A stretch of DNA of 64,000 nucleotides from Nitrospirota bacterium. GTDB lineage: Bacteria > Nitrospirota > UBA9217. This document shows, in pieces, positions 1-64,000 of the stretch. Both the position numbers and the translations under genes were made by a program. The notes under the pieces were generated by a model, which saw only the letters and a program-made list of their open reading frames with translations, searched no databases and had not been told where the DNA came from. Each line of letters opens with the position of its first letter. Position 1 is the first letter of the stretch. Where the stretch lies: contig CAVTRN010000001.1 of assembly GCA_963737155.1 (NCBI GenBank), positions 160,001 to 224,000 of the forward strand, read 5' to 3'.

Positions 1-69
1 GCACTGGCAGATATGCATCATTATTCCACGGCTATTTTGCGGTCTTAAAATTTAGGGCACTCGAATTAA

Positions 70-103
70 CGCAGTGTTTCACATACCATCGTGAAACACT
101 GCG
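70..103. terminator. Strong hairpin, probable terminator downstream of the Spy/CpxP gene
   Basis: Perfect 13-bp inverted repeat CGCAGTGTTTCAC/GTGAAACACTGCG with an 8-nt loop, about 75 bp past the stop of the minus-strand gene. Confidence 0.6.
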
Positions 104-176
104 AAATGTTAAACACTTTGCGAATCTCTTGATACGTAAAATGCCAGGGTAACCAGGCTCCCGCAAATTCAAATAT

Positions 177-752
177 TTATTCAGCCTGATTCATATGATC
201 CTTCTGCATACCATGATGATCTCGATGTGATTTTTGCATGAGCTCAATTAGTTTCGTCCGCTGTTCCGGTGTTAACTGCGATTTAATTTCTTCGCGCGCT
301 TTAATCGCACTGAGTATCATGTTGGTTTTCAAGCCTTCCATCTTTTTCACTTGCGCTTCGACAGCGCCCATGTCAACTTTGTCTTTGTGGAGCTGCTCGC
401 GAAGCTCAATCCTTGCGATCTTTATGTCGGCTCGCTTCCGGATCATATCCTTCACCATGGCACTCCGGATCCCGTGTATGGCGGTTTTTTGTTCGGCAGT
501 AAGATCAAGCTGCTTAAAGGCTTTCTCTAGACGATAGCGCCTGCCGTGGTACATCCATGACTTTTCTTTTTCAAACCGGTGGACTTGCGCTGGTTTGCTG
601 CAGTGTGTCACGGGAGGGCCACCATACTCCTGACCTTCATCAGCATACGCCTTATTCGCTAGTGAACTCTGCGTTGCAATCAATAACCCCAAAGACAATA
701 CACCCCCAGCCACAAAATATCCAAACTTCCGTACTTCATGCGTGCCAAACAT
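177..752 (-). CDS. Spy/CpxP family periplasmic chaperone (LTXXQ motif)
   Basis: Signal-like N-terminus; LDLTAEQK and QLTPEQR motifs; start moved to ATG 752, which follows a GGAGG RBS. Confidence 0.85.
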   Translation of the reverse strand: MFGTHEVRKFGYFVAGGVLSLGLLIATQSSLANKAYADEGQEYGGPPVTHCSKPAQVHRFEKEKSWMYHGRRYRLEKAFKQLDLTAEQKTAIHGIRSAMVKDMIRKRADIKIARIELREQLHKDKVDMGAVEAQVKKMEGLKTNMILSAIKAREEIKSQLTPEQRTKLIELMQKSHRDHHGMQKDHMNQAE

Positions 753-1246
753 TGCGTTATTCCTCCTTCTTAAAATTATCTTAATTTGCATTGCTCACAG
801 TCAATAATATAGACACATCTTATGGGAAAAAGTTTAATTCAAACATCAAGTGAACGAGTTTGATATGCGGAGGAGGAAAAAGCCAAGGCAAAAATATCTA
901 ACAAAGAAGCAGAAGAACTGTTAAACACTCAATCGTTCATATGCAGGATACAGCAGTCATTTTCTGCCTTTGTCACCGTATTGCCAGTGCAGAGTTGCGG
1001 GTGAATCTCACAAAATTCTTTTTTTCACCGATTGCTTTCTTTCAATATGGGTATTCGTTTTATCCAATAATTAGATTATATGTCCGTTGACTATAGAAAC
1101 CCATCGTAATCGTTGACAACTCGTGACATCAAGCATATCATATATTCGTAAGAGACTAATCACGACATAAACATCCACAGATATTAATCAGCATTCGAAA
1201 TGCCCTGGTGAAGGTAAAGCTTGTTTGCGGATAAGATCTAAGCGCC

Positions 1247-1945
1247 ATGTCCTTATTAACCATCTATAATAATCTCCACCACTTTGCTGCGATCGTCCTT
1301 TTAGCGGTTGGCGCGCTGCTGCCCATCGTCGGGCCACTAAGCGGAGCACCGATTTTTCTCTCCATGACAGCCGACCTTGCGCCGGAAGAGCGACGCCGGA
1401 TGGCGAAAGCGGTTGCAGTAAACAGTTTCCTGCTGCTTATCGCTTCGGCTCTGATTGGTGCCTATGTGCTCGATTTTTTCGGGCTTTCTATCCCTCCTGT
1501 CCAGGTCGCCGGCGGACTCGTCGTATGCGCCATCGCTTGGTCGCTGCTGAACAGCCCCAATTCGTCGCCCACTCTCGTCGGTAACGAGCCGTCAGCCGTA
1601 ACACCGGTCGAGTTCAGTCAGCGCGCCTTCTACCCTCTGACAATGCCGCTCACCGTAGGCCCCGGTTCGATCGCGGTTGCCCTCACGCTCGGAGCAAACC
1701 CCACGCGGGGCCTTCGTCCATTGGTCGTGACCGCGCTGGCACACGCGCTTGGCATCTTTATCGTCGCTGCAAGTGTCTACCTTTGCTATCGCTATGCCGA
1801 TCGCATCCTCAAGAAGTTGGGACCGACTGGAACCAGCGTGGCAATGCGTCTCTCCGCATTCATCCTAATGTGTATCGGCGTCAAGATTTTTTGGGATGGG
1901 CTGCACGCGCTGCTCGTCAGTACGTTTCCGAATGCTGCCTTATGA
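1247..1945 (+). CDS. MarC family integral membrane protein
   Basis: About six hydrophobic segments; PIFLSMT, PLTMPLTVGPGSI and RLSAFILMCIGV motifs. Confidence 0.9.
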   Translation: MSLLTIYNNLHHFAAIVLLAVGALLPIVGPLSGAPIFLSMTADLAPEERRRMAKAVAVNSFLLLIASALIGAYVLDFFGLSIPPVQVAGGLVVCAIAWSLLNSPNSSPTLVGNEPSAVTPVEFSQRAFYPLTMPLTVGPGSIAVALTLGANPTRGLRPLVVTALAHALGIFIVAASVYLCYRYADRILKKLGPTGTSVAMRLSAFILMCIGVKIFWDGLHALLVSTFPNAAL

Positions 1946-2344
1946 AGCACCGATACAATCGGCCCGCCTGTGACCCTGCTTCCGAAGGGCTATTCTCCGC
2001 ACTCTGTTCAACCTCGGTTTCGACCGACGATCTCTGCGCTCATGCTTCAACCCGAATTTTGTCAGGGTTTAATCAGTGGAAATCCATGTAGAGCAGGTGT
2101 TCCTCCGAGAGGCCCTGATTTGATGGAAGTGAAAAATATCGATTGAAACTTGGCTTCGTTTTTTTTCTGTGCTGCGATAGACGCATGTCATGGTAACGGT
2201 GAAGTTACAATCCGAAATCATCATCCAGCAACCGGCCTCCTCCATGCAAGCCATAATTTTCTCTTTATATTTTCAGATTATTCTACTATATTATCTATGC
2301 CCTATTTCTGGGTTTTATTTACGCGTAATTTATTCTTAAGGAAG

Positions 2345-2530
2345 GGAGGTAAGAACGGCCTAAAGTCATAATCAGTAAACTTAAAAAAGATGTCAGGGAA
2401 GAGGAGTGAAATTCTCCCGCTGCCCCGCAGCCGTGAAGGGAACGAAAACCCAAAAGCAAGCCACTGTCATGAGTAATATCATGATGGGAAGGCGGGTTAG
2501 TAGGATTAAGCCCTAAGCCGGAAGACCTTC
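2345..2530 (+). promoter_or_regulatory. Cobalamin (B12) riboswitch
   Basis: Conserved blocks in the expected order: AGGGAA..GTGAAATTC..CTGCCCCGCAGCCGTG..GCCACTG..TGGGAAGGC..AAGCCGGAAGACC; lies about 30 bp before the ATG at 2563; 5' boundary approximate. Confidence 0.9.
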
Positions 2531-2562
2531 AAAAATTAAATTCCCGCGGGAGGAGTTAAAAG

Positions 2563-2835
2563 ATGAACTATAAGTATTTTATTCACCATGAGTGCAGTTA
2601 TTTCCCTTGCCATGATCTTCAGGAATGGAAATCATGTTTGTTTTGTTGGTGCCCGCTTTATTTGCTCGATTGTGACGGAAGTTTTACCATGAAGAATGAC
2701 ATCAAAGATTGTTCGAGTTGTGTTATTCCCCACATTGAAAATGGATATGATTACATCCTGGAAGTAATTAGAACCACGATTTATCAAAAAAGCACATCAC
2801 CTTTACTAAAGCCTAACCGCCTAATATTTAAATGA
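2563..2835 (+). CDS. Cysteine-rich small domain protein (zf-like, cobalamin-associated)
   Basis: CSYFPCH..CLFCWCPLY..KDCSSCVIPH pattern; GGAGG RBS; directly behind the riboswitch. Confidence 0.85.
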   Translation: MNYKYFIHHECSYFPCHDLQEWKSCLFCWCPLYLLDCDGSFTMKNDIKDCSSCVIPHIENGYDYILEVIRTTIYQKSTSPLLKPNRLIFK

Positions 2836-2839
2836 GGAG

Positions 2840-3154
2840 ATGGCCATGATCAGCGTAATTGCCTCGATTCGTGTAAAGACAGGAAAACTTCACGATTATC
2901 TCGCGATTCTTAAAGCCAATGTGCCTGCTGTTAGAAAAGAGAAGGGATGTATCGAGTATGTCCCCACAGTCGATCTTGACGTAAAACTGCCTCCGCAGGT
3001 TCTCGATAATAATGTTGTCACCCTTCTTGAAAAGTGGGAGAGCCTGGAAGCGCTCCATGCTCATCTCGGATCGCCACATATGCTGGATTACAGGGAAAAG
3101 GTAAGGACCTTCGTCGAGAGTGTGTCTTTCAAAGTACTACAAGAAGTAAATTAA
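2840..3154 (+). CDS. ABM-domain putative quinol monooxygenase
   Basis: VRKEKGCIEY and LLEKWESLEALHAHLGSPHM motifs; RBS overlaps the upstream stop. Confidence 0.85.
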   Translation: MAMISVIASIRVKTGKLHDYLAILKANVPAVRKEKGCIEYVPTVDLDVKLPPQVLDNNVVTLLEKWESLEALHAHLGSPHMLDYREKVRTFVESVSFKVLQEVN

Positions 3155-3228
3155 AACGGCAAAAACAAAATAACAGGGAATTAGATCGAGTGGGCCAAAA
3201 AACCGGCGCTGATGGTCCGCAAGCCGCT

Positions 3229-4173
3229 ATGAAAGCAGTCGTTATTAGAAAATACGGCAGGAATGATGTCGTGGAGATCGTGAGCATGCCGCAGCTGCGG
3301 TGCGCGTCAGGCATGGTGCTGATCAAGGTGCATGCAGCGAGTGTTAACCCCCTAGACTGGAAGGTTCGCTCCGGAATGGTGCGGCTTATCACGGGAAGCA
3401 GGTTCCCGAAGGTCCTCGGCTCCGAGTGCGCGGGCGAGGTCGTCGAGACCAGTGGCGGGTTCTCAAAGTTCAAGCCGGGCGACCAGTTGGTCGGTCTAAC
3501 GGGTGTACGCGGCCTTGGCGCCTTCGCGGAATACACATGTTTGCCGGAAACCACAGCGTTTACGAAGTCCGCTGTCATCTCATTCGAAGAAGCAGCCTGT
3601 ATTCCCATCGCCGGGCTTACCGCCCTTCAGGCCTTACGGGACCGCGGCAGGATCGCATCCGGCAAAAAGGTTTTGATCAACGGTGCTTCAGGCGGCGTAG
3701 GAACGTTCGCCATCCAGATATCAACAATCTTCGGCGCGGAAACCACCGGGGTATGCAGTGCAGCGAACCTCGACCTCGTGAAAGACCTGGGCGCGAGCCG
3801 CGTCATCGACTACGGGGCTGAAGATTTCACGAAAGGGCTAGATCGGTACGACATTATCTTCGATGCAGTCGCCAAACGATCCTTTCTCGAATGCAAGAAA
3901 GCCCTCAATCCGCACGGCATCTACATCAGCACTCTCCCATCCTTTTCCGGCTTCCTCAACCAGTACCTCATGGGCTTTTTATCAAGCAGAAAGGCCAAAT
4001 CTATCTGGGTCAAGCCGAATTCCGCTGACATGACTTGGATCACATCGCACATTGAGTCCGGCAGGATTAAAGTCGTCATCGACAAAGTCTTTTCCCTTGA
4101 CGAGGCCAAAGAGGCCCTTGCTTATAGCGAGTCCGGGAGGGCCAAGGGAAAGATCGTGATTAAAACGAATTGA
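3229..4173 (+). CDS. NAD(P)-dependent medium-chain (quinone reductase-like) alcohol dehydrogenase
   Basis: MKAVV start; VHAASVNPLDWK, VLINGASGGVG and GRAKGKIVI motifs; start trimmed from 3034. Confidence 0.9.
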   Translation: MKAVVIRKYGRNDVVEIVSMPQLRCASGMVLIKVHAASVNPLDWKVRSGMVRLITGSRFPKVLGSECAGEVVETSGGFSKFKPGDQLVGLTGVRGLGAFAEYTCLPETTAFTKSAVISFEEAACIPIAGLTALQALRDRGRIASGKKVLINGASGGVGTFAIQISTIFGAETTGVCSAANLDLVKDLGASRVIDYGAEDFTKGLDRYDIIFDAVAKRSFLECKKALNPHGIYISTLPSFSGFLNQYLMGFLSSRKAKSIWVKPNSADMTWITSHIESGRIKVVIDKVFSLDEAKEALAYSESGRAKGKIVIKTN

Positions 4174-4729
4174 CGCGTTATTTTAAACTGAGACTTGCTA
4201 TGCCTCAATCGCAACAATGGAAAGCAGTATTGGTTTCTTCTTAAGATTTGCATTTGCTAGAAGAACATAGGGGCTTATCACAAGTGCCAGGATCGATCAG
4301 AAGTGATGAATTGCGGTTGAATCATACAGCGAGCATGAGGCGCCGTTTTCTTTCTGAAGTTGTTGAAGATTCCATTTCTCATAAATTTACAACCTGAATT
4401 CCGCACCGCATACCCGTAATATATCCACTGGACAGCGTTAACACTCATATAATCGGCCACATATTCGAAGCGAATTAAAACAATCAAAAAATATAGATGC
4501 TGTCATATTTTAACATGGGGCAATAAGATATCAAGAATTATGGGTTCGATAAATATTTTATTGACCAGACATAGAGCCCATGATAACCTTGATCTCAGGC
4601 GTTGCGATTATAGCTGATTCGGCAATAGATAATGATCGGGCCACCGTATTGATCGTGCATTTGAAGAAGCGCAGAAAATTTACATCTGTTCCTTCATTCG
4701 CCTTTTTCATCTCCTGGAGATAGTTCGGC

Positions 4730-6127
4730 ATGAAATACACCAAGAACTTCAAAGGACGAAGCTACAGCTTCGAGAATCTTAAAACCTTGCTGGCCAAAGC
4801 GTCGCCGCTGCGGTCGGCGGATGAACTGGCTGGGATTGCAGCAACTTCGCAAGAAGAGCGGGCCGTCGCCCAATGGCTGTTAGCCGATCTGCCGTTGACG
4901 ACGTTTCTCGTGGAACCCTTGATCACACCGGAGGAAGACGAGGTCAGCCGGCTCATTGAAGAGTCCCACGACCGAACAGCATTCGCGCCGATCTCGTCTT
5001 TCACTGTAGGTGAATTTCGCGAATGGCTGCTGACTAATACTACCTCCGACAATGATATAGCTGCGGTTCGCTTGGGGATTACGCCGGAGATGGCAGCGGC
5101 GGTTTCAAAGATCATGCGCAACCAGGATTTGGTCGCGGTGGCCAGACGCTGTTCGGTGATCACCCGGTTCCGCAACACTATTGGACTGCCGGGCCGACTC
5201 TCCACGCGGCTGCAACCCAATCATCCTACCGATGATCCACGCGGCATCGCCGCCAGCGTGCTGGACGGGCTGCTCTACGGTAATGGCGACGCGGTCATCG
5301 GCATTAACCCGGCGATGGACGGCCCGAAGAACGTGGAACGTCTGCTTCACCTTCTGGACGACATCATCCGCCGGCATGAAATCCCCACCCAGTCTTGTGT
5401 GCTGGCCCACGTCACCACCACTCTGGATCTAATGCGTCGCGGCGCTCCGGTGGATTTGGTGTTTCAGTCCATCGCCGGGACCGAAGCGGCCAACAAAAGC
5501 TTCGGAATAAATCTGAAGCTGCTAGCCGAAGCTCGCGAGACGGCACTTGCCATGGGGCGTGGAACTTTGGGCGACAACCTGATGTATTTCGAAACCGGGC
5601 AGGGCAGTGCGCTGTCGGCCAACGCCCATCACGGAATCGATGCGCAGACCTGCGAGGCACGGGCCTATGCCGTCGCCCGCGCGTTCTCGCCTCTACTGGT
5701 TAATTCTGTGGTCGGCTTTATCGGGCCGGAATATCTGTACGACGGCAAACAGATTATCCGCGCCGGGCTAGAGGACCATTTCTGCGGCAAACTGATGGGC
5801 CTGCCAATGGGCTGCGATGTGTGCTACACCAACCACGCCGAGGCCGACCAGAACGACATGGACAACCTGATGACACTGCTGGCCGTGGCCGGCTGCACCT
5901 ACATCATGGGCGTTCCCGGCGCCGACGACGTGATGCTGGCGTACCAGAGCACTTCGTTCCATGACGCGCTGTATCTCCGCCGCGTGCTGGGACTCAGACC
6001 TGCGCCTGAATTCGAGGATTGGCTGAACCGCATGGGGATATTCGACGGACACAACGTCTTGTGCCAGAGCGTCAAATCACCACGCCTGCTCGGCGCTATT
6101 ACCGAACTGACGAAGGAGGAACTGTGA
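4730..6127 (+). CDS. eutB: Ethanolamine ammonia-lyase large subunit
   Basis: RLQPNHPTDD, YFETGQGSALS, VVGFIGPEYLYDGKQI and GCDVCYTNH motifs. Confidence 0.97.
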   Translation: MKYTKNFKGRSYSFENLKTLLAKASPLRSADELAGIAATSQEERAVAQWLLADLPLTTFLVEPLITPEEDEVSRLIEESHDRTAFAPISSFTVGEFREWLLTNTTSDNDIAAVRLGITPEMAAAVSKIMRNQDLVAVARRCSVITRFRNTIGLPGRLSTRLQPNHPTDDPRGIAASVLDGLLYGNGDAVIGINPAMDGPKNVERLLHLLDDIIRRHEIPTQSCVLAHVTTTLDLMRRGAPVDLVFQSIAGTEAANKSFGINLKLLAEARETALAMGRGTLGDNLMYFETGQGSALSANAHHGIDAQTCEARAYAVARAFSPLLVNSVVGFIGPEYLYDGKQIIRAGLEDHFCGKLMGLPMGCDVCYTNHAEADQNDMDNLMTLLAVAGCTYIMGVPGADDVMLAYQSTSFHDALYLRRVLGLRPAPEFEDWLNRMGIFDGHNVLCQSVKSPRLLGAITELTKEEL

Positions 6128-6879
6128 CCGACTCGTGGGTTGCATTACGCCGGTTTACCCAGGCGCGTATCGCCCTGGGACGGGCTGGACATGCCGTTCC
6201 GACCAAAGCGCTGCTAGATTTTCAACTAGCCCACGCGGAAGCGCGGGACGCAGTGCACTTTTCTTGGAACATCGAGGCTTTTGCCGAGTTGGTGCGGGGT
6301 CTCGGTGAGGAGGTTCTGATCCTGGATACGCCTATCGGAAGCCGCGACGAATATCTCCGTAGGCCTGACCTTGGTCGAGTTCTCACCGTGGAATCGCGAA
6401 CCCGGCTGAAGGATTCCAGTGCCGGTGAAGCGGACGTGGCCCTGATAATCACTAACGGACTGTCCTCGACCGCCGTCGAGCGTCATGGGATTCCGTTGCT
6501 ACAAACGATAATGGACAGCTATCGGAAGCGGCAATTCCATGTCGCGCTGATTTCCCTAGTCGCCAACGGCCGCGTCGCTTTATCGGACGATATCGGCAGC
6601 GTTGTTGCCGCGAAAGTGGCGGTAATTATCGTTGGCGAGCGTCCTGGCCTCAGCGCGGCCGACAGTCTCGGCATTTACCTGACCTATGCGCCTCAACCGG
6701 GCAACACTGACGCAGAGAGGAACTGCATCTCCAACATCCGACCGCCAGAAGGTTTGAGCTATGAAGCCGCCGCTGCAAAATTACTCTATCTAACGGAGGA
6801 AGCCATGAGGCGCGGCATTTCCGGTGTCAGGCTAAAGGACGGGATGGTGGATCTACTGAGCGAACGGGAGAAATCGTAA
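6124..6879 (+). CDS. eutC: Ethanolamine ammonia-lyase small subunit
   Basis: ARIALGRAG, YLRRPDLGR, VGERPGLSAADSLGIY and DAERNCISNI motifs; GTG start overlaps the eutB stop (GTGA) after AAGGAGG. Confidence 0.95.
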   Translation: MTDSWVALRRFTQARIALGRAGHAVPTKALLDFQLAHAEARDAVHFSWNIEAFAELVRGLGEEVLILDTPIGSRDEYLRRPDLGRVLTVESRTRLKDSSAGEADVALIITNGLSSTAVERHGIPLLQTIMDSYRKRQFHVALISLVANGRVALSDDIGSVVAAKVAVIIVGERPGLSAADSLGIYLTYAPQPGNTDAERNCISNIRPPEGLSYEAAAAKLLYLTEEAMRRGISGVRLKDGMVDLLSEREKS

Positions 6880-7260
6880 TACATCACCCGACCCCAAAAA
6901 TGATATAGAGGAATTTGTGGCATTATGAGATCGCGAAACACACGTGCTGGAGGTCTTCGGGAAACCAGAGGAGACAATGAAAATGGTTTACAGCAGCAAA
7001 TATCTCCCTGGTGAGTATACTGGAAGTACGATCTCAATCAATAAAGTACTGCTCTTCATGCTCAACGTGGTCCCCTCCATGATCATGGCCCCACCAATAA
7101 CATCTTGAACTTGTGGCAAATGGTTATAATAATAAACCTCATTTAAAATTGATTGGAGCTCTGGAGTCTCGTAGTAGGTACCACAGTACTATGCACATAG
7201 ATCTAGACCGTGCGGTATTTGGATGATTAGCAAGCGTAGGCTGAAAGTATCAATGAACCT

Positions 7261-7375
7261 CCTCGCAGTAAGCTGGGGGTATCTATAAAAAGGGAGACTA
7301 TTATCTTTTGAGAAAACTGCAGTTTCTCAAACTGATACCTCTATGCGGTGACACGGTAGCAAGCTACAGGGAATT
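7261..7375. repeat. Two REP-like / IS200-IS605-end-like palindromes flanking a hairpin
   Basis: CCTCGCAGTAAGCTGGGGGTATC and CGGTAGCAAGCTACAGGGAATT, with TTTGAGAAA..TTTCTCAAA between them. Confidence 0.4.
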
Positions 7376-7531
7376 GCAAGTTAACAGAAGTAATGACAAT
7401 CCAAATAATCGCAAGATAAGCTAACAGATGCGTCATTTCAATAATAAGGATGCGCTACAATTACAATTTGACCTTGACAGACTTCAATTGCCAAGTATAT
7501 AACGTAACAGACTCATGATCCGTGAAAAAAT

Positions 7532-7654
7532 CTTGAGATTGAAAGCATAGTCGGCGTTGGCACAACATTCACTATTTATTTACCAGTTACGGATTTATGC
7601 AAGGAACTTGGTAGACACGGCAGAGTCAAACGTACTCGAAACACAGATCTCTAA
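7532..7654 (+). pseudogene. Histidine kinase ATPase C-terminal fragment
   Basis: Reads LEIESIVGVGTTFTIYLPV, a typical HATPase end, with no upstream kinase body. Confidence 0.6.
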
Positions 7655-7897
7655 CAGCAAAAAAAACTATTTTGGTTATTGATTAATAAAAAACCATTTA
7701 GGTGTTTATTTCAGACATATTGGAACTCCATCGCCACAAAGTGATAAAAACTAATCGTCCGTTGTTGCAGGAAGTACATCGTATAATTTAGCAGAAGTGC
7801 TCGCTGTTGATTATCGGTCAATCTCTTACTTCCTCCCTGAATACATCATTGTTCCTCATATCGAGAAATATAGTTTGAAGAGGAGGCTACACCTCTA

Positions 7898-9439
7898 ATG
7901 ATCAAGCAAGACAACTTATTAAAAACTGAGGAAGATATCAAGAAAGAACGTGATTTCATGTCAGCGGTCCTTGACACCGTAGGGTCAATGGTGCTCGTGC
8001 TCGATCGGTATGGGGAAATTGTCCACTTCAACCACGCCTGCGAAGAGGTGACTGGTTACCCTGTTGAGATTCTGTCTCACATGAATGTCCTCGATCTTTT
8101 CAGGGATGACCGTGTGCTGGTCGAGGACAAAGTAAGGGAAGTATTCGAAAAAGGAAAGGCGTCTACCGAGGCTAGAATCGTTACGAAGAGCGGGGAAACC
8201 ATCCCTTTCTTGCTCACTGGATACCAAATGGTGTTGGACGGAGAGCAATATTTTGTGGGAGTATGTATCGACCTCTCGGAGCGCAAGCACCTGGAAGAAC
8301 AGCTTCGGCAGTCCCAAAAAATTGAATGCATTGGCGCGCTATCTAGCGGCATTGCCCACGATTTTAATAATATTCTAACGGCAATTATCGGGTATGGAAA
8401 CGTGCTCCTCAAGAAAATGAAGCAGGACGAACCGATGAAGCACATCGTCGAGCAAATACTTGCATCGTCAGATCGGGCTGCCAATCTTACGCAGGGACTG
8501 CTGGCCTATGGCAGAAAAAAGGTCCAGAATCCGCAACTGGTGGATCTTAATCGCATTATACGGAAACTCGAATATCTTCTCACCAGCCTCATAGGCGAAG
8601 ATGTGGAACTCAAAACCATTCTGTCAGCGAATGATACAACGATAATGGCCGATTCCGGCCAGATCGAACAAATGCTCATGAACCTAGCAACCAATGCCCG
8701 TGCCGCTATGCCAAACGGAGGCTTTTTGTACATCGAGACAGAGCGTGTAAACATAGATGAATCATCAGCTAAATCGTACGATTTCCAGAAACCTGGAGAG
8801 TATGTCCTGATCGCTGTAACCGATTCCAGTATGGGGATAGACGCCCAGAGGAGAAATCAACTCTTCGAATCCTCCCTTGCCATCAAGGATACAAACACGG
8901 AAATTAGCCTGGGTCTTGTTACAGCTTACAATATAATTAAGCAGCATAATGGATCAATCAACGTTTACAGTGAAGAGGGTCGCGGAACAACATTCAAAAT
9001 ATATCTGCCAATTGCAGCTCCGATAAAGGGGACCTCTATTCCAGCTATTATTCCTCCTCCAATTAAGGGTGGCACAGAATCCGTTTTGGTTGCCGAGGAT
9101 GATGAATTGGTGCGGGGTATTATCTGCGATATGCTTGAACAATTTGGCTATCAGGTGATCCAGGCAGTCGACGGCGAGGATGCAGTTACAAAGTTTATGG
9201 ATAACCAAAACAGCGTGCAGCTGTTGGTCATGGATGTTATCATGCCTAAGAAAAGCGGTCAGAAAGCCTACGAAAAAATCAGGATATTCAAACCTGGCAT
9301 CAAGGTGCTGTTCTCCAGCGGATATACCGCCGATATTCTGTGCCAGAAAGGATTGCTCGACAGAAATATGAATTTCATCCTCAAGCCCGCTCCTATGAAC
9401 GATCTGCTCAGAAAAGTGCGGTCGATCCTTGACCAGTAA
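7898..9439 (+). CDS. PAS-HisKA-HATPase-REC hybrid sensor kinase with degenerate ATP-binding boxes
   Basis: PAS domain, H-box GIAHDFNN and receiver (EDD..MDVIMP..KP) intact; G1, F and G2 boxes altered. Confidence 0.9.
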   Translation: MIKQDNLLKTEEDIKKERDFMSAVLDTVGSMVLVLDRYGEIVHFNHACEEVTGYPVEILSHMNVLDLFRDDRVLVEDKVREVFEKGKASTEARIVTKSGETIPFLLTGYQMVLDGEQYFVGVCIDLSERKHLEEQLRQSQKIECIGALSSGIAHDFNNILTAIIGYGNVLLKKMKQDEPMKHIVEQILASSDRAANLTQGLLAYGRKKVQNPQLVDLNRIIRKLEYLLTSLIGEDVELKTILSANDTTIMADSGQIEQMLMNLATNARAAMPNGGFLYIETERVNIDESSAKSYDFQKPGEYVLIAVTDSSMGIDAQRRNQLFESSLAIKDTNTEISLGLVTAYNIIKQHNGSINVYSEEGRGTTFKIYLPIAAPIKGTSIPAIIPPPIKGGTESVLVAEDDELVRGIICDMLEQFGYQVIQAVDGEDAVTKFMDNQNSVQLLVMDVIMPKKSGQKAYEKIRIFKPGIKVLFSSGYTADILCQKGLLDRNMNFILKPAPMNDLLRKVRSILDQ

Positions 9440-9792
9440 CCGCTCGGTGATGTCAAGAGGTTCAGCTTAAGCGGGCCGTAGTGATCCGAAAGGGATCTGC
9501 CCGTATTTAGCCTATCTGTACCATTAGAGAATTGGAATTTTTTTTCGTCCAATATATCTCTTACTATCGCAAGCAAATCATGGGGAGACGTAGTTTTAAA
9601 TCCAAACGGCGTCCCCTCTTATATGAATATCGGCCAGGTCCTCGGAGCACACTTTGACTTGGCTCTCATGTATTTGTTTTTGTGTATCATATTATCGGAG
9701 GCAGTGGTAAATAGGAACCAGATTAAAAAATGACATTACGTTCTTATTAAACTACCATTACGCATACACAAGGCCTGAATAACACAAGCAAG

Positions 9793-9818
9793 GAAAGGGG
9801 CGATTCATCTCCCCTTTC
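9793..9818. terminator. Hairpin downstream of the small Cys-rich gene
   Basis: GAAAGGGG..CCCCTTTC inverted repeat. Confidence 0.5.
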
Positions 9819-9850
9819 TAGTTTATGGTATGCTTAGTTCCTCGTTTGCT

Positions 9851-10006
9851 CTATTTCTTCTTGAGCTCCATGGGCTTTTTATGACACGTTGCCTCAATAT
9901 CGCACTCGACCCCGCAGCTTTTACTGTGGCATGCGTGCATGACTTTTAGCTCCACAGAACAATCCTTGCTCGTACAAATGAGCACGTCCCCTTCCTTGAC
10001 TTTCAT
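9851..10006 (-). CDS. 51-aa Cys/His-rich putative metal-binding protein (desulforedoxin-like layout)
   Basis: AAGGAGG RBS before ATG 10006; MKVKEGDVLICTSKDCSVELKV..C..C..C..CHKKPMELK; 6 Cys. Confidence 0.7.
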   Translation of the reverse strand: MKVKEGDVLICTSKDCSVELKVMHACHSKSCGVECDIEATCHKKPMELKKK

Positions 10007-10374
10007 ACGTTGGCCTCCTTTGAATTGGAATATCAGATATCCTTTTTTAATATATACCTTAAAAAAGCGGTCATGGCAAGGAGACCAAAATATTTTTGGA
10101 CACTCTTTCCGACATCTCACTCGATAAGCAGTTGAGTCTTTTGGAAAGTGCAGGTTTCGAGTTGCTTTATCAGATAAGCCCGCGCAAACGTTTCTTTCTG
10201 TAACTGACGTGTCTTCCTGATTCTGAAACGTATAAAGCGATTTTTTACTCTTGGCCAATAAGTATCCGATTCTGCGCATACTTTAACAAAAAGGGATATG
10301 GTTAATTAGGAGTGAGCTTCTATTATGAAAGACCCTGCGATAAGAGGATTTGGCATCAACCGGGAAAGTCGGGA

Positions 10375-11430
10375 CTACTCTCCGGATTGATCCTTGAACT
10401 CTTCGGGAATCACGAATTGGACTACCTTTTCCGTGCCACGGATGATCGCGATCGGGAAGCTGATGCCGACTTTTTCATGGGTCAGCAACTTGTGCAGATC
10501 GTCTATGCTGGAAACGGGCGTACCGCCAAAACCAATAATAATGTCACCCATTCGAAGCCCTGCGCGGATAGCCGGACTACCGGGCTGGATCGATACAATC
10601 ATGACGCCGCTTCCCACAGGCAGATCAAAGAAGCGTACAATCCTTCTGTGGATCTGGACATTCTGTCCACCTACACCGATCGAGCTTCGCCGCACCTTCC
10701 CATCCTTGATAAGGCTTGCTACCACGAACTTGGCTGTATTGATGCCAATGGCAAAGCATATACCCTGTGCCGGTAGAATCGCCGCGGTGTTCACGCCCAT
10801 AACTTCACCACGAGACGTAACCAGAGGGCCTCCCGAATTGCCAGGGTTAAGTGCCGCGTCAGTCTGAATCACACTATCGATGAGCCTGCCCGAATAGGAT
10901 CGGAGGGTGCGACCAAGAGCACTCACCACGCCGGCGGTTACAGTGCACTGAAAACCATAGGGATTTCCTACAGCAATAGCCAACTGACCCACCCTGATTG
11001 GCTGCGAATCGCCGAGAAGTGCGGGCTGCAGATTCGGTGCATTAATTCGTATTACCGCCAGATCGGTGTCCGGATCGTCTCCTACGAGCTGGGCTTGAAA
11101 CCGGCGTCCATCAGGGATCCCGACCATGATGTTCTCCGCGTTATGAACCACATGGCTGTTGGTAAGGATGAACCCGTCAGGTGTGAACACGAAACCCGAC
11201 CCACCGGCATTCATCTCGGGAAACTTGCGCGGACTTGAGGTCCTTCCCTTACGAGCGTACTGGACTTCGATGTTAACGACGGAGGGGTTTACTTTATCAG
11301 ATGCTGAGACAACTGCCTGCGAATAGGCATCTAGCAGTGCTTCATCGCGATCCGGGACCATCTTTGCAGTCTGCTGGCCGACGGTTCGTACTGCATCGGT
11401 CGAAATAACTTCAAGCGAGCATTCCATCAT
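10375..11430 (-). CDS. HtrA/DegP-like trypsin serine protease with one PDZ domain
   Basis: GSGF, LTNSHVV, DLAV and QTDAALNPGNSGGPL catalytic motifs; PDZ; no obvious signal peptide. Confidence 0.92.
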   Translation of the reverse strand: MMECSLEVISTDAVRTVGQQTAKMVPDRDEALLDAYSQAVVSASDKVNPSVVNIEVQYARKGRTSSPRKFPEMNAGGSGFVFTPDGFILTNSHVVHNAENIMVGIPDGRRFQAQLVGDDPDTDLAVIRINAPNLQPALLGDSQPIRVGQLAIAVGNPYGFQCTVTAGVVSALGRTLRSYSGRLIDSVIQTDAALNPGNSGGPLVTSRGEVMGVNTAAILPAQGICFAIGINTAKFVVASLIKDGKVRRSSIGVGGQNVQIHRRIVRFFDLPVGSGVMIVSIQPGSPAIRAGLRMGDIIIGFGGTPVSSIDDLHKLLTHEKVGISFPIAIIRGTEKVVQFVIPEEFKDQSGE

Positions 11431-11939
11431 TCGGCACCTCCTAAGTTCACACTATTCATACTACCACTCCTGTCAATAGGCGCAGCTAGCATTAGCTCTC
11501 AAACATATCAGGTAGTTAGGGGATAATTGCAGCCTAAATCGCCCTAGGTAAGCTGACTGGATGATCGGAGGCTACCGGTGGTCTCATCAGCGCTTTTTCC
11601 CCAGGACAAGCAAATCCTTGAACGAATGATGTCACCGCCGCACTTATCTAGCGTGCTGTACCGACCCGCTCAACAATATGGCCCTGTTACATTATTGTAA
11701 AAAATGAGTGAAACCGACTGGATTGATTTCTCGATCACTACAACTAAGAAGAAGGAAACTACGTTTAAAAACCTTGTATTACGGTCAGATTGAATATTTC
11801 AATCACATGGCCGGTGAGCTCGTCGACATCGATTAACAAATAAAGTAGTGGGCCTTTATCCGAGCAATAAGACTTTATGTTATACTGTTTGAAAATGGAT
11901 ATATTGTCCGTTTATTCTAACGTAGAAGGAGGTAGGGGT

Positions 11940-12119
11940 ATGAAGATTCAGGACATCAGGAACATTGCAAAGAAGAACGGGGTTAATGCTGGGAAAATGA
12001 ATAAGGCAGATATTATCAGGGCTATTCAGACGGCAGAAAATAACAATGCTTGTTTTGCTACATCCTCTGTTCAGACATGCGGCCAAATGGAATGCCTGTG
12101 GCGCGCAGACTGCAAATAA
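11940..12119 (+). CDS. Small SAP / Rho-N-like domain protein with Cys-rich tail
   Basis: GGAGG RBS; MKIQDIRNIAK..KADIIRAIQ..E..CF..C.Q..CLWRADC. Confidence 0.8.
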   Translation: MKIQDIRNIAKKNGVNAGKMNKADIIRAIQTAENNNACFATSSVQTCGQMECLWRADCK

Positions 12120-13046
12120 TAATCTTAATTTTCCGTCTATTTTATGCGCGATATCGAGTAAAAAAGGATGCCGAAGTGACAGCACTTCCGCCTGTATTGG
12201 TGAACCAAGGAGTGAAAGAGCAGTTTCAGCAATAAGTGAAATCCAATCATCATTGCTGGCAATCGTATTTTTTGTTGCAGGCAAATTATTGACTCTTTAC
12301 ACGTCTGCGCAATTTCAGGAGGAGTGCTATCTCTATATATCTTGAGCAATTCTTGAGATACGTTTAAAATTGTTCAATGCGGCGTGCCGTCTGTCGTGAC
12401 CGATGGGCATGCAAAGACATACATTGCTAACTCTACTTGATGTGGGTCATGAGAACTTCGCTGGGCGGTCCCTCCGAAAAGATTGGCTTTAGATTGGAGA
12501 TGTGCTGCTCCGTATCAATACGTGGAAGCTTGACAACCCCGCATAACTCTTCAGCCTTTGCCAGGAGAAAAAGTACAGAAAGCGTATTTCTATACTCCTG
12601 TACCAGAACGGAGAGAATCAAACCTTCTATTACGATATTCGTTGAATTCCTGAAGAAGCTGCGTTTTTGAAAATGACGTTTTGTTCCAGAATCCCGGTTT
12701 TACATCGAAGTTTTCTTTGTGATTCTGTTGAAGTTTCCGTTCTCTGAAACACTTAATTTTGGAACCCGGATCCGTTAACATCACCTTTAAAATTCCAATC
12801 GGTACCTGTTCGACATTACCCATTCAAAATCGCCGTGGCAGAGCGATTCAACCAATCTTATTAAGGACAAATAATCGAGGCGCTATATATTTGACTATAT
12901 GATATTTCGCGCAACCTTTGAACTTTAGGTTTACCACCATCGCCTATCCGGCGGCGATATCCATGGTCGGGTCATGAATACAGGTCCAGAATGGAACAAA
13001 ATCAGTACGCGTGAATTGAACTTTCTCAAATCCCAGGGAGGCTCTT

Positions 13047-13352
13047 ATGGCAATATACCAAATTGCTCAGTATCAAGTTAATTCGCTGGCAGTAGATAAG
13101 GTCAAGCGGGCAATTGAAGAATTTGTCCGTTATGTCAAGGCATACGAACCCGGAACCCGGTTGTATGTGGCGTGGCAGCAAAAAGATGATCCCACACGTT
13201 TCGTACACTTCTTCATTTTTGCTGATGAAGCTGCACATACTATCCATGGTGAATCAGAGGCAGTAAAACGTTTTGAGTCAATGTACTCTCCCGAGTTGGT
13301 TGGTGGAGATGTTGTCTTCACCGATTATGACTTGGTGGCTACGAATAGTTAG
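13047..13352 (+). CDS. ABM-domain monooxygenase-like protein
   Basis: GGAGG RBS; EPGTRLY..DPTRFVHFFIFADEAAHTIH. Confidence 0.8.
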   Translation: MAIYQIAQYQVNSLAVDKVKRAIEEFVRYVKAYEPGTRLYVAWQQKDDPTRFVHFFIFADEAAHTIHGESEAVKRFESMYSPELVGGDVVFTDYDLVATNS

Positions 13353-13941
13353 TGACCCGACGGGCTCAACATAAGACTGGATGGAACGACCAAGCAGCGT
13401 GATCATGCGAAGGACGGAAAATACTTAAAAAGTTTTACGACGCAGTCGTAAAAAGGACATTTATTAGCCTCGAGACTGCACCGGCTCATCATTCATGCTC
13501 CTGGACGACTGCTCATATATAATAGATATAGAACGTGAACAGACAAATTCAGTATATTTCCCTGATGCATGATACGATCATAATTCCTTGCCCGTGTCAT
13601 AAAATTTGACTATACAGACTTGTAGACGGTAAAGATAGACATAATTAAGCGGATATGTAGGATAGCCGTAGTTAAATCGTGCAGCGCATAAGACTTCCTT
13701 GTAGCCCGTATGGTTGCCCTGCCTTGAATGATAAAGATTCATTCCGGATTTGTTGGCGACTACCCCTGTGCTTTTAGTGCGGTCAAATAGATCAAACAGT
13801 GCATTCTTTTATGGTAGCATATTTCTCCTCAACAGGTATAAGTAGAACATCTATAGCCAGAAATAGACTTTGACAGGAAGTTGATTGGGAGGTTTGATTA
13901 CCCTATAGTTAAAAACTTGAAGTTGCTAAAAAAGGCCACGA

Positions 13942-15915
13942 ATGAATTCAATTATTAAGTTTTTCATAAAGACCAAGGACCTGATACTGCGATTGCTTAC
14001 CAGGATACCGTTCTTACAACCTACCCTCCGTATGCAGTATAGGCTGAGGTCTTTTATTTGCGTATCGACTTTTATCGTTTCGCTTATTAGCTTTAGCCTC
14101 GCTATAATCATAGCATTTACCGTTTACCAGGGGGTCATCGAACAGAGGGCCCGGGAGGTTTCGCACTCCCTTTCCCGGCAGGCATTTAATACTCTCTATT
14201 TACTTATGCAAAAAGGCTGGACAAGCAAGGAACTGGATGAACTCCTTGACTCCACAGCGGGAATAAAGGGGGAAACTGCATACCAGGTGGCGCTTTACAA
14301 AAATGATGGAACGCAGACAGATAATGACGTATTAAAAGTTTTGCAACGGGGCGTTGTTGTTAATAATAGCAAAGGCTTCCTGTTAATCGATATCTATCCG
14401 GTAGAGGCAAAAAAGGTTTGTTTGAAGTGTCACCGCAATGAGAGGCAGGGCAACATCTTAGCCGCAGTAAGAGTCCAGCAGGACATAGGACCAACAATTA
14501 AAGGTATTAAAAAGAAGTTTATTTTCTTGTTCTTTCTCTTGTCTCCAATCCCTTTCCTTTTGACAAGCTTCATCGCTAATTTTTTAAATTCACGGATTAT
14601 TAAAGCCACCGAGCTGTTTCATCAGAAAATTCAGGATGTCAGCAGCATTGGGGATCTTGTTAAACTCGAAACGAATAGCATTAATTTCGGTTTTGTTGAA
14701 TTCAACAATATGCTGCTTGAAATGAATAACTTTGTTGAAAGGATCAAAAATGTCGCTGTGGATAAGAATCTCCTTGAACGTGAACTTCACGAACGAAAAG
14801 CGGCAGAAAATGCACTTAAGAAAAGTGAAAACATGCTGCAGGCGATTATCGACGCTGAGCCGGCATGTGTAAAGCTCCTGGATGCAGATGCAAATCTGCT
14901 CATGATGAACAAGGGATGTTTATCAATGATCCAGGTGGATTCACTGAATCAGGTCAAGGGCAAAAGTTTCCTCCCCTTGGTCACTGAAGAACATAGGAAT
15001 GCCTTCAAAAAATTGGTAGAACAGGTATTAAACGGCGAGTCCGAAACGCTGATATTTAAGATAGTCGGGATAAAAGGCAGGCATCTGTGGCTGGAAACCC
15101 ATGCCGTCCCTTTTCAAAATGAGAATGACGAAATAGTCGCTTTGCTTGGCGTTACACGGGATATTACCGAGAGAAAGGAGGCGGAGGCGGACATCCTGAG
15201 ATTGAGCGAAGACTTGACAACGCGCAACATGGAACTGGAATTCGCAAACAAGGAGATGGAGTCCTTCGTCTACTCGGTATCCCATGATCTGCGAGCCCCG
15301 CTCCGCATCATGTCCAGTTTTTCCAAAATCCTCATCGAGGACTACGTCAACAAGCCGGAAAACCAGCAGAAAGACTACTTAACACGCATAACCAAAGCCG
15401 CGGAGAAAATGACCGAACTCATTGAAGACCTGCTGCGCCTTTCGCGGATTTCAAAGCAGGACATGGACCGGATGGACTCTGATCTCAGCATGATGGCTTC
15501 CATGATCCTCACTGATCTTCGCGAGGCGGAGCCCGGCAGAAACGTCGAAGTCGCTATCGCCGAAGGCTTGCGCGCATCCGTGGATCCGAGCCTGATCAGG
15601 GTCGCGCTTACGAACCTGATTGAAAACTCCTGGAAATTTACCTCGAAAACGACGAATGCCCGCATTGAATTCAGCGCCTTCGAAAAGGATGGGAAGACCG
15701 TCTACTATGTCAGGGACAACGGCGCCGGATTCGATCCTTCCCATGTCGGGAGGATGTTTCTGCCATTCCAGCGGCTCCATTCCGAAATGGAGTTTGAGGG
15801 TACGGGAATCGGTCTTGCCATCGTTGAACGCATCATCCACCGCCACGGCGGCCAAGTCTGGGCAGAGGGGGAAGTCGGGAAAGGGACAACCGTGTATTTC
15901 ACGCTGGAAGTATAA
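13942..15915 (+). CDS. Membrane sensor histidine kinase with periplasmic CxxCH and cytoplasmic PAS
   Basis: Two TM segments flanking CLKCH; PAS; H-box SVSHDLRAPL; DNGAGF and GTGIGL boxes; true start may be downstream. Confidence 0.9.
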   Translation: MNSIIKFFIKTKDLILRLLTRIPFLQPTLRMQYRLRSFICVSTFIVSLISFSLAIIIAFTVYQGVIEQRAREVSHSLSRQAFNTLYLLMQKGWTSKELDELLDSTAGIKGETAYQVALYKNDGTQTDNDVLKVLQRGVVVNNSKGFLLIDIYPVEAKKVCLKCHRNERQGNILAAVRVQQDIGPTIKGIKKKFIFLFFLLSPIPFLLTSFIANFLNSRIIKATELFHQKIQDVSSIGDLVKLETNSINFGFVEFNNMLLEMNNFVERIKNVAVDKNLLERELHERKAAENALKKSENMLQAIIDAEPACVKLLDADANLLMMNKGCLSMIQVDSLNQVKGKSFLPLVTEEHRNAFKKLVEQVLNGESETLIFKIVGIKGRHLWLETHAVPFQNENDEIVALLGVTRDITERKEAEADILRLSEDLTTRNMELEFANKEMESFVYSVSHDLRAPLRIMSSFSKILIEDYVNKPENQQKDYLTRITKAAEKMTELIEDLLRLSRISKQDMDRMDSDLSMMASMILTDLREAEPGRNVEVAIAEGLRASVDPSLIRVALTNLIENSWKFTSKTTNARIEFSAFEKDGKTVYYVRDNGAGFDPSHVGRMFLPFQRLHSEMEFEGTGIGLAIVERIIHRHGGQVWAEGEVGKGTTVYFTLEV

Positions 15916-16033
15916 TACAAGAACTGAATGATAAATGAAGTGCATGATGCCAATATTTTCACTACCCGCCGACAGTCCTCGCCAAGTCAAAGATACATAG
16001 GGAACTTGCCATACATATGGTATATAACTAAGA

Positions 16034-16064
16034 GTAGGCCTTCCGGAATTACCGGAAGGCCTAC
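16034..16064. terminator. Hairpin between convergent genes
   Basis: Perfect 13-bp stem GTAGGCCTTCCGG/CCGGAAGGCCTAC. Confidence 0.7.
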
Positions 16065-16072
16065 GGAATCCG

Positions 16073-17746
16073 CTACCACAAGGGCAGCATCTGTATGTTC
16101 ACAGTATCATCACCAGTTTGCAAATCAGCGATCTGAGGTATTGCTATCGCTCTATAAGTGCCGCTGGGATCCGTTGATAACCAACCATCTGCATCGATAC
16201 CGTAGAACGCACCGGGGAGCGGCGTCCCTGCCGAACCGCCTGGAAGGTTGAATATCGTATAAGTTCCGCCACTGACCATTTGAGAATCTACTCTGATAGC
16301 ATCTATAATCATGCCTCCATTAACCGCATAAAGAAGTCCGCTATCCATCTTCCCGGTCATCTTGGTGTTCATTGCCGTGGTAGTGCCCAAAGTAATAAGG
16401 CCACTGACACTGTTACCAGAATAGTTCGATATGACAGTAAGTGGTGTAGTAAACGCGACTGTCGTCGTTGCCGAAGTGACCATGTCAGGGGCGCTCCGGT
16501 CGAAGAGGGTGGCTCCGGCAATAGCCTGATAGCCGCCAACTTCTTCCACAGGCGTCGTGGCAGTGAGGGTAGACACGACGCCGCTGCTCAGGTAGTTGCC
16601 GATCTGAAGTTGATCATCGTTAAGCATAAAGGTTTGATGGAATCCACCCCACAAGGGGTTGAAATGCCTGAACCGAATCTCGTAAGGATACTCCCCGGGA
16701 GCCTGCAGCGTCTGATAGAATTGCACCCATGCGCCGGTCGGTGAAGCAATGGTTCCCGCGACTGCGTAGTCCGGGCTTGAGGACGGAGACATCTCGATGG
16801 TCCCGAGGTCCGTGGCGTTGCCGTTCATCGGGGTCGCTCCCTTCGTGATTGGGACTCCCTTGATGATTACTGTCTGCTTGTTCAGGCCACGAACAACCAC
16901 ATCCCAAGTGGTCGTTACCAGTGTCGATACAGGATACAGGATGAACGAGCCGTCAGTGTTGGGAACGGTCCAGCGTCTTATCACGTGATAGGTGCTCGTG
17001 CTGCCAGAAACAAGCATTTCCTGGGCAGTGGCGAGACGCTCCGCCTTGATCACGTAGTTGGACGTTGTGGTGAACGTACCGGTGGTTGAGAGCGAACCAA
17101 CTATGGCGCCTGCATTATCGAGATCGTAGTAGTTAAGAATTGGCTTCAAAACATAATCCGTCGGTACATGATTTTTATTTTCATGGAACTCTACAACATC
17201 GTGTCCGGCGTCAAAATCAATGGCAAGTTTGAGCGTGCCTCCCGCCGTCACACCAAACGCACCGAGCAGCTGTATGCCATGGTCTGCGTCCGGAATACAA
17301 AGCGGATAGGTCGTTGAACCTATGACCACTTCATTATAATAGTTATGACCCGTTGGTGGATCTGCGGTAAAGGTCGGCACAAGGAGCATCCTGATCTGCT
17401 CATAGTTCCCGACGGGAAGCTGGATATTGTTCCAAATGGACTGCATGTTTCCATTCGCGAGGGTCAAAAGATCGATGGTCACCGGTGCCGCAAGCGTGAA
17501 CTTGTGCCAGCCAGCAGCACGAGGGTCGGCTCCAGCGTTAGTATTGAACCATACGGCTGCTACGGTGATATACACGTGATCAAAATCTCCAGGTGCATCC
17601 GTTACAGCAACATTCATCGCACCCTGTTGCTGCTGGGTCACAACACCGCCGGAATCAGTGCTTCCGGTGCTACCACACGCAGACAGAAATAGCGAAAGTC
17701 CAAAAACTACTACCACAACCAATGCATGCAATCTTAACCGTTTCAT
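16073..17746 (-). CDS. DUF4382-domain lipoprotein
   Basis: Lipobox LSAC; VAVTDAP..DHVYITV..IDLLTL..GNYEQIRM..IDFD..YVLKP; Thr/Ser/Gly-rich C-terminus. Confidence 0.8.
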   Translation of the reverse strand: MKRLRLHALVVVVVFGLSLFLSACGSTGSTDSGGVVTQQQQGAMNVAVTDAPGDFDHVYITVAAVWFNTNAGADPRAAGWHKFTLAAPVTIDLLTLANGNMQSIWNNIQLPVGNYEQIRMLLVPTFTADPPTGHNYYNEVVIGSTTYPLCIPDADHGIQLLGAFGVTAGGTLKLAIDFDAGHDVVEFHENKNHVPTDYVLKPILNYYDLDNAGAIVGSLSTTGTFTTTSNYVIKAERLATAQEMLVSGSTSTYHVIRRWTVPNTDGSFILYPVSTLVTTTWDVVVRGLNKQTVIIKGVPITKGATPMNGNATDLGTIEMSPSSSPDYAVAGTIASPTGAWVQFYQTLQAPGEYPYEIRFRHFNPLWGGFHQTFMLNDDQLQIGNYLSSGVVSTLTATTPVEEVGGYQAIAGATLFDRSAPDMVTSATTTVAFTTPLTVISNYSGNSVSGLITLGTTTAMNTKMTGKMDSGLLYAVNGGMIIDAIRVDSQMVSGGTYTIFNLPGGSAGTPLPGAFYGIDADGWLSTDPSGTYRAIAIPQIADLQTGDDTVNIQMLPLW

Positions 17747-17911
17747 TTAAACCCTCCTGAGTTAATGTTCTGAAACTAGATAGAGCTGCGGAGTCGCTCT
17801 GACACAAACATCCTTTATATACGCCGCCATTTAAAAACCAATATACGTGTTTTCATTTATTTCTCCGACATTCTAGATAAAGAGACCATCCAGATGTCCG
17901 GCTTGACCCCT

Positions 17912-18284
17912 GTGCGGACTTCGACCTTTTATCCAAAGTCATATGGCAAACTGTAATGGTTCAGTAAAACGCTCAAAAGAGCATTCATCCACCCGTAAAC
18001 GCCGCTTTCTCCTGGCGACGCTGGGAGAATTGTGGCAGAGTACATCGCGAGCATTACAATACTATTCGGCTTCACATCGCCATTGGCTACATCACGTCGC
18101 CAGACAACCTGAACGACACGGACAAAGAAATTATCAAAGAACGGGATCAAGAAAGCTTGAAGCTGCCCGGGAACAACGGAGAATCAGGAGACAGCAGGCA
18201 CACCAGAAAAACGCCATACCCTGAGCGTTCGCATATTCCATAAATCAAACGCCTGCCTAGTCCATTTCCGACTAAGGCAAAACA
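17912..18284 (+). mobile_element. Degraded IS3-like transposase 3' end with right terminus
   Basis: Broken frames read VRTSTFYPKSYGKL*..TPLS..RIVAEYI/HYNTIRLHIAIGYIT..KEIIKERD/KLEAAREQRR; ends in TCCATTTCCGACTAAGGCAAAACA. Confidence 0.75.
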
Positions 18285-18990
18285 TAAGCTTACTTAAAGT
18301 GCGTTGTATGGGTTCATCATTTAGCCAATATACTTATCGGTATTATAGGCGATGGACTTTAATGACCAACAGAAAACGGACATGAGTAATCATTGACCCA
18401 AATGTGCCAAGACATCGTTGATGCTGTACAAATTTCGCAAAATCAATGCCACTACACATCATTAATATTATCAATATGTTATCGATTACTTATGGGCTGA
18501 TTCGATCTGGACAAAATTGAGCTTATCCGAGCCATTCAAACGACTGAAGGAATCGTGATTGGCTTTAGAACCCCATGTTTAAAAATGCAGTCAACCCTAA
18601 TGCATGTGGCTTGAGGAGCAAAAACCCATGCACAAAGCCCATGCACGTCGTTGACATCGCGCTGAATCAGGCATATATTTGTGTCAGGATATGTATTACC
18701 ATGAGGCTACAATTTGTTAACCATCCCGCAGAAATAAGATTCGTCTTTCTCTTTCCACCTGGGTATCTGCCTGAGGAAAATAAAAGCGGCCGAGGCGGAA
18801 ACCGCATGCGGGGATCATCTTTTTTTAACAGTGGGGAAGTGCATCGAAGAGGCATAGATCAGTTACTCTGTCTTGAGGACTCCTTGATGACTTTGAAGGG
18901 CCAAATTAAAGTTACTATAGGTGGATTAAACATTCAAAAACAGCCCCGGAGGGGGCGTTTCAAACCGCATTTCAGCGGGAGGTTCCAAGC

Positions 18991-19743
18991 ATGATGAGAA
19001 CATCAAACCCTGCATTGAACAACGCAAGCTTTTCTGGATTCAGGAGTACATCCCCCACTACAGAATCCATGACTATCCAGGGCACGGTGAACAAGTCCCT
19101 GGTCCTTCTAGTGCTGCTTTCTCTTTCCGCAGCCTGGATGTGGCGGGCCTATTTGATCAGCCATGACCTGGGAGCGGTCACCCCATGGCTTTTTGTTGGC
19201 GGCATAGGCGGGTTTATCGTTGCCTTAATCACGGTTTTCAAAAAGACCTGGTCGCCGGTCACGGCGCCGATCTATGCCGTGCTTGAAGGCCTAGTGCTTG
19301 GCGGTATCTCGTCAATCTTCGAAGCCAGATACCCAGGCATCGTAATCCAAGCAGTGGGGCTCACCTTTGGCACGCTTTTCGGCTTGCTCCTAGCCTATAA
19401 GTCAGGCCTCATCCGCGCCACGGAGAAATTCAAGCTCGGCGTGGTCGCGGCAACGGGCGGAATCGCGCTGTTTTATATCATCACCATGGTTCTCGGGTTC
19501 TTCAATATCCATATCCCTTATATTTACGAAAACGGCTTGATCGGTATCGGCTTCAGCCTCTTTGTTGTGGTCATTGCGGCGCTGAACCTAGTGCTCGATT
19601 TCGACTTCATCGAGCAGGGTGCGGCCCATGGCGCGCCTAGGTATATGGAGTGGTACGGCGCCTTCGGCCTTATGGTCACGCTCATATGGCTCTATCTGGA
19701 AATCCTGCGGCTGCTCTCGAAGATGAGAAGCAGGAGGGATTGA
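18991..19743 (+). CDS. Bax inhibitor-1/YccA family membrane protein
   Basis: RTSNPAL start; MTIQGTVNK, LVLDFDFIE and EWYGAFGLMVTLIWLYLEILRLL motifs. Confidence 0.92.
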   Translation: MMRTSNPALNNASFSGFRSTSPTTESMTIQGTVNKSLVLLVLLSLSAAWMWRAYLISHDLGAVTPWLFVGGIGGFIVALITVFKKTWSPVTAPIYAVLEGLVLGGISSIFEARYPGIVIQAVGLTFGTLFGLLLAYKSGLIRATEKFKLGVVAATGGIALFYIITMVLGFFNIHIPYIYENGLIGIGFSLFVVVIAALNLVLDFDFIEQGAAHGAPRYMEWYGAFGLMVTLIWLYLEILRLLSKMRSRRD

Positions 19744-19977
19744 GAGAAATGATATGGTAACGAATCCTTCCCTGAAGTTTATTGCAGTTTCCATTCTTTG
19801 CATCGCATAAAGTTCCAGCCCAAGTTCGTCGACATTATACGGTGCTCATAAAATATCCGGATATTTCCAAAATCCCTTGACTGAAAATAACCATTCTGGG
19901 ATACATTTCCCATCCACTTTGTTAAATCGTTTTACACAGAATAAAGCTATCGGAAGAAAAAACCAAAATACATTAAA

Positions 19978-20715
19978 ATGAGTGACCGTAATCATTTAAA
20001 TTGGAGCGTGCCTATAGAATTCTCAGGGAGCGATTATCGAAGTCGCTTTGCACAGATGGTAGGGCTATGTATTGCACTGTTTGCACTCTTACCTCAGCTA
20101 AGCTATTCGTCTTCATGGTACTCTGTTGAGAACACGACAGATGGGATTCAGATTTTTAGGAAAGAAGTAAACGGAACCGGGCTGATTGCGTTTCGGGGAA
20201 TCGGAGTCGTCGACACGCCATTGCCCATAGTAGCGACGGTCATATTTGATACCGACAAGCGGCGGGAGTGGATTGAAGGCCTCGTCGCTTCAAGAATCAT
20301 CCATTGGGAAAACAAGGACAACTTCATTGAATACGACCATATTGGAATGCCATTCTTTATGAAGGACCGTGATTTTGTATCGAAAGTTACAATGAGCTTC
20401 GATCAGTCTAAGAAGGTGCTGGTTTTCCATTATCGGCCATCGGACGATCCCTCTGTTCCGCATACCAACTACATTCGTGGCGAACTGATCGACGCAACCT
20501 TTATCCTGAGTTCTATCGATAATGATAAACAGACTAAGGTCGATGCAGAGTTTCTTTGTGACCCGAAAGGATGGATTCCGAAATGGCTCGTTAACTTTTT
20601 CCTTAAAGACTGGCCGAAATCAACTTTCAGAAATTTGCGAAAGGAGGTTCTGAAAGACCTCTCAGTTGACACGCATTTCTCCAAGTTGCTTAAGCATGGG
20701 ACAATCGACCCGTAA
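19978..20715 (+). CDS. START-domain lipid-binding protein, probably exported
   Basis: DGIQIF, PFFMKDRDFV and DPKGWIPKWLVN motifs; hydrophobic N-terminal segment. Confidence 0.85.
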   Translation: MSDRNHLNWSVPIEFSGSDYRSRFAQMVGLCIALFALLPQLSYSSSWYSVENTTDGIQIFRKEVNGTGLIAFRGIGVVDTPLPIVATVIFDTDKRREWIEGLVASRIIHWENKDNFIEYDHIGMPFFMKDRDFVSKVTMSFDQSKKVLVFHYRPSDDPSVPHTNYIRGELIDATFILSSIDNDKQTKVDAEFLCDPKGWIPKWLVNFFLKDWPKSTFRNLRKEVLKDLSVDTHFSKLLKHGTIDP

Positions 20716-21074
20716 AAAATCTATATGATTATCAACTATCTCGCAGTTTACGATCGGCGCAGACGGTTCATGATGCCCATGACGATGGCCATGATCTGGC
20801 GAGGACGGATCCCACCTTCGTCATCACCGTAGGCGGCTATCAAGTAGCTGAAATTTGTTTTTATTCAATTTTTAAAGTAAATTATTTCCAATAAACTAAA
20901 ACTGTGATAGGCTTTTAATATATTTTCAGATTGCCGTGTTACATTATCGATGGTCATTAGCTACCACTCTTACTGGATTTCTGAGTTCGCGGGACGGTTT
21001 CCATCTCCATCATAACTGTTCAGAAGCATTGGAAGACAGGAGACATAAGTCGAATCCTTAATTCAAAAGAAGAG

Positions 21075-21581
21075 GTGCTTCTCCTTATGTGGGTCAGACA
21101 ATTTTCGGAATGTGGTTCCATGATGCGATTGCGCAAGGTGATGAACTTATCGAGTACTTTCCTAATGGTTTTACTCGTAACCTACTTCTATTTACTTCAA
21201 AGCGCGGCAGTGTACGGTCAAGAGTGGATGTCACGGGAGTCTATAGCACTTACACCCTTAATGCCTGCTCCCTACCCGACGCCACCCTCACCCTACCCAG
21301 CACCTACTCCCTACCCGGCGATACCCGCGCCCTCCTACCCGACACCTGCACCTTACCCCACTATGCCCGAGCCCAACCCGCCAACACCCGCGCCCTCCCC
21401 GGCACCTGCACCCTACCCGCCTGCGCCCGAACCAAACCCGACTACACCCGCGCCCTATCCAGCGCCTGCTCCCTACCCGACGACGCCCGAACCAAATCCG
21501 ACTACACCCGCGCCCTACCCGACACCTACTCCCTACCCGATACCTGCTCCTGCCCCAGAACCTGGCTTGGATGGCTCTTAG
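21075..21581 (+). CDS. Exported proline-rich repeat protein (PAPYP / PEPNP repeats)
   Basis: Signal-like segment followed by about 100 aa of repeats; Pro codons vary at the wobble position in this frame; start uncertain. Confidence 0.6.
   Translation: MLLLMWVRQFSECGSMMRLRKVMNLSSTFLMVLLVTYFYLLQSAAVYGQEWMSRESIALTPLMPAPYPTPPSPYPAPTPYPAIPAPSYPTPAPYPTMPEPNPPTPAPSPAPAPYPPAPEPNPTTPAPYPAPAPYPTTPEPNPTTPAPYPTPTPYPIPAPAPEPGLDGS
21264..21563 (+). repeat. Degenerate tandem coding repeats
   Basis: Recurrent CCCTACCCG and CCCGAACCAAA(C/T)CCGACTACACCCGCGCCCTA units. Confidence 0.85.
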
Positions 21582-21819
21582 TATGGAACAGCGAGTTGAG
21601 ACGCGCTATAACTTCTTCAAGTAACCATTGCGAGCGACGCGAAACAAGGTTATTTCGATACCCTGATCTTTGTTTGATGAAGGACCAATGGCACAGGAAC
21701 CTATGACCCCTACTATGTGCTAACCCAACAGGCCGGGGAATTACTGCTAGCGCGGATGCACGACACGCCTGGACTTGTCGCCACCGAACCGGAAAACGTA
21801 CGAAATTACTATATGGCCT

Positions 21820-22500
21820 CTACTTGCTTAGGTACTCCTTGAGCTTGTCTGCCGTTCGCTGCAGGGCGTCAGAATAGGACCGGGAATTGTAGTGATAGCC
21901 ACCCTTGACGAAGTCGTGATCCGTCTTCGGGTAGGTAACCAGCTCAAATGGCAGGCCGCTGCTGGTGGCCGCTGCCGCCAAAGTGCGCGCCTTAGTGACT
22001 AGGCAGCAGTCACGATAGGTGTCATCTTCACCGGCAAACATGAGCACTGGCACCTTTAACCTGCTCACGAAGCCGGGTACATCGCGAATGAAGGTGGTAG
22101 CAGGGTACCATACCACGGCACCGGCCACCAGATCTGGCCATTGCGTTCCGTAAAAAAGCGACATGCCCCCGCCCAGGGAGAAGCCGACTAAGGCGACTTT
22201 ACCGGGAAGCGCATGCGGCATTTGCTGCGCTTGTTGAATGGCTGTTTTCACGCCAGCCCCGTGGGTTCCTTCCATGGTTTTGCCGTCAAACAAGACGACG
22301 TCATAGCCGAATTTAGCGATCTCTCGGGCTACGGCGGTGTAGTGCGATGGGCCCGAAAGGCCGGAGGCCAAGACGACCACGCGTCCTTTACCTTGAGGTG
22401 GCGGAAACTCCTGTTGCGCATATGCGACCGTAGTCGCGGTGAAGCATGCGAGTATGCCAATTACAGCCGCATTCAGGGTAATCAATTTTAGTGTCTTCAT
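21820..22500 (-). CDS. Secreted dienelactone hydrolase-like alpha/beta hydrolase
   Basis: Signal peptide ending AYA; GFSLGG nucleophile elbow; GEDD and YPKTDHDF. Confidence 0.85.
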   Translation of the reverse strand: MKTLKLITLNAAVIGILACFTATTVAYAQQEFPPPQGKGRVVVLASGLSGPSHYTAVAREIAKFGYDVVLFDGKTMEGTHGAGVKTAIQQAQQMPHALPGKVALVGFSLGGGMSLFYGTQWPDLVAGAVVWYPATTFIRDVPGFVSRLKVPVLMFAGEDDTYRDCCLVTKARTLAAAATSSGLPFELVTYPKTDHDFVKGGYHYNSRSYSDALQRTADKLKEYLSK

Positions 22501-22738
22501 GTTTATTTCTCCCTCATGGTTGGAATGACTTATTATTATAAATATATCACATATATTCGTTCGCTAGTGTTGAAAGCGCAAAAAATGGCAATGCATTGAT
22601 ACTGGCATATTTTAAAATATCTGTTTATGATGCATACCATGTGCGGCATTGTATGAAAAATAAATTAGCTCTTCCTAGTCTGAGATTGCATTTGTAATAT
22701 CGTGAAAAGTTTTGGAATAGCGGTGGTGAAATTAAACT

Positions 22739-23575
22739 ATGAAAATCCGAACGTGCTCGAAGACCCGTGAAAAGCTGGCAGATATTCTTGAAGAATCGAA
22801 AAATGATGAGATAGTAATTCGTAATCGGCTGCGATGGACCTCTTGCCTAACGGCACCTCTTGCAACGCTCGCGTTCTGGGGTGGCATGTTCATGGCGGCG
22901 CGGCGGTATCCTTCGGAATATGACTGGCGATACATGCCGGTATCCATTCTGCTCTCTCCCGAGCGCAATGCCGCCGGCCATATATGGGCGTCGGGAGGCA
23001 TTGTGTTATGTAGCCTTTGCGGATTGTGCTGGGCGGCGGCATTGGCCAAGTTTTGGAATCATAAGAGTGCGGGAGACCCGCCAGGAGGAATCAGGGTTCT
23101 GCGGCTTGGATACTTCTTTATGATGTGTTCCGCGGTGCTGCCGGATTGGGTGCTCCGGATACATAAAGGGCACGAAATCCTTGCGTCGTTGGCATTTGCC
23201 GGCTTGTGCATCGGGATGATCCCTCTGATGTTCCAGACTAGTAAGCGGACCTTTCTGCAACGGATCCGCAGACCTATTGGCCGTGCGAGGTTGTATGCAG
23301 CCATCTTGGCCAGCTCTGCAGTGCTCCCGATCTTGCTGGCGGGCTTAGCCCAGGCGTATGTCCATTACGTGCTCCCGGAACTCCCTTGGGTAAGTATCTC
23401 ATGGCGTGCCCGCGGAGTGCCCGTGTATTTAAGTTTTGCCTTTTGGGAATGGATTACATGCGTCGTGCTTTCCGCATACATGACTATCCTCTCCCTGGCA
23501 ACACATGAGGTCTATCCCATACGTCAAGCCGGAGGGAACTTCGACAATGCCCAACATGATCGAATCGATAGTTGA
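22739..23575 (+). CDS. Hypothetical multi-pass membrane protein
   Basis: 278-aa ORF with about six hydrophobic segments; no family recognised. Confidence 0.55.
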   Translation: MKIRTCSKTREKLADILEESKNDEIVIRNRLRWTSCLTAPLATLAFWGGMFMAARRYPSEYDWRYMPVSILLSPERNAAGHIWASGGIVLCSLCGLCWAAALAKFWNHKSAGDPPGGIRVLRLGYFFMMCSAVLPDWVLRIHKGHEILASLAFAGLCIGMIPLMFQTSKRTFLQRIRRPIGRARLYAAILASSAVLPILLAGLAQAYVHYVLPELPWVSISWRARGVPVYLSFAFWEWITCVVLSAYMTILSLATHEVYPIRQAGGNFDNAQHDRIDS

Positions 23576-24151
23576 TGCGCGGCAAATCTTCGCGCCGTAC
23601 CTTTTCTGATGGCGGTCATTGTTTGCGAATCAGACTCCTTAGGAGGCTCAGCCAAATTCCGCAAGCATATCATAAATGGACATTTGTCAGCCTAATGCTA
23701 AAAGGTCCTTATCTGGCTGCGTCGCAACCAGCGCCTTGTATCCTCGCTCTGCAGTGACAGGAAGTTACGGCGCGGATGATAAATATGGCTTGACTTTTTT
23801 GCCGTTTGGTATTTAATTTAAATAGTTTCAAGTTTACCGGAAGATTCCTACGCGAGATAGCGATTTCCAAACGGGTTGATGGAGCCATCGGGTTCCATCA
23901 TCGCTTCAGGGGTTTTGCGGAGGTTCTCACGAGCAATGTTCGGCGCCGGAAATTTCGTAAGATCATTTGAACGGAAATGAGGCAAAAACAAAATCAATAA
24001 AAACACCACGCTGTGGCATGACTCGCGCAGTATCGCACGCGTATCGTCCTCCGGCGACAGCAGCTTCGTCCGCTCATCGCCGCTCTTCCACAGCCGGTTG
24101 TGTCCGGGTACATTACTCGGTCGCAAACCGCATTCCTGATGAGGAGAAATA

Positions 24152-25150
24152 ATGGACTACGTCAATCTCGGTAAAACCGGCCTCAAAGTTTCCCGCATAT
24201 GTCTCGGCTGCATGACTTATGGAGCGCCTGCCACAGGCGAACTTAAACCCGGCAGCCACGCCTGGGCCCTTAGCGAAGAGGAAAGCCAGCCTTTCCTACG
24301 CCAAGCCCTCGAACTTGGGATCAATTTTTTTGACACGGCCAATGTTTACTCGCGCGGCGAAAGCGAGAAAGTTCTCGGGCGATTCCTGAAAGCAAACACC
24401 CGCCGCGAAGACGTCGTCATCGCCACCAAGGTCAACGGCATCATGCGCGACGGACCCAATGGCCGCGGCCTGTCCCGGAAGTCCATCTTATTCGAACTCG
24501 ACGAGAGCCTCCGTCGTCTACAGACCGACTACGTAGACCTCTACCAAATTCATCGCTGGGATTACGAAACGCCGATCGAGGAAACTCTCGAGACGTTGAG
24601 CGACGTGGTGAAATCGGGCAAGGTCCGCTATGTCGGAGCCTCTTCCATGTACGCTTGGCAATTTACCAAGGCACTCTATCTCGCTCAACTGCACGGCTGG
24701 ACCCGTTTTGTTTCCATGCAGAATCACTACAACCTGCTTTATCGTGAAGAAGAACGCGAGATGATTCCCCTTTGCCAGTCTGAAGGCATCGCCATCATTC
24801 CCTGGAGTCCCCTCGCACGTGGCCGTCTAGCCCGCCCTTGGCAAACCGAAAGCACTAAGCGCTATGAAACCGACCAGTTCGGGAAAAGCCTGTACTCGCA
24901 GACTGAAAAAATTGACCACGCAGTCGTCGATCGCTTGGGACATATCTCAGAGCAGCGTCTCGCTTCTCGCGCTCAGGTAGCGCTTGCCTGGATGCTCAGC
25001 AAACCGGCGATTACGGCGCCAATTGTCGGAGCTACGAAGCCGCACCATCTATCGGACGCCGCCGGAGCTCTCTCGCTACGTCTGACGTCCGAAGAAATTG
25101 CCTCTCTCGAAGAGCCCTATACTCCGCATCCTGTGTCAGGCTTCAAGTAG
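24152..25150 (+). CDS. Aldo/keto reductase
   Basis: LGKTGLKVSRICLG, FFDTANVY, DYVDLYQIHRWD, SMQNHYNLLYREEE and IPWSPLARG motifs. Confidence 0.95.
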   Translation: MDYVNLGKTGLKVSRICLGCMTYGAPATGELKPGSHAWALSEEESQPFLRQALELGINFFDTANVYSRGESEKVLGRFLKANTRREDVVIATKVNGIMRDGPNGRGLSRKSILFELDESLRRLQTDYVDLYQIHRWDYETPIEETLETLSDVVKSGKVRYVGASSMYAWQFTKALYLAQLHGWTRFVSMQNHYNLLYREEEREMIPLCQSEGIAIIPWSPLARGRLARPWQTESTKRYETDQFGKSLYSQTEKIDHAVVDRLGHISEQRLASRAQVALAWMLSKPAITAPIVGATKPHHLSDAAGALSLRLTSEEIASLEEPYTPHPVSGFK

Positions 25151-25460
25151 CCTGCATTGGAAGGCTCTGCTCCAGCCGTTATGCTGTCGAAGTCCAATAA
25201 CCGTCAGCGACAAATTGATCCAGTGAACTACAGGAACTCGGTTAATCTCGCGGTGCAGGTCACCATATCACCGCTCCAAGAATATATTCATCAATAAGAT
25301 AGGTGGTTGATAAGTCATATTTATTTTAAAACTGATGAAATTAAATTGGCGATGTTGATCTAGCGGGTCTGCCAGTGCTCTCTATTTATGTTTAATGTCG
25401 CGTAACTCTCAATATTCCTAATGCTCGAGAATTAGCCCATTTTAACGAGGAGATAAGAAG

Positions 25461-25625
25461 ATGGAGTGTCATTTATTTGATGAAATTGCAAAAGTTTCTT
25501 TTGATCTCCACAAAAAGAAAGAATAGGCACACGGATACGACCTGCAAGATTGGCTTAAGGCAGGGAAAATAGTATTATCTCGGCATGAGAGGGAAGCTGA
25601 AACTGAAAAATCAAAAAAACCTTAA
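25461..25625 (+). pseudogene. DUF2934-like small protein interrupted by an in-frame TAG
   Basis: GAGGAG RBS; MECHLFDEIAKVSFDLHKKKE*AHGYDLQDWLKAGKIV; TAG at 25524-25526. Confidence 0.65.
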
Positions 25626-26292
25626 AAGACGATGACTAAGCAAGAGAAATGGAAAAGACAATTTCATGTAACAGTCGGAGGTTAGTAATCAGTTGTGAAC
25701 AATCAATGATGTGCGATAAAGTCTGCATCTGGCAAGACATCGGAACCGCATGCAGTTACTCTTAAAGTTGCTGTAGTTGCTGTTCTTTATAAAATTCAGT
25801 GTTTTTGACAGCTACTTGATAATGTAAAAATAAACGGAGCCTTCTCTGCAGTTCAGACGGCAGCTAAAAGCATTCGATATCCCCTCGCCAGTAACGAGTT
25901 CCGAAAACATCAAAACTCAATTTATTTCGAAGCCCTAACTTTTTTGGAATTAACTAAAACTGCAAGTTAGGTCGCTTCATGATATGGTATAGTCAGGATT
26001 TGTGTGTACAGGTTCTGTCAACGCCATTAAAGAATCAAATATTCTTTGACGACTGTGACTTCGAGGGCGCGTTAGGCATAGCTGCTAGGTAATGCGTCGA
26101 AAGCCTTTGGATTCTTCCATAACAGCAGACCTGGCTTTTCACTGTAAATTAAATTCAAGACTAGGGCATGGTTAAGTATGCCATTTACGGACGTCGTAAA
26201 CACTAAATTCATGCCGCAACACATGATACTTGCAGACTGTCAATATGGCCGAGGCCGATCAGTAAATGGCATAGCGTTTTAACATATGATCC

Positions 26293-27918
26293 TTACACTC
26301 TAAACCAGGCGGTATTCTCTTTGAGATCCAATGCAAGTCTGGCTAAACTGCCAGCAGAAGACTTGATTTGCTCGGTCGAAGTAGCAGTTCTACGGCTGAA
26401 ATCAGCGATATTCTCCATGCTTCGGGACACCTGGTCTGTGGCAGCAGACTGTTGTTCCGTTGCGGCAGCGATTCGCTGCACCATGTCCGTTGACTTGCCC
26501 GACACAATCACTATGGACGAAAGCGCGTCCTTCGCGGAGTTCACCAACCCTTTTCCCTTATCAACCTCCGTGGCGCCTTTCTTCACGGCCGCAACAGACT
26601 TCTTTGTATCGTCCTGGATGGTCTCGATCCGCTTCGATATGTCGCGTGTTGCCTGACCTGTTCGCTCAGCCAGCTTACGAACTTCGTCCGCAACCACGGC
26701 GAAACCTCTGCCTTGATCGCCAGCCCGGGCGGCCTCGATTGCCGCATTAAGAGCAAGGAGATTGGTCTGTTCGGCAATTGCGTTGATTACTGTGACTATT
26801 TCCCCGATTTGCACCGAGTTTTTACCAAGCATCTCAATCATTTCCGCAGATTTACTGACTGTTGCAGCAATAGTGACCATTCCCTCGGTGGCTAAGTCAA
26901 TATTTTCTTTGCCTGCGTCGGCCGTTTCCACCGAACGAGTGGCAGCATCAGCGGCATCCGCGGCATTTTTTGCCATATCCACGATAGTCTGGGACACCTC
27001 TGTCATCGCTGTAACCACCTGGTCGGTCTGCACAGAAAGATCGGATACCCCTTTACTCAGTTCTTCAGACGTGGCAGAAAGTTCTTCGGAACTTGAGGCA
27101 AGGGTGGCTGTTGAATTATTAATTGACCCTACCACGCGCTTTACGTTACGGATCATGATATTGAAGCTCTCCGCAACATCTCCGATTTCATCTTTTGAGA
27201 TCACAGGCACATCTCGTGTTAAATCGCCCTTGGCTGCCGCTTCGGTCACCTCTTTTACTGCGTTCAGCGACCGTGAAATACCGCTGATAATCCCCCAAGC
27301 CACGGCAAAACCTATTACGAGACCCCCGAGCATCAACACGGTGAAAATGATTTTTGTTAGCTTGTAGTCGGCCGCAAAAGTGTCATATTTACTCTTCGCT
27401 TGCTCGATCTGCATACTGCTAAGTTTTTTCATATCCGAAGTAACGACGGAGTACATACCGATGAAATTGGTCATGTAGAATGTCTTTGCGTCTTCAATTT
27501 TACCACTTCTGATCAGACTCTCAAGCGGGAGGATGCCTTCACTATTATACGTGTCAATGTCACGAGCCGTGGCATGAGCAATCTCTTGCTCTTCCGGCGT
27601 CATGGGGATCTCGCTATATTGTTTTAATTCCTTGGTAATAATGCTGACGTGGTCACCGTTCTTGCTCAGAATATCGTCGATGATCTCCCTTGTTGGCTTC
27701 AGCAGAAGCGTTGCGAGATTTAACCTGATCCGCAGGTTTTCCGACTCAACGGTTGAAAGGTGGCTAAGCGCAACGGTATTGTCTTCATAAACCGACCTGA
27801 GGGCATCATGGGCCTGACTCAGTTCCCGGATGCCGTACAAACCTACCAGGAGCATAAATAGTGAGAGTGTTCCTACCAGTAAATACAATCGCGACTTGAT
27901 TTTGAATCTGTTAAACAT
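26293..27918 (-). CDS. Methyl-accepting chemotaxis protein (four-helix-bundle sensor, HAMP)
   Basis: Two TM segments, HAMP, and [38 protein letters not shown]. Confidence 0.97.
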
Positions 27919-27970
27919 GTTTTAGTCTCCTTGCTTTTGCAGCCGTGCGAATTAAAATAACTGTATATTT

Positions 27971-27997
27971 ATATCGGTCAAAAAATTAGAAACTTTA
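27971..27997 (-). promoter_or_regulatory. Sigma28 (FliA)-type promoter for the MCP gene
   Basis: TAAAGTTT-N11-ACCGATAT versus consensus TAAAGTTT-N11-GCCGATAA, about 50 bp upstream of the MCP start. Confidence 0.75.
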
Positions 27998-28294
27998 GTT
28001 ATTTCCTTATCAGCCCAAAGTTAGCTTCAATAAACCCAAAATATGGAAAAATTCACTGCTGTTCAGTATCGCTGCCGGTGTCCCAACGTCGCATGATGAA
28101 AATTGCATGACTCAGAGAATATAATAAGCATTTTACTCAAATGCAACTTTTCGATATGAAATAATTTATGGCGGCTAGACGTGGTACCGCATCCCTGTGG
28201 AAAAACAAGCCCGTTGCGCGTCGGAAAAACCGCTTGCTCCTGATTATCAGAAGCGAAGCAGATGACCGCGGGCATGAGCCCATGGATGAATACG

Positions 28295-28335
28295 TCCCTC
28301 TTGTTTCACTCCCCCTTCAGGGGAGTTAGGAGGGA
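28295..28335. repeat. REP-like GC-rich hairpin
   Basis: TCCCTC..ACTCCCC CTTCA GGGGAGT..GAGGGA. Confidence 0.45.
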
Positions 28336-28359
28336 GTGATTTTGTGGTTTCACTTATTA

Positions 28360-28570
28360 TTCATTTCGTAGCACATTTATTTAGAAAATCAAGAAACGTC
28401 TTCAACGTTTCCTTGCCCCGAGTTGCTATATCCCGAAAATTCCGTGCCTATAAAATATGCATTTTGCCGTTTATCCAATTTTTTCAAACTGCAGATGAAT
28501 CGGGCCTCTTGATCCATGAGCTTGCATGTTACAATAACACGGATATATCCAAGGTCGTCAAATGTAAAGA
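28360..28570 (-). pseudogene. Possible PilZ-domain C-terminal remnant
   Basis: Frameshifted reading ..ARFICSLKKLDKRQNAYFIGTEF/RDIATRGKETLKTFLDFL resembles a PilZ end. Confidence 0.35.
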
Positions 28571-28588
28571 AACATTAGATGCACTGCA

Positions 28589-31153
28589 TTAAACACAGAG
28601 CTGCTTATTAATCACTTCTCGCAGTTCATCCACATTATAGGGCTTCTTGAGAACTGCCTTAAAACCCTGTTTGCGGTAGTGCGATATCATAGCATTATCG
28701 GAGTAACCGCTCGATACGACCGCTTTTACGTTGTCGTCTATTTTGAGCAGTTTCTGAATCGTCTCTGCACCTCCCATCCCGCCCCGTATCGTGAGATCCA
28801 GAATCACGATATCAAATGCGTTGTCTGCTTGTCTCGCCAATTTGTACTTCTCCACTGCCTCCTCGCCATGTACCGCAAACTCCACGGTATGGCCAAGGGC
28901 TTTTATCAATTCCCCGGCAACATCCCGGATGACCGGCTCGTCGTCCATCATAAGGATCCTTCCCGTACGCATTGTGGCTGCTACTGCCATTGGTTTATCC
29001 GTCACCTCTTTTTGAATCGATGCCGTAGCGGGAAGGTATATGAAGAAAGTCGTCCCTTTGCCCGCGTCGGATTTGGCCTCAATCATGCCATCATGATTTT
29101 TTATGATGGAATAGGATGTCGCGAGGCCTAAACCGCTTCCCCGCTCTTTGGTTGTGAAATAAGGATCAAAGATCCTGTCCAGGTATTGTTTAGGAATCCC
29201 TATACCGCTGTCTTTGATGGCAACCTCAATGTATTTATCCTTTCGCAAACCCTGTGGCAAACCCCTGACAGAAAAATCGATGTTCCTCGCCGTGATCTCC
29301 ACATGGCCGCCTTGCGGCATGGCCTGATCAGCATTCATCACAATATTTTGAATCACCTGACCGATCTGGCCCTCGTCCGCCTCCGTTAGCCAGAGACTGT
29401 CGTTCGTTGCTATGCGGTAATCGGAGCGTGACCCGCTCAGTGCAAATTTCGCTGCATTCTCAATCACCAACCTGAGGTCGAGAGGTTTCTTTAACGGCTT
29501 GCCGCCTTTAGAGAAAGTCAAAAGCTGGTTTGTCAGTCTGACCGACATGTGCAGCGCCTTTTCGGCTTGTTCAAGTGCTGATAAACTTTTTTCCCTGTCA
29601 TCCCTCACCATCTTCGCGAGGGAAATGTAGCCGAATACTCCCTGCAATAAGTTGTTGAAATCATGAGCGATACCTCCTGCTAGCACCCCCAATGATTCGA
29701 TTTTTTCAGACTTGATCACTCGGTCCTCAAGCTTCTTTTTCTCGGTTACATCCCGAAACACCACGACCGTTCCAATGATGCTGTTGTCTTTGTCAAGGAT
29801 GGGAGCGACGCTATTTGCGATGAGACGTTTCGTGCCATTCCGTGAAAGGAGAACAGCATCGCTTTCTAGGTCGCAGGCCATTTGGGTTTCAAGAATCCGT
29901 TCGACGGGGCAGATGAGCCGTTCACCCGTTTTCTCATCCGCAAAATTGAATACCTCCTTTATCGGCGCGCCGCAGGCTGCATCCTGCTTCCATCCGGTCA
30001 GTTGTTCGGCCACTTTGTTGATCAGCACGACATTCCCATGAATATCGGTGGTAATAACGCCGTCACCGATGCTTCGTAGAGTCACCGCAAGTTGTTCCCG
30101 TTCGGCGGCCATAAGCGTCTCAACCCGCTTTCGTTCCGTAATATCGCGGAAAATCCCCCGCGTGCCGGCGAACTTGCCATCCTCAAAGACCGCACTGACA
30201 TTGCCTTCAACGCTGATCTTTTCTCCGCCTTTGGTGATGAACATAGTCTCGAACCTGCCGTCTTTATGCCCGCAGACAACACTCTTGAATTCCGGGCCAC
30301 AGTCTACGCATTCAGGATGGACGACATCGAATATCGAGAGTCTGGATATTTCATCTTCACCATAGCCGAGTGTTTCCTGCCATGCCCGGTTGACGTACCG
30401 TATCGAGCTGTCCTCTCCCAAGACCTGAATGAGGTCGGTGGAATTCTCGAAAAGGTCCCGATAGCGCTCTTCACTTTTTCGGAGGTTCTCCTGAGCAAGA
30501 ATGTGTTCAGTCATATCCATGTATACGAGAACGATCCTTGATATCGCGCCTTCCTTACCACTGATCGGCGTCGCTACGACATCAAAGTGATGGCTATCCA
30601 ATACGATGTCCATTCTACAGCTCTTGCCCGTTGCTATTGCTTCCCTGGAAGGGCATTCTGCAGGCTTGTCCTTCCGGCACAACAGCTGGTTGCAGGCCAT
30701 TCCGCAGATGGCGTCCCGATCGATCCCGAACATGTCCTCGATTTTTTTATTGCAGGTGAGGATGTGCAGATCCCTGTCAAGAACGAGGATTCCCATACCT
30801 GCCGAGTCGAAGATGGCAGTAATCTCGTTGTGGGCTTCCTTCAGCTGCTCGTTAGTTTTCTTCAGGTGCTTCAATACTTGCACAAAAGACTCGCTGACAA
30901 TACCGATGGGGTCGAGCTCGATCAATGTCTCATCGTCGAGTTCCTCCGCCCGTAGCGGCGATGTGCCCATAACAGTCAGGAGCTGATTGACTTTTTGGCG
31001 TATATATAGCTTCGCCGTTGCGTACTCTCGCCGCAACTCCTGGATCTCTCGAAGGAGTATCGCGTTAGCGTTGTTTTTTTCTAACAGCGTTCGCCTTTTC
31101 TTTAATGGTTTTTTGCGGGTAATCAATTCAGTCCCTTTTACCGGAGACCACAA
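28589..31153 (-). CDS. Cytoplasmic triple-PAS hybrid sensor histidine kinase / response regulator
   Basis: Three PAS domains (first is Cys-rich); GGIAHDFNN; DSGIGI..FDPYFTTK..GSGLGL; receiver domain; start uncertain. Confidence 0.92.
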   Translation of the reverse strand: MWSPVKGTELITRKKPLKKRRTLLEKNNANAILLREIQELRREYATAKLYIRQKVNQLLTVMGTSPLRAEELDDETLIELDPIGIVSESFVQVLKHLKKTNEQLKEAHNEITAIFDSAGMGILVLDRDLHILTCNKKIEDMFGIDRDAICGMACNQLLCRKDKPAECPSREAIATGKSCRMDIVLDSHHFDVVATPISGKEGAISRIVLVYMDMTEHILAQENLRKSEERYRDLFENSTDLIQVLGEDSSIRYVNRAWQETLGYGEDEISRLSIFDVVHPECVDCGPEFKSVVCGHKDGRFETMFITKGGEKISVEGNVSAVFEDGKFAGTRGIFRDITERKRVETLMAAEREQLAVTLRSIGDGVITTDIHGNVVLINKVAEQLTGWKQDAACGAPIKEVFNFADEKTGERLICPVERILETQMACDLESDAVLLSRNGTKRLIANSVAPILDKDNSIIGTVVVFRDVTEKKKLEDRVIKSEKIESLGVLAGGIAHDFNNLLQGVFGYISLAKMVRDDREKSLSALEQAEKALHMSVRLTNQLLTFSKGGKPLKKPLDLRLVIENAAKFALSGSRSDYRIATNDSLWLTEADEGQIGQVIQNIVMNADQAMPQGGHVEITARNIDFSVRGLPQGLRKDKYIEVAIKDSGIGIPKQYLDRIFDPYFTTKERGSGLGLATSYSIIKNHDGMIEAKSDAGKGTTFFIYLPATASIQKEVTDKPMAVAATMRTGRILMMDDEPVIRDVAGELIKALGHTVEFAVHGEEAVEKYKLARQADNAFDIVILDLTIRGGMGGAETIQKLLKIDDNVKAVVSSGYSDNAMISHYRKQGFKAVLKKPYNVDELREVINKQLCV

Positions 31154-31370
31154 TATTATACTGTCGGTCCTTCTTTTCCACCGTCACAGCGTATCCCATG
31201 TTGGAAGCTGATTCAGGTATGGTTATAGTTGCATCCCGGTTGTCGATGATGAAACAGAGCTTCACGCCGCCTTGCCGCAAAATGTCGGCGTGAGCATTTA
31301 TCTCTTTGAGCGCGACTAGGAACGTTGACGGGCATATTTGCCCTCTGATGTCGAATTCAACCGTGTCCAT
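31128..31370 (-). CDS. TusA/YeeD family sulfur carrier
   Basis: FDIRGQICPST motif; 80 aa; GGAGG RBS. Confidence 0.88.
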   Translation of the reverse strand: MDTVEFDIRGQICPSTFLVALKEINAHADILRQGGVKLCFIIDNRDATITIPESASNMGYAVTVEKKDRQYNIVVSGKRD

Positions 31371-31381
31371 ATAATCCTCCT

Positions 31382-32521
31382 TTAGGTGCTTCTGACGCCT
31401 TGCTTAGCGAGGACCTTTACCAGGAGCAGGCCTCCGAGCCATGCACCCGGAAGCATGCCGAGGAGAAAGAGAATACTCGATGCTGACAATATCGGCAGCC
31501 CTCCCAGAAGGTGCCATATATTGCATGTCGGGGCCATACGGGACGCAAGCCCCATAATAGTCCCGCCGCACGCAGCAAGGACATACTGGCGAAATGGCAC
31601 CCGATGATGGATGTTCAGTTCCTTGAGCAAGGCGGCAGAGAGAGCGCTCCCGGCTATGATTCCGGCGATAAGAGGAATCTGTATCGCGGCGAGTGCATCG
31701 TAGTTGGGACCGGGGCCGCCCGTCAGAACGCTTCCGGTTAGCGCATTACAATAATTTAGCGGCATGGTTTTATAAAAAGCAAGGCTGTCAAAATGACCTG
31801 GGAACAAGGCACTTTCTATATACCCCGCGATTTTTGTGAATGCAGTAGTGACCCCCATCGGCATGCCTATCAGTATAGAGGAAACAGTGCCAATCAGAGC
31901 GAGCATCAGGGCCGCCTTGTAGGGCTGCAGATATCCGGTGGCAAAGGCTGGCCGGAGCAACTCTTTCCGTCTGTGCCAAAAGAACAGAAGGAGCGCTCCA
32001 GGCACGGCCAAGGCAAGCACCGGTATCAGTGGATCAACACCAAGAATCTGGGCGACAGTAATCTTCCCGGGAAAAACCGCAGTTTTCTTGACAAATCCAG
32101 TCCATGCTGGGTAGATTTCAGCATACAGGCCGCTGCCGCAAATGAGGCCGGCAAAAGCCGTCAAACTCAGAACACTGCCGGCCCCCATTTTATAGAGCGT
32201 TCCCACAACGCAACCTCCGGCCAGGACCATGCCGATGCCGAATAGACCGCCTCCAACCAGGTTTGCCGCAGTCGGAGGGTATAGGAGCGGGAAGGGGTAC
32301 ACCGACAGGAGACCAATGCGGCGCGCCGCTTCAAACAGCACAATGCTTGACACAACAAGGAGCATGAGCGACTTGAGCATAACCGTCCGCTTAAAAAGAA
32401 ACAGGTCCCGCCACATACCGGCTATACAGAAGTCCGATCGATGCATGACGAACCCGGCGGCAAGTCCGAGCAGGAGGGAGATTATCCCTATTAAGACAAA
32501 AGGGCGTACAAACAAAGACAT
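31382..32521 (-). CDS. YeeE/YedE family sulfur-compound (thiosulfate-type) transporter
   Basis: RSDFCIAG, GMVLAGGCVVG and APTCNIWH, i.e. the three conserved Cys; polytopic. Confidence 0.92.
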   Translation of the reverse strand: MSLFVRPFVLIGIISLLLGLAAGFVMHRSDFCIAGMWRDLFLFKRTVMLKSLMLLVVSSIVLFEAARRIGLLSVYPFPLLYPPTAANLVGGGLFGIGMVLAGGCVVGTLYKMGAGSVLSLTAFAGLICGSGLYAEIYPAWTGFVKKTAVFPGKITVAQILGVDPLIPVLALAVPGALLLFFWHRRKELLRPAFATGYLQPYKAALMLALIGTVSSILIGMPMGVTTAFTKIAGYIESALFPGHFDSLAFYKTMPLNYCNALTGSVLTGGPGPNYDALAAIQIPLIAGIIAGSALSAALLKELNIHHRVPFRQYVLAACGGTIMGLASRMAPTCNIWHLLGGLPILSASSILFLLGMLPGAWLGGLLLVKVLAKQGVRST

Positions 32522-32930
32522 AGCGATTGCCTCTCATCATTAGCGTCTCAACGTTTGCACTTCAAACTGTCTGTTAAATTTCCCAAAAATCTCAGCGAAA
32601 AAGGCCTTCCTCCCCTCCTCTGTTCTTCGGTGCTATTCTTATCGGAAAAAGACGATAATAACTTTAACTGAATGATCGCCAATCGGAATCATGATTATAA
32701 TATGAATCAGTCGAATCAGCCGCATCATTAGTCTTGCTATATAATAGAGTGTAGATATTTTGTGTGAATGAACACCCCATGACAGGAGTTTAAGCCACGG
32801 GAGACCGTATCGAACGAAGAGACTATCAAGCACGGGAATGGAATTACACTTGGCGTCCGCTTTCCGGGGGAAGGATTGACTAATCCGTCGTTCAAGAAAC
32901 GCTACACTCAAGAAGGAAGTTAGAGGAAAG

Positions 32931-34109
32931 ATGGAACAAAACACCGCCAAATCTATTGCTCAAGATATAATGTCTGATTTTGCCAAATTGACCGGACTAT
33001 TATCGGCCAGGGAAGTTCCTCGGCGCTACCTATGGACTGATTCTTTTGCCGTCTGCAACTTCGTCGAGCTGTATCGTCAAACGGGTGATAATCAATATAG
33101 GCGGCTCGCTCTGCACCTCGTCGATCAGGTTCACAACGTACTCGGACGACACCGTGACGATGATCCGAGAACTGGCTGGATAAGCGATCTCGATGAGCAG
33201 GAGGGCAAAATGCACCCCACAAGAGGCGGGCTCAGAATCGGGAAGGAAATCAACGAACGCAGACCCGATGATCCTTATAATGTACGGCTGGAATGGGATC
33301 GAGACGGACAGTACTATCATTACCTGACAAAATGGATGCATGCTCTCAATCGTGTAAGCCGGGTCACGGGAGATGCAATCTACAATAGATGGGCGATCGA
33401 GCTTGCAAAATCGGTCCATACCAAGTTTACCTACGTTCCGTCATCCGGTGGTCAGAAACGCATGTACTGGAAAATGAGCATAGACCTCTCATATCCACTT
33501 GTGACATCGATGGGGCAACACGATGCTCTCGACGGGTTCATCACATACCTCCAACTTCAAGCGACTGCGGCAAAAGATACTAAAAAATCCACAGGCCTTG
33601 ACCTCAGCTCGGAGATTACAGACATGGCCAATATTTGTCATGGAAAAAGTTGGGCAACAAACGATCCCCTGGGTATTGGCGAACTCTTGAGTACTGCATA
33701 CAAACTTGCACAATTGATAATCCTCGACAAAGCTTTTGAACAAGCCGATCTTTTGGACCTTATATTGGCTTCTTCCCTGACTGGATTGCAAGCCTATGCG
33801 AGAGAAAACCCCTTGAAGCTTCCGGCAAATTACCGGCTGGCATTTCGGGAGTTGGGATTGTCCATTGGATTACATGCAGTCGAGAAGCTGTTAGGATTGA
33901 TTGAGCAAATCCCGCGCAATTTCAACATGAAACATCGGCTGCATTCGCGGACTGATAGCCTGATGCAGTATGCACCTCTTCGTAATAGTATCGAGGCTTA
34001 TTGGCTTGAATCCACGAACAGAGAAGCAAGCGATTGGATGTCACATCGTGATATCAACATGGTAATGCTTGCAACCAGTCTGGCGCCTGACGGGTATCTC
34101 TTGCTTTAA
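32931..34109 (+). CDS. Conserved hypothetical protein (possible alpha/alpha-toroid, glycosidase-like fold)
   Basis: RRYLWTD, GGLRIGK, DGQYYHYLTKWMHAL, YWKMS, RLAFRELG and HRDINMVM motifs; fold is inferred. Confidence 0.75.
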   Translation: MEQNTAKSIAQDIMSDFAKLTGLLSAREVPRRYLWTDSFAVCNFVELYRQTGDNQYRRLALHLVDQVHNVLGRHRDDDPRTGWISDLDEQEGKMHPTRGGLRIGKEINERRPDDPYNVRLEWDRDGQYYHYLTKWMHALNRVSRVTGDAIYNRWAIELAKSVHTKFTYVPSSGGQKRMYWKMSIDLSYPLVTSMGQHDALDGFITYLQLQATAAKDTKKSTGLDLSSEITDMANICHGKSWATNDPLGIGELLSTAYKLAQLIILDKAFEQADLLDLILASSLTGLQAYARENPLKLPANYRLAFRELGLSIGLHAVEKLLGLIEQIPRNFNMKHRLHSRTDSLMQYAPLRNSIEAYWLESTNREASDWMSHRDINMVMLATSLAPDGYLLL

Positions 34110-34156
34110 TAAATCAGTCGAAGCCGCGGTATCCTGGCTTCAACCCTTTTATCATC

Positions 34157-34260
34157 CAAGCCGTATAACCCCGTCTGTTCAGGTCGGGGATATGAGGCGC
34201 TGGTTGCGAAGCACCAGATAAGTACCGTCCATCTTGTCCACTTTTAGTCATGGCGGGATT
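34157..34260. mobile_element. IS200/IS605-end-like palindromic relic
   Basis: AACCCCGTCTGTTCAGGTCGGGGATATGAGGCG imperfect hairpin plus CTGGTTGCGAAGCACCAG hairpin; no transposase. Confidence 0.45.
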
Positions 34261-34404
34261 TGCACCTGCAAGCATGTACGTTCCTACGCCGGCGCGCTCA
34301 AGAGAAAAGCCTCTCCTCTTGTCCGCAAATAGTATTGAATTGTCATTTTGTTTCTGATAGAGTTAAACGCGCTATTAAACTTCAACTATCGGGAGGTAAA
34401 GATT

Positions 34405-35640
34405 ATGAAAAAAATTGCGGTTGTTCTCCTTATGATGTGTTTGATGGTAACTCAGGCGGTGGCGGCAGATACGATCAAGATAGCGATTACCGGTCCCTTC
34501 ACAGGAGGGTCGGCACCCATGGGCGCATCCATGCGTGACGGTGCAAAGCTGGCCATCGCCGAGATCAATGCGGCCGGCGGCGTGCTGGTTGGCGACAAGA
34601 AGATGAAGTTCGAGGTCATTGAGCGTGACGACGAGGCCAAGAACGAACGGGGAGCGCTGATTGCCCAGGAGCTGGCATCAATGAGCGACTTGTCCGGGGT
34701 TATCGGCTCGGTGAACACCGGGGTGGTTATGGCCGGGGACAGACACCTGCAGGAGAAAGGGATCACCAAAATCATTACCCCTGCTGCCGGATCGTCGTCC
34801 ATGACGCAGTGGAGCAAGGCGGGCGTAAAGGACCTTTCGATCTTCCGATTCGCCGCTCATGATGGGATCCAGTCGGCCATGGTGGTGGAAGAGGCTATCA
34901 ACAGGAAGTTCACGAAAGTGGCGATCCTGCACGACTCCACGAACTATGGCGTGTCGGGGCGGGATGACCTGCTGAACCAGATCAAGATCCAGGGAAACAA
35001 GCTTGCGGTCGTTGCTGTCGAGAAGTTCAACATCGGTGACAAGGACATGACCGCGCAGCTCGTGAAGGCGAAATCAGGCGGGGCCGAGGCAATCCTTATT
35101 TGGGGCATCGGTCCGGAACTGGCAGCGGTCGCGAATGGCATGGCGAAGCTGGGCATGAATGAACCGCTTATCGGCGGTTGGACGCTCTCCATGTCCAACT
35201 ATATCGACAACGCCGGCAAGAACGGTGATGGTACGCTGATGCCGCAGACTTTTATCGAGGAGCCGGTCACGCCGCAGGCGAAGAAGTTCATCAAAGCATA
35301 CCACAAGGCATACAACGTCACAAGGATCCCGTCCCCGGTTTCTGCCGCCCAGGGATATGATGCGGTCTATATCTTTGCTGCTGCCGTAAAGCAGGCGAAG
35401 AGCACAGACACACACAAGATCAAGGAAGCCCTGGAGGACCTGAAGGATCCGGTCTACGGCGTCATCGCCACTTGGTACAAGCCCTTTAGCAAGTGGGACC
35501 CTGCGAACGAGGACACGCATGAGGCCTTCCGCCGTGCACAGGTCATGATGGGCATGGTTAAGGACGGCAGAGTGGTGTTCGCCAACGACTCTGACCGGCA
35601 GCGGTTGATCAAGGACGCAACGGTCCGGAAAGGCGAGTAA
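34405..35640 (+). CDS. Branched-chain amino acid-type ABC transporter substrate-binding protein (LivK-like)
   Basis: Signal peptide; IKIAITGPFTG, EINAAGG, HDSTNYG and AQGYDAVY motifs; GGAGG RBS. Confidence 0.92.
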   Translation: MKKIAVVLLMMCLMVTQAVAADTIKIAITGPFTGGSAPMGASMRDGAKLAIAEINAAGGVLVGDKKMKFEVIERDDEAKNERGALIAQELASMSDLSGVIGSVNTGVVMAGDRHLQEKGITKIITPAAGSSSMTQWSKAGVKDLSIFRFAAHDGIQSAMVVEEAINRKFTKVAILHDSTNYGVSGRDDLLNQIKIQGNKLAVVAVEKFNIGDKDMTAQLVKAKSGGAEAILIWGIGPELAAVANGMAKLGMNEPLIGGWTLSMSNYIDNAGKNGDGTLMPQTFIEEPVTPQAKKFIKAYHKAYNVTRIPSPVSAAQGYDAVYIFAAAVKQAKSTDTHKIKEALEDLKDPVYGVIATWYKPFSKWDPANEDTHEAFRRAQVMMGMVKDGRVVFANDSDRQRLIKDATVRKGE

Positions 35641-35676
35641 GATGCCGTTCTCTTCATCCTCTGTGGAGAACCGTTC

Positions 35677-36555
35677 ATGAACGTTGCTATCGTTGGGCAG
35701 CTGGCCGTTAGCGGGGCACTGATGGGCCTCGTCTATGCCTTGATAGCCTATGGTTTCCAGCTCACCTATGCAACGAGCAAGAGCATTAATTTCGGCCAGG
35801 GCGAAATGGTTATGGTCTGCGCTTTTTTCAGTCTTACCTTGACCAACTTGGGACTGCCCTACTGGCTCATGGTCCCCGGGGGTCTGCTCTTCGGCGTGTT
35901 CCTCGGCCTGTTCGTGGAGCGAGCCGCGGTTCGCCTTGCTCTGGAACAGAAGAGCGAGGGGTGGATCCTGCTGACCATCATCCTGGGCCTGTTCTTCTTC
36001 TCGGCGGCGGAGAACATCTGGGGCCGCGACGATCGGCCCTTCCCGACGCCCATCCCATCAGAAGCATTACACATATTCGGCATCAGCATCACTCCCCTCG
36101 AAATCTCCGTGGCTGTGGGCGTCTTCGCCATTATGGGGCTGATCGAGCTGTTCAAGCGCACAACCTTGCTCGGCAAGGCATTCGAAGCAGTCTCGGTGGA
36201 TCGCGACGCTGCAGAGCTGATGGGCATCTCCGCCACACGTACGGTCATGTTGTCGTACGGTCTGTCCGGTTTGTCCGCGTCAGTTGCCGGCATCCTAGTC
36301 TCTCCCATAACGACTGTTGGCCCAACCATGGCGTCGGTCCTGGTGTTAAAGGCTTTCTCGGTGGCAGTCGTCGCCGGGCTAGATTCCGGCTTCGGGGTGG
36401 TTCTGGTGGGTTTATTCCTTGGCTCCCTCGAAAGCCTCACGAGCTTCTACATCGGGAGCGGCTGGCGTGAAGCGCCTGGCTTGGCGCTCCTCATCCTTGC
36501 TCTTGCCGTTCGGCCCACGGGCGTGTTCGGCAAAGCCGTTATTCGGAAAGTGTGA
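35677..36555 (+). CDS. Branched-chain amino acid ABC permease (LivH-like)
   Basis: YALIAYGFQL..INFGQGE; AAELMGI; VRPTGVFG. Confidence 0.92.
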   Translation: MNVAIVGQLAVSGALMGLVYALIAYGFQLTYATSKSINFGQGEMVMVCAFFSLTLTNLGLPYWLMVPGGLLFGVFLGLFVERAAVRLALEQKSEGWILLTIILGLFFFSAAENIWGRDDRPFPTPIPSEALHIFGISITPLEISVAVGVFAIMGLIELFKRTTLLGKAFEAVSVDRDAAELMGISATRTVMLSYGLSGLSASVAGILVSPITTVGPTMASVLVLKAFSVAVVAGLDSGFGVVLVGLFLGSLESLTSFYIGSGWREAPGLALLILALAVRPTGVFGKAVIRKV

Positions 36556-36562
36556 CACATCG

Positions 36563-38482
36563 ATGGTGAAACGTGTATTGCTGATCTACGGGGCCGAAAT
36601 CCTGGCTCTGCTCCTGCTTGCAGCAGTCCCGCTGCTCGTGAAAAATCCTTTTGCCCTGGGCTTGCTCACGCTCCTGGCGATCTACGGCATTCTGCTGATC
36701 GGCCTCGATGTGACCGTGGGGTACTTGGGGCAGATAAACCTGGCTCAAGCGGCCTTTCTTGGGCTCGGCGCGTACACGGCGGGTCTAGCGGTCACTTATT
36801 TCCATTTCGGCATGTTCAGTGCCCTTGTCGCGAGCTTCATGATCGGACTCGTGTTCGGAGGACTGCTTGCGTTCCCCGCGCTCCGGCTGGAAGGTCCACA
36901 GTTCGCATTGGCGACGCTCAGCTTTTCCGCGCTTGTCGCGACCAGCCTGAACGAATGGGAATCGGTAACCAATGGAGCCCAGGGACTGAGCCTCATACGG
37001 CCCCCGGTGTTCGGCGTCAGTCTCTCCGCACAGGATTTCTACTGGCTCTGCCTGGCTGTATTGGCACTTGTCTGGATGGCCATGCAAAATTTGCTTACTT
37101 CGCAATGGGGACGGGCCTTTGAAGCGCTTCGTGACAGCCCCATCGCCACCGATGCCATGGGCATCGGCACTTACCGGCACAAGGCCGCGGCCTTTGCCTT
37201 CGGCTCCGCACTGGGAGGACTTGCCGGCGGGCTCTACGCGTTCAATTTTCAGTATCTTCAGCCTCAGAGCTTTGTCTATGAATTGATGGTTATCCTGTTG
37301 CTCGGCGTCGTGCTCGGAGGCAGGAAGAGCCTCTGGGGCGCTATTGTTGGTGCTACGCTCATCGTCCTGCTCCCTAATCTCCTATCGAACCGCCTCTTGT
37401 TCCAGGTCTTCTCCTTTGCCGGCCTCTTCATCGCGGTGGCGGCAGGCGGCCGTGCCTATCGTCGCAATACGGCGAGGCCATTCCAGGTCCTCGCACCAAT
37501 CATCGCGATGGGTATGCTCGTTCTGGTCGCGATCTTTGTCCAGAACATCGAGGACCTGCGCAAGGCCATTTTCGCCTTGATGCTTTTTTCCGTGGTCGTC
37601 GGGCTTCCCGAGGGGCTCATGGGCTTTGCCGCCCGGTTCCTGTCAAAGCTCTTTCGAATTGCTCCCGCTTCTCTTGCCGGGGCTGCTCCGCTAGACAGCG
37701 TGTTGACGAAAAGAGAGTGCGATGAAAGCACGCTGCTTGAACTGCGGGAACTGAAGAGGAACTTCGGCGGCGTGCGTGCAGTGGACGGTGTCTCAATGAT
37801 CGTTCGCTGTGGGCAGACACACGGTCTGATCGGACCGAACGGATCGGGCAAAAGCACGCTCGTAAATGTCATCTCCGGCCTGTATGCTCCGAGCAGCGGG
37901 ACAATCCTCCTCAAGAGCGCGAAGCTACCGACGGGAAGCCTCTACCGCGCGGCGCAGAAGGGAATCTCGCGGACCTTCCAGAACCTGCAGATCTTTGCGG
38001 AACTGAGCGCGCTCGACAACGTCATGGTGGCCATGAAGGACACCTACCATAAGGGTCTCGCATTGGTGTTACTCGGTTTCGGACGTCACGAGGAACGGTG
38101 CGCCCAGTCCAGTGCCCTGGCATTGCTGAAACTGGTCGGGCTCCTCGATGAGGCCCGGACGCCTGCCAAGGACCTTCCCTACGGCGCCCAGCGGTTCCTC
38201 GAGATCGCCCGAGCACTGGCGCGCAACCCCGACCTGCTGATCCTGGACGAGCCTGCCGCAGGGCTTGCCCATCCCGACGTCAAGAAACTGGTGGAGATCA
38301 TCCGGAACATTCACCACATCGGCATCACTACCATCCTGATCGACCATCATATGGAAGTCGTTGGCGAGCTCTGCGATGTCGTGACGGTGCTGGACGGCGG
38401 TCAGGTGATCGCAGAGGGGAAACCCGAGGACGTGAAGCGGAATCCCAAGGTAATCGCAGCGTACATCGGGACGACTGCGTGA
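36563..38482 (+). CDS. Fused ABC permease / ATP-binding protein (LivM-LivG-like)
   Basis: Permease half (GYLGQINLAQAAF) followed by Walker A GPNGSGKS and LILDEPAAG. Confidence 0.92.
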   Translation: MVKRVLLIYGAEILALLLLAAVPLLVKNPFALGLLTLLAIYGILLIGLDVTVGYLGQINLAQAAFLGLGAYTAGLAVTYFHFGMFSALVASFMIGLVFGGLLAFPALRLEGPQFALATLSFSALVATSLNEWESVTNGAQGLSLIRPPVFGVSLSAQDFYWLCLAVLALVWMAMQNLLTSQWGRAFEALRDSPIATDAMGIGTYRHKAAAFAFGSALGGLAGGLYAFNFQYLQPQSFVYELMVILLLGVVLGGRKSLWGAIVGATLIVLLPNLLSNRLLFQVFSFAGLFIAVAAGGRAYRRNTARPFQVLAPIIAMGMLVLVAIFVQNIEDLRKAIFALMLFSVVVGLPEGLMGFAARFLSKLFRIAPASLAGAAPLDSVLTKRECDESTLLELRELKRNFGGVRAVDGVSMIVRCGQTHGLIGPNGSGKSTLVNVISGLYAPSSGTILLKSAKLPTGSLYRAAQKGISRTFQNLQIFAELSALDNVMVAMKDTYHKGLALVLLGFGRHEERCAQSSALALLKLVGLLDEARTPAKDLPYGAQRFLEIARALARNPDLLILDEPAAGLAHPDVKKLVEIIRNIHHIGITTILIDHHMEVVGELCDVVTVLDGGQVIAEGKPEDVKRNPKVIAAYIGTTA

Positions 38483-38629
38483 GGTTCAAGACAGAAGGCA
38501 GGAAAATGGGCGCTTAGGAAGGTAAGCATAAGCATCAAAATCGGCTTCTGCTGGGAATCTTCGCTTCCCCTGCTCCTCTGCAAGTGGACGTCTTTTGTGT
38601 TCGGCTTTACTGGACAGGAAAAAAATCTT

Positions 38630-39346
38630 ATGCTTATAGTCGACAACGTTTATGCCGGATACGGCGCCAGTGAAGTACTGGTCGGCACCTCACTCGAGGT
38701 TAAGAAAGGGACACTCGTCGCCCTGATAGGTCCGAATGGGGCGGGAAAGACCACGACCATGCGCACGATCTCAGGGATTATAAAGCCGACAAAAGGCAGT
38801 GTCCTGCTCGACACGAAGCCGGTGCATGGCATGGACGCGTTCCACATCGCCAGGCTCGGTCTTGCCCATGTGCCCGAGGGAAGACGCGTGTTCGGTCCTC
38901 TATCCGTTGAGGACAATCTATTACTGGGTGCCTATCGATGGCTGCCCGTGCTCTTTGGCTTTCACAAGAAGGCAAAGACTGATCTGGAGCGGATATACGA
39001 GATGTTTCCCCGGCTTCGGGAACGTAAGCGGCAGGCAGCAGGCACACTGTCGGGCGGGGAGCAGCAGATGCTTGCCATCGGTCGCGCGCTCATGGCCAAT
39101 CCCAAGGTCATATTGATGGATGAGCCATCAATGGGGCTTGCACCGGTGATCGTGGAGGAGGTCTTTGCCACAATCCGACGTCTGAAGGAGAGCGGGACCC
39201 CCCTGCTGCTCGTGGAGCAAATGCCCAACAAGGCATTGGAAGTGGCGGACTACGTCTACGTAATGGAGCACGGCAGGATTGTGGTCCAAGGTAAACCAGA
39301 TGCGCTCCGTAAAGAAGAGCGAGTCATTGCGGCATATCTGGGTTAA
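38630..39346 (+). CDS. ABC ATP-binding protein (LivF-like)
   Basis: GPNGAGKT, HVPEGRRVF, LSGGEQQM and MDEPSMGLAP motifs. Confidence 0.93.
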   Translation: MLIVDNVYAGYGASEVLVGTSLEVKKGTLVALIGPNGAGKTTTMRTISGIIKPTKGSVLLDTKPVHGMDAFHIARLGLAHVPEGRRVFGPLSVEDNLLLGAYRWLPVLFGFHKKAKTDLERIYEMFPRLRERKRQAAGTLSGGEQQMLAIGRALMANPKVILMDEPSMGLAPVIVEEVFATIRRLKESGTPLLLVEQMPNKALEVADYVYVMEHGRIVVQGKPDALRKEERVIAAYLG

Positions 39347-39697
39347 TAGGCAGAGATCTTTTGGGTACTTTTTATTCCTAAAACAATTGATACGATGGTT
39401 TCATTCAAAATCAAAAGTGCTTCAATTTTTCATCAACCCATGGGGGAGAATTCAAACCGCTCCCGCTCCGCAGTTACCACAACTTTTGATAATATATTGA
39501 TTTTTAAATACTGATTCAATTTTCAGCTACCGAATTTGATCCATATGCTTATCACTTCTCGATTTTCTTTGAGAAGTAATCCGGAATTCCTTTAATTTTA
39601 ATATATGAACTAAGTACTTCCCGAATTGTGCAAATCCTACAGACTTCGGGAAGGAGAATTGACTGTTAACTTCGAACGAAATACTGGCATCAAGAAG

Positions 39698-40750
39698 TTA
39701 TTTTGCGTTATCGATATCTGGCGTGCTTAACGAGAGGGTGTTGCCCCCGCTGGAGCTAACTGCGGGGAACCACTTTTTCAGTTCCACTTTTTCCCATGTC
39801 TTATCAGGGTTATATGTTTTCATAGCCTTTGCTATCCCTACTGTCTTTGGCCCAAGGTCCTTTTCATATACAACACCCTGTTGGTTAACCGTGAAAGTCA
39901 TAATCCCCGAAACGCCGTACTGTGCAGGATATGCCACCAAGCCGAAACCTCTTACCATTTTGCCATTGACTACATAATCAATTTTACCACCGGGGGCATT
40001 GCGGCCCTGACTTTTCAGGATCCTGAAATAATATCCGTGGTAAGGTGTGGGCTTTTCTCCTTTCCTAAATGTGTATCCTTCTTCAGATGCACGGGCGATT
40101 AGTGGCCCCAGAGGGCTACTTTCCTTTCCAGGAGCAGTTTCCCAGTACAGGCCATCCTTTTTGTCCTTATGGCTCAGAAAGTGTTGCGCATATTGTGGTA
40201 CGGCGTTCCCATTGCGTTCCTTACTACCATACTCGCGCTGAGCAACCACATAAGTGAGTGAAACCTGAATAGTATTCAATTCGTTTCTGCCTATTCTCCG
40301 ATTTATGATCTCTTCCTTACCATCTCGTGTAGAAAAAATCCAATCCTGTCCTGACTTCACAATGGGGATCGGGAAGCACCATCCGTCTTTTCCGATATAA
40401 ACTAGTATTGTCTTGTCGTCAAATTTTGAAAACTTAACTCCCTCTGCCACGGTTTTAGCGAAACGATGACGTGCCTGCGTATCGGCAATGGCATCGCCAG
40501 AGGATATGATATCCTTGCTCTCTGGCCCGAAAATAGCCAACAATGCTTTGGTGTCATCGTTCTTGTCTGCCTCCAAGAGCGCATTGAATGCGTCTTGCGG
40601 AGACTTGAACTCTCTTTGTTTTATATCCTGGGCAGAAACACGAAAACCAAAAGTCGTTACTACAATTACGACCATCAACGCTGCTAAATCACGACAAAAG
40701 AAATGGGTTTTTGCTTTTGATTGACTGCTGAACATCATTCTTTCCTCCAT
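39698..40750 (-). CDS. DUF2950 family exported protein
   Basis: FPIPIVK, EEIINRRIGRNE, DGLYWE, PYHGYYFRIL and AYPAQYGVSGIMTF motifs. Confidence 0.88.
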   Translation of the reverse strand: MEERMMFSSQSKAKTHFFCRDLAALMVVIVVTTFGFRVSAQDIKQREFKSPQDAFNALLEADKNDDTKALLAIFGPESKDIISSGDAIADTQARHRFAKTVAEGVKFSKFDDKTILVYIGKDGWCFPIPIVKSGQDWIFSTRDGKEEIINRRIGRNELNTIQVSLTYVVAQREYGSKERNGNAVPQYAQHFLSHKDKKDGLYWETAPGKESSPLGPLIARASEEGYTFRKGEKPTPYHGYYFRILKSQGRNAPGGKIDYVVNGKMVRGFGLVAYPAQYGVSGIMTFTVNQQGVVYEKDLGPKTVGIAKAMKTYNPDKTWEKVELKKWFPAVSSSGGNTLSLSTPDIDNAK

Positions 40751-40831
40751 AAATCAACAACACTATAATATTTCATTCACGTGTTTACCATCCGAGAGAT
40801 GACAACGGGTAGCCGAGGGGACTACCTAGTC

Positions 40832-41872
40832 TCATCTAGAACGCCCACCACCGCCATGGTATCCACCACCGCCGCCACCCCCACGGGGAACTCCTCCACC
40901 GCCACGGGTGCCCCCCCCACCGACAGATGTTCTAGCGGGGATTTGACCAGCTCGGGTGCGGCTTTGGAACCCACGGTCGCTCGCGGCCCGCTCAATCTGG
41001 CTGTTATTGGCGCGCTCAAAAGCATTTGAGCGAGTTTCAGCAGGAGGTCCTGACACACCGTAGCCCCGGAATTGTCCAATTGCCTGTGCACCTCTCTGGG
41101 CAGAAGGACTGGACCTTTGCATTCCTCTCGTTTCAGCAAAAGTTCCACCACTCACTCTGTTTGCGGGATCTAGGCGCGCCATCCGACCAGTTGCGGGATC
41201 GCGAAAATGATTGCTGATGAATCCTCTGTGCCCATGCCAATACACGCCATGGTCAAAGTCTACGAGAACAAAAAAACCCGGGAACCAGAAATCCGACCAC
41301 CAAAAAGGATAAGGAACCCAAGTATAAAGATATGCATAATCAGGAGGTGGAGAGTAGTACGTCACAATGGGGGGACCTTCAGTGTCGTAATAATTATTTA
41401 GATCGCCGGCATCAGGGTAATTCGTGCCGGGGCCGGGTTCCGCACCCGCCACCTGGTCATCTGCAGGCCTTACAGGCACATTATTTCCATTTATGACCCC
41501 CTGAAAAGCCGCCATTACCGCATCTTTCCCCCCAAATAGCTTGCCGGCAGTGGCCGCTTCACTGACTGAAGCTTGTACCTCATCTATAACATCGGGCGTA
41601 ACCGGATAATCGGCGATCCACCCATTCCGGGGCATTACTCCGATGGAAGTCAATGTACTCTCGGCCTCGGTTTCCCCCATCCCGGTGCCAAGTTTAAGTG
41701 CTTCCGTGAGCGCAACTGCAAAATCTCCTTCACGCATAAGTGGCTGTGCAATAGGCGGGATTGCGGCGGCCGTCGTCTGGTATACCTGTGCAAATGCTGC
41801 TGCAGGAATCAAGAGCAACAGGCCTAGGATGAAAATTAACCCACTGAACAGTGATCTACTTCTCATAGACAT
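40832..41872 (-). CDS. Exported hypothetical protein with Tyr/Pro/Trp-rich middle and Gly/Arg-rich tail
   Basis: Signal peptide ending AFA; PPPDYAYLYTWVPYPFWW; GGGG tail. Confidence 0.75.
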   Translation of the reverse strand: MSMRSRSLFSGLIFILGLLLLIPAAAFAQVYQTTAAAIPPIAQPLMREGDFAVALTEALKLGTGMGETEAESTLTSIGVMPRNGWIADYPVTPDVIDEVQASVSEAATAGKLFGGKDAVMAAFQGVINGNNVPVRPADDQVAGAEPGPGTNYPDAGDLNNYYDTEGPPIVTYYSPPPDYAYLYTWVPYPFWWSDFWFPGFFVLVDFDHGVYWHGHRGFISNHFRDPATGRMARLDPANRVSGGTFAETRGMQRSSPSAQRGAQAIGQFRGYGVSGPPAETRSNAFERANNSQIERAASDRGFQSRTRAGQIPARTSVGGGGTRGGGGVPRGGGGGGGYHGGGGRSR

Positions 41873-42443
41873 TCTCCTTCCCCATCTGAGCCTACTTATA
41901 TTTTATCAAATAAAATATCATCACTACTAGCTTAGACACGGTATTTTACTTTTGGTGTAAATAGAAGAAAGTCTCTGAGTACCCATGGCGACTATGGGAA
42001 ACCTCCGGAAAATGAGTATGAGTAACATCAGCCGCCCTATTTTACAAATCAGATACTTCCGGAACTTAGTATGTGAAGAACCAAAATATAGCATTGAGAG
42101 AACAGAATAAACCAGCAGTTACGGTAGAAAGCCTCACATAATCAGTCAGTTAGTCCATACCATGTGAAAGCAGCCCTGCATCGCCATTTTGGGGGTTCCC
42201 ACACTAACGCTGAAGCGACATCATAATAAAGCCTGACAGATATGAGCGCGATGATATACGCACGCAGTATGAGGAGCAGACCAGTAACGAAATGCCGAAC
42301 GTCTGCGTACTTGCGGTTTGGCCGTGCGTAACTCTTTAAGATGTTCCAGGTATTATCCGTTACGTTGTCGCCTTCAATATGTGAAACAAATAGGCCTTTT
42401 TATTTTTTCATTTGAAATTTTGAATCGGACAGGAGTGATGAAG

Positions 42444-42494
42444 TCGGCAGGCACGTTCCATCATGATCTATGACATGAGTACAATGCCTGCCGA
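42444..42494. terminator. Inverted repeat downstream of tatA
   Basis: TCGGCAGGCA..TGCCTGCCGA. Confidence 0.45.
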
Positions 42495-42529
42495 TTTTTC
42501 GATGCGCGTCGGATACATAAAAAACCTTT

Positions 42530-42730
42530 TTATGCCTTTTTTTCCTCTTTTTGGTCAATCAACTTGGATTCCTCTTTTAGATCATCTTTTTCGTTCATGG
42601 CTTTCTTAAATGACCTTATACTTTTTCCCAATCCTTCCCCAATTTCAGGCAATTTCCCCGGGCCGAATATAATTAATACAATAAAAAGTATTAGGAGCAA
42701 GTGCATCGGTCGAAAAAGTCCTTCAAACAT
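42530..42730 (-). CDS. tatA: Twin-arginine translocase TatA/TatE subunit
   Basis: LIIFGPGKLPEIGEGLGKSIRSFKKAM; AGGAGG RBS before ATG 42730. Confidence 0.93.
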   Translation of the reverse strand: MFEGLFRPMHLLLILFIVLIIFGPGKLPEIGEGLGKSIRSFKKAMNEKDDLKEESKLIDQKEEKKA

Positions 42731-42740
42731 AAAACACCTC

Positions 42741-42973
42741 CTAGAAATAAGATTCCAGCAGCCCAACAACTTGATGCTGGCATGTCTGTTTATAGCGAGC
42801 GCTGAACATCGAGTTTATATCGTGTTTATTGTCAAAACAAGTCCTTTTTGGGAACAGGCCCCATTGCCCAGCCGCTATAGAGACAGCAAGTTTGCGGTAT
42901 GACTTACTTACTTTTACCACTTCTTTTCATTATCATTATTTGCGGAATGCTTAAGCTCACAGGCCTTAATCAT
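42741..42973 (-). pseudogene. Frameshifted, truncated TnpB-like N-terminus of the IS607 element
   Basis: ATG overlaps the tnpA end; MIKACELKHSAN.. then, in a shifted frame, KEVVKVSKSYRKLAVSIAAGQWGLF..MFSARYKQTCQHQVVGLLESYF*. Confidence 0.65.
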
Positions 42974-43538
42974 GCTTGCGCTCCGTCAATTGCTGAATAA
43001 TTATTTCTGCCTTGCGCTTGTATTTTCTCTGGCCATATATCCTGGCGCAAAAAGAAGTGATAATAGAGATAAGGTCTTGAAGGATTTCCTCCTTCTCATC
43101 TGTAACTTCATTGATCACTTCGATATCGCGCCCTTCATTCTTGAGAAGGACCTTGTACGCATTAAAACCAAATCGGGTAAAACGTTCCTTATGTTCCACG
43201 ACAATAAGAGTAATTGACTTATTTTGCAGAAGCTGCAGCCATTGTTTTCGCGTATCGTTAATGCCGGAGCCAACTTCCGCAATAACGTGAGAGACCTTAT
43301 ATCCCTTCGCAGCGCAGTAATCAAGAAGCCTTTGTTTTTGCGATTCCAGATTACTTTTATTCTCTGGCAATGACACTCTGCAGTAAATTGCCACGTTTAC
43401 TTCTAAAGGCTGGACGTCATCCCGGACAATCACCGTACCGGTATGAGTTTGGTATGCATTCAGTTTACCGGCACGATAATAGTTCCATGCGGTTTTGTAA
43501 GTTACCCCTAATTTTTTCGCATAATCAGATAACTTCAT
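42966..43538 (-). mobile_element. tnpA: IS607 family serine transposase TnpA
   Basis: N-terminal HTH MKLSDYAKKLGVTYKTAW; YCRVS catalytic Ser; EVGSGIN, VVEHKERFTRFG and ITSFCARIYG motifs. Confidence 0.93.
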
Positions 43539-43882
43539 ATGCCATAATATAGCACAATTTCTCTCAAATTGAAAACGTATTATCGAAGTTTAGCAATGCT
43601 TAAAACGACTTTTGGAGGCAGACATTGAAGAATTCGGGATGGTCATTGAACGCTGGCAAAGAATAGCGACTATGCCAGCTTCAGGAATAAAAACTCACTG
43701 CAAAAAACAGCCGGCATTCGTCACGTCCGGCATGATTGGAACCTTCGACAGATAATGCAAGCGGGGTCAGGTAAAATTTCCGTGTAACAGATTGAACTAT
43801 GGACAAAATTCGTTTCAATCCCGTACATGGCGTGATAAAGTAGAAAGGACAAACCAAAGTTTCTCCCTGTCGATGAATCAAA

Positions 43883-44389
43883 TTACATAATCGCCCACAC
43901 TAAGCCTACACTCGCGGCCGAATAATCTGAATGTCTGCCCTGAGTCGAAAAGCTGTATAGATAACCTATGTAAACCAGCACCTGACTGGTTATAGGAATT
44001 GCAACCCCAATCTTAGGGTACAACTCGCCACTGAAATTAACGAGTCCCGCCCCTACTCCCACCTTCAAACCAACTTCAGCAAAAGGCCATAGACGATAAT
44101 CGGTGTCGCAATAGCCCATGCCGAAATCAACTCCATATGTTCCGCTTCCATCTTTTGGTTTGATATCAAATAACCCTACGTGGATCAATGTTCCTGGCTC
44201 GGCAATCCACAAACCCACATTTACGATGTCGCGATTTTTGGTCGCGCTCACCTCAGCGTTAACTCCGGCCATCGCATTGAGAGGAGGCACCCCCTCCTGT
44301 TGCTCCTGCCCATAGGAAGCTCCTGATAACAACAAAAAAAATATAATAAACGTGCCACTCAAAACTTTTCGTTTCGTCAGGTTTTGCAT
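43883..44389 (-). CDS. Exported hypothetical protein, possible small outer-membrane beta-barrel
   Basis: Signal peptide; alternating Gly/aromatic beta-strand pattern. Confidence 0.6.
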   Translation of the reverse strand: MQNLTKRKVLSGTFIIFFLLLSGASYGQEQQEGVPPLNAMAGVNAEVSATKNRDIVNVGLWIAEPGTLIHVGLFDIKPKDGSGTYGVDFGMGYCDTDYRLWPFAEVGLKVGVGAGLVNFSGELYPKIGVAIPITSQVLVYIGYLYSFSTQGRHSDYSAASVGLVWAIM

Positions 44390-44654
44390 ATAATCAATAG
44401 GTTGGGCTCGTGAGATTCTCTATCTTTCTTTTTATGATAGAATACATTCGATCAACTGGCTCGTTCTGCGAATAAACCATGATATTTATCAGCGGAGACT
44501 TTAACTGGTTTTCGTTCCGGTTTCGATAATTCCATTTCACCTCCGTAATAACAATTATCACTTAAAGTCAATAATTACCAGCCGTCGAAATTAACGCGGA
44601 TGAAGACAAGAAGTAATGGTCCAATCGAGATAGCACAGCCAGTTGCGGCAGCAC

Positions 44655-45044
44655 TTATCCCTTCCATTCATGAGCCAATTTTTTTACTTTCGCCGCCATT
44701 TCCGATGTGAAATTCACAATCCCGTGCGCTTCTCGGGCATGCACCGCCATGCCGTCGACAATCAACTCCTCGGTCTGTGCAATGTATTTCCAGTTGCAAT
44801 CCATACCAAGGTCTCTGCACGACACGACCTTGAGCACCGGCTCTACATCTCTTCCGGATGTGTCAATGGGCTCGGACCTGCTGAAAGCCTGTTTTATTTT
44901 GCCAACCATTTCCTGAGTCAAAGCTGGCATGCCGTGAACATCCCGAAGGTGAATTGCCATCACGTCAGTTAACAGCTCTTCCGTCCTCGCAACATGTTTC
45001 CAGCCACAATTGTATCCCAAACTCCTGCATGCAACCTCTCTCAT
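44655..45044 (-). CDS. Tandem DUF1059-domain small metal-binding protein
   Basis: Two copies of CRxLGxxCxW..A.TEEL....AxHxRxxHG; GGAGG RBS before ATG 45044. Confidence 0.85.
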   Translation of the reverse strand: MREVACRSLGYNCGWKHVARTEELLTDVMAIHLRDVHGMPALTQEMVGKIKQAFSRSEPIDTSGRDVEPVLKVVSCRDLGMDCNWKYIAQTEELIVDGMAVHAREAHGIVNFTSEMAAKVKKLAHEWKG

Positions 45045-45273
45045 TGTGCACCTCCCAAGGGTCAACCTTCTCTTTTTTAAATATAGCACGGAAAAAGCTT
45101 CATGTTTCATGCAGAATATTGCGGCATTTTTGGCTGAGCGTAGGTACCAGCTTGCAGGTGGTGTCGAGATAGGCATAATTTTTTGACAACATGTTGAATC
45201 GCAATTGAAGCATGCGGTTGGGAATCCTTCCCGCTTCTTTTGCATCATCCATTCTTAGCAGTAGCTAAAGTTT

Positions 45274-45426
45274 GTGCGCCAAGCGAGCTTATCTAGTCTA
45301 GCCGGGGCTGAGGTTAGCCACCAGCCTAGAACCGCATCCTCATGCAGGGAAGCTACGATTTCCCTGAAACCGGGCGACGGGAGACTTTATCACAGGTGGA
45401 GGTATTGAGCCCAGAAATCAGGATGC
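45274..45426 (+). mobile_element. Probable 5' fragment (domain I) of a group II intron
   Basis: Starts GTGCG; contains TAGCCACCAGCC and GTATTGAGCCCAGAAAT blocks and several stems; no RT ORF or domain V seen. Confidence 0.5.
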
Positions 45427-45683
45427 TCCCTCAGATTAAAATGCCAAAGCTTCAAAAGTCGTTACAAGCGGAAACCGCGGAGAATTAATTTAAAGAAGCT
45501 AGACGGATTAAAGATAAGATTGTCGATGTTCCTCTGGCAGTGCAGTAAGAGCTTTGTCCGTAAATGATGAAGTCTTTTCTCTGACTCCGCGTCGCCAAAA
45601 GGGTTAACGATATCTTCCTCCTCGCGGCGGACGATTAAGCCTGGCGCCAATACTTCGCAGCATCTTTTCAAGACGCATCAAAG

Positions 45684-45893
45684 CTAATTAAAAACGCAGA
45701 TTGTATCGACTACGGCGTGGGCTTCTTCCTTACTCACGTCATCCGTCTGATAATATATATAGTCGTCAACCATATCGCACAGTTCTTTGCGGGGAATGTC
45801 CGGCATCAATTCAAGGACTTCCTCTTTAAATAACTTTGCGGCGTCAGCAGCCATTTCTTTTCTCTCTATTCTATTCATCATATCTCCCTTCAA
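45684..45893 (-). CDS. Small acidic hypothetical protein
   Basis: Protein-like composition; GGGAG before ATGATG suggests the start is near 45881. Confidence 0.45.
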   Translation of the reverse strand: MKGDMMNRIERKEMAADAAKLFKEEVLELMPDIPRKELCDMVDDYIYYQTDDVSKEEAHAVVDTICVFN

Positions 45894-46204
45894 GGGCCAA
45901 AACCGGCGAATAAATGCCGTCGCTTGCGATACCCATTGGCATCCGTGAAGAAAACAAGTCTATTTTTGTCTTTATTATATCATATTTTCAGTTCGCTTCT
46001 TCGACAGCCAATTAGAGAGTACCAATCGATTGCGGGATGAGCCGGCAAACTGCTGTTCCAGCCTTTGAACCTTATCAATTTACAAACTGTATTGATCGGT
46101 ATCTTCGCATACAATATGCGTCCAATATTGTTGACAAAGTGCCAAGGCAGGCATATATTCATTTTGAAATACGGACACTCAAAGACGCTTGCGGAGAAGG
46201 CCCT

Positions 46205-46549
46205 GTGCCGGTGATACTGCATAATAACCTCAAGATAACCGTTGACGAAGACGGGTTCCTGGTCAATCTTGAAGACTGGTCGGAAACAATAGCGCGCATT
46301 CTCGCTGCGCAGGAAGGCATCACCGAACTGGCGGAAGACCAGCTCGATATCCTGAAATTTATGAGAGATTATTATAATAAATATAAATTCTTTCCGATCG
46401 TACGCTACGTGTGCAAGAACGTCCACCAACCCCGTAACTGCGTCACGGACAAATTTATGGACCCGGTCACGGCCTGGAAGATTGCCGGCTTGCCGAACCC
46501 CGGCGAGGAAGTAATCAAATTCAAAGCGTGGGAGCCGCTCGGGTATTAA
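46205..46549 (+). CDS. TusE/DsrC/DsvC family protein lacking the C-terminal cysteines
   Basis: VDEDGFLVNLEDWS, EGITEL, FMRDYY and AWKIAGLPNP motifs; GTG start at 46205. Confidence 0.85.
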   Translation: MPVILHNNLKITVDEDGFLVNLEDWSETIARILAAQEGITELAEDQLDILKFMRDYYNKYKFFPIVRYVCKNVHQPRNCVTDKFMDPVTAWKIAGLPNPGEEVIKFKAWEPLGY

Positions 46550-46777
46550 ACGATGGGAATAGAAACGGTTAGGGAAATACGCTCCTGTTATGCCTGACTG
46601 ACAAGCCGTCGATGTTAAAAGAGAAGCACCCTGTTGCGATACTGGTCACGGACGTTACGGGCGGCAATTTTTTAATTACGGTTAAGAGCCAACTTCCACG
46701 AGCACTAAAATATCTTGCCTCCTCGCTCAAAAAAATCCGGCGCAGGCCGGTGCATTTAGAGAATTCGTTACCGTGCA

Positions 46778-48988
46778 ATGAGGGAAAAGCCGAAGATGGC
46801 CGAAAGATTTACGCTGAATAAGAAAACATTCAATCCTTGGCACTTCGTCTGGTTTTCCGTCTTGTTTGCGGAAGTCTTCACAGCATTTGCAAATGTCATC
46901 CAGAGTTATGTCTGGTATGGAACGTTTTCGCTGACACTGCTGATCATCGGCTCACTTGATGCTTTGTTTGTTTCCGCCATTGTTGCTTCCATCGTTTTTT
47001 ATACTAACCGATATGCCGCCGAACTCAAGAAAATGAATGAGCAGCTTCAGCGGGAAATTTCAGACCGTGAACGGGCGGAGAAATCGCTTCGGGAGAACGA
47101 ACAACGTCTAAAAATCGCCCTTTTGAACACCAATATTACGGTGTTTGATCAAGACCGGAATTTGCGTTATACTTGGATGTTTCAGCCTGAGCGGGGTTAT
47201 GCTACCGACGAAGTGATCGGCAAAACGGACCATGAACTTTATCCCCGGGAAACCGCAGAGAGCATATCAAACATCAAGCGTCTTGCTCTTGCGAGCAACG
47301 GCGGCGTCCGCGAGGAAATCAGTGCCATTGTAGACAACAAGCCCCTTCTCTATGACCTCATTATCGAGCCGGTGCGAAGCGCGACAGGCGAAGTTGTGGG
47401 CATTACCGGTGCATTACAGGACATCACTGAACGGAAACGGATTGAACGGGTCGTAGAACAGGCGGCACGGGAGTGGAGAGCCGCGATGGATGCATCACAG
47501 GATGTTATCTACCTGCTCGATCTCAACAGGCATGTCCTGCGAGCGAATAAATTATTTTATAAGGTGACGGGACGCGTGCCGGAAACCGCCATTGGCTGCC
47601 ATATCGAAGCAATCATTCATCCCGAAGGCGAGTCAAAACCATGTCCCGTATGTCAGGCACAAATTGAAAAACATGATCTTGTCACAGTTATGGAAAAAGA
47701 CGATGCCGCCAATTTTCTCGGATGGCCTGTTGAAGTCACCATCAAGGCAGTTCGCGATAATCAGGGCCAGCCGGTCAGCATACTGGTAACCCTGCATGAT
47801 CTCTCCCGAAACCGGAAGATTGAGGAAGACAAGGCCAAGCTTGAAGCACAGCTGCATCAGTCGCAAAAACTGGAGGCGGTGGGGCAGCTGGCGGGAGGCA
47901 TTGCACATGATTTTAATAACATGTTGACGGCGATCATCGGTTACGCGACCCTTCTGAGCATGGATGTAGAACCTGACAGCCCGCTAAAACCCTCGGTTGA
48001 CCAGATTCTTGCCACTGCGGAAAAATCTGCCGATCTGACCCGTCAGCTTCTCGCTTTCAGCCGGAAGCAGCTGATCAGCCCCCGGCAGCTAAATTTGAAC
48101 AATCTGATAAATGACCTGAAAATCTTTTTACACAGGATCATCGGTGAAGATATCGATTTCGAGGCTCATCTTGCAGACAGGGACATTATCGTAACCGCTG
48201 ATTCCGGCCAGATGGAACAGGTCCTGGTGAATCTGTGCGCGAATGCCCGGGATGCGATGCCCGATGGCGGATTATTGTCCATCAGTACGGACGTCGTTCG
48301 TCTGGACGACAGATCCCTGAAAACCTACGGACTCGAAAAGCCGGGGCTGTATGCATTGATAACCGCCTCGGACAACGGCATTGGCATGGATGAAAATACA
48401 CGCGAAAAAATATTCGAGCCTTTTTTCACAACAAAAGAGGTTGGAAAAGGGACGGGGCTGGGACTCTCAATTGTGTATGGCATCATCAAGCAGCACAACG
48501 GTGAAATACTGGTATACAGCGAGCCGGGACTTGGAACGACCTTCAAAATATACCTGCCCATAACCGCTTCATCGGTGAAGGACGTAAAAGCGATTGAAAC
48601 TGCAGCGCCACAGGGCGGGACGGAAACGATACTGATTACCGAGGACAGCGAACCGGTCAGATCTCTCACGAGGGACGTGCTTAAGAAATTCGGGTACAGA
48701 GTAATAGAGGCGGTGGATGGCGAAGATGGCATAAAAAAGTTCAGGGAGAATAAAGATTCTGTTCACCTTGTGATCCTTGATGTCGTAATGCCTAAAAAAG
48801 GCGGCAAGCAGGTCGGACAGGAAATGCAAACGATAAAGCCCGAAGTCAAGATTCTCTATACGAGCGGTTACACAACGAATATACTGCAGCAAAAGGACCT
48901 CCTAGCCGATAAAAGTCATTTCATCATAAAGCCGGTCATGCCCTATGAACTTCTCGCGAAGATAAGGACCATGCTGAACGCAGATTAA
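46778..48988 (+). CDS. Membrane-anchored double-PAS hybrid sensor kinase / response regulator
   Basis: Two TM, two PAS; GGIAHDFNN; DNGIGM..FEPFFTTKEVGKGTGLGL; receiver domain. Confidence 0.93.
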   Translation: MREKPKMAERFTLNKKTFNPWHFVWFSVLFAEVFTAFANVIQSYVWYGTFSLTLLIIGSLDALFVSAIVASIVFYTNRYAAELKKMNEQLQREISDRERAEKSLRENEQRLKIALLNTNITVFDQDRNLRYTWMFQPERGYATDEVIGKTDHELYPRETAESISNIKRLALASNGGVREEISAIVDNKPLLYDLIIEPVRSATGEVVGITGALQDITERKRIERVVEQAAREWRAAMDASQDVIYLLDLNRHVLRANKLFYKVTGRVPETAIGCHIEAIIHPEGESKPCPVCQAQIEKHDLVTVMEKDDAANFLGWPVEVTIKAVRDNQGQPVSILVTLHDLSRNRKIEEDKAKLEAQLHQSQKLEAVGQLAGGIAHDFNNMLTAIIGYATLLSMDVEPDSPLKPSVDQILATAEKSADLTRQLLAFSRKQLISPRQLNLNNLINDLKIFLHRIIGEDIDFEAHLADRDIIVTADSGQMEQVLVNLCANARDAMPDGGLLSISTDVVRLDDRSLKTYGLEKPGLYALITASDNGIGMDENTREKIFEPFFTTKEVGKGTGLGLSIVYGIIKQHNGEILVYSEPGLGTTFKIYLPITASSVKDVKAIETAAPQGGTETILITEDSEPVRSLTRDVLKKFGYRVIEAVDGEDGIKKFRENKDSVHLVILDVVMPKKGGKQVGQEMQTIKPEVKILYTSGYTTNILQQKDLLADKSHFIIKPVMPYELLAKIRTMLNAD

Positions 48989-49148
48989 ACCAGATGCCGT
49001 AGCGGGAACGTGAACTCAAGGCAAACCTCGTGAAGGTGGTCTTCGAAACAAAAACAAACCCATCAGGCTTCTGATTTGTTCCTACAGATATTGCCCCCAT
49101 CAGGAACGGCCGCCGTTTTGGCTTACTGAATGAAGAATGATGTTGAAG

Positions 49149-51010
49149 CGGATGTTCCGCCCTCGATATTCAGAAAATCATTTATCTTGCAGCAGGTTAG
49201 GCCTTTTTTTGTCCTAAATATGTAGCCACTAAAATATTCTTATTAATTATAATTATATTGACAAATTGCTTTAATTATGATATTTAAGTAACCACTATGT
49301 ACGTCGACTCCTCTACCGTGAAGCAGGGAAACAAATCCTACACCCGCTATCTTCTCCGGGAGTGCTATCGAGAAAACGGCAAGGTCAAGCACCGCACGAT
49401 TGCAAATCTGAGTTCCTGCTCCGATGCAGAGGTTGCCGCAATCAAGCTCGCCTTGCGCCATAAAGAACAACTTGCCTCTCTCCTTTCCGACAAGATGACT
49501 GTGACTCAAAAGCAAGGGCTTTCGTTCGGCGCGGTATGGCTTGTTTATTCGATTGCTCGCGAATTGGGGATCGTAGAGGCCATGGGAACAACCAGGGAAG
49601 GCAAACTGGCGCTGTGGCAGGTGATTGCGAGAGTCATCGATCAGGGATCGCGGCTGTCAGCGGTGCGATTGGCCGGGGCTCACGCGGCGTGCGATATTTT
49701 GAGCGTGGAGAAGTTCGATGAGAACGATTTATACGACAATCTCGACTGGCTTGCCGAACGTCAGGCAACGATCGAAGATCGTCTTTTTCGAAAACTGCAT
49801 GGAGACGGGAAACCGGGGCTGTTTTTGTACGATGTGACCAGTTCGTATTTGGAAGGGACGGAGAACGAGTTGTCGGCTTTCGGCTACAACCGGGACGGCA
49901 AGAAGGGCAAGCTGCAGATCGTGATTGGGTTGTTATGCGATAACGAAGGTACACCGCTGTCTGTGGAGGTGTTTACCGGCAATACCCAGGATCCCAAGAC
50001 TGTTGGACCGCAGATTAAGAAGGTCGCGGAGCGGTTCGGGGCGAAGGATGTGACGTTTGTGGGCGATCGAGGGATGATCAAGAGCGGTCAAATTGAAGCG
50101 CTGCATGCGGAACCCTACGGGTTTCATTACATCACGGCTATTACCAAGCCGCAGATCGAAAATCTTCTTGCGCGTAATATCATTCAGATGAACCTGTTCG
50201 ATCAAGCGCTTGCGGAGGTCACGACAGATGAGGGGACGCGATATATACTGAGACGCAATCCCGTGAGAGCTGAGGAAATGAAGGCATCCCGGGAGGATAA
50301 GCTCGCATCAGCCCGTAAGATGGTTGACGAGCGGAACCGCTATCTTGAGGAACATCCCAAAGCGAAGGTCGCAATTGCGCTTCGCGCAATAAGTGAACGA
50401 ATGGAACGGCTCAAGATATCCGATTGGGCGAAGGCTTCGGCAACAGACAGGGTACTGTCGATAACCGTAAACGCCGATGCGCTCGGGGAAGCGGAAAAGT
50501 TTGACGGTTGCTATGTGCTGAAGACCGACCTTCCGGTGGAATCCGCAAGCAAAGAAACGATTCATGATCGGTATAAGGATCTAACCTTGGTAGAATCCGC
50601 TTTCCGTACCAGTAAGACAGCGGAATTGGAGGTCCGGCCCATTCATGTGCGGCTCGCGACACGGACGCGTGGCCATGTATTCGTGGTCATGATGGCGTAT
50701 CGGGTTGTGAAGGAGCTGTCCAGGCGATGGAGGCAGTTGGACACAACGGTGCAAGAAGGACTCGATGAGCTTTCAACCTTATGCGCCGTGGAGGTTAGTG
50801 TGAATGGATCGGTCCGCTATAATCGCATACCGGAACCGCGGGAATCGATCGGAAAATTGTTGAACGCAGCCGGAGTACGATTGCCGGAGATATTTCCCAG
50901 CACAGGAGTAAAAGTAACCACTAAGAAGAAGTTGCCTTCAAGAAGAAAATAGACTGTTTTTACAAAATGATGAAATGTTCAAACGCGCCTTTTATTAGGG
51001 GGAACATCCG
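49149..51010 (+). mobile_element. Complete IS1634 family insertion sequence
   Basis: Terminal IRs CGGATGTTCC/GGAACATCCG flanked by 6-bp direct repeats TTGAAG (49143-49148 and 51011-51016). Confidence 0.92.
49297..50952 (+). CDS. IS1634 family DDE transposase
   Basis: YRENGKVKHRTIANLS, LYDVTSSYLEG, FGYNRDGK, VGDRGMI and VESAFRTSK motifs. Confidence 0.95.
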   Translation: MYVDSSTVKQGNKSYTRYLLRECYRENGKVKHRTIANLSSCSDAEVAAIKLALRHKEQLASLLSDKMTVTQKQGLSFGAVWLVYSIARELGIVEAMGTTREGKLALWQVIARVIDQGSRLSAVRLAGAHAACDILSVEKFDENDLYDNLDWLAERQATIEDRLFRKLHGDGKPGLFLYDVTSSYLEGTENELSAFGYNRDGKKGKLQIVIGLLCDNEGTPLSVEVFTGNTQDPKTVGPQIKKVAERFGAKDVTFVGDRGMIKSGQIEALHAEPYGFHYITAITKPQIENLLARNIIQMNLFDQALAEVTTDEGTRYILRRNPVRAEEMKASREDKLASARKMVDERNRYLEEHPKAKVAIALRAISERMERLKISDWAKASATDRVLSITVNADALGEAEKFDGCYVLKTDLPVESASKETIHDRYKDLTLVESAFRTSKTAELEVRPIHVRLATRTRGHVFVVMMAYRVVKELSRRWRQLDTTVQEGLDELSTLCAVEVSVNGSVRYNRIPEPRESIGKLLNAAGVRLPEIFPSTGVKVTTKKKLPSRRK

Positions 51011-51158
51011 TTGAAGAGAGAAATACCACAAAGTTAGAGGAGGGCGTAGAGAGAGGATGACGAAGATTTTTAAAATATCTCAGCTATTATTCATTGCGTT
51101 TTCTCGGTAATTTTTCATGCACTCGGCCTTTCCCGGCCCGGATTGTTTAGGTTCAGGT

Positions 51159-51830
51159 TTATTGAAGGCGGTAGTATTCTTCCATGATTGCGGGACCAGC
51201 ACTCGTGCCGATGCGCTCGGCTCCTGCCTCGACCAGGGAGGCAAGCGTGGCAAGGTCCCTGATCCCGCCCGACGCCTTGATCCGGCATGCGGAGCCGACA
51301 ATTGTTTTGATAAGCCGAACATCCTCTGCAGTAGCCCCGCGGGGTCCGAAACCCGTTGACGTCTTCAAAAACTCGGCGCCGGTCCGCATCGCGATTTCGC
51401 AGAGACGGATGACCTCGTCTTCTGTCAGATATCCAATTTCCAGAATGACCTTGTGCACTTTTTTTGGCGTCATAGCGATGATGTTCGTGATATCCACTTC
51501 CACCGCGTCGAACCTTCCCGACTTTACCATGCCGATGTTGATGACAAAATCGATCTCGCTTGCACCGTTCTTCAAGGCTTCCATGGCCTCGACTATTTTC
51601 ACCGTTGTGGTGTTGGCTCCCAGAGGGAAGCCTGCGACCGCACATACCTTCACCGGCGAACCCGTCAGAATCTCCCCGGCCTGCGCCACATGGCAGCCGT
51701 TCACCACCACCGAGAAAAAACCATACTTTTTTGCGTCTGCGCAAACCGCGGAAAGATCATTGAGCGTGGCATCAGGTCGGACCAGCGTGTGGTCAATCAT
51801 CTGGGCTAGCTGGCCTGCATCTTGAACCAT
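51159..51830 (-). CDS. deoC: Deoxyribose-phosphate aldolase
   Basis: IDHTL, GFPLGA, EIDFVIN, KVILE, FLKTSTGF, IKASGGIR and RIGTS motifs. Confidence 0.96.
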   Translation of the reverse strand: MVQDAGQLAQMIDHTLVRPDATLNDLSAVCADAKKYGFFSVVVNGCHVAQAGEILTGSPVKVCAVAGFPLGANTTTVKIVEAMEALKNGASEIDFVINIGMVKSGRFDAVEVDITNIIAMTPKKVHKVILEIGYLTEDEVIRLCEIAMRTGAEFLKTSTGFGPRGATAEDVRLIKTIVGSACRIKASGGIRDLATLASLVEAGAERIGTSAGPAIMEEYYRLQ

Positions 51831-52678
51831 GCCTGGACCTCTTTTCTATAGGTCTGATGCAGAAGGGACGTGATGGGACCAGGTCTGCCACTGCCCACCG
51901 TCTTCCTGCCGATGGTGGTAACGGGCATAATTTCCATGGTCGTGTTGGTGATAAAGCATTCATCAGCCGCATATAAATTACGGGGCAAGATTGCTGTTTC
52001 CCTGATTGGGATCTTTTTCTTTTTCGCGAGGCGCAGCACAAAATCGCGCGTAATACCTTCAAGAATACCTGCATCAGTTTTGGGAGTGTACAGGTTTCCC
52101 CTCTTGACCATAAATATGTTGCTAATCGTACCCTCGGCCACATGGCCCCGCCAGTTGAGCATGATTCCTTCATAGGCGCCGGCTTTAAGAGACTCGATTT
52201 TCGCCAGGATATTATTCAGGAAGTTCGTGCCCTTGATCGAAGGGTCAAGAGCGAGGGGATGGTTCCTCCGCGTTTTCACGATTGCTACCTTGATGCCCTG
52301 CTCGTAGTATGGCGCGGGATAGTCGTGAAACGGTTTGGCTACAATGACCATCGTCGGAACCGCGCACAGGGCGGGATCGAGACCGAGATCCCCGGGGCCG
52401 CGTGAAATATGCAGGCGTACATAGGCGTCCTGGAGCTTGTTAATATGCAGTGATTCATTCAGCGCCTCGGCAATTTTTTCGAGCGGTAGAGGGAGCCTGA
52501 GCGATATGGCATCCGCAGATCGCTTCAGACGGGTCAGATGCTTCTTGAGGAGAAAGAGCCTGCCCCCGTAAGCTCGCATGGTTTCGTAAATCCCGTCGCC
52601 GTAGAGAAAGCCGTGGTCAAAAACCGAAACCAGGGCCTGTTCCCTGTCCACAAAGTGGCCATTAAGGTAAACGAGCAT
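51806..52678 (-). CDS. Class IV aminotransferase (IlvE / D-amino acid aminotransferase / PabC-like)
   Basis: VSVFDHGFLYGDGIYE, IKGTNFLNNIL, EGTISNIF, ILEGITR and ADECFIT motifs. Confidence 0.93.
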   Translation of the reverse strand: MLVYLNGHFVDREQALVSVFDHGFLYGDGIYETMRAYGGRLFLLKKHLTRLKRSADAISLRLPLPLEKIAEALNESLHINKLQDAYVRLHISRGPGDLGLDPALCAVPTMVIVAKPFHDYPAPYYEQGIKVAIVKTRRNHPLALDPSIKGTNFLNNILAKIESLKAGAYEGIMLNWRGHVAEGTISNIFMVKRGNLYTPKTDAGILEGITRDFVLRLAKKKKIPIRETAILPRNLYAADECFITNTTMEIMPVTTIGRKTVGSGRPGPITSLLHQTYRKEVQAWFKMQAS

Positions 52679-52734
52679 AGCAAAAATTATCATTATTGCA
52701 GAAGGGTGTCAAGAAGGAAAGGACAAAGAAAAGG

Positions 52735-52753
52735 GAGACGGGTCATTCGTCTC
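52735..52753. terminator. Possible bidirectional terminator
   Basis: GAGACG/CGTCTC stem with T-rich runs on both strands. Confidence 0.5.
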
Positions 52754-52883
52754 TTGTTTTCCAGTCCAAGAAGCAGCATAGACGCATTCCGCGGAACACA
52801 TTAGTTTTTGTGCCTGCGTAACGTTGAGGACATCGTTTCTGATTTTATGCTCAGAACATCGTTTACCTTCAAGCATTTAGTAA

Positions 52884-53075
52884 ACCGTGGAACTTAAAAG
52901 AGGGCTTGCCAGCCAAGTCCGCCTGCAGCGCATCGAAGCTTTTCTGTTCGTTGTCGAGAGTGGCTTTTCGCAAGGTGCTGATCTGTCCGATGCTGAACGC
53001 CGGATCTCGGGTCTTCCCGTCCGAAAAAAATTCCCGCTATTTGTTGATGAACCTGCATATATGCTTTTTATCCAT
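52884..53075 (-). pseudogene. Aldehyde dehydrogenase N-terminal remnant
   Basis: MDKKHICRFINK*REFFSDGKTRDPAFSIGQISTLRKATLDNEQKSFDALQADLAGKP resembles a class 3 ALDH start. Confidence 0.65.
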
Positions 53076-53134
53076 GAATGCCTTAATAATGCAAGTGCCT
53101 TAACATTTGCCTCTCACATGCATCTCGATCTGAG

Positions 53135-53400
53135 CCGTTCCTGAAACCATAGTATTTTATTTCCACATACTAGGACGGCAGCCGAACAGTGCTGCTGCCG
53201 GTTAACGTCAGGGCGCATGCCTCTGATTCACCCAAGTCCCGTGATTTTTGAATTGGGATCCCATGCGGCGGTGCACACTCTTTATTGTAGCAAGAGGTGG
53301 CCGCATGGATTGCGCTGTCTTCGTTGATGTAAATTTCGTTTGTGGTTCAGCGCAACCTGAGGAGTCCTGTAAGGACCGCCTTGAGCCGGTCAGGCTAATG
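53135..53400 (-). ncRNA. Putative omegaRNA / reRNA scaffold overlapping the tnpB 3' end
   Basis: Stems CCATGCGG..CCGCATGG, CGGCAGC..GCTGCCG and TAGTAT..ATACTA ending at the right end; 5' boundary approximate. Confidence 0.55.
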
Positions 53401-54899
53401 CTACCGCCCGCCCGTCTCGTCTTCAGCCTTCTCCAAATGCTCCAGATATGCGCTCCCCGATTCCTTGCAGGTACGGGAGGCGCGATTCTGGCGGAATCAG
53501 GCCTTTCACTGAAATGCTGAGAGCGTCTCGCGATGGCCAGCGCCGCAGCTTCATGCGACGTAATACCATAGCGGTCCACGTAATTAAATTTCCCTATGGT
53601 CGTGGTGAAAGCAGGGTTGACCGGGAGCACGGAAACGCCATGTTTTGCCGCCCTTCTATCCAGCAGGGTGAGGAAGGTTCCGTAGGCGAAACCGGAAAGC
53701 ATCCTTGCGTAAGTAACGCCCTGCTCTTTTAAGGAAGCTTTCTTCTTGCTAAAATCGAGTTCTTCGTGGGATATAGGTTTTCTCGTCTTGGCTGCCCGGT
53801 CCACGATGGACTTGCAGATATCGCTATACATTGCTTCTGTCTGTTCAGTACGCAAATCCTTAACGCAGGATGGATATGTTATGCTCCTGACATAATTCCC
53901 GTACCGGTCGGTCTCGCTAACCGCGATTTCTTTTTCATTGACGTCCACTCCGATAGACCCGATTTCCTTTGGCTTGTAAGTAACTGTTTTTGCCTTTGGA
54001 ATATCTACCGTCGTGTGCAGGTACCAGCCCTTCTCGCCCCTGGTAAACCTGTGAGAAATCGCTATTCCGGCCTGAAGGGCCGTTTCGATATGTTCCTGAC
54101 CATAGGGATATTTTATGCGGGGAATTACAATGGAATGCCCGTATTTGTCCTTCATACAATCAGGGACCCTTAATCTCATCGTCCCATCGGACTTCAGGGT
54201 GCACGTTTGGTTCCCGCCCGATTCGTCCTTCGAGCCAAGGCAAAAGAAAGTGTTATTGCGAGACCTTTTCCAGTCCAGGAGCCATTCATTGTGGCTCTTG
54301 TACCCGTTTTCCTCCAGGGAAAATTGTTTTCTGAATATCTTGTTTGACCCGAAACAAATCCTTACCCGCCGGTTTTTCTGATCTTCCCTGAGCTTGGAAA
54401 GCTTTTGCTCCAAAGAAGCAAGCTTTCGTTTCTTATTATCAACACGATACTGAAGCTCCTTTGCCTGGATCTTTTTTTCAGTGCTTGGGATACTCACATC
54501 ATCCGTTATTTTGAGTATTCTTGACTCATTGTTTGCTATCCACTTTTTTACTGATATTATTTTCTCTTCAAGATCCAGGATTCTGAGCTTGTTGATTTCC
54601 GTTACCGCCTTGATATTCCCGTCCAGGTCATAGCGGACTGCATTGTACTGCCGTGCAGTGATCTTGTACGTTAACAGGTATTCGTTCTTTAATTCTGTTG
54701 TTTTTTTGCCGGAGCGAATGCAGTCTTTAAACAGGGTCCGCTTTATACGGCCATACAAGATGCCCGTATCGTCGAGGATGGCATAAAGAGAGGTCTTTAT
54801 TTCCGGGTAGGGGTGATCATCCAGAAGCATATTTGCAGTGAATGACAGGGTGTCTTTTCCACCACCATTCTTATTTTTGGTGCTTTTCCTAGTTGACAC
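53208..54899 (-). CDS. tnpB: TnpB-related RNA-guided nuclease (zinc-finger-less clade with His at RuvC-III)
   Basis: FGSNKIFRKQF, LGSKDESGGNQ; RuvC-I IGVDVN; RuvC-II HEELDF; LSGFAY; VNPAFTTTIG; HEAAALAIARR. Confidence 0.85.
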   Translation of the reverse strand: MSTRKSTKNKNGGGKDTLSFTANMLLDDHPYPEIKTSLYAILDDTGILYGRIKRTLFKDCIRSGKKTTELKNEYLLTYKITARQYNAVRYDLDGNIKAVTEINKLRILDLEEKIISVKKWIANNESRILKITDDVSIPSTEKKIQAKELQYRVDNKKRKLASLEQKLSKLREDQKNRRVRICFGSNKIFRKQFSLEENGYKSHNEWLLDWKRSRNNTFFCLGSKDESGGNQTCTLKSDGTMRLRVPDCMKDKYGHSIVIPRIKYPYGQEHIETALQAGIAISHRFTRGEKGWYLHTTVDIPKAKTVTYKPKEIGSIGVDVNEKEIAVSETDRYGNYVRSITYPSCVKDLRTEQTEAMYSDICKSIVDRAAKTRKPISHEELDFSKKKASLKEQGVTYARMLSGFAYGTFLTLLDRRAAKHGVSVLPVNPAFTTTIGKFNYVDRYGITSHEAAALAIARRSQHFSERPDSARIAPPVPARNRGAHIWSIWRRLKTRRAGGSISLTGSRRSLQDSSGCAEPQTKFTSTKTAQSMRPPLATIKSVHRRMGSQFKNHGTWVNQRHAP

Positions 54900-55038
54900 T
54901 TTTTACGGCCTCAAGTTGTTAGTTTACTGATGCTTAGCCTTTATTTATATATTCCATTGAACATAATATATCATAAAAGTTGCTAATATACAATTAAAGC
55001 TTGACCAGTTGAGAACCCTCCCTTTTCCGTACTTGATT

Positions 55039-56094
55039 CTACTTAAAACTCTTCAAAAACCGCTTCATATCGAATTCGCTATCCATCATTTCCTTCACCC
55101 GCTCCACCTTGCGCCTCTCGCGGATGCTCGTCTTCCCAAGCCGCACCTCGATTTTATCGATTGTGGTGAAGGTGTCATCCGCTACGGAGATAATGGGGAT
55201 GCCTTTGGCCTGAGCCTTGCCAATAACCACATCATTGGATGTCAGCCCGCCGGTCAGGATAATGCATCGCGTCGAGGTTTCCAATGCCGCTAACTGGATA
55301 TCGGACCGGTGCGCGCCGGTAATCACCGCTTTGTTCTGCATTCTGCGGAAATGGGCCAGTGCGCTGTCCACATCCATGGCGCCCACGGAGAAGTTTTCCA
55401 CGAACTCATCGAGCCGATCTTCGCAGCAGATCACTTTGCCGTTTAGAATTTCGATCAGCTGCCGGATAGAGACAGACTCAAGCGTCCTGTCCTTCGCAAA
55501 GACACCGAAGATTTTTACACCCTTCTTTTCCAGGAAGGGACGCACGGTTTCCTTGACGTGATTAACGGCACTAACCGAAACTTTATTGATGATGCCGCCC
55601 CCGAAGCGGTCGCCCAGTAGTCGGCCTGCGCCGAAAAGAACGTCCGCTGACGCTTCTCCGCGCCAAGATTCAACCATCAAGAGTCTGGCGTTCATGTCGT
55701 TCACAAGGGAAAGGGCGTTTGCCCCGAGCAGCGCCCCCTCGAAAAGATCGCTTGCCCCGCCGATGATCACGAAATCCTTTTTCTTGAAGGACTTGAGTAC
55801 ATCCATGATAATCTTCCTGACATTTCCGATCCCGTCCTGGAAGAGCAGGGTCTGGCTCTCATAGGTTTGGACAAAGGGAGAGATCACCTCCAGCGGCTCC
55901 TCCAGCCCCAAGGTCTCCTTGATGAACAGGGCATCGGCGTCATAAACCGCCTTGCCCTTCTTTACGGGCACCGAACCGATAGGCTTGAGGTACCCGACCT
56001 TAAAGCCCTGTTCGATGAGCTTCATGGCAAGACCGAGGGAGACGAATGTTCGCCCCGAAAAGCCGGAATTAGATGCTATAAATATGGGAACCAT
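55039..56094 (-). CDS. Phosphotransacetylase-family BioD-like / DRTGG-domain protein
   Basis: SGRTFVSLGL, VGYLKPIG, VGAM, VITGAHRSDIQLAALE and IILTGG motifs. Confidence 0.9.
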   Translation of the reverse strand: MVPIFIASNSGFSGRTFVSLGLAMKLIEQGFKVGYLKPIGSVPVKKGKAVYDADALFIKETLGLEEPLEVISPFVQTYESQTLLFQDGIGNVRKIIMDVLKSFKKKDFVIIGGASDLFEGALLGANALSLVNDMNARLLMVESWRGEASADVLFGAGRLLGDRFGGGIINKVSVSAVNHVKETVRPFLEKKGVKIFGVFAKDRTLESVSIRQLIEILNGKVICCEDRLDEFVENFSVGAMDVDSALAHFRRMQNKAVITGAHRSDIQLAALETSTRCIILTGGLTSNDVVIGKAQAKGIPIISVADDTFTTIDKIEVRLGKTSIRERRKVERVKEMMDSEFDMKRFLKSFK

Positions 56095-56258
56095 GGTACC
56101 TCCTTAATTCATTGGAGCAAAGGGTCAGTGAGCAGGGGCCATGTCAAATACACATCCCATAAGACCATTAAGGGATCCAAATTCCGACAAAGGCAGGATG
56201 TTCATGATTTCATTGTCGCATGGAATCTCGCCTTGGCCCTGCCCCTTCTGTCCTCACT

Positions 56259-58346
56259 CTATCTTTTAAAAATGATTCTCGCATCAAGCGCCATGGCGCC
56301 TTTCTCCATGACCATGAGCGGATTGATATCCAGCTCCTCAATCTCGGGGAAGTCGGCAATGAAACACGAAAGGTTGACAATATTGCTCGCGATCGCGTCG
56401 ATGTCCGCGGGCCGTTCGCCGCGCGCTCCGCGAAGCAGGCCAGAGGTCCGGATCTCGTTCACCATCGCCACGGCGTCTCTCCGGGCAACTGGGATAATTC
56501 TGAAAGACACGTCTTTCAGGACCTCCACATAAATGCCGCCGAGGCCAAACATGACCATATGGCCAAAGGTCCTGTCATATGTCACTCCCAGGATAACCTC
56601 CTTGCCGCCCTTCACCATCTCGTAGATCATAACGCCCTTGAGGAATGCGTCACGCATGGTGCGCCGGGCGTTCGTTGTGATTTCCGTGAACGCCTCCTCC
56701 GCCTCCTTCGGCGTCTTGATGTTTACACGCACGCCGCCCACATCGGTTTTGTGCAGGATGTCGGGTGAGGATATCTTCATCACTACGGGAAAACCGATCC
56801 TAGAGGCCTGATAGACCGCCTCGCGTGAGGTCCGGGCAAGGGCGCGCTTCGGAAACTGGAAGCCGTAATACGTGAGGATCCCCATGGCTTCTTCCTCACC
56901 CACCTGGTACGAACCGCGCTTGAGGATAGAGGCAATCATCTCCGCTGCGGCATCGAAATTGTACCAGCAAGTCACCAACTCCTCGGGTTTATCGTTTTTC
57001 CATGACCGCTGGTCTGACAGACGTTTAAAAGCCTTAACTGCCAGCTCCGGATATGCAAAATTCGGGATTGACGCTTTTTTCAGTTTGTCGATGGCCGGAC
57101 GGACGCGCTTCTCGCCCATGAACGAGGTTATGACCGGTTTGGCCGTAGACTGTGCCGTGGCAATGACCACATCAGCCGTCTTCTCCATGTCGGTCATGGC
57201 CTGGGGGGTCAGAATCACAAGTATGCCATCTATATTCGGATCTTTTGCAGCCTGCTCCAGCACCGCCGCATATCGTTCCGACGTGGCATCACCTATCACA
57301 TCCACAGGATTGAAAATCGTAGCGTTCGGTGGGAGCTTCCGGGCCATAGCGTCTATGCTCTCTCTGGTCATCTGCGGAAGATCGATACCGAGACGTTCCG
57401 CAGCGTCCGCAGCTATAATACCCGGGCCGCCTGCATTCGTAATCACCAGCAGGCCTTTGCCTGCCGGGATTTTCCCCTCGGCAAAGGCCAAGGCGGTGTC
57501 GAAGAGATCCTGGACACCCTGGGCGCGCATGATGCCTGTTTGTTTGAAGGCTGCGTCAAACGCAGTGTCCGAACCGGCCAGCGCGCCGGTATGCGACGAT
57601 GCAGCGCGCGCGCCCGCTTCGGTGCCGCCGGACTTGAGCAGCACGATAGGCTTGACCTTCGTAGCCTTTTGCGCAATGTCCATGAAACGCCGGCCGTCCA
57701 CAACGTCCTCGATGTATCCCAAGATGAGACTGGTATCGGGGTCGCCCATGAAGTATTCGATGAAGTCGACTTCCGAGAGGTCGGCCTTGTTTCCGAGACT
57801 GACAAATTTTGAGAAGCCGATATCATTTCCAATTGCCCAGTCCATGATGGCAATGCCCATGGCGCCAGACTGGGAGAAGAATCCGATCTTGCCCCGGGGC
57901 AGCATATCGGCAGCGAAGGTCGCATTCATGTCGTTTGCCGTATTGATAAGACCGAGACAGTTGGGCCCCAGGATTCGCATGCCCTGCTCTCTGGCGATTT
58001 TCTTAAGCTCTTCTTCGAGAAGTGTCCCTTCCTTGCCAGCCTCCTTAAAACCAGCGCTAATAATGATGGCCGCCTTGATGCCGGCTGCGCAGCACTCTCG
58101 AAGCGAAGCGGAAACGAACTTGGCCGGAATCACGATGATGGCAAGATCGACATCCCTGCCTATGTCTGAAATTTTAGGATAAGCTTTGAGCCCGAGGATC
58201 TCGCCGCCTGAAGGATTGATAGGGTAAAGGTCGCCTTTGAATTTGAACCGGCAAAGGTTGTTAAGGACGGCGTAGCCTGCTTTCCGCGCATCGGTGGATG
58301 CGCCGATGACCGCAATGGCCCCCGGGTTGAAGAGAGAATCGAGCAT
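56259..58346 (-). CDS. Acetate--CoA ligase (ADP-forming), fused alpha/beta
   Basis: IAVIGAS, ILGPNCLG, SQSGA, ASSHTGALAG (catalytic His), TNAGGPG, HKTDVGGV and ELDINPL motifs. Confidence 0.92.
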   Translation of the reverse strand: MLDSLFNPGAIAVIGASTDARKAGYAVLNNLCRFKFKGDLYPINPSGGEILGLKAYPKISDIGRDVDLAIIVIPAKFVSASLRECCAAGIKAAIIISAGFKEAGKEGTLLEEELKKIAREQGMRILGPNCLGLINTANDMNATFAADMLPRGKIGFFSQSGAMGIAIMDWAIGNDIGFSKFVSLGNKADLSEVDFIEYFMGDPDTSLILGYIEDVVDGRRFMDIAQKATKVKPIVLLKSGGTEAGARAASSHTGALAGSDTAFDAAFKQTGIMRAQGVQDLFDTALAFAEGKIPAGKGLLVITNAGGPGIIAADAAERLGIDLPQMTRESIDAMARKLPPNATIFNPVDVIGDATSERYAAVLEQAAKDPNIDGILVILTPQAMTDMEKTADVVIATAQSTAKPVITSFMGEKRVRPAIDKLKKASIPNFAYPELAVKAFKRLSDQRSWKNDKPEELVTCWYNFDAAAEMIASILKRGSYQVGEEEAMGILTYYGFQFPKRALARTSREAVYQASRIGFPVVMKISSPDILHKTDVGGVRVNIKTPKEAEEAFTEITTNARRTMRDAFLKGVMIYEMVKGGKEVILGVTYDRTFGHMVMFGLGGIYVEVLKDVSFRIIPVARRDAVAMVNEIRTSGLLRGARGERPADIDAIASNIVNLSCFIADFPEIEELDINPLMVMEKGAMALDARIIFKR

Positions 58347-58651
58347 GTTATTGATAGTTTAGATGAGAAACATGGAGCGGTCAAGTACAGACAAGTCATT
58401 TCTCTGAATAAGTACACTATTTATATATATAGTTACGCAGAAAATATCTTTTTTTGCCGACGAATTGAAGCACAACTGCAGCGAAGGAGGCTGTATATGC
58501 CACAAAAAAGCCCACTTCATATCACTCTCCCGAAGTAGCAATCTTACGCCGCAGGCAATTGAGCGCTTCTTGCTGCCACCCCCTTGAAAATAAAAAACTC
58601 CTTCCTTTCTGCTATACTCCGTTGTAAAATAGTACGAAATATAAACGTGCG

Positions 58652-60544
58652 GTGATGCAGGAACTACAAAATAAAATAGAAAGAATCAAAGCGCTTTATC
58701 CGGAAAAATTCCCGACCGAGGAACGGATTTTCAGCGCCATCCACCCGGGAAACCGCATCTTTATCGGTACCGGATGCGGCGAGCCGCAATGCCTGGTGAA
58801 GGCGCTTATCAATTACGTCCGCTCCCATCCGAAAGCCTTCTTCGACGCTGAACTGCTCCAGGTATGGACCCTCGGCGTAGCGCCCTATGCCGACGAGAAA
58901 TTCAAGGACAATTTCCGACACAACTCCTTCTTTATCGGCAATAATACGCGCGAAGCGGTAAACCAGGGACTTGCAGACTATACGCCCGTCTTTCTGTCCC
59001 AGGTGCCCGGCTTGTTCCAGAAAAAGCTCGTCCCCGTGGACGTGGCCCTGATCCAAACCTCCCCGCCCGACGCGCACGGCTTCATGAGCCTCGGCATCAG
59101 CGTGGACATCGTAAAAGCCGCGAGCGAAAACGCCTCCCTCGTCATCGCCCAGATCAACTCGTACATGCCGCGCGTCCTGGGAGACACCTTCATAAACATC
59201 AAGGACGTGGACTTCGCCATTCACTGTGACGAGCCGCTGCTCGAATTTGTGGATATCGTAGCAGACGACATTGCGCAGAAAATCGGTACCTTTGTTGCGC
59301 GAATCGTCCAAGATGGCGACACCATCCAGGTCGGCTACGGAAGCATCCCGAACGCGATTCTGGCCCATCTCAAGAACAAGGAGCATCTCGGCGTGCACAC
59401 CGAGCTGCTGACCGACGGCATCGTGGATCTCATGAAAGCGCGCGCTATCGACAATTCCCGCAAGGAATTAAACCGCGGCAAGACCGTGGCCGCTTTCTGC
59501 ATGGGCCAGCATGAAACCTACGATTATCTTCACGACAACCCTGCCATTGAGTTCCGGCCCGTGAACTACACCAATAATCCGACAGTGCTTGCGCGGCAGA
59601 AGAATATGACAGCCATCAATAGCGCACTCGAGATCGATCTCTCGGGCCAAGCCACGGCGGAGTCCTTGGGCAAAAGGTTCTACAGCGGTATTGGCGGCCA
59701 GGCCGACTTCATGCGCGGTGCAATCCTGTCTCAAGGCGGCAAGACCATTCTGGCGCTCCAATCCACCGCCGAGAACGACGAAGTCTCGCGAATCGTCCCA
59801 TTCCTACAGGAGGGCGCTGGCGTTACGCTCTCGCGCGGCGACGTCCACTATGTGGTCACGGAATACGGTATTGCGTATCTCCACGGCAAGAACATCCGCG
59901 AGCGAGCCATGGATCTTATCGCCATCGCGCACCCAAAGTTCCGCGAGCAGCTCATCGAGCAGGCGAAGGAGCGCAACTTGATCTACCGGGACCAGGCCTT
60001 TATTCCCGGCACTCACGGCGTCTATCCCGCAGAGTTGGAAACGTACAAAACCACGCGAACCGGCCTCAACCTGCTGCTTCGCCCGGTAAAACTCTCTGAT
60101 GAGCCTCTCCTCAAGGATTTCTTCTACTCCCTTTCGAACGACTCAATGTATCGCCGTTTCATTTCCACGCGGGTCGATATGCATCATGACCGCCTCCAGC
60201 CTTTCGTGGTGATTGATTATACCAAAGAGATGGTGATCCTCGCTGTGCTCGAGCAGGAGGAGAAGGAACTGATCGTGGGCATGGCCCAGTACCTGATCGA
60301 TGAGCATGCACACACCGCTGAAGTTGCTTTCGTCGTGCGCGATGACTACCAGGGAAAAGGGATCGGTGCGGTGCTGCTCTCCTACGTAACCTACCTCGCA
60401 AAAAAGAGTGGTCTCCTCGGCTTCACTGCGGCCGTGTTGACGGAGAACCGACAGATGCTCCAGTTATTCGAGAAAATGGGATTCAACATCGAGAAAAGGA
60501 ATGACGGCGGTGTCTACGAATTGAAAATGTCGTTCAGGGAGTGA
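58652..60544 (+). CDS. Acetyl-CoA hydrolase/transferase fused to a C-terminal GNAT domain
   Basis: GVHTELLTDG, SGIGGQADFMRGA and YVVTEYG, then AEVAFVVRDDYQGKGIG. Confidence 0.92.
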   Translation: MMQELQNKIERIKALYPEKFPTEERIFSAIHPGNRIFIGTGCGEPQCLVKALINYVRSHPKAFFDAELLQVWTLGVAPYADEKFKDNFRHNSFFIGNNTREAVNQGLADYTPVFLSQVPGLFQKKLVPVDVALIQTSPPDAHGFMSLGISVDIVKAASENASLVIAQINSYMPRVLGDTFINIKDVDFAIHCDEPLLEFVDIVADDIAQKIGTFVARIVQDGDTIQVGYGSIPNAILAHLKNKEHLGVHTELLTDGIVDLMKARAIDNSRKELNRGKTVAAFCMGQHETYDYLHDNPAIEFRPVNYTNNPTVLARQKNMTAINSALEIDLSGQATAESLGKRFYSGIGGQADFMRGAILSQGGKTILALQSTAENDEVSRIVPFLQEGAGVTLSRGDVHYVVTEYGIAYLHGKNIRERAMDLIAIAHPKFREQLIEQAKERNLIYRDQAFIPGTHGVYPAELETYKTTRTGLNLLLRPVKLSDEPLLKDFFYSLSNDSMYRRFISTRVDMHHDRLQPFVVIDYTKEMVILAVLEQEEKELIVGMAQYLIDEHAHTAEVAFVVRDDYQGKGIGAVLLSYVTYLAKKSGLLGFTAAVLTENRQMLQLFEKMGFNIEKRNDGGVYELKMSFRE

Positions 60545-60620
60545 TGCAGTTTGGATGACATTATTTATTGCAACCTCAAGGACTCTCGTTTTTAGATCAC
60601 CCAAGAAAGGGGCTCTCTCC

Positions 60621-61091
60621 ATGAATCTAATCTGGTATTCCCTGTATATTCTTCTCCTCAGCCTCTGGGTCGGGGGCATTGCCATATTCACGTTTATAGT
60701 TACTCCGGCGATCTTCAGGCTCTTTAGACGGGACGAGGCGGGGGCAATCGTGGGCAAGCTCATTCCCCGCTATTTCGCCTATGTTTTTGTGCTCGCCGTG
60801 CTGGCGTTCATCGTTTTTTTCGCCGTGACAGGAGGCGCATCCGATTCCACATCGCGCATCTCATTCTTTCTCCTGATTGCAGCCATGATGGTCAATACCT
60901 ACGTCTCGTTCAAACTCCATCCTGATGCGGTCAAGGTAAAGCAGGAAGTCACCTCCTTTGAGCGGGAATCTCCTGATTCTCCGGCCCGAAAGCGGTTCAG
61001 CCGGCTGCATGCTGTCAGCGCAGTGCTTAATCTCGCAGTCCTGGCCGATGGCATAACCTTGCTCCTGCTGGGGCTCGCGCTGAAGAAATAG
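60621..61091 (+). CDS. DUF4149-domain membrane protein
   Basis: LWVGGIAIFTFIVTPAIF..AGAIVGKLIPRY..RFSRLHAVS. Confidence 0.85.
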   Translation: MNLIWYSLYILLLSLWVGGIAIFTFIVTPAIFRLFRRDEAGAIVGKLIPRYFAYVFVLAVLAFIVFFAVTGGASDSTSRISFFLLIAAMMVNTYVSFKLHPDAVKVKQEVTSFERESPDSPARKRFSRLHAVSAVLNLAVLADGITLLLLGLALKK

Positions 61092-61249
61092 GGCCAAGGA
61101 CATACCTGATTCTATGGAGCGTTCAACTCCATGGCCGGTTGCTTAAATTTATATCATACCGGCTGAAGCGCAAAACGAGATAGATTTCACTTGACATTTT
61201 TGGCTGAATATATAATATTACGGGTCTCAACTTTTTTGGTAGAAGAACC

Positions 61250-61325
61250 GGGCGGATAGCTCAGCTGGGAGAGCACAGCCCTTACAAGGCTGGGGTCACA
61301 GGTTCGATCCCTGTTCCGCCTACCA
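61250..61325 (+). tRNA. tRNA-Val(TAC)
   Basis: Cloverleaf with acceptor GGGCGGA/TCCGCCT, anticodon loop CTTACAA, GGTTCGA T-loop and encoded CCA. Confidence 0.97.
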
Positions 61326-61416
61326 TCAAAACAGTTTGGAATTTCGAGTGCACGGTTTTGAGCCAGGATTTTCCACCTCAACAGCAAACTCGCAATCCAA
61401 AACTTGTAACTTGATT

Positions 61417-61493
61417 GGGGTGGTAGTTCAGCTGGTTAGAACGCCGGCCTGTCACGCCGGAGGTCGCGGGTTCGAGCCCCGTCCGCCCCGCCA
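61417..61493 (+). tRNA. tRNA-Asp(GTC)
   Basis: Acceptor GGGGTGG/CCGCCCC, anticodon loop CTGTCAC, GGTTCGA T-loop and encoded CCA. Confidence 0.97.
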
Positions 61494-61520
61494 TTTAAAC
61501 CGCCTCATTTCTATCTGCAG

Positions 61521-61594
61521 TGTGTGACGTGGTACATAGTTTGACGTAATCGACATACTATGGTACTTTTACACAGTGCGACAAACTATGGTCC
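61521..61594. repeat. Three related ~16-bp sites just 3' of tRNA-Asp (transposase- or integrase-binding-like)
   Basis: GTACATAGTTTGACG (inverted copy), CGACATACTATGGTAC and CGACAAACTATGGTCC; preceded by TGT at 61521. Confidence 0.55.
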
Positions 61595-61600
61595 TGTCCG

Positions 61601-61845
61601 TGTCCGCACACAATTAAGTTTTTGCTCAAACAATTAAGTCCTTACTATTAAAATCCTCCAGACAATTAAGTTGTTATTTTTTCTCCGTTCTATAATTCGG
61701 AAGTCAGGCATGACACAATGGTATAACGTATAGTGCGTGGTCATGACCTATCAGTGAATTCTCATTTCAGTTCAAACATCACTGCAAAGGCACAGATGTT
61801 CATAGTATCGGGAGACAATAAAGTTTGCCCTGGACAATAAAGTTT
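61601..61845 (+). mobile_element. Tn7-like transposon end
   Basis: TGTCCGCACACAATTAAGT parallels the Tn7 end TGTGGGCGGACAATAAAGT; five direct ACAAT(T/A)AAGT sites at 61610, 61630, 61662, 61815 and 61834. Confidence 0.8.
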
Positions 61846-62207
61846 TTTCCAACCGGTTGGCTAGTGGGTTATAAATTCAGATTCAAATATGCAATTATTT
61901 CGATTCCTAATAACTCGCGAGATTTTTCCTTTACTTGTTGATGCCGTCATATTTATAACATTGCAATTATCAATCCGTATTCTGTAACCTTTCTATGAAA
62001 AAAATCTCTGGTCCAATTCTCGACTCATTTATACTACCCACTTACTAACACAATCTCAACTTGATAGCATAGGAATTTGCATTTTCCCCTCCATTTTGCC
62101 CTCCCGAACGTCAAAAAATCGACATCCTCTGCAAAAAATCTAAGAATTATTTTTATGCAATCAATATCATTACGCTATAACTAGTTGTTAATTATTAAAA
62201 ATTGTCT

Positions 62208-62223
62208 TGGCATTGGTATTGCA
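62208..62223 (+). promoter_or_regulatory. Sigma54 -24/-12 promoter
   Basis: TGGCATTGGTATTGCA has GG-N10-GC spacing and is followed by AGGAG. Confidence 0.55.
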
Positions 62224-62261
62224 ACTAAAGTTTTAATAACCTAGGAGAAACCAAGACCATC

Positions 62262-62480
62262 GTGGAGTCGATTACGAAGGTGAAGGATCAGATCATTCAG
62301 ATTGCGACGGCAGTAGAAGAGCAATCGGCAACGGCTGAGGAAATATCGAAAAATATTGAATCCACCTCAAGCATTTCAAGGAACATGAAAAAATGGCAGG
62401 CAACGTTATCGGTGAAGTGCAGCATCTTTCGGATATCGCCGCGGAACTGGGCAGAGCTTCCGCCGATATTAAATCTGTGA
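62262..62480 (+). pseudogene. MCP C-terminal remnant
   Basis: QIIQIATAVEEQSATAEEISKNIE, then an apparent frameshift; sensor and signalling tip absent. Confidence 0.75.
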
Positions 62481-63150
62481 GTTGCTAACGCAGTTACGAT
62501 GGCCGGAATGACCGTCGCACCACTTCTACCCTAAGTGATGGCCATAGTTCTGAGTGCACTGGTCACAAATATCATGGCCTGCGCACTTGCCTGCTCGCTC
62601 GGAAGGCTTTCCAATGAGAATGAACATAGACCCTTCCTTCGGGCGGATCCACAACAAGCGAAGCCTGTTGCGATTCTGCTCATATCAAACGTTCATGTCA
62701 AGTTTTAGCTTGTATTCTTTGCCCTCATCATAAATTTGACGATGCAATCTTATATATGAAGGCCGGATGGCCAGAATTGTTAGGAAGGTAAATAATTCTG
62801 TTTGAATTATGGATGTTTTGATATGGCTTTTCTGGCAACAAGAACTTCCTGGAGTCTGCAGAAGCTGCATAGTTTGGATATTGTAGAATACATCTCGAAT
62901 TTGTGATATCAAACCCAAATATACTCGACCTACCAATATTTTTTTGCAATAATGTGCCGCTAAAATCCTGCGAAACAGGGAAGGGATGGTGGGTTTTAAA
63001 TGCTATCCCCTTTTTGTAGACGTGATTTCCCAGAATGAACATTCTGGGACCTGAAAAAAGGAGGATAAAAATATGTAATTTATGCGGTTTTTTTGTAGAT
63101 GCTTGTGTGCCGTGGTTTTTTCAAAATCTTAAAAAATGGAGGCAACATTA

Positions 63151-64000
63151 ATGAAGACGTGGTCATACTTGAAATTGTCGTTGTATGTTGTACTATGCTG
63201 CACACTGGTTGTCGGACTTGGCCTCATGGCTGGCTGTAAAGGTAGTAACGGTGCGGCTGGTGCCAATGGCGTCAATGGTACGAATGGCACAAACGCCGTT
63301 AATGGCGTTAATGGCGTCAATGGTAGCAATGGCATTAATGGCATCAATGGCACTAATGGTATAAGCGCTTTGACATCTGAGTTAACTTATACCACCGCCA
63401 TCAACAGTGTCGTTTTCACGTCCAGCAGCGGAAGCGCGGTAGCGACCATTAATTTCTCCGTAAATTATTATGCGGATGGTGTTCTGGGCGGAGAAATTAT
63501 CGGGCTCGATGCGCCGGATTCCGTCACCCCCGCAGATCTGGGCCACATGAGAATCGGCATGGTTAAGCTGATCCCAGGTATCGCCACGAAAACAACCGGA
63601 TCCACGCCCAATACATGGTGGCCTGTCGGAAGCAGTGAAAATATTGCTGCCCGGCTGGTAAACAACGGCAACGGCATGTATACCTATACAACAGGTACCA
63701 TGGCTATTTCCGGGGCTACCACGACGTCCAATTACTATGATCCTACACAATATACGCGGGTCGTGCTCCTGATCATGCCCAAGGATCACAGCGGCCAGGG
63801 TAATTTTGTTTCCCCCGTTCCGATCGAACTGGGAGAGGCCGCCAAATATGACCTGACAAACGGAACTACCATTTCTCAGGATGTCGTCCCGACCGCGCAA
63901 TGCCTCAATTGCCATTCCACCTTCGGCGATCCGAGGCTCAATCCGCTGGCATTCCATCCCGACGAAGGCCGCACCGAGACGTTTGCTTGCGACATATGCC
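63151..64000 (+). CDS. OmcA/MtrC-like multiheme c-type cytochrome lipoprotein (partial, runs off the window)
   Basis: GGAGG RBS; lipobox MAGC; Gly-X-Asn repeats; LVNNGNGMYTYT; DVVPTAQCLNCH; FH..GR....CDIC at the edge; frame open to 64000 and absent from the ORF track. Confidence 0.85.
   Translation, partial: MKTWSYLKLSLYVVLCCTLVVGLGLMAGCKGSNGAAGANGVNGTNGTNAVNGVNGVNGSNGINGINGTNGISALTSELTYTTAINSVVFTSSSGSAVATINFSVNYYADGVLGGEIIGLDAPDSVTPADLGHMRIGMVKLIPGIATKTTGSTPNTWWPVGSSENIAARLVNNGNGMYTYTTGTMAISGATTTSNYYDPTQYTRVVLLIMPKDHSGQGNFVSPVPIELGEAAKYDLTNGTTISQDVVPTAQCLNCHSTFGDPRLNPLAFHPDEGRTETFACDIC
63241..63360 (+). repeat. 9-bp tandem repeats encoding collagen-like Gly-X-Asn triplets
   Basis: GSN GAA GAN GVN GTN GTN AVN GVN GVN GSN GIN GIN GTN G. 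Confidence 0.85.

What the first reader, a model, noticed from the sequence alone, without database searches (positions are those of the whole stretch)
61601..61845. Unannotated Tn7-like transposon end about 108 bp downstream of tRNA-Asp
Seen: TGT at 61601 with the first ACAATTAAGT site at the same offset as in the Tn7 end (TGTGGGCGGACAATAAAGT), then four more direct copies (first pair 20 bp apart, last pair 19 bp apart). Known: Tn7-family ends carry arrays of TnsB sites, and several TniQ/TnsD and CRISPR-associated transposons home to tRNA genes. Inference: this is one end of a tRNA-Asp-targeted Tn7-like element, or possibly a CAST. Its tns genes would lie beyond the window, and the 5-bp flank GTCCG would be the target duplication.
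Basis: partly seen in the sequence, partly recalled or inferred. Interest (0 to 1): 0.8.

Follow-up and report, generated by a model that had tools for sequence, protein, structure and literature searches.

The report
Orphan Tn7-like transposon ends after tRNA-Asp
The repeats are genuine binding-site arrays of Tn7-type transposons parked just behind a tRNA gene, but they are leftovers with no transposase genes and no second end, so the finding is real yet fairly ordinary.

Summary
There are five exact ACAATWAAGT sites at 61610, 61630, 61662, 61815 and 61834, with TGT 9 nt before the first. This is a Tn7-family end signature. In 119 loci from many phyla that carry the site pair, TGT sits at -9 in 58, and 21 encode Tns proteins. 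One family relative (G060) has a 25.8-kb element with tnsABC, three TnsD-family ORFs and such arrays inverted at both ends.

The ~25.7 kb of extra DNA after tRNA-Asp has no tns or cas genes found, no CRISPR-like repeat and no inverted array. The genome's only TnsB lies 1.25 Mb away, is 25% identical to G060's, and has different end sites.

The array is two stacked truncated termini, 61601-61805 and 61806-61852. A conserved 78-nt block (61523-61600) lies outside them. The same block-to-array junction recurs at C1:624154-624268 and after tRNA-Asp in genome G213. So GTCCG is not a target duplication. Verdict: orphan right-end relics at a tRNA attachment hotspot.

The parts
61250..61325 (+). tRNA-Val(TAC)
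   Evidence: ARAGORN; Rfam
61417..61493 (+). tRNA-Asp(GTC), the attachment-site gene
   Evidence: ARAGORN; Rfam. A metagenome contig (L235) has a near-identical tRNA-Asp followed 18 nt later by the same end type.
61494..61522 (.). Host spacer between tRNA-Asp and the conserved mobile block
   Evidence: It aligns poorly with the corresponding 27 nt of G213, whereas the sequence from 61523 onward is conserved.
61523..61600 (+). 'A block': conserved 78-nt block starting TGTGACGTGG. It has its own 16-nt repeat: 61531-61546 inverted, 61551-61566 and 61579-61594 direct. Its nature is unexplained.
   Evidence: 94% identical over 78 nt to G213:C6:239611-239689 and 87% to C1:624180-624268. It is always joined to the alpha array. 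It was found in only 2 of 64 family genomes. As RNA its fold is not better than shuffles (z -0.78).
61595..61606 (+). Tandem TGTCCG TGTCCG.
   Evidence: G213 reads GGTCC|TTTCCGCAC without the first copy. Locus C1:624 kb reads TGTCCG TATCCGCAC.
61601..61805 (+). Alpha relic: terminus 9-mer TGTCCGCAC (61601-61609), sites B1 61610-61619, B2 61630-61639, B3 61662-61671, then 134 nt with no match elsewhere in the genome. It is the truncated att-proximal (right-type) end of a Tn7-like element.
   Evidence: The same terminus type T(G/A)TCCGCA-N-ACAATWAAGT occurs in 96 metagenome stretches, 19 with further sites. G213 keeps four sites at spacings 20, 20 and 44; the window has lost about 31 nt.
61806..61852 (+). 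Beta relic: terminus 9-mer TATCGGGAG (61806-61814), sites B4 61815-61824 and B5 61834-61843. It is a second, stacked terminus cut off after 47 nt.
   Evidence: 96% identical to C1:627860-627815. There it starts 20 nt after tRNA-Glu(CTC), and the homology begins exactly at the -9 position. The 9-mer TATCGGGAG is also terminal in locus L093.
61853..61939 (+). ~85-nt repeat related to the 3' flank of an IS110-family transposase gene. It marks where the beta relic is cut off.
   Evidence: 88% to C1:829224-829307, which overlaps the 3' end of ORF 828211-829242 (Pfam Transposase_20 and DEDD_Tnp_IS110).
62254..62583 (+). Fragment similar to two longer genomic copies; by eye it looks like the C-terminal part of a chemotaxis-receptor gene.
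   Evidence: 89% and 85% to C2:1952976-1953305 and C2:363306-363627. The 72-aa ORF has no Pfam hit. The gene name is my reading of the translation, not a tool result.
63136..64000 (+). Start of an 821-aa MtrC/MtrF-like multihaem cytochrome lipoprotein gene, the first intact gene of the 25.7-kb extra DNA.
   Evidence: Pfam PF22113 at 1.7e-44 plus cytochrome c families.

Best explanation
The five repeats are TnsB-type binding sites left behind by Tn7-like transposons that home to a position about 20-30 nt downstream of tRNA genes. In intact relatives the transposase binds three or four such sites per end and cuts at a T(G/A)T nine nt outside the outermost site. TnsD-family selectors choose the target. 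In this genome only end fragments remain. They are an alpha terminus with three sites (61601-61805) and behind it a beta terminus with two sites (61806-61852), cut off at an IS-related fragment. Both point away from tRNA-Asp, as attachment-proximal ends do. A conserved 78-nt block of unknown nature lies between the tRNA spacer and the alpha terminus. No cognate transposase, no second end and no CRISPR-like repeat exist, so the array cannot transpose on its own. It marks a tRNA insertion hotspot that has since filled with ~25.7 kb of unrelated accessory DNA. Shown: site identity, family signature, absence of tns genes and of a partner end, stacking, and extra DNA relative to relatives. Inferred: the order of events, TnsB binding, and that the array is inert.
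For: (1) Family signature. 21 have a tblastn match to TnsA/B/C/D within the 8-kb locus. In 11 of the first 80, a TnsA match starts 70-600 nt inside the pair. (2) An intact relative. G060:C11:359698-385514 has arrays inverted at both ends, flanks CAAGG/GAAGG (4 of 5 identical), and Pfam-confirmed TnsA, TnsB, TnsC and three TnsD-family ORFs. (3) tRNA homing. Nine termini lie 18-25 nt after tRNA-Leu, Ser, Glu, Gly or Asp. (4) Orphan status. One PF09299, one PF06527 and one PF08722 match exist in the genome, all at C1:1.47 Mb. That TnsB is 25% identical to G060's, and its end reads TGTCACAA-ACAATAATA. No inverted site cluster lies in the island. No tns, integrase or cas family was found in 18 scanned island ORFs. 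(5) Extra DNA. In 5 of 7 relatives with the tRNA-Val/tRNA-Asp pair, the peptidase-M3 gene (here C1:247217-248953) starts 62-470 nt after tRNA-Asp; here it is 25.7 kb away. (6) Stacking. Homology of 61806-61852 to the tRNA-Glu locus starts exactly at the -9 terminus. Stacked termini also occur in G365:C73, and a tandem junction ...ACA|ACTAC|TGT... occurs in L185. Passages read in PMC8649781 say adjacent insertions give multiple ends.
Against: All five 10-nt cores are intact. The A block plus alpha array is far better conserved between two genera (69 of 71 and 75 of 85 aligned positions) than the neighbouring tRNA spacer (53 of 80). That is more than a freely decaying relic should show. It fits recent horizontal spread or selection on the module. 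The identical A-block/alpha junction at three places (two genomes, two loci) is not explained by simple stacking. No alpha left end abuts the beta terminus, so truncation must be assumed. The G241 mini-element shows no target duplication at the proposed termini (1 of 5). No binding or transposition experiment exists. Absence of TnsB in other array-bearing genomes may partly reflect incomplete assemblies.
Confidence: 0.72

Rival explanations
1. This is the end of an intact tRNA-Asp-targeted Tn7-like element or CAST, whose tns/cas genes lie downstream of the window, with GTCCG as the target duplication.
For: The end signature is genuine, and tRNA-Asp is a real attachment site for this end type (L235). 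In G060 the tns genes lie 11 kb from the attachment-proximal end, so distance alone would not exclude them.
Against: The whole genome (100% complete, 2 contigs) has one tnsA/B/tniQ set, 1.25 Mb away, with a 25%-identical TnsB and other end sites. There is no inverted array in the 25.7 kb up to the conserved neighbour gene or elsewhere, apart from the duplicate loci at 624-628 kb. There is no CRISPR-like repeat and no spacer-like 15-mer. GTCCG lies inside sequence conserved in two other copies and is absent in G213.
Confidence: 0.03
2. The array, with the A block, is a maintained module rather than debris. It could be a non-autonomous end that related transposases supplied in trans still use. 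Or it could be a TnsB-binding decoy that gives the tRNA site target immunity against re-insertion.
For: Five of five cores are intact. The A block and alpha array are 97% and 88% identical between genera while flanking DNA is near random, and conservation stops about 14 nt past the last site. Non-autonomous elements with both ends but no tns genes exist (G241 3.7 kb, G387 5.4 kb). Arrays occur without a detectable TnsB in 8 of 9 other array-bearing genomes. Target immunity through TnsB sites is an established property of Tn7; this is recalled, not checked in a call.
Against: There is no partner end, so the array cannot move as a transposon. Stacked termini show that re-insertion next to existing ends did happen. 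The module occurs in only 2 of 64 family genomes, which argues against a host function. High identity is equally explained by recent transfer.
Confidence: 0.15
3. The repeats are not transposon sites at all. They would be arm-type sites of a tyrosine-recombinase island, or operator sites of a regulator near the tRNA operon.
For: Their location is directly downstream of a tRNA, the classic integrase target. The A block contains an inverted pair of its own repeat.
Against: No integrase family was found among 18 scanned island ORFs. No 15-mer repeat of the tRNA-Asp 3' end lies in the island. The same arrays sit inverted at both ends of a tnsABCD element and directly upstream of tnsA in 11 loci. 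TGT is enriched at -9.
Confidence: 0.04
4. The copies at 221.6 kb (+) and 624.2 kb (-) are the two ends of one giant ~402-kb element.
For: The two arrays are inverted relative to each other, as left and right ends would be.
Against: The flanks are inverted copies of each other (GTCCG on one side, its reverse complement on the other), not a direct 5-nt duplication. The homology continues 78 nt outside the supposed termini. Gene order with relatives resumes 25.7 kb after tRNA-Asp.
Confidence: 0.01

Closest known systems
Tn7 and TnsD-homing Tn7-like transposons (ends with arrays of TnsB sites)
   Same: TGT 9 nt before an ACAATAAAGT-type site, several sites at ~20-nt spacing, placement just downstream of a conserved gene, and orientation with the closely spaced array next to the target. 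Passages read in PMC8649781 state that arrays of TnsB sites are a general feature of Tn7-like elements.
   Different: Here there are no tnsABC genes, no selector and no second end. Many relatives of this end type start TAT instead of TGT. In the one intact relative, 11 kb of cargo separates this end from tnsA.
tRNA-homing Tn7-like elements (CAST I-D and I-B2 TnsD homing; type V-K CAST)
   Same: Insertion a few tens of nt downstream of a tRNA gene in fixed orientation. Passages read in PMC10293859 report TnsD-dependent homing 30-33 nt downstream of tRNA-Leu. For V-K elements only the title and abstract start of 10.1101/2021.02.06.429022 were seen.
   Different: No cas genes found, no CRISPR-like repeat and no homing spacer here. 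The intact relative G060 uses three TnsD-family proteins, and no cas gene was seen among the ORFs I scanned there. Distances are 18-25 nt.
Remnant Tn7-like insertions at attachment sites (such as nrdB in Acinetobacter baumannii)
   Same: An ancestral insertion has decayed so that only parts remain at the attachment site (passage read in PMC11014353).
   Different: In that case some genomes keep the tns genes and the ends are hard to recognise. Here the ends are crisp and the genes are gone.
Non-autonomous mini-Tn7-like elements
   Same: G241 (3.7 kb) and G387 (5.4 kb) carry the same sites inverted at both ends without tns genes.
   Different: The window has only one-sided termini, so it is not even a mini-element.

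Membership tests
Tn7-like transposon (complete element) | Terminal 5'-TGT a fixed few nt outside the outermost TnsB site | tested here: met
   TGT lies 9 nt before B1. TGT is at -9 in 58 of 119 surveyed loci. However, the two other copies of this same junction read TAT and TTT.
Tn7-like transposon (complete element) | Array of several directly repeated TnsB-type sites within ~150-250 nt of the terminus | tested here: met
   Five exact sites in 234 nt. The same arrays lie next to tnsA in 11 of the first 80 surveyed loci.
Tn7-like transposon (complete element) | Second end with the sites in inverted orientation | tested here: not met
   No inverted cluster lies in the 25.7-kb island. The only other clusters in the genome are duplicate tRNA-proximal-type copies at 624-628 kb.
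Tn7-like transposon (complete element) | 5-bp target-site duplication flanking both termini | tested here: not met
   There is no second end to compare. The proposed GTCCG is part of a 6-nt tandem repeat lacking in G213 and lies inside conserved sequence.
Tn7-like transposon (complete element) | tnsB (with tnsA, tnsC) and a TniQ/TnsD selector within the element | tested here: not met
   Single genomic matches to PF09299, PF08722 and PF06527, all at C1:1.47 Mb. Island ORFs show other families.
CRISPR-associated transposon (CAST) | cas effector genes, a CRISPR array and a homing spacer matching the attachment site | tested here: not met
   No 16-mer occurs three or more times in the island. No 15-mer of 221400-221625 occurs elsewhere except the duplicate locus and two isolated hits. 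No cas family was found among 18 scanned ORFs. Small ORFs were not all scanned.
tRNA-integrating tyrosine-recombinase island | Integrase gene next to the tRNA and a direct repeat of the tRNA 3' end at the far boundary | tested here: not met
   No integrase family was found in the scanned ORFs. No 15-mer of the tRNA-Asp 3' part recurs in the island.
Orphan / relic Tn7-like end | Genuine end signature, no cognate transposase in the genome, no partner end | tested here: met

The most novel reading that the evidence does not exclude
The ~190-nt module (A block plus the TnsB-site array) is kept intact and spread between genera because it works on its own. As a TnsB-binding decoy at tRNA attachment sites it would give cis target immunity against invasion by related Tn7-like transposons. 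Alternatively it would be a docking module used in trans. The unexplained A block would be a second protein-binding part of that module.
Probability: 0.1. Interest if true: 0.7.

Novelty: new member of a known kind. Interest (0 to 1): 0.3.

Why it matters
The finding marks tRNA-Asp and tRNA-Glu(CTC) in this lineage as Tn7-type attachment hotspots. It also explains why about 26 kb and about 18 kb of strain-specific DNA sit behind them. It points to a little-described Tn7-like group whose ends often start TAT instead of TGT. The one intact member carries several TnsD paralogues. The same end type is found after a TPP-enzyme gene and after at least five different tRNAs. Most copies seen are orphan ends or gene-less mini-elements. 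For annotation, such arrays should be labelled as transposon-end relics, not as evidence of an active transposon or CAST. The unusually good conservation of the A-block/array module is the one point that could repay an experiment.

Tried and rejected
A giant 402-kb element bounded by the copies at 221.6 and 624.2 kb was rejected. The flanks are inverted duplicates and gene order with relatives resumes after 25.7 kb.

A paralogous promoter shared by the two neighbouring cytochrome genes was rejected. The 821-aa and 695-aa proteins show no significant similarity (best E 0.06).

A structured RNA or terminator in the A block was rejected. The fold has z -0.78, no terminator-like site was found, and Rfam found only the two tRNAs plus one chance-level hit.

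An alpha left end abutting the beta terminus was looked for by eye in 61672-61805 and not found.

Mobilisation by the resident 1.47-Mb element is unlikely but not excluded. Its TnsB is 25% identical to G060's and its end sites read ACAATAATA. I did not find that element's left end with the terminal 25-mer at <=6 mismatches.

One search used a badly written pattern that did not match even the window's own genome, so its zero of 64 means nothing. One search repeated the question with a corrected pattern.

The chance expectations for the collection scans (roughly 9, and tens) are my own rough estimates for equal base frequencies, not tool output. For one search only the 19 of 97 matches with further sites are treated as real ends.

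The tblastn screens used only G060 and G000 Tns proteins and short loci, so 'no tns hit' is weak evidence for those loci.

Supplementary tables of PMC8649781 and PMC10293859 (lists of elements and attachment sites) were not seen. They may already include this group.

Complex prediction, structure prediction, sequencing-run tools and protein database searches were not used.

Full report
OBSERVATION. The window carries tRNA-Val (61250-61325) and tRNA-Asp(GTC) (61417-61493) on the + strand. Downstream lie five exact copies of ACAATWAAGT at 61610, 61630, 61662, 61815 and 61834. There is no other exact copy in the 64-kb window. TGT sits at 61601, nine nt before the first site. In the whole 4.84-Mb genome there are 33 exact sites. 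Only two clusters exist: this one and a pair at C1:627823/627842 on the minus strand.

ARE THESE Tn7-TYPE SITES? I scanned 401 genomes of the phylum for two sites 8-11 nt apart. Ten genomes matched, this one included, and none matched the reversed-pattern control. One of them, G060 (same family), has a 25.8-kb element, C11:359698-385514. At one end, directly after the stop codon of a TPP-enzyme gene, lie three sites at 19-20-nt spacing plus a fourth, degenerate site. At the other end lie two inverted sites. The 5-nt flanks are CAAGG and GAAGG. Between the ends are Pfam-confirmed TnsA, TnsB, TnsC and three TnsD-family ORFs of 489, 580 and 268 aa.

They come from Paenibacillus, Pseudoalteromonas, Bacillus, cyanobacteria, Acinetobacter, Vibrio and others. 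Of the 119, 21 have a tblastn match to Tns proteins within the 8-kb locus. In 11 of the first 80, a TnsA match begins 70-600 nt inside the pair. The trinucleotide nine nt before the outermost site is TGT in 58 of 119, TGA in 25 and TAT in 9.

Within the phylum the 9-mer before the first site reads T(G/A)T-N6 in nearly every case. Examples are TATCCGCAA, TATCCGCAG and TGTCAGGAA; here it is TGTCCGCAC.

tRNA HOMING. Ends of this type lie 22, 20, 19, 20, 22, 18, 25, 20 and 21 nt after the 3' ends of tRNA-Leu(GAG), Glu(CTC), Ser(TGA), Glu(CTC, this genome), Leu(GAG), Asp(GTC), Ser(TGA), Gly(CCC) and Leu(GAG). The tRNA-Asp case is a metagenome contig (L235) with a near-identical tRNA-Asp. The same end type also follows the stop codon of the TPP-enzyme gene in G060, G241, G251 and three metagenome contigs. 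The three TnsD paralogues of G060 would fit several attachment sites; this is an inference. tRNA homing by TnsD is known: passages read in PMC10293859 report insertion 30-33 nt after tRNA-Leu.

WHAT IS MISSING HERE. In five of seven relatives that keep the tRNA-Val/tRNA-Asp pair, a peptidase-M3 gene starts 62-470 nt after tRNA-Asp. In this genome its homologue is C1:247217-248953. About 25.7 kb (window 61494 onward) is therefore extra. Its G+C is 0.41-0.50 from C1:225 kb on, against 0.51-0.55 in the immediate flanks.

I scanned 18 of the 26 ORFs of at least 70 aa in that stretch against Pfam. Fourteen gave a family: an MtrC/MtrF-like cytochrome, HiPIP, RNase H, an HD-domain protein, OsmC, DUF188, MFS, an aldo-keto reductase, DUF1499, DUF4337, two YNCE-like propellers and RecD2. 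Four gave no hit. No tns, integrase or cas family appeared.

There is no inverted site cluster even at two mismatches. No 16-mer is present three or more times. No 15-mer of the tRNA-Asp region recurs elsewhere, apart from the duplicate locus and two isolated hits.

The genome (100% complete, two contigs) has one match each to the TnsB, TnsA and TniQ families. All are in one element at C1:1.47 Mb. Its TnsB is 25% identical to G060's. Its end reads TGTCACAA-ACAATAATA, a different site. The array is therefore orphan.

The same holds elsewhere. With the G060 TnsB as query, none of the eight other array-bearing genomes gave a match (completeness 90-100%). Two of them hold gene-less mini-elements with both ends: G241, 3.7 kb, and G387, 5.4 kb. 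G387 has flanks ATTCA/ATTAA; G241 has no recognisable duplication.

THE ARRAY IS COMPOSITE. (a) Bases 61806-61852 (TATCGGGAG, B4, B5) are 96% identical to C1:627860-627815. That copy begins 20 nt after tRNA-Glu(CTC), and the homology starts exactly at the -9 terminus position. B4-B5 is thus the terminus of a second element type (beta), stacked behind the first (alpha, 61601-61805). In the window beta stops at 61852. There an ~85-nt repeat begins that is related to the 3' flank of an IS110-family transposase gene. Stacked termini also occur in G365:C73. A clean tandem junction ...ACA|ACTAC|TGTCCGCAT occurs in L185. Passages read in PMC8649781 describe multiple ends arising from adjacent insertions.

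Together with the first alpha sites they are 87% identical to C1:624268-624154. They are also 94% identical to a block that lies 27 nt after tRNA-Asp in G213, another genus of the family. In a three-way alignment, conservation begins at TGTG(A/T)CGTGG and runs through the alpha sites. G213 lacks the first TGTCCG that supplies 'GTCCG'.

Between G000 and G213 the block is identical at 69 of 71 aligned positions and the alpha array at 75 of 85. The tRNA-Val/Asp spacer is identical at only 53 of 80 with many gaps. G213 keeps four alpha sites at spacings 20, 20 and 44; the window has lost about 31 nt. G213 has no Tns match and no inverted sites in the 40 kb downstream, and no PF09299 match in the genome, which is 77% complete.

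The block has its own 16-nt repeat, one inverted and two direct copies. It occurs in only 2 of 64 family genomes. It shows no significant RNA fold, Rfam match or terminator. What it is remains unexplained.

MECHANISM. The best reading (0.72) is as follows. Tn7-like elements repeatedly homed to the site just behind tRNA-Asp, always with the closely spaced array towards the tRNA. Their bodies were later lost. An IS and other fragments accumulated, and the locus filled with unrelated accessory DNA. Without a cognate TnsB and a partner end, the array cannot transpose. The main reservation is the striking conservation of the A-block/alpha module and of all five cores. That fits recent transfer, or a maintained function such as trans use or target-immunity decoy (0.15).

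COMPARISON AND NOVELTY. This works like, and derives from, Tn7-like TnsD-homing transposons. It fails membership as a complete element on three defining features: second end, target duplication and tns genes. It also fails as a CAST. It is best filed as orphan end relics of a Tn7-like group that may be little described, with TAT/TGT termini, several TnsD paralogues and multiple tRNA sites. I did not search the literature for this group specifically, and the supplements of the survey papers were closed. Interest is modest (0.3).

Noticed in passing
G000:C1:1469658-1474796 (outside the window): A Tn7-like element with tnsA (1469884-1470558), tnsB (1470757-1472715), tnsC (1472699-1473607) and tniQ (1473699-1474796). 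Its end TGTCACAA-ACAATAATA appears to interrupt an ORF on the minus strand (1469307-1469669). I did not find its left end.
   Followed up: partly
window 61853-61939; also C1:829224-829307, C2:1682663-1682739, C1:1637405-1637444, C1:233084-233123: An ~85-nt repeat (83-90% identical copies, also present in four other genomes of the genus). It lies at the 3' end of an IS110-family transposase gene at C1:829 kb and just upstream of a DUF772/DDE transposase gene at C1:1637 kb. It could be an IS end or a preferred IS target.
   Followed up: partly
window 62749-62850: An ~100-nt multi-copy repeat (86-95% identical). Copies lie at C1:226923, C2:395877 and C1:976221 and in several genomes of the genus. 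It looks MITE-like.
   Followed up: no
G000:C1:623861-625452 (outside the window): A 1.6-kb non-coding stretch between two convergent genes is packed with repeats. It holds up to six A-type repeats, the alpha fragment, a ~100-nt multi-copy repeat (624476-624575) and a ~420-nt repeat (624926-625344). The 420-nt repeat has about 20 copies in genome G011.
   Followed up: partly
G000:C1:609416-627878 (outside the window): tRNA-Glu(CTC) is a second hotspot. The sequence that follows this tRNA in relative G003 matches C1:608959-609416 here, about 18 kb away. The DNA in between includes the beta end, a 695-aa multihaem cytochrome gene and a 1072-aa Big_5 repeat protein gene.
   Followed up: partly
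L038:1585-1700 (G060:C11:359584-359699): Four copies of GTAACAACTTTATTCCC lie directly outside the left terminus of the G060 element, in the opposite orientation. They may be the end of a neighbouring element with a variant site. An extra copy of the element's left-end region lies inside it at L038:4112.
   Followed up: no
window 62254-62583: A gene fragment 85-89% identical to parts of two loci on contig C2 (1952976-1953305 and 363306-363627). By eye it is the C-terminal part of a chemotaxis receptor. It has no Pfam hit.
   Followed up: partly
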